Shown here piece after piece: positions 1 to 64,000 of a DNA stretch of 64,000 nucleotides. The position numbers were made by a program, and so were the translations under genes. Under the pieces are notes generated by a model. That model was given only the letters and a program-made list of their open reading frames with translations, ran no database searches and had not been told where the DNA came from. The DNA comes from Paraspadella gotoi. Its lineage: Eukaryota; Animalia; Chaetognatha. The stretch covers positions 12,203,866 through 12,267,865 of the forward strand of contig CM119265.1 of the NCBI GenBank assembly GCA_051294375.1, given 5' to 3'. The stretch's first letter is position 1; every line of letters starts with the position of its first letter.

Positions 1-951
1 AGAGAGAGAGTGAGAGACAGAGTCGACCATTCGGTGTCATCTATAATCTAGCCCTCATGTTCGTGCCCAGTGCGCTGCGACAGTGCCTCCTCAGCCTCGC
101 TCGTTAAGGGGACCCCCGTCCGTAATTAAGGGGACCCCCGATCCAATATTAGGGAAGAGAGAGAGAGACGATCCTTAAATCGAGCGTTTCAAATCTTTCG
201 TGCTAGCCACGAGTCTCGAAACTCACCCTAAACTCACCTTCAAACAATGTCTGTCCTTCAAATAAATTCCGAAAAAACTTGCCCGACCAGATTGTCAGAT
301 ATTGTCTTAAAATCGTTTTTTTTTATTATTATTTTTTTTTTCAAAGACTTTAAACGCCTAAAAAATAAACCCCTCTTATTTTCTAACTTTCTTGACAGAT
401 CTTGAAACGACGTTACTCCACTGAAAACCTCAACGCAATCAGCGAGACCTCGCGGAATTTCGAGATCTCCCTCCCTTAGCCATTCCGTCCTGACTGTTCC
501 GCGCTAACTCACTCCTTTTCTTTCCTCACCTCTCGCGCACTCTCTCTCCCTGTCACACTAACCTTACCTTCTCACTCTCCATAGACGCCGCTTTCTCGCC
601 ACGCCCACTCCGCGCGCGCGCTTCGACGCCGATTTTGTTTTCGATTCTTCCCAACAGCCGAGGGCGAAACGTAAGGCGAGAAAAACGCCGCCGTCGACGA
701 CGCCGCCGTATTCCCCGTCGCCGGAGACGTTGCGGCACGCCCTCTTCCGCGACCACCTCGACGGGATCCTCGGTCGCGGACGATCGATTCCGGCGGCGCC
801 CCGCCGATCCCACTTCCTCCCTCTCCACCCTATCGATCCCTCTCCTCCTTCTCCTCATTCTACTCGCCCCTCTCTCGATCCTCCGCCCCTCGTCTCTCAA
901 CCTCCACGCCCAGCCGCTCCTCGTCCCCGTCCCCGTCTCCTCGCCGGCGCC

Positions 952-2954
952 ATGTCGTGGTTTCCCAAAGACATCTTCTCCATCTTCAGCGAGAACGACT
1001 TTCTCGACGACGGGACGGACCGCGCCCACCGGATCTACTTTCCGCTCTTTCTTTTAGCTTCGTGCACCGTGCTGGGGATCAAGCAGTTCGCAGGGGATCC
1101 CATAGACGTGAGGATGAGGGACAAAAAGGGGGGCGAGGGGGAATTTTAGTGGGTGGCGAAAGGGCCGAAATAATGTTCAGTTTTAACTGTGTGTGTTCAC
1201 TGTTCAGTGAAAAATCAAAAATTTACAAATCACATGGGGGTAAATAATTATCTGTCTCGACCCTAAAAATAGAATCATGATTCATATAAAATCGATTTCG
1301 CTCGATTTAATCTAAAAAAAACTATCAAAAATATTATTAACTGCTCCCTTAGTGCTACACGGACGTCTCGCAAAAGGACTACGTTGACAATTACTGTTGG
1401 ACCGCGTCAACGTATCAACTTCTGAAAACGGACTACGATGTATTTCGTCTTCCCGTCAATACCGACGTCTATTTACCGGGTAAGCTTTTTAAGAGAAGGG
1501 AGTGGCTACAAAAAGTATCATTCATGGAAAGATATAGACATTGAAATTCCACGTGTTCATTTTTCAATTTATTTTCTACTTCTTTCATTTCTTGTTTTCT
1601 TAATTGTCGCTACGTCAATTCTTATAAAAAGGATTCAAAACTTACAAGGAAGTAAAAAGCATTGACGGAAAGACTCATTTGTTGCCAGGTGAGACTTAAA
1701 AGTGATATTCAAATTCTTACTTGTACTACAAAAGCAGTTGTTTTAAAAATTCATTCATTAAATTTAAAATAAAATTCTCATTATTTATCTTTTTAATGCG
1801 TAAGTAGCGACTCTCACCGAAGGTAAGTTGATTTAAACCGACGAGAAGAGAGAACGTTTCATGTCTATTGACTGACTTTTACTAAATCGATACATCTTCT
1901 CTATTCTTTTTTTCCACGACTTTCTAAAGGCAAGGAACACTTGATTCCGGGTAAAATACATTCAAATGAAAATCTCAAAACGAAATTAACATTAATACAT
2001 ACCTAACATATTATAGAACCGTTAGGACTTACTCTAAAACCGTTATTCAGGATATACATCATTTTCCTTGTTTTGGCTTTCTTTTCCTTTTCCTTTGTAA
2101 AATTCTTTTATCACGTCCTGTTCTGTCGTTTATGCTATCCGACCCGCTATACTTTAGGCAAGGAAGCTTTGATCTCTGGTAAGTTCGGTAAGTTGTTAAA
2201 CTATCAGTTATATCAAAAAACTTGTTCTTAAAACTCACCTTTTCTTCCAACCCCGCAATTTTTTTTTTTATGCTTGCCAGGCAAGGAACATTTACTTACT
2301 GGTAAATATGGTTTAAAACACATTTTTTTCTGAGATTAGACTTGGATATTAAATTCATATAAAGCTTCAGCTTAAAAAACGTCGTCATTCTCAAGAATTG
2401 AGAATGTACTGAGATTGATCGCTTTGACGATGCATTGCATAATGACAACAACAAAAAATCCGAAATGCTCTCCTACTTATCTACTACTCAACTTAACATA
2501 CTCATCTTTCCATTCCGCCCTTTTTTGCCCAGTTTTTCTCTTTTGCTTTCAAAATTTAATATCCAGATTTATAAAACCATCTCTAACAACTCGAACCGAC
2601 CAATTCTGAAAACCCTCGCCACGCCCCCGAACCCACCCCCCCCCCCCACCCCAACGTCCCCTCTCAACCAGACCGGACCTTCTCCAACTCGGCCGCCGCG
2701 GATTCCATCCTCGACGGAGAGAAGGTCTTCGTGTCCTACTACCAGTGGGTCCCGATCTTGGTGGCGATCCAAGCCGTTCTCTTCCACGCCCCTTACGTCG
2801 TCTGGTGGACCTTCTCGAAACGGGGCGGCTTGCATCTCCCGCATCTGATGTACGGTGAGTGTCCGGTTTCTTTTCAGGTGTATTGGATTTTTGGTGAGGA
2901 AAGTATTTTTTGATCCTGCAATAGATTATTGAATGACCTTGAATTTTGTAATTT

Positions 2955-2986
<32 letters not shown>

Positions 2987-3276
2987 TCCTTCTTTTGTAA
3001 TACTTACTTTTTCTGTCCTTACCCTTTCCTTACCATTTCCATCCCCAGGCTCATACTGTCTGGCCAAAGTCCAAACGAATCCCATAGCGCGCGACACTCA
3101 GAAGAAGGATGCGGCCTACCTGCTGGATCTCTACTTTCAGGACAACTTGAGGGCACCTGCTCCCAGGGGGTTGAGACGGATCATCCCCCGCAAGATGCAT
3201 CTCACTCTGCTCTATTTCTTCGTCAAATTACTGTTAGTAGTGGGACATGCTCTCTCTCTCTTTCTCTCTCTTTCTT

Positions 3277-3337
<61 letters not shown>

Positions 3338-4673
3338 TTCTTTTTCCCGACTAACTTTGACTTTTCTTTATTCAGTTACATCGCAAACGTCATCTTTCAA
3401 CTGGGATGCTTGCATTCCTTTCTTCAAGTCAACATCCTTTCCTACGCACTGGACGTTGTAAAGACTGTCATTTTTGGCCAGGTGTGTAAATCATTGATTA
3501 AAATTCATTCTGTGTTATAAAAGTTTATAGAGTATTTATTTGGAAGTCAAAAGTCGTCGATGTTCAGATTGATAATTATGTTTATTTTAAAAAAATATTT
3601 TTCCATTTTTTTTTTATTGATTGGTTGACAGATTGTTGAAATTATTTCGTACACCTGATACGTTAATGAACGGCTTAGTAATCAGCCTTAAAATTATTTA
3701 CTGAATTACTTACCAATATTTTCCCACCCGACAGAAATGGCTGATGTCGCCACGTTTTCCGATCCGAACTTTGTGCGAATTCCGCGGATCGCCTCAAGTT
3801 AGTTTCACTGTTAAATACGTATTCTTTCATGAATATCTAAATGGTGAGCAGGGATTAGGAAGCTCAGCTTTGTGGGTTAGGTTGATAAAATGAAGATAAC
3901 CCGATTAACAGAATATTGCTTAAGTTTCCCCACGCTATCACTTTGCACGCTCGCCTCTCGGCACTCAGGTTCACGGGTACTTGCTGCCGCACACCTGCCA
4001 CTGCGTTCTGCCCATCAATCTGTATAACGACAAGTTCTACGCGGTCATGGTGATCATGATGTTGATTCTCCTCCTCGGAACCTTCTTCAGCATCTTCGTC
4101 TGGGCCGGCAGGTTGGCAGGCGGCGATATTGTCTTTTATTGTTTTTAATTACTAAGTGATTGATCATTTTAATCGTGTTTTTTGTTTTATTTACAGATTG
4201 TTTTACAAGGGAACAGCTAATTCGTTGATTAAGGAATTGGTCACAGAAAAGGACGAAAGCTACGTAAATGGGTAAATCATAAGAGGCATATTAGGCAAAG
4301 ATGCACCAGTAAAAAACTTCCTTTCCACCTCTTCATTCGCCCCCCCCCCACTCCTCTTTTCCTCTTCAGCTTCATCAACCAGTATCTCCGATCTGACGGA
4401 CTCTTCGTCCTCAATCTCATCTACAAGAACGTGGGAAGCGGCACGGGCAAAGAGATCGCCTCCAGTCTCTACGAGAAATACAAGGCGGCCATGGCCTGCG
4501 ACTCTTCCTCCGAGGACAGCATCGAGAAGCAGCCGATGCTGCCGTCGCCCAAACCCGCCATCAACAACAAGCAGCTGCGGTGCAACAACTGCGGCAACCC
4601 CTGGTCGGCCAAGGACGAGGGCAAGACCTGCTCCAAGTGCAAGTCCATCCTCAAGTCGATGACGCCCGTGTGA
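952..4673 (+). CDS. Innexin (gap junction/hemichannel protein), about 14 exons
   Basis: Exons 952-1107, 1353-1479, [1632-1688, 1805/1808-1822, 1930-1950, 2158-2178, 2281-2301], 2672-2854, 3049-3232, 3376-3481, 3735-3797, 3969-4111, 4197-4271, 4370-4673, all GT-AG and phase-consistent. Innexin hallmarks: DDGTDR..KQFAGDPIDC, YVDNYCW, SYYQWVP..QAVLFHAP, KLLYIANVIFQL, FPIRTLCEF, CVLPINLYNDKFY, FINQYLRSDGLFVLNLI..N. Confidence 0.95.
1632..2301 (+). other. Cluster of five symmetric phase-1 small exons/microexons (57, 18/15, 21, 21, 21 nt) in innexin extracellular loop 1
   Basis: Each is flanked by AG and GTRAG/GTAAA, has length divisible by 3, is open in frame; three start GCAAGGAA and encode GKEHLIP, GKEALIS, GKEHLLT; the 57-nt exon ends GKTHLLP. 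Confidence 0.8.
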
Positions 4674-6499
4674 ACGGGAGGAAATGGTGGTGGGGGGAAC
4701 AAATGGGTGGGTGGGGGTGTCTCGCGAGAGAACGCGAGCGTTGTTGGCGGCGGCCGCCGTTGGGCGTGGACGGACTTATTTTTACATGCGCCTCTCTCTC
4801 TCTCTCTCTCTCTCGTCTCTCTCTCTCTCTCTCTCCTCTCTCTCTCCTCTCTCTCTCTTCTCTTCTCTCTTCTCTCTCTCTCTCTCTCTCCTCCTTTGTT
4901 TGTTTGTTGAGTCGTTTTGAATGCGTGAGATTTCGGTCGCTCTTCGACATTTTGGCTCGGGTGTTCGCACGACGGGTTATGACTCAAAATGAAGAAGTTA
5001 AGTAAAAAAGATTAATGCCATTAAAAAAAAACGGCGGGACTTTTTCATTTGCAATTTGAAAATTTCCTTTCGGAAATGCCATTGTCATTGCCAATGGCGG
5101 CCCTCGAGCTCCTCTGTCGCTTTTCCAAAACTCTGAAAAAAAAGTATCGAAAAGCCAAATCGTGCGAACATCGGAATTAAAATGTTTTGATGCAAAGAAA
5201 GCTTTGTTAATGTTGAACGGATTTAGAGTCTTCGGCTCTAAAACTTTGTAAGAGACTTGTTCTTTTTGTTACATGGAGCATTCCAATCCAAAAAAAAATT
5301 AAGTTTTGAATCTAAAAAAGATTTAGCGGAGATTCGGCGAAATTGACTGTGAAATTGAAAATTGTTGTTTTTCTGCTGCTCAAAGTCAAAGAGGCATTTA
5401 AAAAGAGTTTTTATCTGTCACCAAAAAAAAAACAGAAGAAGAAAAAACTAGTGTTTCATAGTCGGGCATCGCCTCCGAAGATGCTGTGCATTTTTCGTAC
5501 GTTCACATATTATGTTTGCTTGTTTGTACATTGTACATTCTAAGGGTCTGTTAGATAGACGGAAAAATCGACAGCGAAAAAGCGTCTCATTAAGTCGCGT
5601 CTTGGCGCGACTACTAAAAAAAGGTATCAATGTCCGTGCGTCATATTTAGCGTAGAAGTGTTAAGAAAATCCCTGGCATTATCGATGACAATGTTTAGCT
5701 TCTTTTTTTTTAAGTATGCATGTATGGAAATTCAATACCTTGCTGTCCTAATACTAGATCCGTTGATTCTGCAAAAAAAAACATAAAAAAGCCTCTTACG
5801 GCATAAAAACGGCTTTTTTAACCTATTATTTACTTTCTTCCACTTATAAACCGCCTAAGAGTCAAAAAGAATACGAAACCATATTATTTTTCGTCGTTTT
5901 TATGTCCCGCTAATTTTTTTTTCTCAATAGTGTTTGATATTACACGTATGGTAGTATCGAGATATCACAGTAGTCCGACGTTTATTAGATAATAAACGTT
6001 GTAGACGTTCACCTTTTCATTTTTACCATGGCAAAAAAAAATCGTTACCTTCAATCTCAAAATATCAAAACCATTTATCGTGATTCATTATTGCATCAAA
6101 TGAGTCTTTTCTTTTTAATTCGTTGAAAGCTTAAGAGTAGTTTACTTGGATCTGGAGATCGATTCGGCGTTTTGACTAGATAGCTATTTGCTAAAGATAG
6201 AACTATCCAAAATGCTGGAAACAAGTTGTTGTACTATTAAATGCAGACTGCAGGGTCGTTGTTTGCCCCCACTATTTTCGCGGTATAAATTCTAGTTGTT
6301 ATGGAAGATCATTTCCAATAGGCAAAGTAAATAAAGGAGTCAATATTATTTAAAATTTTATATATTATCCGAGTAAGAATGTAAGCGTTTCAATTTTCCT
6401 TAAATCCCCACAACTTTTCCCTCTTCGATCCTGTTCAGCATCAACTCGTCTTTCCCCTCCACCATCCCCTTCCCCATCAATTTCCCCATCCCCATCCTC

Positions 6500-9400
6500 T
6501 CAAGGTCCCTTCGGTCCGTTGTCCCCCTGTCGTCCGGGCACGCCCCGAGGCCCCCTCGGACCCCGAGGCCCCATGGGTCCGATGTCTCCTTCGGGACCAG
6601 GAGGGCCGTTATAACCCCGCGGCCCTATGTCGTATTCGATTCGCGGAAACATGGGCGGCATGGGGGGCATGGGCGGCATGGGCGGAAACGGCGACATCGG
6701 CGGCATGGGAGGCCTCATGGGCAGAGGTGGCCGCATGGGTGGCCTACCGGGTCCTGAGGAAGAATAGAACAGAGAGAAAGGGAAGCGGTGATTGGTGATT
6801 ACATATAGGAAAGAAAAAAGACAGGACTCGTTAGCGAATAACGTAGATGCACATGCGCCGTGCGGGCGTAAAACTTGCATGTAGCATGCACGGAGCGTGA
6901 GCGGCTCTCGCTCCTTCATGCTATGGATGGCTCCACCTGGCATCCTTTGGACAAAGGAGTGAGGAAAGGATAGAGAAGGGAGGAAAAAGGAGGAAAAAGG
7001 AGAAAGAGAAAAAAGGTAAGGCCCAAAAGAAAGCATATAGAATTCTTGGATTACTTGATTGGAGAAAAGAAAAGCCCCGAAGAGACAGTTCCGCATTAAA
7101 GAGAGAGGGAGAGAGAGAGAGAGGAGAGAGAGAGGAGAAGAGAGAAGAGAGAGAGAGGAGAAGAGAGAGAAAGAGAGAGAGCGAGTGTCTGGCACCAACC
7201 TCCGCCAGCCAATCCCAAGGCCGAATCCGAGTCAAAGTTTCCTCGGTTGTCGGGAGTGGGGCTGGAGGTGGTTAAGGGAGTCGGGGTTCTGTGGGGACCA
7301 AGTCTCCCTTGTCGGTCGACTCGTTGGGGGCGTGGGTGGAGGGGGGCGCCAGGGTCGAGGCGTCGACGGCCGTGTTGGTCCGCGGCGTCGACGCCGTCAA
7401 CCAATCGGGCACATACTCGTAGGCGGAGGTGGTCTGGCCAAAGAACTGGGAACCGGAGCCCAGAAGCCCGATGAAGCCACCCATAGCCATTGGCAAGAGT
7501 CTGTGGTCCTCTGGCACCGACTCTTGGTATTACAAAGTGGAGGAAAAAGACCAGAAGAAGACAAAAACAGAAAGCTAAGCTTTAAGGAATTGAGAAATGA
7601 ATAATCTACGCATTGGGCTAAATTACTTCAGATCTAATTAAATTCTGGAATAAATTTAAATAATTCTGAATAATTTTGTGAGAAATGTTATCGAAATCAC
7701 AACTTTCGGCTAGACTCATTATCGTGAACCGAACGGAGTAATCGTCTGAAAAAATTATTTGAATAATTTGAGATGCGATTCGAAAGCGTAAGTGTTACAC
7801 CGCTTCATGTTGACTTTCTCGTAGGACAGAGGAGCATGAGTTAAATTTGTTTACCTGGTCGCTGAGGCCCAGAAGGAATGGAGTTTGTGCCCTGATTCCC
7901 AGGCTGAATTTGTCTCCTGAAAAATTTAAATTGATCGCTTTTTTTAAAACTTATTAAAATCATTTTAGAAAAATAAAAGAGTTTTTCTTACTTGCGATAG
8001 AAGTCGTCTCACGCTCAAAAAAAGTCATCCAGCCGGTTTAATAAAATTATCAAATTAAATTTAAAACTGTCTTATTAAAAAACTGTGTTGTACTTCAAAA
8101 ATCTAAACCGATGACAATTTTTAATTGCGACGACAGAGTTTAAGAACAGTTAAAAATATTGCTTGTTAGCGTGCACAAATTTAACTAAAATTTTCGAAAC
8201 AAAACTGTGGCGGACAAGTCGCCTTTTATTGTAAAATAAATAAATTAAGTGAAAATTACGTCATCAGCTTAGTTTGATTTGAACTATACACCACAGTTTC
8301 TTTTTAACGATAAAAAAAAAAGAATTTGAGTTAACTCATATGATTCTATTATTAGAATTATTACGTTTACAAGGAAATCATTGATAAACATAATAGTCAT
8401 AAATTACAATTTATAAAGGGCGAAAAACATCGGCTAAATTTCAGACGAGGCGTGATCACGGTCCCGGAGGCCCGTTGTCTCCTTGCTTTCCTGGCACCCC
8501 ACGGGGACCTCGAACCCCGCGCGGCCCGATAGGCCCGATCGAGCCCACCGGGCCGGGAGGGCCCGGAAATCCTATGGCCCCGTTCTCAAACTGATACTGG
8601 GGCTGCATGAAGTTCATAGTGGGCATCATAGGCATCATAGGGCTGTGAAATGAGAAGGGGGGGTTGGTTTGAAGAAAATCCATTGGATGCACGAGATCAG
8701 ACGTGATCGCAATTTAACGATTAAATCATCCGGTGAAAAAAATCCCACAAAAAAAAAGTGACGATAATACTGTAGTAATCGCTAAAGTGGCTAAATATTT
8801 CTTATCGATACTATAACAGAATTTGAACCATTTATTTCGCAAAACACTCGAAAGTCACGTAGTTTATAAACGAAACTTACCCTTGAGGCCTTCCGCCAAC
8901 TCCTTGTTGTCTTTGAAAGCCATTCATCATTCCCCATTGCCTCTTTTGTCTAATGGCACCCTCAGATCTGCGTCAAGTTTGTTGTTTTGTTTGTTTTTTT
9001 TTTGTTTTTTTTTTGAAATCGAAAAAGACGCGCGCATATTAAATATACGTATGTATATCACAAGTTTAGGTCCATAATAACGTTATTTTCCTCAGTGAGA
9101 AATCCGAAAATATCTTTCATCAATTGCTAATTTGCTTTATAGTACTTAATTTGGCACGCTAACAAGTATTTGTGAACAAAACACATTCACCTTCTAAAGT
9201 CTAAATTATGTCTTTTTACAGTAGTTTCTTGAGTAAATGAAATTGAATGTCGCCTCCGGTATTGCGAAAATGCTAACTTACCCTCCGCCAATCATTTGGG
9301 CACTCATTTGATTTTGAGCCGGTTGGTATTGGTTCCACCATCTTCGTGTCCGGTTGAGTACGACCCTGAATTTTGGATAAAAAATTAAGATTAATTGATG

Positions 9401-10133
9401 TAAAAACAAACAAAGAGTTCTTGTGTTAAAATGGATGTAATACTTACGCTTCTGATGGATTTGCGGGATTAAGAGATGAGAGAACGTGGTTCACCATGAA
9501 CTCCTCATCTAATCAAAAAAGGATTTAAAATCAAGATCGAGTAAATACATAATAAATTTTACCGTTTTGATGATAATTTAGCTTACTTTAATATTATATT
9601 TATCGCTTAAAATTCGCCAACATTTACTTGATTGGGGGCAAAATTCTACTTTGCAACTTTGAGGGCACATGTAATTCATGTAGAAGGGATTCGATTCGCA
9701 TTCTCCCCGCCAGGCGAACTTCGCACACTCTTTGTCTTGATCGAAGCAGTCTGGGAGCGAAAGAAAAACAGAAGAACACTCGATGAGAAAGGCGCACTTT
9801 GGTTTGGATCGAGAAAGAAAGTTTTAAAAAATATATGAATGGATAATCTTTATATTGGTTGTACCAATTTCATATAAAAATAAAAATTTTAATTTAAAAT
9901 TAATCCGCTAAAAAGAAATAAGTACCAAAATGCAAACAAAAAAAATTATTTCTTTGCCATCGTATTAGACTTTTCTTATCAATAAAAAATCCCCCAAAAA
10001 ATTCACCTGGCCCGTTTGCCTGTTGACCCGTGGGAAATCCGAAATCCGCCGGAAGCCCTTGCTTCTGCGCATCGGCGCTGAAGAAAAGTCCCGCCAAACA
10101 AAAGACGACTGTCCCTGAAATCGAGTCTAACAT
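6500..10133 (-). CDS. Secreted ShKT-domain protein with furin sites, Pro/Met-rich linker and short C-terminal Gly-X-Y collagen tail; two alternative 3' ends
   Basis: Exons 10133-10007 (signal-peptide-like [23 protein letters not shown]), 9750-9628 (ShKT), 9508-9448, 9365-9282 (RTRR), 8967-8881 (RQKR), then either 8642-8456 (collagen A, stop) or 7916-7855, ~7523-7199, 6753-6500 (collagen B, stop). Phases match along both routes; the ~7523-7199 exon needs a 1-nt correction near 7285. Confidence 0.75.
9628..9750 (-). other. ShKT (ShK toxin-like) six-cysteine domain exon, phase 1-1
   Basis: Translates [41 protein letters not shown], matching the ShKT pattern C.D....C..w...g.C..np.ym...Cp.sC..C. 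Confidence 0.9.
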
Positions 10134-11188
10134 TTTCGCCGATTCTTTCGTCCGGGGATTTTTTTTTTATCCAAAACCGAGAAACGCCGAGAAAAAATCC
10201 CTAATTTTCCTTTTATACTCCTTTTCTTTTCGGAAAAAAAAAGAATAAAAAAAGGGAACGGAGTCCTTCATTAAAAAGTAGTTCGTTTCGCAATAAATAA
10301 GAGGATTTTCGTCAAGAGTCAGAGATTACGTTTCGACGCGATTGTGACGATATTTTTTTGTTTTTAAATATTTATGTGTAACAACGAGCTGAGGAGATTC
10401 TAGTCTCTATCTAATTTAACCACTTTTCTATATGACTGATAGTTCAATTAATTTTCTCGTCAATTCATTTTTTTATTTTTTTTAAGGGATAATTTTGAAT
10501 GTTTCCGCGATTCCTTCACGATTTTGGCGGTAAATCGCTTTGCTTCCGACGAACGCAAGCGGAGAGTCAGTAATCGGCTTCTGAGGAAGAATTGAATACA
10601 ATCACTGACACCAATTTGAGTTACATTTGCTCGTGTTGAAGTGCGTGTATTTATATCTTGTAAAAATACACTAAACCATTTGTTTTCTACTCGAGTTTTA
10701 GCGATACTTCAAATCACGGATGCCCGACAAACTGACTTGTGATCTTTATTTTAATTTGACAATCGGAAAATGTTTTAGAGGTACTTGCTGTAAATGCTGC
10801 AGAATAGTAACTTCATCATCACATCAGTCTTCGTGATTTTAGTTGATGTCATCGACTGGATGTTTATAATCTTGATCAATAGAAACGAAAATCTACGTTA
10901 GACGTTTGTTACGCCCCGTCGTCGTCATCAACCCATCCGCCCCAGAAAAGACTGTTTAAAGAGAGAGGGAGGGAAAGAGACAGAGAGAGAGACATGGCTT
11001 CATATCGCAGCAGCACGAGATATACACATAGAGCAAAGCCGTTCTAACCACCGAGGCGGGTCCGCCTCTCGCCTCAGGACCCAAAATCGTTGGGGAGAGT
11101 AACCGTGGTGTCGAGGAAGAAAAGGTGACTCCGTTAGGAACGGAAACCAATTCGGCCTTTTGTAGATCTCAATTCTTGTAGAGCCATT

Positions 11189-11319
<131 letters not shown>

Positions 11320-11922
11320 CCTCGTTTCACACACGGTTTTCCCTGTTTTATTTCCGCTAATGTTTTGTTTTATTTGGGTTTATTTCGCAGGAATATGGGA
11401 GCCTAAGAAACTTTGAATTCACAGTTAGATCCATTAATTTTTTTTTATTTCAAATTATTAATTCGTGAAAAATACGCAGAGTGAATGCATAACGAGGAAA
11501 CTTTCATTCAAGATCTAATCTATTTTATGGATAGAAAGAACTTTTGTGAATTACAAAATCTATTTTGATTTAACTCCCGCCGAATTCTTTTGTTTTTTTG
11601 CGAATTTTGAAAAGCTCCATCTTCCTTTTTTTTCGTTATGTAAATTTTGATCACGAGAATCGAAAAAAAAATTGTAATAAGAATAATCAAATTCAATTGT
11701 CGCTGGATTCTAACGTCATCATTGAGATCATTATTACATAGAGTTTTGACTGGAATCATCTCCAAAATCCATCCCTGCACTCATCACCGGAATCGCTTTC
11801 CAGAATCGAGAACGGACTAAATTTATTTCCCTTTCCGCTCTACGTATTTTTTCTTCCTTCTATTTTTTAATTTGACGTGACGTCACCCAAACGGAAACGA
11901 AAGGGGGATGTGAGAGAGAGAG

Positions 11923-12004
<82 letters not shown>

Positions 12005-12264
12005 TGAGAGAGGATTTTCATTCCTCCTTTCACTGGCCGTTGCCGTAAAAATGTCGGTGTAACCGCGAAGGCAGGATTTCGCATGAATAACTCCATCTAT
12101 CCCGCCGACTGCGGCGTCTACCATTGGAACGACGATGACAACCCTGGTGGCGACGATGACGACGACGACGACGACCGCACGACGACGAGATAGACGACGA
12201 CGACGACGACTACGACAACCTTGGTAGATGGTATACGGGGGCCCATGAAGAAAACGCGTATATT

Positions 12265-12356
<92 letters not shown>

Positions 12357-12699
12357 AACGGCGGTGGAACGAGAATTTTTTCTTTCAGATCCGTTTTTGA
12401 ATATCTTTATTTAACTTTTAAATCATAAAACTGAATCATTAACAAATTTAATAACAGGGGAACACCTTTCGTTGATTTCGAAGAATCCCGAAATTTTGAG
12501 GCTCTGACGGATAAAATTCTACATCCATCGAATTTTTTTTTTTCCTAAAATCTAAATCTACGAAAAGAAAAAAAAAAGAAAGCAGAGCCAACACTTTCTC
12601 TTTTTTTTTGGTCTCTCGCGTTCAGCACCACGATTTTCCCTTCTCGCCCTTCGTTTTCGTCGTGGTAGTAGTCACCTTCTTAGCCGAAAATCCATCAAC

Positions 12700-12700
<1 letters not shown>

Positions 12701-12758
<58 letters not shown>
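12701..12758. repeat. (TCG)n trinucleotide microsatellite
   Basis: Direct tcgtcgtcg run. Confidence 0.95.
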
Positions 12759-12759
<1 letters not shown>

Positions 12760-13142
12760 TCCCCTAATCGACAAAAACAACAACGAGGACAGCAACATCA
12801 GTGAATCGTAGTGAACGGATGTCGCGTCGACTATTTTCTTCTTTTTTTTTAGTTTTTACTTTTCACTCGATCTACTTTTTAAAAATTAAACGCGTCTAGA
12901 GACGATCGTCGAGTTTGTTTCTTTTTTTTCTCTCTTTTATTGTGTATTTTTCGTGACGTTTTTTATACTAGATGAATGGTTTTTACCTTCCGGCATCGGA
13001 TGTCACCATTGTAGGTCGAACTGTATTTATTTTGACGATGTCGCATTGTTCTTGTCGGCGGCGGCGGCGGCGGCGGCGGGCGGATTTCACTGTCACCCAA
13101 AGAACAGCACTACTTTTTGAGTTCTCGAGTTGTCTGAGTTCT

Positions 13143-13236
<94 letters not shown>

Positions 13237-13392
13237 CAATGAATAGGAATGGTGATTGGTTTTCAGGATTTCTCCAAGGAAACTCCGATCGATTTTGAGT
13301 CGACAATAATTAGTATTTGTTATTGTAGGAGAAATATTGAATTACTGGTAGAAGAAATAAACAAAGAAATAAATAAAAAAAATAAAGAAATA

Positions 13393-13460
<68 letters not shown>

Positions 13461-13461
13461 A
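13393..13461. repeat. (AAAG)n tetranucleotide microsatellite
   Basis: Direct aaag run. Confidence 0.95.
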
Positions 13462-14685
13462 GGAAAAAAAAAACCAAAGAAATAAAAAAAAGCCGTAAAT
13501 CGAACTTCATCGGAGGTAAAGGGATTCCGTCTTTTTTTTTCTTTTTTCGTAAACCCTTTAAATCCATACCCGAAGCATTAAAACTTTTTTCTCCTCTTCG
13601 AAATTTCTTTTAGTTTTCGTTCTTAATCTTTTTTTAAACCGGCCGATCATCGTCAACTTTCCCCGTCAACGTAAAACGTAAAAAAAAATATAAAACGAAA
13701 ATTTTACATTCATTTCACTATTTTTTTTTCTCTTAAATTCGCCTTTTTTTTTAGCCAAACGTCTTTTTTTCTATTGCCTCGTCGTTCCAGTTTTTTTTTT
13801 TTTTTTTAACCTATAAATTTCGTTATTGTTGTTGTTGATTTAGTTTCATTGTTTTTGCCTAATGTTTCTCGTTCGGCACTTCTGCGCCATTATAATTTCT
13901 TAGTAGGAGTCGCTGGAATTGAACCAATTAAACGCGGTTTATGACTTCTTTTTTTTTTTAACTCAAGATCTTCTAAATTGCGTTTGGAGTAATATCTGCC
14001 ATAGTTATAACCGCCTCTATTTTGACGACGTTTTTTTTTGTGGGCTCGGCAAATATAAGAACCGAATGTTGTGTGACGCTGACGGTTTTATTTACAATCT
14101 TTCGAGTTTAATTGTTAAATCTCGTCATAATGTTCGCGCGAACGTTTGAAAGGAGATGGGGGGTAAGGCTACGAGAGGCGGCAGCTGGATTGAGAATTGT
14201 TTATAAACTAGACTGATAATTTTAAGCTTTAACAGCTATCATAATTTTTTGTTAGTTTAAAAAGTTGCAAGCGAAACAACTCCATGCTACTATTATTAAC
14301 ATTTAAAAGCTTATATGTACGAAACTCATTATTGTCAAACGAGTTCTCAATTTATACATCCCTATTTTTTAAAGTTGAACTCAATCATTTTGAAGAAACA
14401 TAAGGGGTTATTACCACCAAAAAAAAATTACGTATCGGTCAAAAACATTTTGTTTTGGGGCATAAAAACCTATAAAATATTTAGGAACTAATACTTTTTT
14501 AAACACTGCATTCCGCCTCAATCGCCGAGAGTCGATTTTTAAGTTTTTAACGAGAGAGGATTCAAGGCTAAATGCGAGCCTCGCCAAAAATTCGCTCCCC
14601 TTCGTCTACATCACGGATTGAAAAATATCGATTAATTATTTAGATCTACATTTGAGTCCCAGTTTGACAACCTTGGCTAGATCGA

Positions 14686-14723
<38 letters not shown>

Positions 14724-14727
14724 CTCT

Positions 14728-14790
<63 letters not shown>

Positions 14791-15110
14791 CTTGCGCCAT
14801 AGAAAATAATGTTATATCGGATCATGACAGCGAATCGTTACTCTAGATAAACGGATGATAAAGATCTAGGCAACGAAGAGATTGAGAGAGACAGCGAAAA
14901 ATAAAAACGATACCTCTCTCTACCTCTCTCTCTATATGTGTTTTTCTCTCTCCCTCTCTCCCTCTCTCTCTCTCAGTGACTCTTCGGCGAATATATCGGT
15001 TAACGATTCTTCGCTTAATCTATTCTTCTGCTTGTACGATCAGGGGTAGAGCCAGCGAGAGAGAGAGAGAGAGAGGAGGAGGAGGGCGAGGAGGGACGGG
15101 GAGAGAGTTG

Positions 15111-15198
<88 letters not shown>

Positions 15199-15434
15199 GA
15201 AAGAAACAGAAAACGAAATCAGGCGCGGACCCTAACGACAGTTCCCCTTCTAATATATCTTTCTTTATTCGCTAATGAGACTTTTCGACTTGTCGAGTCT
15301 CTCAACTCAAATCGAGTTTTTAATTATATTCGCTCCGAAAGTTATATCGTTCGACATCCTAAAAGCTTATTGTCGTTTAATGGAAAAGGTTAATGATCTC
15401 TAATTGTCGAAATTCTCGCAATATTAAGTCTCTC

Positions 15435-15581
<147 letters not shown>

Positions 15582-16313
15582 GTAAAGCAATATGGCGCTG
15601 GGAGGTTTTTTTTTCCTACCTTCACTTTTCGCACCGCCAAAGAAAAACCTTAGAAAAAAGTTATGACAGTTAAAAGAAAAATTAAAAAAAGAAAAAACCG
15701 AGGAAAAGATTTTTGGGTCTAAAGATCGACGTTAACGATCGAAAGGATCGAGCCTCGCCTCCGGAATCCCCGGGGCGCAAACCTTGCAAAGACGGAAGCG
15801 TATACTTTGTTACGGGATTGTCTTTTTCCACGGCTGCGACGGCAGCAGCGTTAACCGCAGGGAGCAGCGGCAGCTGCGACGGCGAGCGACGATGATTTTT
15901 TTTTATTCCTTCTCAAACTCTCACACGTTCAAATTCTTTCTTTAAGACGATCTTGTATGAATTTTTAGAGGCATCATTATCTAATCTAATCTAATCCAAT
16001 TAATCAATTAAGTTTTTTTTTCTAAAACCCTTTATACAATGGATATTTTTGTTAATTTTTTCTTAGCGTTGAAATGTCGAATAAACATTGAACAAGCGTC
16101 GAAAAAACATAATGAAAAGAGGCTAAAACGAATCAACGAGAAAAACGGAAAAATTCCCTTAAAAAAAAACAAAACAAAAAAGAAACAAAAAAGCAATAAA
16201 CAACTTTTCGCGTTTCCCACCCTTCGGCCTCCTTTGCTTCTCACAAACAACGAAAGAAAAAAAAATATCGTCTACCTTCCACTTGAAATAATTTATAACT
16301 TCTCTCTTCTTCT

Positions 16314-16380
<67 letters not shown>

Positions 16381-16634
16381 TAGAGCTATTTTCTTCCAAG
16401 CGCTTATTTTTTATTTTCCCCTTTTAACGAGGGAGAGAGAGAGAGGAGAGAGGAGAGCGTAAAGGAAAAACAATAAAAAGCACTGGATTGCAATTTGAAC
16501 GCGATAAATTGAAAGTTGAGAACATTTATTTCGATCGCGTTTTACTACTTTAAACTTTTTAGAGGAGATTAGATTCCAAAACAATTTCTCGAGGCGGCCG
16601 CCCCGTACAAATAAAAAAAACGAGGACGCGCCCG

Positions 16635-16659
16635 NNNNNNNNNNNNNNNNNNNNNNNNN
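16635..16659. other. Assembly gap (25 N)
   Basis: Run of 25 n. Confidence 1.
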
Positions 16660-16669
16660 CCCGGTTCGT

Positions 16670-16747
<78 letters not shown>

Positions 16748-17156
16748 CCGCGCCACGAAAAATCCGCGCTCGTTTCCTTTTTGAACTCTTCTGCGTCCGA
16801 TCGAACGCGGAGACAAAAAGACGAAAAGACAACAAAACAAATATTTTTTTAAACAATAAAAAAACATCCTTAGAATCTCGGCCAATAAACCGTAACTTGT
16901 TTTCGATATATAACCCAAGTATTTTATTTTTTACTTCTAAATAGAACCCTTCTCTCTCTTTCTCTCTCTCTTGTGGATCTGGTCTATTCTACATTCAAAC
17001 CCCTCTTCTCCTTCATGAATTTAACTGCTTCATTATCTCGCACCGGTGCCGCTCCGTAGAGCCGATTAATGTAACGATAATGTTCGTATTGTTTACATTA
17101 CTTAGAGCGTAGATCCAAAGTTATGAAAAATAAAAAATGTTATTTCCTCTGTAGAT

Positions 17157-17238
<82 letters not shown>

Positions 17239-17308
17239 CGCGTCCAGAGCGATACATTTTAGAGTCGACGGAGTTTTTCTCTAAACTGAAGGACGCCTGC
17301 TTTTATTA

Positions 17309-17378
<70 letters not shown>

Positions 17379-17460
17379 CTCTCTCTAAGAAAGTATGTGA
17401 ACCACGGTTAGCGAAATATATTTTGCTGAATATATTTGCCACAATCACCAAAAAACTTCT

Positions 17461-20400
17461 TTGGGACAACAACACGACAACAACAACAACCTTAACGACT
17501 CTTAACTTTACCTAAATCGTTGGACCTTACGACTTAAGGTAAAATAGTTTACATTGACACTAATTCGTTCGACTCTTATTGTGTATTTTTACTATTGTCT
17601 TTTCTCTTTTTGTTGATTGTCGTTTTCTCTTCTTGAAAATATTTTGATCGATTACATGTTGTAATAAATCTCGTGAACGTCTTCTTATTTCTTCTTTAAA
17701 TTTCCTATCAAGTCATTTACCAAAGTGGTCAAGCCCGACGGAAAACCAAGCAAAAGAACACTGCAAACCTTCTATCAAAATCAACTATTAAAGACTGCTC
17801 TCTTCACGAATCTCTAACGGCCCATCACATGGAAGATGCGCGCTCGTAGGGCATCCGCCGCCGCAGGTCGCGTCGCGTACTCCCCTTAGACGCCCGCCGG
17901 ACATGTGTGACACTCTTGGCGGGCCCACCCGCTAGGCGCCTTCCGCCCCCTGATGCCTGGACCCCGGGCGCTGATCTCCACATGACAAAACCTTGTCGCC
18001 GGGCGCCGAAAACCGTCTTCGCTTGGCCACCTCGAGTTGCTCTCCAAAGCTGCTCTGGCCCCAATCACCATTGGCCTTCAATCCCTTCCGCGAAAGAGAA
18101 GTCACACGATTCCTAGGCGCAGGACTTCCGCAAGGCAACTGCCGTCGCCTCGCCCGGTGCAACGGCAACCCAAAAAACGCCCTCGCCTAGAAAATACCGG
18201 CGGGACGCCGCGTCTGTCCCAGGGCGCCGCCGCTGCTCCTTCCATGCCCTGCCAACTGGGAACTTCCCCAGTTGTTCAAATGCCTGGAACGCCGGGTAGC
18301 TTGCCGCCCCAAATCCACATCGCGCCGCGCTTCTCGCGCGCCACCCAAAACTGTTCAGCTGCCAACCCGCGAGTCTATGGATAACATCGGTAACGCTAAT
18401 TCAACCTTCCAACTTTCCAGATGCCCCCGCCCGCCACCCTCCTCCCGCACCCACGCAGCGCCAAAGCTTACCCCACCGTTTGATCCAGCCAAGTGCAGAT
18501 CTGGATGTAGCTGCTTCAGATAAGCGGCGTTTTGGCCGTCGCTTGCCTCGACGACACCCACGCCAAAGCTTAGTCATGTTTCGCGACTAATCCCTTCTGA
18601 GCATCAGTTCACTTATCAATCGAGCACTCTACCAACCTGGCCGTCGCCCTCATTCGAGACTGTTCCAAAGAAAGGCTTTATCTCACCTCTTTGGTGAGAA
18701 GAAGGAGGCAACTCGCGGCGCCGCGCTCTCACAAACCCCAACCTCTCAATGACGAACCCACTCTTCAGTCTCCCACCATATTGGAATCCGACTTTTCCGT
18801 TGAACTCGACATGCAAACTCTCTTCAAAGAAATGTGTGCACAACGCCCCTCCTCCTCATGTAAAGAAGCCGTTGCCCATTACTACTCAAAACTCCCTCAA
18901 GATTAGCTGCTGAAGCGCTGACGCGTTTTACGACACACGCGGTTATATCTCGTGTTGTCAAACCTCCCTAACAGCTCAATCACCTCGGTGCATGCCGTGT
19001 ATGGCCGACACCGGAAACCGCGAGGACCACGACGACGACGATAACTTCCCCACGCTCTATACGCCTGAATATGTGCCATTGTGCCTTCAGGCTCGTTCAT
19101 ACTTCTGCTCAACGACCGAAGCTGACCGCATCAACAGCCCTCAATTGGCAACAGATGCCCGAAAATCCAGCAAACGCTCCAGCGGCACAACTCTGCTGAG
19201 TTCACTTGGCAATTTTGGAGCATGAGGCCAGGAGAAAAGTGTCGCAACCATGCGCCGGAGGAAAAGGAACGCGCGGCCGGAAAGTAAGGCCAGCTGCCGC
19301 CGGCGGAAATCGAAAACCTAGCTTCACGTCCGCTGATAACGCACAACGGCCTCACAGTGCTTAGTGGATTACGGCGGCGCCAGCGTCTCTCTCGTGCGCC
19401 AAACTCTGCCAGAGCGAAACATGGGACCAACGCGCACACCGGCCCCTCCATGCCGCCAAACGGGGTCTCCCATTCCATGTTATGGCCACCGAAGAGATGA
19501 CCGATTCGATTAGGGTCACGCCCAAATTCACATGGGATTTCGTTTATCGCAGATGTCTCTACGCCCACTAGGAAAACGATGCTTCCCTGATGGAAGTACG
19601 ACCTCCGCGCCTTTTCCCGAAAATGAAAGTTGGGTCGACTGCAAAAGATTTTTCCACTGTCGCAGGAGAAAATTCGCAAAAGGGCGCCCCATTTCTGGTA
19701 AACACCGTTCACAATGTTACACCCACATGCTCGTATGCAACGGCCAGGACGACAACGCCCTCCTTGCGACAACCATCCAACCCCCAAACCACGGAGTTAA
19801 ACATTCATACCTATCGGACCAGGGACCACCATTTTTCACGCACAAGCCCGCCGAATTTAGCCCCAGACAGCTCGCCGGCGGTAAAAGCCGAGTTTGAAAG
19901 CTGGAGAAGCTGGCATTCATCATGCGAAGAGTCGAGTGCTTTGGCTTCTCCCCTCATTGTCGTATAAAGAAGCACCGATTGGCCAGCCTGCTGAGCATGC
20001 GTACTATCGGGTCTCACACTGTCACCAAAGATGACCCATACGCCAATAAGGCAACTCGCCGAACTTCAACGCCGACAGATTGCGGGTAAAAAGTCTTGTT
20101 CAAAAATTGATCTTTTTCAAGACGTACCATCAAATCCCCGCTCTCCACCAGCTCACGTTAAGAAGACGGCCATCATCACCACCATTGGATCATGGAATAC
20201 CTCCGCACCCATTCGGCTCAAAAAAGCAGCCAGAGGATTTCCAACGCCATGATGGATGCAATCCTGCAGGGCCATCCCTCATTGTTTGTATACTTAGACG
20301 AACATTCTCGTCGCTTCCGCATCCACAGGAGCTAACAATAAGAGGATTGTCAAACGAGTCTTCGATGCCTCGAAAAAATAACGCCTCATAGTGGAACAGG

Positions 20401-23050
20401 GCAAAGTTGTGTTTTTGGGCGCCTCATTCAGCTGGAGTCCTTGGATACCAAGTTGATGCCCGCGGAGGTAAAAGCATTGCCATCTCGCTTTGGCTGACAT
20501 CCGCAATTCTTCCGACCCAACGACCATTAAGAGAACTCCAGCGTCTTCCTCGGGAGTCCTGAACTGATTAGCAGACGTTCATGCGCCATCATGCCCACAC
20601 CCTCGAGCCCCTCCTACGGACTCACTCCGAGGCAAAGCCAAAACGACTGCAATGGACAGAAAACTCATGACGCGGGCATTCAGGCAGCCAAAAACCTCCT
20701 CGGCCAGACGCCACCCTTCCTTTTTGCACCCAATCGACGGCGCGCCGCTTGCCCTAACGTCGATGCTTCTCTCTCTGCCATTGGTCGCAGTGCTCGGCAG
20801 GCCATTGGATGCGCAGTTGAAACCACTGGGGTTCTTTTCTTCCCATCTCTCGAGGCTCGCACGTACGCCGGTGGCCACCGTTTGACCGCATTCTGCAGAC
20901 ACTATATCGCGCGGTTCGCCATTCGCCCGGCACATTCTGGAAAGGACGCCCTGTCTCCTTGTGCTGTTTTCCGACTCCACAACAGTTTAGTCCCCGCCAA
21001 TTCGCAAAAAAACTGGGCTCATACAATGAGACCAAACGTATCAGGCTGGCGGCCATAAGCGGAAATAATACAACAATGTGCGCTACATATAGAGGCGCAA
21101 AGACGAATAATGGTTGTTGCTGATGCCCTCTCGCGCCCTCCACTTTCCACCTGCCGGCAGCACCCACTCTGGAGGGCTTACCAATCAACTCAATCACAAG
21201 ACACGGCAATCGATTTACTGCTTTGTGCGGGCGGGCACTCAAATCAATGACCCTGATACACATCGCCTGTCTCGCAGACGCCACATACCTCTTTGCGTTT
21301 CCAAAATGTCAAGGTTGATAGGTGCCAACAATTAACTCTGCGACGTCAGTAGTGGTCCGGGCGCGTCCGCTGTGGTACGCCCAACACCTGCGTCGAAAAA
21401 TTTTCGACGCAATTCATGGTCTTCTCATCCGGGGTTAAAGAGCAACAAAAAGCTTGCTCTTCTGACATGCCGATCTCACATGGCCCGCGGCCAAAACCGG
21501 ACATAGCAGAATGGACACCGCTCCTGCCATCACTTGCCAGAGGTCAAAGTCACAACACCGTCCAAGCTTCCACTGCAACAATTCAAAACCCAGAGCGCTG
21601 TTCATTGAGCACGTCCAATATTGGATCTGGTGGGTACCTACTTACCAGCATCAGCAGCCACACCCACCTTTTAACTTGCATTGACGCGTCAACCCGTTGG
21701 CCAGGCTATCCCCATACGCGAGCACCCTTCACACTGCCACTGAGTTGCTGCTGCTTTCCCTCCAAAATTGGATTTCACGTTCTTGGGGATTCCAGCTACA
21801 AGTCACTACTGATCGTGGATAACAATTACGTCCGAAACTGACCCAACTTTCAGAAATGGTTGGCTATCAACTTGCACAACACAGTACATCCCCAGTCAAA
21901 CGGAATGATAGAGAGATGGCCAAGAGACACTTACAGAAAAGCATCCCTAAAAGCTCGCTGCGACGGCGCCGCAGCAGACAATTGACATCACAACTTTCCT
22001 TGCGGTTTGCTGCTTGCCCTCTCGAAAACAACCCCATAAGAGGGACATTGGATGCCTCGCCGGCTGAACTTAGTTATGGGTGAAGCACTCACAATCCCAG
22101 GCAGAGCACTTGGCCCCATCTCACCCAAAGCAGATACGCGATGCACGAACGAGCTGAAGATGCTGCAAAATCTAGAACTGAAGTCGCTCTTAATGGGACC
22201 CACCTCCAGTTCTGCTCACTCTCTTACCAACAACAAGAATCCAAAACTCTCTGTGAAAATGCAGAATTTGTTTTCCTTAAAACGTCCGGCACAATGCTAT
22301 GGGAGCATTTGCAGGCATACCCTATGTAGGTCCATTCCGAGTCATCCAAAGAGGGCCAACGAACTTTGACTCTTGGACATTCCTGGACGCGGACCCGACC
22401 CACAGTCACAATGACAGAGTCCAAAACCCAGCTGCCAGCGATCAACAAACACCACCAATGAACCACCCCAACGCTCCAAAAAGAGAGGCCGACCACGCAA
22501 ACAACCCTTCCACTTTACAAGATTCCATCACCCATCAAAAAAAACTCGTACCACTGGAATCACGAGTCTCCAAACCAACGGCCCGCCCTCACACTGACCA
22601 CGATTGCATCCGACGACCACTGCACAGGGTCTGCTCCTACTCGGATTCAACCACCAAAGCAGTTTGAAACAACTTTTCCCTCTACAGCACCTTGTTCCCA
22701 CCGGACGTAAGATATGAGCCACAAAGCATTCAAACCCTGGCCACCAATGAAGATGCTGACAGCCTTGGGGGGGATATTTGTGACAAACCAAAACGACAAC
22801 AACAAATAACCTTACACGGACTCTTAATACTACCTAAATCGTTGTGACCTACCGACTTTAGGTCAAATAGTTAATTGACCACTAGATTCGTTTCGACTCT
22901 TATTGTTTTTTTACTATTGTCTTTTCTCTTCTTTGTATTGTTCCGTTTTTCTCTCTGAAAATGATTTTGACAATTACATGTGTGTAAATAAATTCGTGAA
23001 ACGGTCTTTCTTATTTTCTTCTTTTAAATTCCTATCAAGTCATCTACCAA
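17461..23050 (+). mobile_element. Ty3/Gypsy LTR retrotransposon (Mag-like gag-pol), copy 1, heavily frameshifted
   Basis: ~270 bp LTRs at ~17461-17723 and ~22778-23050, PBS-like tggtcaagcccgacg after 5' LTR, polypurine tract ggggggga before 3' LTR; fragments of gag (PKL.PFDPA), protease region (LHAANGVS), RT (FSKIDL..AYHQ, HVKKTAIIT, FGLK.A, YLD), RNase H (VDASLSAIG, KPLGFFS, VADALSR), integrase (HLLTCIDASTRWP) and GPY/F (PYVGPFRVIQRG) in PR-RT-RH-IN order. Confidence 0.93.
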
Positions 23051-24568
23051 AATTCTGTATTTTTAGGGGTTGTATTCTTCAATTAAATAAAATAACACGT
23101 GCACCATGTCCTTCGCATTTAAAATTCATCCTTACATCTTAAATATCAAGTACAAACCGAACGCCGATGTCAAAAAAATTTGTTAATTTCTTCTAAAGTA
23201 AAATCCAAACGGACTTTGAGCAATTTCTAAAATCACCGATTGCATATAAATTCGACGAAAATTAGACATATTTCGATAAACACGAATCGAAAAATCTTAA
23301 AACTAAAACACCCTGAGATAAATTATAATCTCGACCCAACCGAATATCTTGAATGCTTTCATTCCTTCGCCAAAAAACAAAACTATTCTGCGCACATCTT
23401 GACTCGCGACAAAATTATTTTTAAAAATAATTAGAATATTAAAGACCAAAAATCTAAATAATATACAAAGAATTCTACCCATTACAGAAGCTCGTTTTCT
23501 TCAGAATCCATATAGTTACAACCGAGAACGCGTAAATTATATACGATAGGTCAACCTTATAGGCTGTTTTTTAATTTTCTGAGTCATCTCCGGAGACGAA
23601 CGACTCTTTGAAGGTCTCTTCTTTTTAAACTCCAAGATTTTAATTGTGAGAGTAACGTTTTTTTTTTTCCCTTTGATTGGGTAACAAGTTGAAAAATCTA
23701 TCGGCCCGGTTAAGCTTACCCACGATGAATTCATATAACTAGTAGTGAACTGAGCAGTAACAACAGTATTCTCCCGATTGCGTCGATGTGGCGCTCATGA
23801 ATTAAATCTCTACAATCAATTCTTTACTCGCCTACTATTGTAACTATATCTTCACAACCCGTGCGTGTTGTCTACATTTGAACACAAAACTCTACAATAT
23901 GTTCATTTAATTAAGTAACAGTTACCTGTAGGTGTTTTGATATTAAGAATGTGTTGTTGTGCGGCACAAAACAACATTTAGCTAGGGTAAAAAGACACGA
24001 AGAAGGAAAGTCGAGAGAAAAGTCGAGTTCTACATGTCATAGACGGTCGAGTGATGTATATCGAGGAGAGAGAGGGGGACGACTGACTAGTTCTGGACGC
24101 ATTATTTCAAGAACGAATCGAAATGATGTGAAATCTCTCTCTCTCTCTCTCTCTCGCCCGCGCCACGAAATCCGCGCTCGTTTCCTTTTTGAACTCTTCT
24201 GCGTCCGATCGAACGCGGAGACAAAAAGACGAAAAGACAACAAAAACCAAATATTTTTTTAAACAATAAAAAAACATCCTTAGAATCTCGGCCAATAAAC
24301 CGTAACTTGTTTTCGATATATAACCCAAGTATTTTATTTTTTACTTCTAAATAGAACCCTTCTCTCTCTTTCTCTCTCTCTTGTGGATCTGGTCTATCTA
24401 CATTCAAACCCCTCTTCTCCCTTCATGAATTTAACTGCCTTCATTATCTCGCCACCGGTGCCGCTCCGTAGAGCCGATTAATGTAACGATAATGTTCGTA
24501 TTGTTTACATTACTTAGAGCGTAGATCCAAAGTTATGAAAAATAAAAAATGTTATTTCCTCTGTAGAT

Positions 24569-24663
<95 letters not shown>

Positions 24664-24735
24664 GGCGCGTCCAGAGCGATACATTTTAGAGTCGACGGAG
24701 TTTTTCTCTAAACTGAAGGACGCCTGCTTTTATTA

Positions 24736-24801
<66 letters not shown>

Positions 24802-24888
24802 TCTCCCTCTCTCTAAGAAAGTATGTGAACCACGTTAGCGAAATATATTTTGCTGAATATATTTGCCAACAATCACCAAAAAACTTCT

Positions 24889-27800
24889 TTTGGTGACAAC
24901 AACACGACAACAACAACAACCTTAACGACTTTCTTAACTTTAACCTAAATCGTTGGACCTACGACTTAAGGTCAAATAGTTAATTGACCACTAGATTCGT
25001 TTGACTCTTATTGTTATTTTTACTATTGTCTTTTCTCTTTTTGTTGATTGTCGGTTTTCTCTTCTGAAAATATTTTGATCGATTACATGTTGTAATAAAT
25101 CTCGCTGAACGTCTTCTTATTTTCTTCTTTATAAATTCCTATCAAGTCATTTACCAAAGTGGTCAAGCCCGACGAAAACCAAGCAAAAGAACACTGCAAA
25201 CCTCTATCAAAATCAATTTAAAGACTGCTCTCTTCACGAATTCTCTACGGCCCATCGACATGGAAGAGCGCGCTCCGTAGTGGCATCCGCGCCGCGGTCG
25301 CGTCGCGTAGCTCCCCAAACGCCCCCGGACATGTTGGACACTCTGGCGGGCCCACCCGCTAGGCGCCTTTCCGCCCCCTTGATGCCTGGACCCCGGCGCT
25401 GATCTCCACATGACAAAACCTTGTCGCCGGGCGCCGAAAACCGTCTCGCTTGGCCACCTCGACGTGCTCCTCCAAAGCGGCTCTGGCCCCAATCACCATT
25501 GGCCTTCAATCCCTTCCGCGAAAGGAAGTCAACAGCGATCTAGGCGACAGACTTCCGCAAGGCACTGCCTGTCGCCTCGCCCGGTCAACGGCACCAAAAA
25601 CGCCTCTCGCCTAGAAAATACCGGCGGACGACGCCGCGTCTGTCCCAGGGCGCCGCGCTCTCCTTCCATGCCTGCCAACTGGAACTTCCCAGTGTTCAAT
25701 ATGCCTGGAACGCCGGGTACTTGCCGCCCCACATCCACATCGCGCCGTCGCTTCGCGCGCCACCCAAAACTGTTCAGCTGCCCCAACCCGCGAGTACTAT
25801 GGATAACATCGGAACCGCTAATTCAACCTTCCAACTTTCCCAGTATGCCCCCGCTCCCCACACCTCCCCCGCACCCACGCAGCGCCAAAGCTCCCCACCG
25901 TTTGATCCAGCCAATGCAGATCTGGATAGCTGCTTCAGAAAGCGGGCGTTTGGCGTCGCTTGCCTCGACGACACCCACGCCAAAGCTAGTCATGTTTCGG
26001 CGACTAATCCCTTCTGAGCATCAGTTTTTTCAACTTATCTCTGAGGCCTGCTTACCAACCTGCCGTCGCCCTTCATTCGAGACTGTCCAAAGAAAGGCTT
26101 TATCTCACCTCTTTGGGAGGAAGAAGAGGCAACTCGCGGCCCGCGCTGCTCACAAACCCCCAACCTCTCAATGACGCAACCCTCTCAGTCCCCACCATAT
26201 TGGAATCGACCTTTTCCGCTGAACTCGACATGCAAACTCTCTTCAAAGAAATGTGTGCAAACGCCCCTTCCTCCTCATGTAAAGAAGCCTGTTGCCCATT
26301 ACTACGTCAAAACTCCCTCAAAGATTAGCTGCTGAACGCGCTGAACGCGTTATTACGACACACCGCGGTTAATCTCGTGTGCTCAAACCTTCCTAACAGC
26401 TCCAATCACCTCGGTGCATGCCGTGTATGGCCGACACCGGAAACCAGCGAGGACCACGACGACGACGATAACTCCCCACGCTCTATACGCTTGAATATGG
26501 CCATTGGTGCCTCAGGCTCGTTCATCTGCTGCTCAACGACCGAAGCGGCCGCATCAACAGCCCTCAATGGCACGATGCCCGAAAATCCAGCAACGCTCCA
26601 CGGCACAACTCTGCTGAGTTCACTTGGCAATTTTGGAGATGAGGCCAGGAGCAAAGTGTCGCAACCAGCGCCGGGGAAAAGGAGATCGCGCGGCCGGAAA
26701 GTAAGGCAGCGCCGCCGGCGAAATCGAAACCTAGCTTCCACGTCCGCGGATAACGCCAACGGCCTCACAGGCTTAGTGGATTACGGGGCGGCGCCAGCGT
26801 CTCTCTCGTCGTCTCAAACTCTGCCAGAGCGAAACATGGGACCAACACGCCACCGGCCCCTCCATGCCGCCAACGGGGTCTCCCTTCCATGTTTGGCCAC
26901 CGAAGGATGACGATTTCGATTAGGTCGGACGCCAAATTCACATGGGATTTCGTTTATCGCAGATGTCTCTACGCGCCCTAGGAAAACGATCTTCCTGATG
27001 GAGACGACCTCCGCGCCTTTTCCCGAAAAATGAAGAGTGTGTGGTCGACTGGGCAAAGATTTTTCCACTTGTCGCACGGAGAAAATTCGCAAAGGGCGCC
27101 CCGATTCTGGTAACACACCGTTCACAATGTTACACCCAACTGCTCGATGCACGCAGGGACACAACGCACCTCCTTGCGACCCATCCAACCCCCAAACCAC
27201 GGAGTTGAACATTCATACCTACGGCAGGGACACATTTTTTTTCACGCACAAGCCCGCGAATTTAGCCCCAGACAAGCTCGCCGGCGGTTAAAAGCCGAGT
27301 TTGAAAGCTGGAGACAGCTTGGCATTCATCAGGCGAAGAGTCGAGTGCTTGTGGCTTCTCCCTCATTGTCGTTAAAGAAGCACCGATTGGCCAGCCTGCT
27401 GGCATGCCCGTACTATCGGGTCGTCACACTGTCACAAAGATGACCGATACGCCAATAAGCACGACTCGCCGAACTTCAACGCCGAGCAGATTGCGGGTAA
27501 AAAGGTCTTTTCAAAAATTGATCTTTTTTCAAGCGTACCATCAAAATCCCCGCCTCCACCCAGCTCACGTTAAGAAGACGGCCATCATCACACCATTGGA
27601 TCATGGGAATACCTCCGCACCCATTCGGCTCAAAAAAGCAGCACGGAGGATTTCCAGACGCCATGATGGATGCAATCCCTGCAGGCCATCCCTCATGTGT
27701 TTGTATACTTAGACGAAATCTCGTCGCTTCCGCATCCACAGGAGCTAACAATAGAGAGGATTGTCAACGAGTCTTCGAATGCCTCGAAAAAATAACGCCT

Positions 27801-30446
27801 CATAGTGGAACAGGGCAAAGTTGTGTTTTTGGGCGCCTCATCAGCTGGAGTCCTTGGATACCAAGTTGATGCCCGCGGAGGTAAAACGCATTGCCATCTC
27901 GCTTGGCTGACATCCGCAATTCTTCCGACCCAACGACCATTTAAGGAACTCCAGCGTCTTCCTCGGAGTCCTAGAACTGATTACAGACGCTTCTGCGCCA
28001 TGCCATGCCGCACACCTCGAGCCCCTCATACGATCACTCCGAGGCAAAGCCAAAACGACTGCACATGGACAGAAAACCATGACGCGGGCATTCTGGCAGC
28101 CAAAAACCTCCTCGCCAGACGCCACCGCTTCCTTTTGCACCCAATCGACGGGCGCGCCGCTTGCCCTAACGGTCGATGCTTCTCTCTCTGCCATTGGTCG
28201 CAGTGCTCGGGCAGGCCATTGATGGCGAGTGGAAGACCACTGGGGCTTCTTTTCTTCCCGCATCTCTCGGGCTCGCCAGCGCCGTGGCCCACCGTTTGAC
28301 CGCATTCTGCAGCCTATATACGCGCGGTTCGCCATTCGCTCCCGCACATTCTGGAAGGAACGCCCGCTCTTTGTGCTGTTTCCGATACACAACAGTTTAG
28401 TCCCCGCAATTCGCAAAAAAACTGAGGCCTCATACAATGAGACAAATCGTATCAGCTGGCGGCCATAGCGGAATAATACAAACAATGTGCGCTACATATA
28501 GAGGCAAAGCGAATAATGGTTGTGCTTGATGCCCTCTCGCGGCCCTCCACTTTCCACCCTGCCGCAGCACCCACTCTGGAGGGCTACCAATCAACTCAAT
28601 CACAGACACCGGCAGATCGATTTACTGCTTTGGCGGCGGGACTCAAATCAATGACCCTGATACCACAATCGCCTTCTCGCAGACGCACATACCTCTTTGC
28701 GTTTCCAAAATGGTCAAGGTTGATGGTGCCAACATAACTCTGCGACGTCATAGTGGCTCCGGGCGCGTCCGCTGTGGTACCCCAACACCTGGACGTCGGA
28801 AAAATTTTCGACGCAATTTCATGGTCTTCTCATCCGGGGTTGAAAGAGCAACAAAAAAGCTTGCTTTGACATCTGCCGATCTCACATGGCCGCGGCCAAA
28901 ACGGACATAGCAGAATGGACACCGCTACCTGCCATCACTTGCCAGAGCGTCAAAGTCACAACACCGTCCAGCTTCCACTGCAACAATTCAACACCAGAGC
29001 GCCTGTTCATTGAGCACTGTCCAATTTGATCTGGTTGCGGACCTCTTACCAGCATCAGCAGCCACACCCACCTTTTAACTTGCATTGACGCGTCCCGTTG
29101 GCCGAGAGCTATCCCCATACGCGACACCTTCACACTTGCCACGAGTGCTGCTGACTTTCTCTCCAAAAATTGGATTTCACGTTTTGGGGATTCCAGCTAC
29201 AGTCACTACTGATGTGGATAACAATTACGTCCGAAACTGGACACCAAACTTTCAAGAAATGGTTGGCTTCAACTTGCACAACCACAGCCTACATCCCCAG
29301 TCAAACGGGAATGAATAGAGAGATAGGCCACAGGACACTCAAAAAGCATCCCTCAAAAAGCTCGCTGCGACGGCGCGCAGCAGACAATTAGTGACATCAC
29401 AACTTCCTTGCGTGCCTGCTTGCCCCTCGAAACAACCCCATAAGAGGACATTGGATGCCTCGCCGGCTGAACTTAGTTATGGTGTGAAGCACTCACAATC
29501 CCAGAGCAGAGCACTTGGCCCCATTCACCCAAAGCGATACGGATGCCACGAACGAGCTGAGATGCTGCAAATCTAAGAACTGAAGTCGCTCTTAATGGAC
29601 GACCCACCTCCAGTTCTGCTCACTCCTTACCAACAACAAGAATCCAAACTCTCGGAAATGCAGAATTTGTTTTCCTTAAAACGTCCGGCAAATGCATGGA
29701 GCAGTTGCAGGCAACCCTATGTAGGTCCATTCCGAGTCATCCAAAGAGGGCCAACGAACTTTGACTGCTTGGGACATTCCTGGGACGCGGACCCGACCAC
29801 AGTCACATATGACAGAGTCCAAACCAGCTGCCATCGATCAACAAACACCACCTATGAACCACCCCAAGCTCCAAAAAAGAGGCCGACCACGCAAACGAAC
29901 CCATTCCACTTTACAAGATTCATCACCCATCAAAAAAACTCGTACACTGGAATCAGAGTCTCCAAACCAACGGCCCGCCCTTTCACCTGAACCACGATTG
30001 GCATCCGACGACCACGTGCAAGGGTCTGCTCTACTCGGATTCAACCACCAGAAGCATGTTTTGAAACAACTTTTTCCCTCTACAGCACCTTGTTCCACAC
30101 CGGACGAAGATATGAGCCCAAAGCATTCAAACCCTGGCCACACAATGAAGATGCTGACAGGCCTTGGGGGGGATTATTGTGGTGACAAACCACAACGACA
30201 ACAACAATCAAACCTTAACGGACTCTTAAACTTACCTAAATCTAGTGACCTACGACTTTAGGTCAAATTAGTAATTGACCACTAGATTCGTGTTCGACTC
30301 TTATTGTTTTTTTACTATTGTCTTTTCTCTTTTTGTATTGTCGTTTTTCTCTCTGAAAATGATTTTGACATTACATGTGTGTAAGATAAATTCGTGAAAC
30401 GTCTTCTTATTTTCTTCTTTAAATTCCTATCAATTCATTTACCAAA
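24889..30446 (+). mobile_element. Ty3/Gypsy LTR retrotransposon, copy 2 (same element, different indels)
   Basis: LTRs ~24889-25157 and ~30178-30446; same domain fragments (FQAYHQ, HVKKTAIITP, VVLDALSR, PYVGPFRVIQRGPTNF). Confidence 0.93.
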
Positions 30447-31526
30447 ATTCTGTGATTTTTAGGGGTGTATTCTTCAATTAAATTAAAAAACACGTGCACC
30501 CCATGTCCTCTCAGCATTTAAAATTCATCCTTACATCTTAAATATCCAAGTACAACCGAACGACCGAGTCAAAAAAATTTGTTGAATTTCTTCTAAAAGT
30601 AAAATCAAACGGACTTTGACAATTTCTAAAATCACCGATTGCATATAAATTCGACAAAATTAGCAATTTCGATAAACACGAATCGAAAAAAAACTTAAAA
30701 CTAAAAAACCTGAGATAAAATAATCTCGACCCAACGAATATCTGAATGCTTTTCATTCCTTCGCCAAAAACAAAACTATTCTGCGCACATCTTGACTCGC
30801 GACAAAATTATTTTTAAAAATAATTAGAATATTAAAGACCAAAAATCTAAATAATATACAAAGAATTCTACCCATTACAGAAGCTCGTTTTCTTCAGAAT
30901 CCATATAGTTACAACCGAGAACGCGTAAATTATATACGATAGGTCAACCTTATAGGCTGTTTTTTAATTTTCTGAGTCATCTCCGGAGACGAACGACTCT
31001 TTGAAGGTCTCTTCTTTTTAAACTCCAAGATTTTAATTGTGAGAGTAACGTTTTTTTTTTTCCCTTTGATTGGGTAACAAGTTGAAAAATCTATCGGCCC
31101 GGTTAAGCTTACCCACGATGAATTCATATAACTAGTAGTGAACTGAGCAGTAACAACAGTATTCTCCCGATTGCGTCGATGTGGCGCTCATGAATTAAAT
31201 CTCTACAATCAATTCTTTACTCGCCTACTATTGTAACTATATCTTCACAACCCGTGCGTGTTGTCTACATTTGAACACAAAACTCTACAATATGTTCATT
31301 TAATTAAGTAACAGTTACCTGTAGGTGTTTTGATATTAAGAATGTGTTGTTGTGCGGCACAAAACAACATTTAGCTAGGGTAAAAAGACACGAAGAAGGA
31401 AAGTCGAGAGAAAAGTCGAGTTCTACATGTCATAGACGGTCGAGTGATGTATATCGAGGAGAGAGAGGGGGACGACTGACTAGTTCTGGACGCATTATTT
31501 CAAGAACGAATCGAAATGATGTGAAA

Positions 31527-31551
31527 NNNNNNNNNNNNNNNNNNNNNNNNN
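31527..31551. other. Assembly gap (25 N)
   Basis: Run of 25 n. Confidence 1.
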
Positions 31552-31945
31552 TCTCTCTAAGAAAGTATGTGAACCACGTTAGCGAAATATATTTTGCTGA
31601 ATATATTTGCCACAATCACCAAAAAACATTCTGTGATTTTTAGGGGTGTATTCTTCAATTAAATTAAAACACGTGCACCCCATGTCCTCTCACATTTAAA
31701 TCATCCTTACATCTTAAATATCCAAGTACAACCGAACGCCGAGTCAAAAAAATTTGTTGAATTTCTTCTAAAAGTAAAATCAAACGGACTTTGACAATTT
31801 CTAAAATCACCGATTGCATAAATTCGACAAAATTAGCAATTTTCGATAAACACGAATCGAAAAAATCTAAAACTTAAAAACCTGAGATAAAATTAATCTC
31901 GACCCAAGCGAATATCTGAAATGCTTCCATTTCCTTCGCCAAAAC
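31552..31945. other. Empty (pre-insertion) version of the retrotransposon integration site
   Basis: aatcaccaaaaaacATTCTgtgatttttagggg joins the 5' flank (17445-17460) directly to the 3' flank (23052 onward). Confidence 0.85.
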
Positions 31946-32159
31946 ACTTCGCAACCAGCAAAAAAAAAAATTAAATTCACGGGAAAAGTTACAACCGAAT
32001 CGAAAATGCTTTTTTTTCACAGCCTTTTGATGTTTAGATCAGTTTTTTTTTCCTTGATTGGGTTTCGCGAGAAAATCCTGTTAATCATTCACGTAAGAAG
32101 ATTATTCTAACCAAATCTAATTTCGATAAGTTTTTTGAAAAAAGGAAAGGGAGAGAGGG

Positions 32160-32203
<44 letters not shown>

Positions 32204-32516
32204 GAAAGAGAGAGGTTTGTTTTTCTACAATTTAATTCTGTAAGATTGCTACGATGACGTAAGTCAGTGCAATTACAGTATGCCCCTTTCCACCTCAACC
32301 CACTGACGATTCCCTCTATTTGCGTAACACCACACCGTCCCCCGCTGTCCGTTTTTAACGCCACAGTCACAACCATAACGCAACAACCCCCCCCCCCGCA
32401 ACTTTCTGCCCATCGCGGTTTTTCCAAGTTTTTTAGGTTCGCCGACTTTTAGGCTCATTAAGACCCGAAAACCTCTTTGCGCGTCTACATCCGATGACGA
32501 AAATAGAGAGAGAAGA

Positions 32517-32565
<49 letters not shown>

Positions 32566-32963
32566 AAGAGAGAGAGAGAAAGCTAAGAGATTCATTATAT
32601 TTTCAAGTTTAAGTATCTTTTTTCTCGCTCATTTGCACACGCTCTAAATGCAGGGGCTAAAGAGTTTCCGATCCGCGATTACTTAGTGCCAAAAGTCGTA
32701 ACGTGAATCTTATAACATCTCCTTTGCGTCGAACTGACGACTTTCGCTCTCTCCCCTTTGAAAAACGCAAAAAAAAAGGGTAAACCACTTTTAGACGAAT
32801 TTTGGAAATGAGATTTTCTCTCTCTCTCACTCCGTTCCTTCCTCCTCTTTTTTTAATGTTTTTTTTTTTTTTAGCTCTCCCTCTCTTTTTCTGTGTGTCT
32901 CTCCCATTTCCATGCGAGAAAGACGATTCGAGTCTTTTCTCTTTTTTTTCAACCTCTATCTTC

Positions 32964-33068
<105 letters not shown>

Positions 33069-33171
33069 GCAGAGCCAGAAGCGCGAACTGTACATCTCAT
33101 CCTGCGAATATTTTAAATTGCCTTCAATTTCTGGTCGCAGGTTAATGGAAATATGTTCGCGTTACTCTCTC

Positions 33172-33207
<36 letters not shown>

Positions 33208-33413
33208 GCGTTCTTCCCTGCGGCAATTATATCGAAAATTGCTTCTAACATCGCATTGTCTTCGTCACAATAGAAATCGACCTACTGTGAGATAAGCCGA
33301 CAAATCGCCTTTTTTTCTCCTCTCTCGACGTCATATATTCACAATGGTTAAGACAAAAAATATAATAGAAAAAAAAACATTTTTTTTACAGCATCGTCTA
33401 TTTTATTTTTTAT

Positions 33414-33446
<33 letters not shown>

Positions 33447-33502
33447 TTCGCTGTCATTGTTTCCCTCCTTTCTGCTCCCTCGATCTAACCCCAAACGATC
33501 TA

Positions 33503-33621
<119 letters not shown>

Positions 33622-33628
33622 AGTCTCC

Positions 33629-33659
<31 letters not shown>

Positions 33660-33850
33660 GAGGCTTTTCGGGACCGAACGTAGATAAGTACGTAGCTGAA
33701 CAGTTCGGTCAGGCGGGGTTACTAGATCATCCCGATTCGACGGCCGGAGGTTCTAAATCCGAGGATAATAAAGGGTCGACTTCATGAGCCGTTCAACAGG
33801 TCTACCTCAAAACAGAGTAGATCCGAGCGAGAGCGAGTGAGAGAAATAGA

Positions 33851-33889
<39 letters not shown>

Positions 33890-34271
33890 AAATACGGCTC
33901 TTTCTGTCTAATAATCTGTCCGCAATCTCGTTCAAGGAAGCCAACTGAAATATTGCACCTTTTTCTCAATTTATTATTTCGTAAAAAAAAATATAATACA
34001 AATATTTGCGCGCGATGAAGGCAAAGCATGTTACTTTGATAATTTAGTATTTACCATCAGACCCCTTCTTGGTTGGTTTGTTTATCTTTTAAGTTGTTTT
34101 TTTTCATGATTCAGACTCGTCAAATTTATGAAACGTGCGAATAATAAATTTATTTCGTTTTTATTCCATTTCATTCCAGTGTTTTTTTCAAAGGGGTAAA
34201 CCAGATGACTGCCCCCGGAGCCAAACCCGAAAAAGTCTTTTACCCCAATTAACTTATTAACGCGAAAGAGA

Positions 34272-36310
34272 ATGTCATCTAAACGCAAGATTAACTTGGC
34301 TCGACGTTTCGTCTACAACAGCGAAGGTAAGGACAAGCGTTTGAAAATTAGGCTTAAACGTATTATATTATATTATCTTTGATATATAAGAACAATTTTT
34401 TGTAATGATGATGACTTATTTTCCCCCAAGGAAATTTTTAATCTTTTTCCTCCCCGAATTCAGTCGTCGAGGAACCGGGCAAGGCAGAGGATGGTGGAAG
34501 ATCGAATCCAGAGGAAGTCAGCCGATGCGAATCCGAAGACGTAACAGTGAAATGTTCCGAACACTCGAAAGGTAAAGGGATGGATCATCTTCCTCGTACT
34601 TCCCCTCTCTCAGTAATAACGAGTCTCTCGCCAGACATTCGAAGGGTTTTATCATCTTTTAGGTCTGACCTCGACCGGAAAAAATCTCATCGCATTAAAA
34701 CGTCGGCGCTCTACGCAAATTAAGACATTTCTATCTCTCATTTTTTTTTTTTTTTGTTTTTTTTTGCTCAGGTCTGTCTCTGGATTTTTTGTATCCTTCG
34801 GGACCGATTCGACGGCTGATAGACGATGTGGTTAATCTATTCCATGTTCCGTGGGTAAGTTCTTCTCTTGCAAGTGATAGATATTTTGGATAATATTTTG
34901 GTAGTTGAATTATTATTTTAGGGTAAGTTGTTTTGTAAGTTTATTTTTACGCATAACCCCTGACTTTATGTACTCTGTAGTACTTATTGGATGTTGTGTT
35001 GTGTTGTCTTTTCTTAATTCTTTTCTTCTTCATTTTCCCAGGAATTCGCTCTCTTTCCGCTGCTCGCCTGTTCGGCGGCGTTGGTGTCACGCGTCAAAGT
35101 GGGCGTGGACGCCGGATGGCGCGAACCTCTAACGTTTTGGGGCGGCGTAATCTCGGAGCCAGCATCGAAAAAGAGCACCGTTTTCAGGTTTTTCGCCGGT
35201 AAGTTTTTCGTATTTAAAATTGGTCGGTAGTTTCTTTTTTTTTTGCTGTGGAGCAAGGGCAATCTCGACTAAGATCCTCGCGGCCTGATTTTGGAATGTT
35301 TGTCCTGCCCCTACTCATAACATACTGTAAATAATGCAGTCAATATTTAATTATTATTAATTAATAAGTTAAGATAATACGGGTGCGAAAAAACAGGAAA
35401 TGCCAAAAATTAAAAAAAAAAATCTATTTTAACGACCACTTTAGCTAGTTTCGTCGTTAAGGTGTGCCGAAAATATATTTGAGTGTCTCCACACCCAACA
35501 AAAACTTCGGCTGCCGCCCGCCCGCCCGCCCGTTGATGTTATTGTTTTTTAATCGTAGACAAAGTCGTTAGCGAACGAATTAACAAAACCAGATTCGAAA
35601 TTGAGATTTTTGTTACGTCGTCATAAAAAAATGTTGTTTGTAGATTTGAAGTAGCTCTTTTATGCAGGATTTCTAACTCCAATAAATATTGTAGAAGTAG
35701 GAAAAGTGTTTATTGTTTTTTGAACGATCATTAATCAATTGGTCAAGGATGATGCTGGTCACGATCTGTCCTCATGAATTTGGCTGCTTATTTCCCTTGT
35801 ATTATCTTGAATTCAAATAATAGTTACTTACAACCATTCTGGTAAACCAGGACGATCAATTGTTCACTCTAAGCTTTTCTTGGCTATGAAGCTACAAAAC
35901 TGTCGATTAATAAACGTCATGAAACTTGTCAATTGACTCCCAATTTCACTCCGGATTTGAGAAAACAAGAATGTGTGTTCGCTTAAGGATATTCGCGAAA
36001 GTTTCGCTGAAACGACTTTGAAGCTGTTTCGAATAACATTGCTTAATTAGGTCTTTAAAGTACTAAATATATGTTTCTGCGTTGGAATCCAAATTTTTAA
36101 TCATTGATTATTCAAATAATGCTCTATTACATAACAAATCTTATGTTTTTTTGTTCTATACTACATTCTAGACTCGATTTGCGCTCTTCGTCGTTGGGCG
36201 ACGAAGACGACACCAGCGGCTGGGATCGAAATCACTTTCGGCGCGAATCTCGCGTCTCTTCCGGTCGCCGACGAGGATGTCGAGGACGTTGTATTTGGTG
36301 AGAAAGAGCG

Positions 36311-36341
<31 letters not shown>

Positions 36342-39300
36342 ATGATCGCGACGATGTCGTAAACACCACAATTATTATTTCACCCCGATCCAATAATGTT
36401 TCCTCTCTTTGGAACAGCTCATTTCAACTTTCAACTTCCAATTCCTTTCCTTCACCCATTTCTTCTCTCCCCCCCCCCCCCCCCGCTCAGGCTTCTACGA
36501 GGACCTGGCGTCTCTCGCCGCCACCGACTCTTCCTTCTCGTCTCGATTCGACGCCATTTCTCCGTCCACGATTCCATCGATGGCCAAACGGAGTCGGCCC
36601 ACGAGCTTCGCCGCTTTCCTCGATCAAAACGTGAGATTTAAAATCGATCGACCCCGATTTAAAAAGTTATTTTTTTTTTATTTCTCGTCCGTTCAAGAAT
36701 ACGTGATGGCGAACTCGTGTTGATGTTTTTATAGTAGTGCATAAGTTTAAAATCGATATCGTATTTCATGAATTCGCTCTCCTGATTACCATAAATCGAT
36801 TCTTCTCTCATTTTGTTCGCCACTTTTATCTCGGTCACATCCACTAGTTTTAAAAAGAATAGACTGCCTATTTTGAAATAAAACATTAGTCACTTTCAAT
36901 CGAAATCGATTTCTCTTTGAGGATGTGCAAAAGTTACGCCGGATCGAATCCGTGTCCAACGCCACCATTCTGTGCAATCCATCGGCGCAACCGGAGAATT
37001 GTGCGACTGCTAAACCAAGTGAGTTATTTCAAATAGTTTTTTTAATCAATTGTTCCAAAGATTAAACACAATCATATTTTACTCGATCTAAGCGGAAATA
37101 TTTTTTTCCCTTTATCCAGGTCTTTCAGAAACTCAAAAGTCACTCACGAATCTTTTGCAAATTTTATTCGAGTTTCACTGTCGGCCCGAGATCGAAGAGA
37201 TTTACGAATTTGACGACAAAACCAGGAAACAGTTAAAAGTAATTTTCCTTTTCTATCGGCTTACTTACTTACTTACGTATTTTCATCTTATTTTCAAATT
37301 AAAACTAATTGAATTAAATTGAGAAAGCTTAAAATTTGGGGCCCAGGTGACTTATTATTCAATAATCCGTCCAGGACTTTGAATCGTCCCTTTCGCCGCT
37401 CGATTTTTCCCGTGTCTCTCGATCCAAGATGGAGTCAGTCGTCGTACGCGTCGCCGCCGTCTTCGCCGCCCTCGACTCCGCCGCCAGGAAGATGGGAAAG
37501 AACGAAGAGGAAAGTCCGAAGGAAAGAGAGGAAGAGTCGATGAAGGTGGAGAACGGAGAGAAGGAGGAGGAGGAGGAGGAGGAGGAGGAGGAGGACAAAG
37601 TGGAGAAAGTGAAAAAGATCGATGAAGAGAGTTTAAAAGAGAGAGAGGGAGAGGAAGTGAGGATAAAGAAAGAGGTTAAAGAAGAGACTACGCCAAATAC
37701 AGAGAACGAATGGAACTGGAGAGTCAAGGTGAGATAATGTTAAAATAATAATATCTGTTTATGCTTTTATATTGAAAAAAAAAAAGGAGTGTAAAGTTTT
37801 AAAAATGAAAACTGAGAATGTTATATATAATATATTATAAATATAATATATATAAAAAACAATGCATTAATAAGAAAACAAAAGGTATACGTCTCGTTTC
37901 CAGGAAAGCGACTTTCGTATGTCCCGCCACCTCGTGGAAAGCTGGATTGGCATCAGCAAAAACGCGGCTTCTAACGAAACAAAAGACAATCATTTTTTTC
38001 AACTCAAGAAGCGGCCACGACTGATGGTCGAAAAAAGGGAGACACAAGCAATACGGCAACAGCCTAGTCCTTACAACACTGCCGCAGAGGCTGACAATAC
38101 AATCAATGGAAACCATCACAATCATTTCCTCAATAATAATAACAACAACAACATCGAGGATGAGGAAACAAAGAGTCACGAAACCGTAGACCGCGATGAC
38201 AACGACGACGACAAAGAATCCGTTAAGTTGGAAATCGCTCTGACGAACGGCGACGCCGAGGAAGACGACGAAGACGCCGATCGGAAGCGAGACGCGGAAA
38301 AGTGCCGGTCGGAAAGGGACGCCTGTTTTGATTCGTCGGGCGCGCAGGCGCTGCTCGCTCGGAGAGAAATTGGAGAGATACCAGGTAAGCGGATTAAATT
38401 CATAAAAAAATAAAATATTCTTGAGTCTCGACGGAAAAATGTCACAGTAAACTCGGTGACGCAATGCTTATTTCCGTTTTTTAAAAAAATGGATTTATCG
38501 TGTTTTTTTGTTTTTGTATTTTGTTTTTTTATATTCTTTTTTTTTTACTAGATTACACGCGACTATTGATTTTTTCCTAAGCCGACAGAAGGAATAATTG
38601 TTTTTGTTTGTTAACGTTACGTCATTGAAAGAAATGTTTTAAAGAAAGCTGCACTTCATCTCAGACTCGTGTGGGCGCGAGATTGAAAGCTCCTCCTCTA
38701 ATTGAACGGTTTAATTTGCGCAAGAGTGAAAAAATATTGTCCATTTCGCATTCCACTCCGCCCCCTTTTCCTCCCTTCCCATTCTCCCCCCACCCGCTCG
38801 GGCAATCAGGCGTCCCTCCTTTCCCCGCGTCCCCCTATTTAAACCCCGCCTCTAATTCCTCCGCCTTCCTGCAATACCAACAAGAACTTCAGAAAAACCT
38901 CAACAGCTTCGTTCAGCAACAGTTCAACCTCGCATCTACCTCATCAAATTCTTCGGTGAGTTTCACGATCGTTAAGTTTGATTTTTAGTAGATATTGTAT
39001 GAAACTTCGTATAAACTTCGAGTTCGTATAAAGGGCAACCCGGCTCCATGGCAAGTTCAAGAAATATTGTCAACCGCAATAACGGAAGGATTATTTATTC
39101 TTTCTTTAATAAAAGTTATTACTTTAATGACATTATAAATGTATTTTCTTATTTTTTAAAAAAAGTTTTCTTTTGAAATATGATAAAACAAATAATCTTG
39201 TATCACGTAGAAAGAAACGCGTTGCGTTGCGTCCACATTAGATCATATTTGACATTAAACAATTAATTGAATACACAATCAGTTATTATACCATAACATA

Positions 39301-41168
39301 TGAGTACAATAAGCAGTCTTTTTCCTGAGCCAACTCCGCCCCTTCCGACCCCCCTACCATCAACCACTTCTAGCTTACATCCAAACCCAACGGCGACGTT
39401 CACCCAGACGACGTCGCCGCCCACTCGAGCGACCTTTCTCCGCCGCCGGCGTCCTTGGCGCCGCTGCACGAGCGTCAATTCCGGTCGCCCGAGAGTCCCG
39501 CTTCTCCGGCTTCGGCGGCGTCGAGCTCCAATTTTCAGATGTCGCCGGACGACGCTCTTGCGGCCGGTGGCGCCCTCGCCGCGCTTAATCAATTCAGCGT
39601 GGCGCCGCCCCGAGGACCGGGCATCAGGTGACTGTTACCTTTCTCGTTAACTTTCTCGCAGCAAAGTTTGACAATTTTTTAACTCGGTTTGAAATCATGT
39701 AAATTTAATAATCAACTTTGAAACATGTCCAAAAAATAAATGTTTGCAATGCTAGAGTTCAAATTATTACGCCATCGTTGTGGTTAACGTCATTATACTC
39801 TTCTAATTTTTTGTAATATTTATATATATATAATATATATTATAATATAATATAATATACCCTCTGTTTGCCCCTCAGTCCCTTGACAACGCACCACTCC
39901 ATGCTTGACGGGGCGGTTCTGCTGGAGACTGACAACCCGGACGAGGACGGCACGACGCCCATAGACGCCGCCGAGAAGGACGTGCTCATCCGGCAGGCCG
40001 GACACAAGATTAAGAAACTCTTGGGTTAGTTTTTTTTTTTTTTTTTGAAAATAATAAAAATTCGCAATAATTGTTAGATATTTTTTTCAAAAAAAGTCGT
40101 TTCTTCATATTGAAGAAAAAATATCTGGCCACTTGATCGGTGTGCTGTTGTCCACAATATCACGTTTTTAAAACGTATGTATTTTTTTAAAAAAATTTTC
40201 GGAAAATTTGTTTCACCTTTCACAGAATATCAAATAAATCCCTGGATCACGGCCTCACAATGCGCTCAACGTCACCTCATGCCTCCCATAAGCAAACACA
40301 GTGAGTTTTTCTCATTGAACCTTTTTTTTTGTCTGCGTGAGTCTGTGTTTTCATTCGCGTTCCATTCCTCTACTCACAAGGAATGAGCATCCTTTCTGGG
40401 ACGAATTACGACAAAGTAACCCGTTATCCGGTTTGCGTGGCCAAAGCTTGGCTCAAAAAAATGGCCCGACTGGGTTTCGGGCAGCTGGAGGGCCACGCGG
40501 GCGCCGGTTCGGCGGGCAGTAAGCGGACGGGCCTCTACTTTCGCAAGACGCCGTCGGCTCAATTGGGAGAGGATCAGCATCAGATCCTCAAGACTCTGCG
40601 CATCTCCAAGGAAGACTACGACAGATGCTTCAACAAACCCCCGGGGGAGGTGCAGGTGAGAACTGATTAAATAAAAATCATTGAAAGTAAGTGATAGCAG
40701 CCTCAGTGGCTCACCTCGCCATACGGGATGTTGTTTTTCAAGTGCGTCTGGATGTATAACATTTTCATTTACAATTACATTTTCACTTTTTTTCTTTACC
40801 AGACGACAACTTCTTCGGGCGGCTCTCGTGGTCGTGGCCGCGGCAGCCGAAGTAGTGGGATGCTGGGCCGCGGCGGAGCGCACCTCTCCGCCCACAACAT
40901 GATCAACCTGATGATGAAGTCGGAAGGATCTGAGTTTCCCGAAGGCCTCGTGCTCCCCTTCCCGTCGCCGTCGACGCCGCATCTCAGCAATCCCCTCGCC
41001 GCCGCGGCAGCTGCCGCCGCTGTCCGGTCACCTGCCTCGCCGACGAATCACTTTGACCCGCAGACGTTTCGCGCCGCCAGCGCCGCCGCCGCTGCGGCGA
41101 ATGGTTTCAGTATGAAGCTAATTCCTGGATACTCAAAATGGAAGCTCAAAGACATCATGATGGAATGA
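34272..41168 (+). CDS. DUF3987/YfjI-like degenerate P-loop protein with acidic/low-complexity insertions and C-terminal winged-helix-like region, 16 exons
   Basis: Exons 34272-34326, 34464-34571, 34772-34854, 35042-35198, 36172-36297, 36491-36630, 36922-37018, 37120-37238, 37375-37728, 37904-38384, 38810-38955, 39374-39627, 39879-40024, 40226-40300, 40381-40655, 40803-41168, phase-consistent. Motifs VPWEFALFPLLACSAALV..GWREPLTFWGGVISEPASKKSTVF and SKMESVVVRVAAVFAAL recall DUF3987; C-terminal AKAWLKKMARLGFGQL...YFRK. Gene is well supported; family call is from pattern recognition only. Confidence 0.7.
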
Positions 41169-42299
41169 GAGAGTGAGAGAGTGAGAGTGAGAGAGCGAGT
41201 GGGTGAATATACGATGAAGGAAGTGTATGATTGACATCTAAACGCAAATTGTGCTTATATTTCAAAATGCTTAAGATTTATGATAACTGCATTGGGTGAG
41301 CAGAAATAACTGAAAGTAAATGAATAAAATCATATTTAAGAGATACCAAAATATCACGGTGAAGAAACAAATTTTTTGCTCACCCAAAACTCAATTTTTC
41401 TGCCCGCCTTCGGTGAAATATTTTCATTTATGATTGTTTTGTTATATTTTTTTCATTAATTTTTTATTAAACCTTTCCCTTTAATTTCGTTTCTGAACTT
41501 GTGTTTCGAGCCTAACTGAAATTGCTAGTCATTCACAAAAACGATGGGAATTATAAAATATCTATTCCAAATCAAATAGAAGCTGGTCGATTGTAAAGAA
41601 CGATAATTTAAACTGGTAACGAAAAAATCCACGGCGAAACTTAAAAAAAAAAACAACTCGTGTTTCATTAAGGTAAAAAATGATTGACTTGATACTAGAA
41701 CTGGGTAATTTTATAGACGAGAATATTATGGTACAGGCGGTATGGTTAACAGGCAATTCGAATCCGTACCGTTTTTTGACTGGCATTTTTCAATTCGATC
41801 ATTTTATTTAGGGGAATAAAGAGTTACTACTGTAGTTGGCAATAAAGTGAATTTCTGTTTCACTAATGTCGTTATTTTTCAGAAAATAAAGACATCATTC
41901 GCGATCGCCTGTTTACAAGGTGATCATAATAAAAAAACACGAAGAATACAAAACGTTTTCGGGAACAACTGAAGCGAGTAAAGTTTACAGCGTGTACGAA
42001 CTTTCACTGTAAAAACACGAACAAGAATGAAATTAGAAAAAGGTTCAATTTTTTTCGTTGCCTCGAAAAATGAAAATAAACCTTCTTCGCTTTGTAATTT
42101 TGTTAAAATGAAAGCGTCTATTGACTAATTGCTAGAGTACTTGGGAGTAAACACGTTTTGAGTTTAGTAAACATCGCAATTCAAGTGAGTCTCAGAAAAA
42201 AAAAATTTTCTCGCAATCTTCGAAAAAAATTTTTGTTTGCGGTTACTGACGATGTCGTTGCCATGGAGATTGATCGATTCGACGAAACCCATCGAAAGA

Positions 42300-45200
42300 T
42301 CAATAAACGGAGTGCCACCTGGCGATGGCGCTCTTGGCGTTAACCATGTCTTGCCAGTGTTCTCGCTCGTCGCCGAGAGCCTCCGGCCCCAATTCAATGC
42401 GGCCGATCATCTGCTTTTGACCCAAGAGGGCGTTGTCGATTACGGCGACCTGTGGTGATTCGTGGAGAAGAAAAGACAATATAGGGTGATCTATTTGGAG
42501 ATGTTTGCAACATTTATCTTTAAACGACCCTATTGTATTTATCTTTTTTTTTCACATCCCTTCTTTTTTTTTTTTTTAAATGTTTTATTTCCAAATACTC
42601 TACTGTAACGAATTTTTCTGAATAATCGCCAAAAAAATTACGGACAATGGTATGGTTTTATTTGTAGAGTGGCAAAATGGGAATTTTTTTGCCTCGACGA
42701 TTTCCTTCCTATAAATCTTCACAAAAGCCGCTCACCTCCAGACAGACGTTGGGGAGAAACTCTTTCCCCAGTTGAAAGACGAGCGCCTCGTTGAAGGCCG
42801 GGTTCAGGGTATTCGTCTTTGTAGAAGTCTTTTTCTTTTTCAGTCTCTTTCCCGCGAAACTCAGCGACACCTGTGGATAAATATAGAAAGGGGGTGAGAA
42901 TGAGGGAGAATGGAACAGGAATGAGCAGGTCATTTGGTTGAGGGAATTGGGGTGAAAAGAAAGCGGTTCGATGACAATGGACGTATGATACAAGTTTATG
43001 TTTGAGAAAATTAAAAGAAATCATATAATTCTTAAGGAAATTAACTGAAAAAAATGAAAAAGGCGCCACTTTCATTTTTTGAGTACAAAAGGACTAAACT
43101 ACATTAGAAAATGTTACTTGAACGTCAAAGATAATTAAGCGGAAGTAAGTGCGAGAAAAAAAAACCGAGCGCCGGCAATAACGACCTAAAAGGGAGACGA
43201 GTTAACGACCATTCAACCGGAAATAGAAACTGACGCGTGAAAACGTTAGCCTCGTTTTAATATCCGGGTTGACAAGAGAAAATTATTCGCACCGACCCTC
43301 ACCTTGACGTAAGGATCCGCCGATGGCTTTTCCTCCTCGATCGGCTTCAAGTTTCGCGCTTTCATGACAACCACAGTGAGACGCTCGGCGCTCTGGAAGG
43401 GGCGTGGCCGAGTGTGGGTAGTTTGTGGGGAAAGTATGGGGAGATACGTATGGAAAGGAGGTCAATTTTGTTAAAGGTTAAACTCTGGCGACTCAAATTG
43501 ACCTCGGTCAGTTGGATAACATTGGTCACAAAGTTTTGTTTTTTTTCGTATTTATAAAACTGAGGGCGGTCTTTACTTTTAGGAAACTTAGTTACCGGAA
43601 GATAAGCGAGCGAGAACATGACGTCTCCCTTGACGCGCTTCTGCTTCTCGAAGGAGGCGCCGCGATCTTGCAGCGCTAGCGCCTTCCACACGTCGACCTT
43701 GGAGGAAAAGTCGACGCCGCCCAGCGGGATGGTCGCCTGATGGGGAGGGCGCGGTGAGCCTTTCGTGAAATAACATCGAAAACAAGCTGATTTCTTAGCG
43801 TCGGGTTCGTATAAAGGGCAACCCGGCGCCATGGCAAATTCAAGAAAAATCAGTGCCGCCCTCTGGCTGAAAGCAACAATATCCTTAATTGACAGTTTCT
43901 CCTTAAAATCCCATTTTCTCTCTGATCTCTCATCCAGCAACCACCAACTGCTCATAATGCAACTATATCTTATTTTCTTTCCCATTTAAGTATCCATTTT
44001 CAAACACCAACAATTATCGCTCCAACACAAACACCAACCTTCCCTATCACCAATCCTCCCTCAAATCACCGGTTCGACCCCAAATCACCAATCCTCCCTC
44101 GAATCACCGGTCCGACCCCAAATCACCAACCTCCATCAAATCACCGTCCGACCCCAAATCACCAACCCTCCTCAAATCACCGTCCGACCCCAAATCACCA
44201 ACCCTCCCTCAAATCACCGGTCCAGCCCCAAATCACCAACCCTCCTCAAATCACCGGTCCGACCCCAAATCACCAACCTCCCTCAAAAATCACGGTCCGA
44301 CCCCAAATCACCAACCCTCCCTCAAATCACCGGTCCGACCCCAAATCACCTGTCCGATGCACTCGTCCCTCGAGTATTGATCGTAGTCATAGACGAGGAT
44401 CTCCAACGTCTTCGTGTGGATGTCGGCGGCGGCGACGTCGAAGGCAAACTCCTCCTCCCACGCCGGGTCGGTCGTGCCGCGCCGGGTCCGAGACTGGAGC
44501 TGAGGGCGCCGACCCGGGAGCAGCGCCAAGCGGCAGTAGGGCGAGGCCGTTCCTGGAATGATTTTGAGGGAGTCGAAAGGTCGTAAGGGGGGGCGGGAAG
44601 GGGAGTTTGAAAAGAGAAGGGTGGAAAGAAAACTTGAGTTAACGTCAGAGAGAAATACAGAGTCCATCAAACAGATTTACTGACAGACACATAGACAGAG
44701 TGACAGTTAGACAGCCACAAAGAAAGTCGCACAAAGAAACAGAAACAAAGACGAACAGGAAGAAAGAAAGATAGAGACATTAAAAGCCAAATAACGAAAA
44801 TGAGAAAATGACAGACAGAGAGATAGACTAACAGAAAACAGAATAAATCCCATACCAGAAAAGTCTCTGGGCACGAGTCCTTGCGCCTCCAGCAGCTTCA
44901 CCGTGAGGACGTTGGTCTCGGCCTCGAATTTGAGGACGACGTGGACGGAGCCGAGATCGACCTCCTCCGCGTGGGAGGCGCCGCTCGCCTCGCTGAAAAA
45001 TGACAGGGGGCGTGGAATTGGGGATTAAAGTAATATAAAAAAAATATTTGTTATTTTTGTTTTTTGTTTGTTTTTAATTTTGTTATCTTTGATTTTCGGT
45101 AGCCGGTTTACGTTTTTGATTATTGGCTTTTTGTTGTGTGCTAATCTTTGTTGTTTTTGCCGATTTATGTCAATTCGTCCACATTGGATAGCCACAGCGT

Positions 45201-48200
45201 CATCGTAGTTAGTCGTTAAGTTTCATTCGTCTAATTGCATTCGATTGCATTTCTTGATATCAGACTCGCTCACTCTTTGTAAATGTTGGGGTCGATCTTT
45301 CCCGTCGCTCCTTTCATCGATTTCGAGCCGAGAGATGGCGCCTTCGTCTTCGCCCTGGTTCCGCAGCCTACCGCCACCACGTCGGAGCAAGTCCGACCGC
45401 CCCCGCTGCCGCCGACGCCGCCCCCGACGCCGCTGGCAACAGGAACGGAAGTGCCGCTGGCCAGAGTGTCGGCGCTGATGAAAAAAACAATTTGAAAATA
45501 AAAGATAGAAATCGATTGTTCAATTTGGGGTGGAAAAAATGGAGATTAAAAAACGTAAAAATGTAAAAGAAAAAAGCTATTAATACTCTTGAATTTTTTA
45601 ACCGTGACTACGCGTTTTTAAATAAATGAAGGAATGCGAAGGAATAATGGAAGAGAAACCTGTGCATTGACGAAGCTCCGTGAGCGTCGCTGAATTCGTC
45701 CTCGCCGCCGCTGCTGTCCACAGATTTGTTCTTTGTCGACTGGAAAGTAAATACGAATCTTAAACATTTATTTACATCGTATAAATAATGTAAAAATTTC
45801 AAGCAATTTCTTGTTTTGTTATATTACATAACATTTCAAAAATCTTAAAAGGTTAAATACATTTTTATATAAATATTTAATTCAATTACGAGCTTGATTT
45901 AATATATTGATACGTCATATGATGTGGAGCGGGGTATCAGTGAAAGTATTTTTTATAATTTGATCGTTTTGATAACTAACTTAGCTATTTTTATAGACAG
46001 TCAACTTGAGATAAAATAGATTGCCTCTAACTTGACCCTGATATTAACCATAACTCAGACCTTGCTCCGTAGCGACAACTCGCTGCTCTGACGCTTGAAT
46101 TCCTCCGGGACCCAAAATTTTCCTACGACGTCATGAGCCGCAGCTGTCTTGCCAGGGTCGATCGCCTGAGGGGGGGGGAAGGAGGAAAGGGGGGAAATTG
46201 AAAATGGGAGTTAAGACAGATAATGTTAAGACAACCAGTGAAACACTAACATATATTTAATATAAGGCAAAAGAAAGAAAAGAAAAAGTAAAAATGAAAA
46301 GAAGAAACGCATGGAAAGCGAACATCTAAAAGAAAAGAAAATTAAAGAAAAGAAAAGAAAATTAAAGAAAAGAAAATTAAAGAAAAGAAAAGAAAAGAAA
46401 AGAAAAGAAAAAAGGAAAAAATAAGGAAAAAAAGTAAGGAATGGCTAAAGGATAGATGATATAAATCTGACGGAGGATCTAGACGTCAAATGGCAAATTA
46501 GAAGAGGAAAAAGTGAAACGCAGAGCTGAAACTATGATAAATGGGAAACGCCATAGAAGATTCGTTATCGTTAATGACGGTGGTTATCGGTTTTTCCGAA
46601 CGAGAAGCGGAAGATTAAAAGAGAGGAAACAAAAAAGGAATAAAAAGAAAAGAGAGACAGCTTTTTTCATGCTCTTCTGTGACGCACGTGACGGGAAAAG
46701 GGCACGTTTCGTTCGAATAACCTTTTTGTCAGAAAAAGACAGAATAAAAGAAATGAGAAACAAAAGGAAATCGATGACGCCCGTGTTTAAAAAAAAATAT
46801 TTTTTAGACAAAGGTGATGCGTAAAATAACTTGCGGACAAAGAGTCGAAAGTCATATTGCTACGACGATGGGTTTTCACGAAAATCAGCCGCAGAAGAGC
46901 ACCCCAAACCATCCCTGTCGAAGGTGACATCAATGAATGACAAATCAAGTGGGCAAAAATGGCAGAACGAGAATGCCAAATCAAGTTGGCGAAAATGAAT
47001 CTGAGAGCGGCACCTGAAACGCTTTATTAAATCTCCCTCGAATCGAACTTTATGATTACGAAAGAGATAATAGGATATTGACAATTCGATCTCATCTCTT
47101 TTTTCCATCTCTCTTCCGATTACGCTGCCAGAATATTAGATAACCACTCCCCCCACTTTCCCCCCCTTTTCGAAAACGTAAGGATCGAATTTCGTCGACC
47201 ACCTGAGTTCTCCCGAGTCTCTCATCTCTAGAGATTAAGCCGCTGGAGATGTCAAGCGGAGAAACCCCGGGGATCAAATGGTCATTTCCCATTGGACTTA
47301 ATCACTTCTTGAGCCAAATCTAGTAACTGGCTCAATTTACCATAAAACTAGAGAGTTCGCCACCGATTATCTCAGAGGCGTTTCACATGCCTCAGACCTT
47401 GCGTTGTATAGATGCTCCCTCTATTTTCAGAAGACAATACTAACAATATTAAATATGAAAGAAAGCAACAAATAATGATAATAATAATCGTCGTACGTGA
47501 GGAATTAGTTATACAGACACCACACACTGGCACAGAAAGAAACATAGTTCGACAGAGAGTCGAAAAAAAAAAAGACCCAAAAAATCTTCAAGAAAGCCCA
47601 CGGCGTCCCTACTCACTTGTATCGCTGTGAGGGGCACGCCGTTACGGCAGTCATCCTTTTGACGCTTGGCGGTGACGCAAGCTTGCCACGAAGTCGCTTC
47701 GGCGACGTCGTCGCTGGCGGCACCCTCGCTGACCACGCCTTCCAGAGAACCGGCGCTCTCGATTGAATCGGCGCCGTCTTGGAAGCAGGCGGCGCGGTCC
47801 GGGTTAGAAGATGACTTCCGGACTGGAGAGGGGTGTGGTGAACAGTAAGTAAATGAATACGATCGAAAATCAAGCAATCAAGCAATCAAGCTTTCGGACA
47901 ATCACCTCGAGAATTGACTGACGGTAAGATGGAGCCGATAGCATTTCCGAGAGATGAAGACAAACTTTTGTGTCTGAAAAAAAAAAGTATTATAGATCCC
48001 GTATCCCCGATGAATTATAATTAATATAAGTTACCTGATGCTGAACAGTTTTCTCAGATTATCTTTGTGGGTTTTGTCTTGTTCAACGTCGTCGCCGCCT
48101 TCGCCGGCGCTTCTCTCTTCCACCGACGCCAACCCTTCAGTCTCGGCGAGGTCCTTTGCAAAAAGTCCCATCATTAATTAATAATTATATAGTTTTTACA

Positions 48201-48601
48201 GCAATACTAACTTTAAAAAAAGACGCGAAAGTTAACTCAAAATCCCTTCTAAACTCAAACCTCCTTAGAGCTCCTCAAACCTTCACTGGTAATAAACATA
48301 ATTTACCAAAATTTGAAGTTAAATGTATAATTGTATATGTTTCTACATTAATTCACTTAAAAATCGCAAAATCGTTTTCTAGCCTAGAAAGGATTCGTTC
48401 CAAACCGGTCCTTACCTTATGACGTTGCGCCTCCAACAAATTCCTCTCGTACCAATTCAATCTGTACTTTTTCGAACAAAAGATGTAAAGGATGAAAGCA
48501 GAGAGTAGGAGACATAAGACGGTGAGACCGACGCAGGCCGCCACCAGAGGCGCGCTCGGCGTCGACCACTTGAAACCGGGAATCGCGTTGGGAGGCGACA
48601 T
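42300..48601 (-). CDS. Synaptotagmin (N-terminal TM, linker, tandem C2A-C2B)
   Basis: TM LVAACVGLTVLCLLLSAFILYIFC then SKKYRLNWYERNLLE; linker FWVPEE and GKIDPNIY; C2A LGSVHVVL..LTVKLLEAQGLVPRDFSGTASPYC..WEEEFAF..LEILVYDYDQYSRDECIGQ; C2B GDVMFSLAYLPSAERLTVVVMKARNL..DPYVKV..KKKKTSTKTNTLNPAFNE..HWQDM..IARWHSV stop. Multi-exon, canonical splice sites. Confidence 0.95.
44046..44349. repeat. Intronic minisatellite, ~38 bp unit (caaatcaccaaccctccctcaaatcaccggtccgacccc), about 8 copies
   Basis: Direct repeats abutting the synaptotagmin C2A exon donor at 44348-44349. Confidence 0.92.
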
Positions 48602-49961
48602 CTTTTTGCGTCGTTAAAATGGTCGCCGCTGTCGTTTGTCGTTTCCGGAGAACTTCCGCTTCGGGATAACTCTGGAATTTTCGGAAAGATGTGATATAAA
48701 AGACAGAAATATTGAACCATTTGACCGAACCCCAATGTATGTTTGTATGCCCGGAAGGGATTGATAGATCGTTTAGTCTTTTCCAAATCTTATCATTTAC
48801 TGGTAGGCTGGTTAATGGGAGGACATTAGTAGTCACTTAAGCAGTTCAGAGAAGAGATATTAAACCTAAAAGTAAAACTTATCCTTCCGTATTCTTGTGA
48901 ACATATAGTCTTCATAATTTCTTCTTTTAAGTCTTCATAAGTCTCACATTTCAGAGAAAAGATATTAGAACTTAATTAATGCTGTAGTTTTTAACGCTTC
49001 TAAAAACCATAGCTCAGGTTTCAGAACATAAAAAATTGAGTTCGTTTCATTGAAAGTAATTTTACGTTTTTAATGGGAAGTATTCGGTAAGTTATATTTT
49101 TTTTAATTTTTCTTTTTTATTTTGTTTTATTATAATTCACTAAACTTCCTCAACTCCTCAAATTTTATTTCTCTGCTCTGACCATATTGTACATCACAAA
49201 GAAGTATTTCAAAACATCCATTGTTTTAAATTAAAGACAAACGTTTTTCAACGTCCATAATAAAATTTTTAAAAAACGAACAAATTCTCAACTTACCGTG
49301 CGTTCTCCCCAAAATTTACAACGTCGCCTTTAAAGTTGGATCTCGTTTTGAAAACATCCTCACGACGGTTTGACGCTCCTGGGATTCCAGATGCGCAACA
49401 TTAAATCTCTTCCTCCTCCCTCGCCTTCCTCCTCATCCTCCTCCCATGCCTCCTCCTTTATCCTCGTCTCCTTCTCAATCCCATTCTTTCCTCTTCCGCC
49501 TCATGCTCTTCCCCGCGCGCCCACGCGTGACGCCGTTACGTCTTCTCTGCTATTTTCCTACGCTTTTTTTTTTCTTCTTCTCTTTCTTTCCTTATCCAGT
49601 TTTCTTTATTTCTCTTTTTCTTTTCTCCTTTGCCTATTTTCGCCTTTCTTTATCTTTTCTTATCTTTTTTTTTTAACTGTCAGACTGTCAGAAAAGGTTT
49701 TTGTCAAGATTACAAATTTTCTTTTACCCCCTTTCACAATGCAGATGTAGGGCACCGACTAAGAGAGAAAATAGGTTACTCGTAGTAAAGAATTGCGTCT
49801 TAAGTCCCTTTTTACAATCACTTTATTTATTTCTCTATTAATAGCCGGAAACGCTCAGTGCCACAAAGATTGCGAACGTGTAAAATCGATCACGTGGTTG
49901 ACCAGTGTCGAAAGGGTGACCGAAGCTATACGAACTCGCGTCGTCATTGCTCGTGCGAATT

Positions 49962-50052
<91 letters not shown>

Positions 50053-50675
50053 GAAAAAGTCTGCCATATGGCGAACGCAGAGCAAGAAACAGGTGGCGCT
50101 GCAGGTGCCGCTTTTAGTTTCGGTCGGACGAGGACGACAACGACGACGACGACGACGATTTAGAAGACGACGCAATTTCGATAAAAAAAATTACTATTAA
50201 TAATGAATACATGTAATTTTCTACTCAGAGAGACGATAACGATTTTCAGTCAACAGCAACAACATAGTCGTTACACATTTTGAAAAACTTTTATAGAGGT
50301 GGTTACTGGTTAGAGATGATTTACATCAGACTAGAACGTGAAGATGGTTCATTACCCTGAATTAAAATTAAAATTCGCAAATTAAAGAACACACATAATC
50401 ACAAAAACTCAGTCGCTTACACACATACACTAAAAAAAAAACAGTTCCGAAAGTTTTCAAAAAACACCGGTACGATACGAAAACCTTCCCGCGATAAGTT
50501 GTTTGCCTATATAGCCTATTGGTCTCTTATATAGGTCTCTTATATAGCCTATAGGTCTCTTTCCGAAATTCGGTGAAGCATCGACAAAACCGTCACATGT
50601 CGTGACTCGTGAGCTTCGACCGTTGGGTGATTATAAGTTTTCTCAGGAAGGAGTCGGCCGTGAGGGAACGGAAAG

Positions 50676-50712
<37 letters not shown>

Positions 50713-50714
50713 AG

Positions 50715-50760
<46 letters not shown>

Positions 50761-52122
50761 AGACTCTGAGTTGGGGATAATTAAGACAATGTGTTTCAAT
50801 TTCAGGGTCATCAAATAAATTAATTAGTTTAAATTAAAGTCACTATGATATGACAACTATTGAGAAACTGATAACTAAATATAACTATATCATATTGCAA
50901 AATCTGTCTGTCTTTCAAAGTTTCCTTGGCATAATTTATCTGATACATGATTAGCATGATTTACATGGTACCATTAAACTGCGGTAACGTGAACATAACG
51001 TCAATGCGGTCTCGTGATCACCAAGAAATGCCAACACGTAATAAGAAAGTCAATGCGGCGCAACACCTTGAAATTGCCTCTTCTTGTTCAATTCGCTAAT
51101 AACAAGTTTCTCGGAGATTTTGTCTTTCCCTCGTTTTCGTTTCCGGGTTTTTCTCCTTCAATTTTAACGGTTGACTCGTCGTTCCTTCCGCCACTTCCGA
51201 GGCGATTTCCCCAAGCCACTTCCGCCGCGCCAATTTCCGCGCGCCACTTCTGCCGCGATAATTTCCGCGCGACATTTTTACCGATGGCCAATACTTCCGT
51301 TCAACTCGAATATGGAAAATCGATCCCTATTCAGTATTCAGTATTCAGTATTCACCTCCCTTCCTTCCCCCCCCCCACTTAGAGGACGCCTCACTTTGCG
51401 ATGACGTACATTTAAGCGGTTTTGGTTTGGGTTCGAGCGGAACTTAATCCCCGGGAATTATCCTGGGGACGTGGGCAGATAAATTAATAAGCGTTGCTGC
51501 AGCAGCCACTAACTGCTCCTTATTCATGGGGTCTCTAGACGCAATAGGCGAGACGGACCACGATTGTTGACCTCCGGATGCTGCTCCTCGTTTGATAATA
51601 CAAGGAAATTAATTAAATTTTAAAATCAAATTGTTGAGCAATTTTTAAAGGGATTAAACTGACAGGTCGGGAGTTCCCGTTTTGCCCGAACTAATTAAAA
51701 CATACTCCTGAATTTGCCCTTGACTTTTGGCCTCCGCCGATTGTTTGTCCTCTAATGACTCGTGGATCAATCCGGGTGATTTCACTTAGACAAATCACGT
51801 GCCAGGATTTTTCTTTTATAGAACTCAGAAGTTTCCTATTTCCCCTTTTTCGTCCATTAGTAATTTACGATTAAATCATTTCTAAAAATGTATCACTCGT
51901 CTGCTCCTATTTCCCTTCACTTGTGAATATCATTTTGACATTATAAGAATAAAAATTGACAATGACAATAAATATTAGAAATTGCTTAAAAATATACATA
52001 ATATGAAATTGGAACAACAAATATATATATAATATTGTTTGTACCAATTTCATAAAAATATTTCACTGCTACCAAACACTACGAACGCAACTCTTCATAT
52101 CGGACTTCCCTTCCCCTCATAG

Positions 52123-52668
52123 CGTAACCGATGAAATCTATGTAACACCCACGGAGCGGAGAGGTCGCTGACGAACAAAAAAAAACAAATGCCAATCAAA
52201 GGCATCTGTCGGCCTTGTCCTTGACATTGAGTCACTAAAAAAGTTAGATAGATACTCTTTTTCTATTCTTAGTAGCCGTCGCTTCCTCTGCCAAGGACGT
52301 CATCGGCGACGCCTGCCGGTCAAACTTATGGGATGACGCAGCGTGCGACCGTGACATTGGTTGAGAGAGTCGACCCGAAGGCGGAGGGGGGACCGCACAG
52401 AGGCTCAAATTATAAGCACCACCCTGCAAAATTCCCTAACTCCTCATTCGCCCCGCCAATCTAGTATACCGGCGGCTGGCGATGCCAGGTGTGAGAAGTG
52501 TTATCTAGTTTTACAAACAACTATACTTTTTACGTTTGTTTTTATATCTACATTAAAAAAAAACGGTCCCACAAATTTTTTAACCAGCTTGAAGTTAATT
52601 TTCAATCATTAATCGACGGGACGCGAACCGTTGACGTGCCAATATTGAGGCGGTTCGCTATCAAATGA
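52123..52668 (+). CDS. Candidate small orphan gene (5' end not found)
   Basis: Four phase-compatible AG..GT segments 52123-52163, 52273-52359, 52465-52490, 52588-52668 separated by ~100 nt introns, reading VTDEIYVTPTERRVAVASSAKDVIGDACRSNLWDDAACDRDIVYRRLAMPGLEVNFQSLIDGTRTVDVPILRRFAIK stop. No recognised homology. Confidence 0.35.
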
Positions 52669-54115
52669 TCCAATCGGCGCGCGTGGGAAAATAGAACGCC
52701 CTGGAAAAAGATAACGACGTTTTCTATTTTTATGTTCGATTAATTCAAGAGGAAAATGAGATTGTACCTAATTTCCTTCCCTCGTAAACAATATAACTTG
52801 ATAACGCGTTTTACTTTGTTTGCAGAATAGTTTAAATCGTCGTGAGTCTTCCATATGCGATTGGCATGGTAGTCTGAGTGCTTTTTTAAAAGTCTATTTA
52901 TGTTTTTTCGTCTTTCATCTTATTAAGCTTTTGTACTTGTAGTTTTCCACTTATCGAATTAAGACGCAAAATACAAAGTTTGAAGATACGACTTAAAACT
53001 GTATTCTTACTGACACTTAATGTTTCGAAGTAAAAGTACAAACGAGACACAGAAAGCGAGGTGCAATTAAAGCGGCAACTGCTGAGTCAAAAAGCACAAT
53101 CATAGCTTTTTCTTAATGCAAAATACAATTAAACTACAACATCGAAAGCTGTCATGGTTATTGGTTAACCCTCCCAAGTCGATTTATTAAAAAAAAAATA
53201 TGATTAAAATCTCAAGACAAAGACGTATTTTCAAGCACAAAAATAAAAAATATGAAAGATATTTTGATATATTTTATCCAATAGAACGTGCAATTCGTAA
53301 GTTTTAGGGTTTGAAAAAGCTTCCTTCACATAATTTTTACGCATATTACTTGATGTATTACAGGGTACTATTTGCCAAGTTAGAACAGAATTACTATGAC
53401 GAAATAATCTAATAAATTCCATGTACCAATGGGATTAAAATCGTGATTTTAGTTTTGTTTTACTATAATTGAGCCCCAGCTTCCGAATGATGACTTGATC
53501 AGCAGAAAGAAATACCTGCTTAATAGAAAACTGTACAACAAATTTTACTAATTTAAGATTCCGCCTCATGAATTAAGTTAAAATATTGTTCCCATAACTC
53601 ATAGAATTTTTATATAGTCGGTTACAACTTTCGAGGTGAAGATTTATTCGCTGTGATTATCCTTCTTGACCACATCTCTTCCTTCTCACCGATTGACTCA
53701 TCGATTTGGACCAACATTGTGCCGAAAAGTGGGTGCGTGCATATTTGATTCGTGTGGTTTTATAAAAAAAACGTACATGTATGTACTTCTACATTGAAAA
53801 TTCGCGAAGTTGGATTGAAAGCGAAAGTTACGTCGTAATAATTATCGCGAGAAACTACTACTATTTGACGCGAATTTCTAAAAAAAACCTTACGTTTAAA
53901 TAAAAATAATGCGTTTTTAAAAATTATACGACTAAATAAATACTTAAAAAAACTTTTATTATTGTCGCGACCACTCGCCAGAGCGTCTCTCATTCTCAAA
54001 GTTCTTTCCGCGCGTGCACTCACGCCGAGGCGCGCCCACCCGTCACACGAGCAGAGCGACGACGCCGCGACGCGAGTCACTCGTCTAAAGACGACGCCGG
54101 GTGACGCCGCTTCTT

Positions 54116-57100
54116 TCATTTGGCGGCGGCGCCAAAGGAAGTCATGAGGTCGATCGGGACCGGGAAAATAATCGTGGAATTTTTTTCTGCTGAAATCGAA
54201 TTGAGGGTCTGGAAAAAAAATGTAGTACAAAAATAAATGAGTTAAAAAAGATAAACGCAATTAAGAAAAAAAAATATAAAAGTTACACCTAGCAATCACC
54301 GAAAGAATCCACTCTAATTATTAATTAATTGGGCTGCCAACCATTCAGCATCCCATACACAGTGTGTATTGTCGGGTGTGAGTGTGTATTACACACTCAC
54401 ACCCGGCAATCACCGATGTGAACTTTCCACCTGCAGATATCGTAGCTGAAGGGCTGAAGGAGCTTCGCTTATCACTTCAGAAGCTTCTTTCAGGGCACGT
54501 GAAGCTTTTTGCTCACCCTCTGCGGCGATAACCTGACCAATTAATTCGAGTGTTAGTCAATTTAAAAATATAAATAAATATAAATATAAAAATATACAAC
54601 AATTATACATGTATCTAGTGTCAAATTAAAATCGACTTACATAGACTTAACTTTAATAATTATATTACTTTTCTTGTTTTTTTATTCATTAAACTGCAAA
54701 TCACCCCCCTCTCCCTTTTACAACCCAACCCCTGTGCTTTACTTTCGCACGCGCTTCCCGTGCTGCCTCCGCTTCTGCCGCCATGGCTCGTTGTAATTGA
54801 ACGGGAAGTCGTACGTCTTTACTGCAATAATAAGAAAAATAATCGAAGAATCGAAGAATTCATATCGTAATGCACGAAAGTTTCATTATTGATTGTGTCA
54901 TTGCGTTAATTGTATCATTGTACCATCGAGTAAAAAAAAATTTTAAAAAGGTACGAACATTTCGAGACGTTCCACCATGATACCCCACTGGTCCGTGGCT
55001 TTATCAAGAGTTTCCTGCGGACGAAACGAGAGGAGTAAAATGAAATGACTAATATTTAACATTTTAATATATTTTGAAACAAAATTACCAATCTAGCTAT
55101 ATTCAGGACTTTTAAAGCTAGTACTTCATCAAGCATCAGTCGGCACCCACGCGCCATCTTAGATTATGTCGTGAGCACCTGCATGAGAGCGGAGATGCCC
55201 TCGCGATCGCTCAGGATCTCCGTCAAGTCCTTCGTCCCCATGACGTTCCGCAACGTCGTCTGCGCCAACAATCGCGTCGAGTGGTGCGCGTTCTCCACGT
55301 TGGCCACAGAGATCGTTGGATTGTTCACCCTGTGCGAAGAGAATGATTGATTTGATATATTGATTGATTTACGGATTGAAAAATCATACTAAATACCTGT
55401 AGTACACCACTGCATCTACTGAAACTGTTACGCTGTCTTTTGTTAACACCTCCACAGCGAGTTAAAATTGCGGCAGGAAATAAAAACAAATAAGTAAAAA
55501 AAAAAGAAATTCTCGTTGATGACACAAGTTGACGTCGTAATTAAACTTTTTGAAAGATTCGGTATGAATTGAAGTAATAGTGCATTAGGCTAACTCTTCG
55601 TCTAGCCGAAGTCGGAACGGTCCTTGCAAAAGAGTGACGGGCCGGTTTCAAACGTGCCACTGGACCCGCAGTTCCGGAAAGTTTCCGTTAGGAATGAATC
55701 AACAGGACTTGCGTTCTCAATCCAATGTGGGTGCAATCCTACGTGGGCATAAGCCAAGGCGCGCAATCTCATATTTGCCATCCTACGTGTTAACTTCCGG
55801 TCCTCATAATTCACCTCTTGCGGAGGCACATCGAAGGTCACTGTGCGAAGATCAACTTTGGTGTAGTTTTCTATGCATGGAAGCACGAAGAAAATTCCTG
55901 TTGGTGGAAGGGGAGCCGTGTAAGTGTAATCGAAGACAAATTGATTCTTTATGTACATTCATATACCTGGTCCTTTGGCTCCTCCCGAAAGCAGACGGCC
56001 AAGCCGGAATATAACAGCACGTTCGTACTCCTGGACAACCTGATTGTCAAAGAATACTATCTGCTTTAAATCGTAAGAGTATAATAAATATATTTTATTT
56101 TAACATTCCAATGTATGTCTTTCGTTTTTTGTATTTATGGCTTTGCTTTGCTATGCATCGAGGAATTCGCGAAAGGGTTAATTCTCTCGCAAATTGGTTT
56201 TTTATATCCTTTTTAATATATTTTTATTTCTTCCCCTCTCTCTCTCTCTCTCTCCCTCTCTCAAATTTTTTTTATTAGTATCTTTCTCCCACATTCTCTC
56301 TCGAAGTTGAAACCTAATCTTGCCTAATGCTTATCCATTTAAACACCTCTGTTTTAAAAAACCAATTAGAAAGCTAAAATGTACCATTTTTTTCTCACTC
56401 TCCAAACCGAATCGAGCAGTAAAGAAAATAATAAAAAAAAATATTTGAGACATTAATGGGATAGAGAGGAGGGAAAAGTCGAAATGGGGTCAAAAACAGA
56501 TGTGAGGATCCAAGGGGACAAGGGACAACATCCAAGAGAAAAAAAAAATTTCAAAAATCACAAGAAATTTGAGAAAAAGAAATTCCGAGCGCCCACGTTT
56601 CGATCAGTCGGTGAAAATAAGACATAGGCTGACGACGCCTGAGGGCGAAGAATAATTAAACAAAACTTCTATTTCGTTTTCATCAAAGTCGGAAAACCAG
56701 GTTACACTTTAATGCCGAATAATAACGAATGACGCCCTCTCCAACAAAATAAGAGCAACATATCTCCGACGATGACATCGTGTTCTCCGCTCAGAAAATC
56801 CGTTTCATCTACGACTGCGTTCACAACCGGATGTAATCCAATCTCGCGGACGTTTTCGAGATCAACGTCGAACTCAGACCTAAAAACCGGAAGAACCCGG
56901 ATGTGGGCGACGCTGATTTTCTTGCATCTCTTCGTCTCGGCGAATTCGTTCGACGTAAGTGAGAAAGTGGAAAAAGGTCCGCAAAGTTGAATAAAGTTAG
57001 TTTGGATATCTGCGATATCCGGATATTGTGGACGTTTCGTCCACTCTACCATTTTTAGCTCCTACCTGATCAATAGAGTGAAGCACTCAAGAACAAAAAA

Positions 57101-57395
57101 ATTATTTGAATGATCGAACAATGATATTTAGATGTGAGATAGTATGATTAATTAGTACAAAAAATATTTTGTTCATATTATCTCGGGAACAGAATAGTAA
57201 AATATAATATATTTGTTGTAATACCTTATAAAATAGTAAATTTTAAAAATAATTTTTATAAAACTTTAATAAGATTCAGATTCTTCATTTAATTGTGGTA
57301 CAACGAATTTAATTGGAGATACGGACATGTTTCGGCTCACATTTCGAGCCTTCATCAGCGTTTGCCATAAGGAAAATATTTGTGCAAAAAGAAGG

Positions 57396-57446
<51 letters not shown>

Positions 57447-60400
57447 GTAAAGGTTTTCCAACAAAGTGGTGAGACAGAATAGTGGTCAGATGAGAGAACA
57501 GGCTGAAGTTGAGGACAGATTGAGTGAGTTGTGAAAAGAAATGAAATTTGTTAGAGAGAGAGAGAGAGAGAGAGAGAGGACAACAGGGATAAATAAATAA
57601 GTATTAAAGATACATTTTGTAATGTACAACAAAAGTAAAAATTTTTGAAAAACTAAATGTCAGTAAGAGTTTAACAATTATCTAATTTAAATAGTTAGCT
57701 AAAGGATAGTAACATTAATTATGAAATTTGAAATGTGAAAAGGATAGTTGATAGTTAGGAGGATAAGAAAGTGAAATATAAGGAGAAAGAAAGAGCTCAA
57801 AAATGAGCTGGCCCACTTGTTTTATATGCAAATGAAGGACAGAGACGATGGTCCAGGTCATTAGCGCGTCATAGGCTGAGAGGAGAGTGTGGTTGAACCA
57901 GTGAATGTTGCACTGGGTATCGAACCTGACGGAAAGATTCCCAGAGCCACTCTTATGTCTCTTTGACCTGTTGTGATTCTTCAATAAAAGTTGAATCAAA
58001 AATATAAAACATGTTATCAAAAATTCTGTCATCTTCAATGTTTAAAATAAGAAAAAAAGGTGAAAATTCCTGACTTTTTTTATTCTCTGTAATAGAAACT
58101 TATATATGTTAAAACGTTTGAGACATTTTTTGTGATCTAAACATTAAAATATCATATAACATATTATACAAAAGTTTCTTAGTTTTTTACAGCGAATCCA
58201 AATCAGTTCTTAAAAATAAAAAAAAATTATTTTAAAATTTGACGATTTTATAAGGATATTACTACATGAATAATTGAATTTGCTATACTGTTATGCTAAA
58301 AAAAATTTTAAAAGGATTTAAAATTCATTAATTATATGTCCATAGGCAGCAAAAAAATAATGTTCAATCACTCAATCTTTTCATCACTCCACCCTACTGA
58401 TCAACCTGTTAAGCTTATTTTCGCAATTATTTTATATTTCATATTTTATAGTACATATATACTGTATATTTATATATCTGTTTTTTTCTCTCAGGTGAAA
58501 ACGTTTTTGTCGGCTTGCGAAAACGGTGACGTCACAATTGTCTCAGCCTCATTTGCCGACGCCGGAGAAATTCTGGCTTCGAACGAATCTAAGGCAAACT
58601 TGGATTTCCATACGGCCAATCATGATTCGAATTCTGATAGGTCAAAGAATCGCAACGGCGAAAATGATTGGACAAACCACATCGCCGATTCAAACTCTAA
58701 TTTTCTCAACAGCGATCAGTCGGCGCCTCGTTCTTTCAACACCAAGCCCTCCGTCAAATCTCCGCCAATCTTCAACGCCGCCCACGCCACCATCGACATC
58801 GCCCAACGCCGCTTCGACTCTCATCCGTCGACGCTTCTCTCGGTCCCGGATCTAGCCATTCACCGCGCAGAGGTGGCCTCGTGTCTGCGTTTGGCCGCGT
58901 GGCGCGGTCGACTTCCGGTGGTCACGTTGGCGTTAAGACGGATAGAGGCGATCCGCGTGGCTGAGAAGGAAAGAGAGATTGAAAGCGAGAGGTTTTGGCG
59001 AGAGAGAAATAGTCTTCGGCCACGAATAGTGCGTCAGTTCGTCGCGGAAACGAAAGGAATCGCACGACGTCTCGACTTTGATCTTTCAGCCACGCCCACT
59101 CTTCTAGATTCCCTCCTCCTCCTCTCTTCCTCCCGCGGTCATCTCAATCTCACCCTCTTCCTCATAGAGGCCGGCGCCGACCCCGCCGCAGCCGACGACG
59201 CCGGATGGACGCCGCTGCATTGGGCGTGCCGACGCGGCGACCTAGAAGCCGCAGCGGCGTTAGTCGACGCCGGGGCGCCGTTGAACGCGAGTGAATTCAC
59301 GGGCGCGACGCCGCTGCATCGTGCGACCGAAGCAAACTCGTTGGGGGCGGCGATGGCGCTGGTGGAAGCGGGGGCGGATATCGACGCAGGGAATCGCGCG
59401 GGAAAAACGCCGTTACATTTGGCGGGTAAGATTTAAGTTTGGGGGGGGCGTCAAAACGTATTTCAGCGTAGAATTTGTCGCGATATAAATTATAATATAA
59501 TATAGTATATAATATATTATTATATATTATCTTGTAAGAGTGATGGAGGCCTTAAACCACCAAAGCCTGTCTAGTGTCCAAAGTCAGGGGCAAGTTAGCT
59601 TATTTATTAAATGAATGGATAATTTTTATATTGGTAGTACCAATTTCATATTATAATTGATTTGATTGATCACGAGTTTATCGGACGACTGCACCAAGAT
59701 CTACAAATTCCCTAGTTTTTTTATTTTCAGTTTGGAATGGATTTTTCTCGATGACGTTTTTCCTCCTCAAAAATGGGGCGGTGCCAAACTCGAAGGACCG
59801 AAAAGGTCGGCATCGCAGAAATTCCATGTGACAGTGATTGTTTGAGAGCGAAACAAGAGCTAATGTGATTTCATTGAATGTTCATTGTATTGATTGAGGG
59901 ATTGATTAAAATCAATTTGATTCAGTATTATTATAATATTCCAATAACAACGATAATTTATATTGTAGTAAATTCCTATACAAGGCCGCAATTTTCCCCT
60001 CAGGTTGGACTCCTTTACACGCGGCGTCGTGGCGAGGACAACTAGATTTGATGCTGATTCTGTTGCGAAACGGCGCCGACAAAAATCTATCTGACAGGCG
60101 AGAGAGGGTTTCGGTTTTGGTCACTGATGTCACTAATGATTGATGTCAAAACTGAATCGAGGAAAGTCGCGCCGAATAAATTTGGGGTAGTTGATCCAGC
60201 GGCGTTTGGATTCTCTTTGCTGTCATTGAGGTTCTGGTAGTTGTTGTTTTCTCCGCCGGACGAAAATGTGTCAAATCGTATTTTACAGTTTGGACTTCAA
60301 CAACACAAAATGGAAATATAGGCAGGAAAAGGATTCCAAAATTTTCGTTTTATTCCGTCAATTTTTTTTCCCCCAGATTCGGTCGAACTCCGCTTTACTA

Positions 60401-61318
60401 CGCCTCCTTCAAAGGTCACGCCGAGGTGGTCAAACTCCTCGTTTCCGACGACGCTCATCTTTACTTCGGTGCCCCGCCCAACACCCCCAACGATTTCACG
60501 TCGCCTCCGTCGAATTCTCTGTCTCAATCTAATATCCCTTCAATTGATTCGCGGCTGGCCGACGCTCCGCACGGACTTCCGGTCACGAGCATCAACGCGC
60601 CCGATTCCCGGGGACGAACGGCGTTGCATGCGGCAGTGGAAAAGGGATTCGTTAGGGTGGTGGAGGTGCTGCTGGAGGCAGGCGCCGATCCAAACGTTCG
60701 TATCTGATTTTTGTTTTATTTTTTAGATTTATCTATTTGTATTTGTATTTTTTTTTCTTTTTTGTTTCCTTCTTACTGCTCTAATAATATGTCCATATAT
60801 TGCCAGGTCGTTGACAGCCGAGGGCGCGCCCCCCTTCACATCGCGATATCCAAAGGCTTCATAAACATATTGTTTCTCTTGGATGAAGCCGGAGCGAAAC
60901 AAAACGTCAAGGACAAAAACGGTGTGGATCCACTGCAGATGGCAGCCGGAAGATTCGGCAGATTTTTTGATTACAGTTTAGAAAGAAGAACATCGCGTGG
61001 TTAGGTCTTTGCAATAAGTCGCGCACTTTTGATTAAAATAATTGAGTGCAGACCCGTAGGAAATATTTGTTTTCTGGAAAATACTTAGTACATGGTTTTT
61101 TCTGTTACGATTGTAGCAAACTTGTCAAAATTTTAGCCACAAATGATAGCGGTCTACTTAATCGAAAATCAGTCACTTGCATACGTATTGCAATTTTAGG
61201 CCGGGACATACCTTTAGCGTTACACATAGCGAAAAGGGAAACGTTATGATGACCAGGATAAGTGCGATGATTGTGAACACCAATCCGCAAACGTCCCAGG
61301 TCTCGTTCATTTCGTCCG
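54116..61318 (-). CDS. Stomatin / band 7 (MEC-2/UNC-1-like) protein; 5' end may extend further upstream
   Basis: Hairpin exon 61318-61212 ([35 protein letters not shown]) splices in phase 0 to 56039-55967 ([22 protein letters not shown]), then [114 protein letters not shown], stop at 54116-54118. Confidence 0.95.
57321..57361 (-). ncRNA. Minimal type I hammerhead ribozyme motif (Penelope-like element type)
   Basis: Minus strand ACG CUGAUGA A GGCUC gaaaugu GAGCC GAAA CAUGUC CGU: intact core CUGANGA/GAAA, 5-bp stem II, palindromic ACAUGU stem III, GUC cleavage triplet, short stem I (ACG/CGU). Confidence 0.75.
58495..61004 (+). CDS. Ankyrin-repeat protein nested antisense in the stomatin intron (first exon not found)
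   Basis: Exons 58495-59425, 59731-59805, 60004-60097, 60377-60695, 60807-61004; repeats [62 protein letters not shown] with LL..GAD.N endings. Confidence 0.9.
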
Positions 61319-61855
61319 CTGAAGAATAAAAATGTAAAAATTATGTTTTCTGGATTCCTGACATTATATACCATGTGGTGAACTAGACAGCAGACTCTAG
61401 CTTGAACGTTCCACAATAAAAGTTGGGGGGAACACGCATAACCTTAGCCTCTATCTGTTTTTACGAGAGAAAAGAAGGAAAAACTGGGAAATTGAGTTGG
61501 TCTCCTCAGCTGAATCATCATATTTTAGTTTGCCACAGAAAAATCAAGTCATAAGTTTGTGTGGCCGTTTTTATTACTTCATCGGTTTTCAGAAGGGATA
61601 AAATAAGTTTTTTTCGTGGGTGCGTTTAGGGCTATTGATATTTCCGTGCGTGCGTCACTGTGAGTGTGAATTTGGCGTTCCCGTGAGAGTGTGAAAGAGA
61701 AAGGGAGGTAGAATATAAGAGCGAAAGAGCCGCCAATTAAAGTTGATGTCTCTACTGCTCGAATGCTCGACAGCTCCTTGTCACGTCATTACTCAAAACG
61801 TCAAGCTCGTTAGGATTTTTGAATCCTCGAATAAATTAAACGACGCTTAATATTT

Positions 61856-62835
61856 CCCTCGTCTCTTTCCTCTTCCTTTCCTCCTTCCCACTTCTTCCCT
61901 CCCTCGTCTCTTTCCTCTTCCTTTCCTCTTCCCACTTCTTCCCTCCCCTCGTCTCTTCCTCTTCCTTTCCTCCTTCCACTTCTTCCCCCTCCCCTCGTCT
62001 CTTTCCTCTTCCTTTCCTCCTTCCCACTTCTTCCTCCTCCCCTCGTCTCTTTTCCTCTTCCTTTCCTCCTTCCCACTTCTTCCTCCTCCCCTCGTCTCTT
62101 TCCTCTTCCTTTCCTCCTTCCCACTTCTTCCCCCTCCCCTCGTCTCTTTCCCTTCCTTTCCTCCTTCCCACTTCTTCCCCTCCCCTCGTCTCTTTCCCTT
62201 CCTTTCCTCCTTCCACTTCTTTCCCTCCCCTCGTCTCTTTCCTCTTCCTTCCTCCTTCCCACTTCTCCCCCTCCCCTCGTCTCTTTCCTCTTCCTTTCCT
62301 CCTTCCCACTTCTTCTCTCCCCTCGTCTCTTTCCTCTTCCTTTCCTCCTTCCCATTCTTCCCCTCCCCTCGTCTCTTTCCTCTTCCTTTCCTCCTTCCCA
62401 CTTCTTCCCCTCCCCTCGTCTCTTTCCTCTTCCTTTCCTCCTTCCCACTTCTTCCCCTCCCCTCGTCTCTTTCCCTTCCTTTCCTCCTTCCCACTTCTTC
62501 TCCTCCCCTCGTCTCTTTCCTCTTCCTTTCCTCTCCCACTTCTTCCCCTCCCCGTCTCTTCCTCTTCCTTTCCTCCTTCCCACTTCTTTCTCCTCCCTCG
62601 TCTCTTTCCCTTCCTTTCCTCCTTCCCACTTCTTTCTCCTCCCCTCGTCTCTTTCCTCTTCCTTTCCTCCTTCCCACTTCTCCCCCTCCCCTCGTCTCTT
62701 TCCTCTTCCTTTCCTCCTTCCACTTCTCCCCCTCCCTCGTCTCTTTCCTCTCCTTTCCTCCTTCCCCTTCTTTCTCCCCCCTCGGTCTCTTTCCTCTTCC
62801 TTTCCTCCTTCCCACTTCTTCCTCCTCCCCTCGTC
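61856..62835. repeat. Polypyrimidine/polypurine minisatellite, ~45 bp unit, roughly 21-22 copies
   Basis: Unit ccctcgtctctttcctcttcctttcctccttcccacttcttccct repeated with small indels. Confidence 0.95.
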
Positions 62836-64000
62836 GGAAAACCCAATTTAGGCTTTGCCAACTTTGCGGAGAGGAGATCTCGTTTTTCCATTATCCTTTG
62901 CCTTTCATTCTGGACTCAATCGATTTTCGTCAGATCTAAAAATTAAAAAAAATAAAAAACTCGCTGCGTTCGAAGGCCAAGGGTGCCGGTTGAACCCATT
63001 TACCGGATGTGTGTTTAATGTGTATGTATAACGAGAATAGTAAACAAACGTCAGATTTAGTAAACAACGACTAGGCCCAAGTACCAGATGCCACATTGTA
63101 CGTATTGCCACATTGGCATATTGCAGGAAATTAGCTACGATAAAAACCAAACTGCTTAAGGTCAGAAAGAAAGAAGGCGAAACCTAATCCACAAAGGCCA
63201 AAAACTAAATGCATGTAATACTAACAGTTTAAAACAGCGAGCAGTCCAACAAGGTTGCGACGAACGCGGACAGTCAACAAACGCCAGAGCCGAGTTCGAA
63301 ACAACCATCGTCAAACAGACGCTTGGCGATGCAGCCTCGGTTTCATTACCTTTTTTTTTCTCTGAGGAGGAAAAACGGAATCGAGGTCGGTCGAGAAATC
63401 AATTTGACAAACAAGAAACGGAATCCCTTTTGTTAACAACGCCATGACTCGCTGTCACAACAATTAAAAGAGAGAGAGAGAGAGAGAGGAGAGAGAGACA
63501 AAAAGCGGCTTTATAATATTGTTTATTAATATTAATATTAATCGACTCTTAACTTGAATTGCACTCATTCGTCATCTAGTGGTCGTCATCCGGTGACCGC
63601 TTGTCTCAACTGCAAGAAGAAAAAAGCGGTCGAGGCACCAAAGGTCAGCATAGAACTGGTGTCTCTCGTCTCTCGTCTCGGGACGACGATGACGCAATCG
63701 GCCAACGCCCGGTTTTTTTGTACGATTGCAACTTTTTTTAGGAGAAACAGACCCGGTCGCCACGCCCATTGCATCATTCGGCAATTTTTCAAAATTTTAT
63801 TCTGACCTAAATCTAAAGCTTACTCGCCCGCCCCTATTCGTCGCTCCCTCTTTTTTCTCCGTCTCGCTCATACTATTATTAGGACGCTCAATTCATTAAC
63901 CACCAATTTTTTGTAAGTTTTCCCTTTTCCTTCGGTTCCTCCTTTTAGTTTTACTCCACATCATTCACCAACCTCCCATTCTTCTCAATCACCTCGATCT

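Follow-up and report, generated by a model that had tools for sequence, protein, structure and literature searches.

A tandem array of short exons in the first extracellular loop of an arrow-worm innexin gene

An innexin gene of the arrow worm Paraspadella gotoi contains, within the part that encodes the docking rim of the first extracellular loop (E1), one confirmed microexon (E) and four further well-formed exon candidates (A–D). This array is a real feature of the gene. Our preferred reading, to which we give a probability of roughly 0.55, is that heptads duplicated from the end of exon 2 are swapped one at a time in the outer lobe of E1, and that the swap tunes docking. Exons A–D of the five-exon cassette would then be likely alternatives, used singly in rarer cells or stages, and E, which has the strongest acceptor, would be the default. 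Replacement of E by C or D would change two or three of the seven residues at constant loop length, and inclusion of A or B would give a longer or different loop.

The innexin gene and its transcript

Coordinates refer to the window, that is, the whole stretch of 64,000 nucleotides analyzed (GenBank assembly GCA_051294375.1, contig CM119265.1, positions 12,203,866 to 12,267,865). The features of the gene are as follows:

397–399, + strand: trans-splice acceptor (AG at 397–398, mRNA start at 399, 553 nt upstream of the start codon)
952–4673, + strand: innexin gene; reading frame open over 453 residues with the contig joints applied
952–1107, + strand: exon 1, coding part (N-terminus, TM1); contig joint 1107–1353, Pfam Innexin match
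1353–1479, + strand: exon 2 (start of E1, E1 cysteines C53 and C67, first half of the outer lobe); contig joints, open frame, Pfam
1632–1688, + strand: candidate exon A, 57 nt, ending in the heptad GKTHLLP; strong donor, weak acceptor; skipped in the contig
1805–1822, + strand: candidate microexon B, 18 nt or, starting at 1808, 15 nt; outside the repeat family; top-scoring donor in the region
1930–1950, + strand: candidate microexon C, 21 nt, GKEHLIP; repeat member
2158–2178, + strand: candidate microexon D, 21 nt, GKEALIS; use of a second in-frame donor, at 2188, would extend it to 30 nt
2281–2301, + strand: microexon E, 21 nt, GKEHLLT; the only one included in the mRNA contig, as residues 95–101 of the 453-residue isoform
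2672–2854, + strand: exon 3 (second half of the outer lobe, YYQW motif, TM2); contig joint, Pfam, PDB match
3049–3232, 3376–3481, 3735–3797, 3969–4111, and 4197–4271, + strand: five further coding exons (cytoplasmic loop, TM3, E2, TM4); contig GT-AG joints, open frame
4370–4673, + strand: last coding exon (C-tail with CxxC-x12-CxxC end); contig joint, open frame, Pfam search

The transcript evidence consists of assembled contigs from one run (X1) of one study, and assembly loses rare variants. A contig of 1828 nt has seven GT-AG intron joints and an eighth joint across the microexon region, where it passes from 1479 through exon E alone to 2672 and skips A–D. Ahead of position 399 it carries 14 non-genomic letters that are absent from the 64-kb window and identical to the last letters of the chaetognath leader SL2, at its 3′ end, as given in Table 3 of PMC2481426; the contig is therefore a trans-spliced mRNA, and its leader points to a chaetognath. 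We treated run X1 as RNA on the strength of this spliced, leader-bearing contig, the run type being otherwise a guess. Neither outcome that would have refuted the original prediction is borne out: 1479 is not always joined directly to 2672, so that E is a real exon, and an mRNA with E alone means that the five are not all constitutive. No second isoform emerged when the X1 contigs were matched at 80% likeness, and runs X2 and X3 contained no contig of this gene.

Unspliced X1 contigs of lower depth extend over 1684–1836 and 1856–2628, covering the end of A as well as B, C, and D; they may represent nascent RNA, intron-retaining RNA, or DNA. One unspliced contig differs from the window by A>G at 2215 and a 1-nt deletion at 2259, which are probably allelic. 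Further innexin-like X1 contigs that match the window at 1379–1417, 2720–2753, and 2767–2805 are probably from paralogues. On the minus strand, at 6500–8650, lie exons with collagen-like Gly-X-Y repeats, convergent with the innexin gene.

The assignment to the innexins that had been proposed agrees with the presence of YYQW and with two database comparisons: Pfam PF00876 (Innexin) is matched by five of six exon peptides, two of which exceed the cut-off alone, and a sequence search of the PDB returned INX-6 as the sole match. A search with the exon 2 peptide found no homologue. With the predicted model of an orthologue, P0178 (pLDDT 77.5), the top five Foldseek matches were all INX-6, and the four-TM innexin fold is that of this model rather than of one made from the window's own spliced protein. 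The arrow-worm innexin resembles Caenorhabditis elegans INX-6 (PDB 5h1q/5h1r) in its fold (TM-score 0.70 over the target, P0178 model), in its two cysteines per extracellular loop, and in YYQW, but its outer lobe is much longer and it ends in a C-terminal CxxC-CxxC tail. In the E isoform, the cysteines are C53 and C67 in E1 and C273 plus C290/C292 in E2; the four equivalent extracellular cysteines are invariant across 34 homologues. The tail (window 4580–4650) closes with CxxC-x12-CxxC, a zinc-ribbon-like motif also found in four of the 22 homologues checked (P0178, P0011, P0175, and P0012). Pfam matches to the C-tail stayed below the cut-off and an atlas search gave no usable match. Such a tail is not known from other innexins.

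Five exon candidates and the origin of their heptads

Between 1479 and 2672, the original prediction had placed five frame-preserving, phase-1 exons. All five have AG/GT ends, phase 1, and the expected lengths of 57, 18/15, 21, 21, and 21 nt. Were the choice of candidates blind to frame, lengths that are all five multiples of three would be expected in 1 of 243 cases. The alternative lengths of B, which had also been noticed, come from an AAG-TAG acceptor pair whose second AG gives 15 nt; the accompanying variant count overlooked the second in-frame donor of D, 9 nt behind that exon. With this donor included, the 72 possible combinations are all free of stop codons and all distinct. Usual length cut-offs for microexons leave out a 57-nt exon, and A, which had been counted as one, is thus too long for the term.

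Two comparisons that take no account of frame single out these sites. Splice sites were scored with a generic matrix. By this measure, the seven best of the 44 GT sites in 1480–2671 are the exon 2 donor, the five candidate donors, and the second D donor; the acceptors range from −4.6 for A, the weakest, to 7.1 for E, with A, B, and D all at or below 0. Each of the five acceptors is preceded by 66–106 nt without AG. The remaining 2716 AGs of the window include 102 that follow an AG-free stretch of at least 66 nt; among the 42 AGs in confirmed introns that are not acceptors, there is one.

Exons C, D, and E all start with GCAAGGAA and form a three-copy repeat family, as had been predicted. An acceptor-exon-donor pattern has four matches in the 64-kb window, three of them exact and identical with C, D, and E, against 0.51 expected with up to two mismatches, a comparison that is generous as the pattern was derived from these same exons. 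In pairwise comparison, the three share 15–16 of 21 nt (71%–76%) and differ at no or one second codon position. Their 40-nt intron flanks share 5–16 of 40 nt (mean about 12), which is background. The proposed origin of C, D, and E by exon duplication fits both figures, and exon bodies that remain alike between flanks at background suggest selection on the three sequences.

The relationship of A and B to this family is different. B shares 3–7 of 21 nt with the repeat and is unrelated to it. The GKTHLLP at the end of A had been read as an echo of the other heptads, and at the protein level this likeness stands; at the nucleotide level, the last 21 nt of A match C or E at 12–13 positions and an unrelated exon end at 14, so that the match is no better than with an unrelated sequence. 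Homology of A as a whole to exon 2 was not significant (1731 and 668 of 5000 shuffles were as good).

Nucleotide support for an origin from exon 2 is weak, exon 2 and C sharing 10 of 21 nt. P0178 is the sister of the window protein (SH-aLRT 100 in a quick tree, 47% BLAST identity), and at the position of the exon 2 end it has GTDHLLS, which the heptads of A, C, D, and E match better than anything else in this protein of 504 residues. To judge from these alignments, the heptad was probably copied in tandem from the 3′ end of exon 2, together with its donor. At the position where exon 2 would meet exon 3, P0178 has three additional residues (100–102), which a 9-nt microexon could encode. No genomic copy of P0178 was present among the 51 loci of a metagenome scan. 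Three closer relatives, known only as short gene fragments (P0001–P0003), are 68%–85% identical to exon 3; judged by translation, the exon seems to begin with a phase-1 glycine in them, and its first 20 residues are strongly divergent. On such comparisons, the outer lobe is fast-evolving. We abandoned the idea of an intron in common with the P0011 family, since P0008 and P0009, to judge by their translations, seem to differ in phase.

Docking and the outer lobe of E1

The microexon insert, residues 95–101, lies between the second E1 cysteine (67) and YYQW (124). In INX-6, the same interval holds the E1 outer lobe (D87–V100), part of the docking interface (PMC7015682), and the predicted location of the exons in the first extracellular docking loop matches this site. 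According to PMC7015682 and PMC5146279, the INX-6 outer lobe is disordered in undocked hemichannels and becomes ordered on docking; it forms a cavity for the opposing E2 hairpin, and lobe and E2 hairpins together maintain the docking interface. In the P0178 model, the homologous loop (residues 84–114) has pLDDT <50, that is, it is predicted to be flexible with no defined shape. A heptad swap would alter the outer lobe, which forms a flexible rim around the cavity for the opposing E2 hairpin; its effect would be to adjust how strongly the channels dock or how stable the junction is, and not to impose a strict lock-and-key code. We favor this tuning over a strict partner code because E1 of INX-6 forms no hydrogen bonds across the junction, in the account given by PMC7015682, and because ShakB isoforms whose differences extend as far as TM2 are nevertheless able to couple with one another (PMC5412853).

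The same property of INX-6 is compatible with a role beyond docking, in hemichannel versus junction use, in trafficking, or in the binding of an extracellular partner, a possibility that we regard as rather unlikely. Connexin specificity resides in E2 (PMC7015682), and at 55 residues the arrow-worm loop is about twice that of most innexins retrieved (22–30 residues), so the heptad may project off the interface. However, a lobe that is ordered on docking only and that builds the cavity for the opposing hairpin speaks for docking itself. Nor is a glycosylation switch created: we found no N-glycosylation sequon in E1 of the 72 combinations, and such a switch was ruled out. The whole E isoform likewise contains none. 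Absence of extracellular sequons has been used as a criterion for junction-forming innexins (PMC8769644), by which the E isoform would be a candidate member of that class.

One exon at a time or several together

The segment from YCW to YYQW would measure 48 residues without any exon. Inclusion of B, C, D, or E would bring it to 54–55, of A to 67, and of all five to 94. It could be measured in 77 of 183 retrieved homologues, many of them near-duplicates, and is at most 57 residues long in 75 of these, the other two having 71–72. Among the 12 closest full-length homologues, 11 have 40–55 residues, and P0178, with 51, falls between no exon (48) and one (55). The homologue lengths therefore favor zero or one exon. 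Exons C, D, and E have the anatomy of a mutually exclusive cluster, being alike in phase and length, homologous, and located in the same protein segment; this holds for A in part and for B not at all. Within the X1 contigs, which lose rare variants, one of the five candidates (E) has a junction that bridges the others, and joints between two candidates are absent.

The known devices that would enforce a choice of one exon, common in mutually exclusive clusters without being required, were not found at this locus. All lengths are multiples of three, which leaves no exclusivity by frameshift, and all introns are GT-AG, with no U2/U12 clash. The introns measure 102–207 nt, and branch-point-like motifs lie 52 nt (B–C), 58 nt (D–E), and at least 159 nt (C–D) from the upstream donor; with the limit for a steric device set at 50 nt from branch point to donor, B–C and D–E are just above it. 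In a search for docker-selector RNA pairing across 28 segment pairs, a single one surpassed each of its 30 shuffles, which is about chance. This pair, a 14-nt inverted repeat (93%) joining 1447–1460 in exon 2 with 1661–1674 in exon A, is compatible with chance. Most validated human mutually exclusive clusters also do without frameshift, U12, and steric devices, as far as PMC5740500 describes them, and therefore their absence here weakens exclusivity and does not exclude it. Regulation by an RNA-binding protein is the remaining candidate for its enforcement.

The original prediction had proposed up to 48 loop variants by independent inclusion (72 with the second D donor). Cassettes combined in this way would lengthen the outer lobe stepwise. 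Every combination is open and distinct, neither a steric nor a frame nor a pairing barrier to joint inclusion was found, and the loop is predicted to be flexible and is highly variable among relatives. We nevertheless see no support for such a code and think it unlikely, since the only mRNA seen contains one exon, 75 of 77 measurable homologue loops (with many near-duplicates) are no longer than 57 residues against the 94 of full inclusion, and mutually exclusive clusters typically consist of homologous exons in tandem that agree in length and phase (PMC5740500, PMC9741552).

We hold it to be quite unlikely that E is constitutive and that A–D are spent duplicates, or rarely used cryptic exons, without a role. 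Splicing was seen for E only. No splicing of A–D appears in the X1 contigs, where the loss of rare variants in assembly means that this is no proof of absence, and the contigs that do cover B, C, D, and the end of A are unspliced. The low acceptor scores of A, B, and D point in the same direction, as does the donor of C, which is outscored by four of the 55 GT sites within confirmed introns. Against this, exon bodies and splice sites were kept while the flanking introns decayed to background, all candidates preserve the frame and lack stops, and weak acceptors with long AG-free zones typify regulated neural microexons (bioRxiv 10.1101/2021.02.24.432780). Should A–D prove unused, one ordinary constitutive microexon remains.

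Least probable, in our judgment, is a Dscam-like identity code, in which each cell class would use one heptad, matching or permitted isoforms would couple preferentially, and several electrical-synapse networks would arise from one gene.

The one-at-a-time reading has parallels in several systems. Clusters of tandem duplicated, mutually exclusive exons, of which Dscam1 is the large-cluster case (PMC5740500, PMC9741552), likewise consist of adjacent homologous exons of equal length and phase that encode the same surface segment, and here one default exon is seen; in contrast, the innexin units measure no more than 21 nt and stand among two exons of other lengths, and no frameshift, U12, steric, or docker mechanism was found for them. 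The Drosophila gene shaking-B, with isoforms ShakB(L) and ShakB(N+16), is also a single innexin gene whose isoforms differ in the first third including E1 (PMC5412853). There, however, the whole N-terminus up to TM2 is swapped and the isoforms dock and rectify, whereas in the arrow worm seven residues within the outer lobe would be exchanged, with no change in the parts that line the pore. Splice variation inside an innexin E1 is in fact already known from Limax innexin 11, where variants x1 and x2 have N85MT versus N85LS and unchanged downstream numbering (PMC8049302), but these are two variants of a glycosylated innexin, for which the available text describes no microexon array. Neural microexons of the eMIC/SRRM type (bioRxiv 10.1101/2021.02.24.432780) share with the candidates their shortness, preserved frame, weak 3′ sites, and long AG-exclusion zones. 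UGC occurs within 30 nt of the acceptors of B, D, and E (three of five) and is absent near A and C. Unlike in that class, AG-free zones also precede the constitutive exons of the arrow-worm gene, and the length fits B–E only.

No innexin with such an array of microexons or mutually exclusive exons was found in the largely open-access literature searched. The text of the chaetognath genome paper (PMC12460157) is silent on innexins and microexons, and three of its supplementary files are silent on innexins; PMC8580445, in its available part, reports no alternative splicing in its innexin. Among homologues, the length differences in nine members of the P0011 cluster and in 14 of 15 members of the P0030 cluster fall outside E1 and thus reveal no loop isoforms. 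The E1 array is apparently an undescribed variant of tandem-exon substitution, with a function that we infer.

How innexins choose their partners at docking is poorly understood. Natural isoforms that are two to three residues apart in a seven-residue patch of E1, with pore and E2 constant, would be a ready-made test of whether the outer lobe governs the strength or the specificity of docking. The locus also seems to show, in a little-studied phylum, how the end of a neighboring constitutive exon gives rise to a cluster of microexons.
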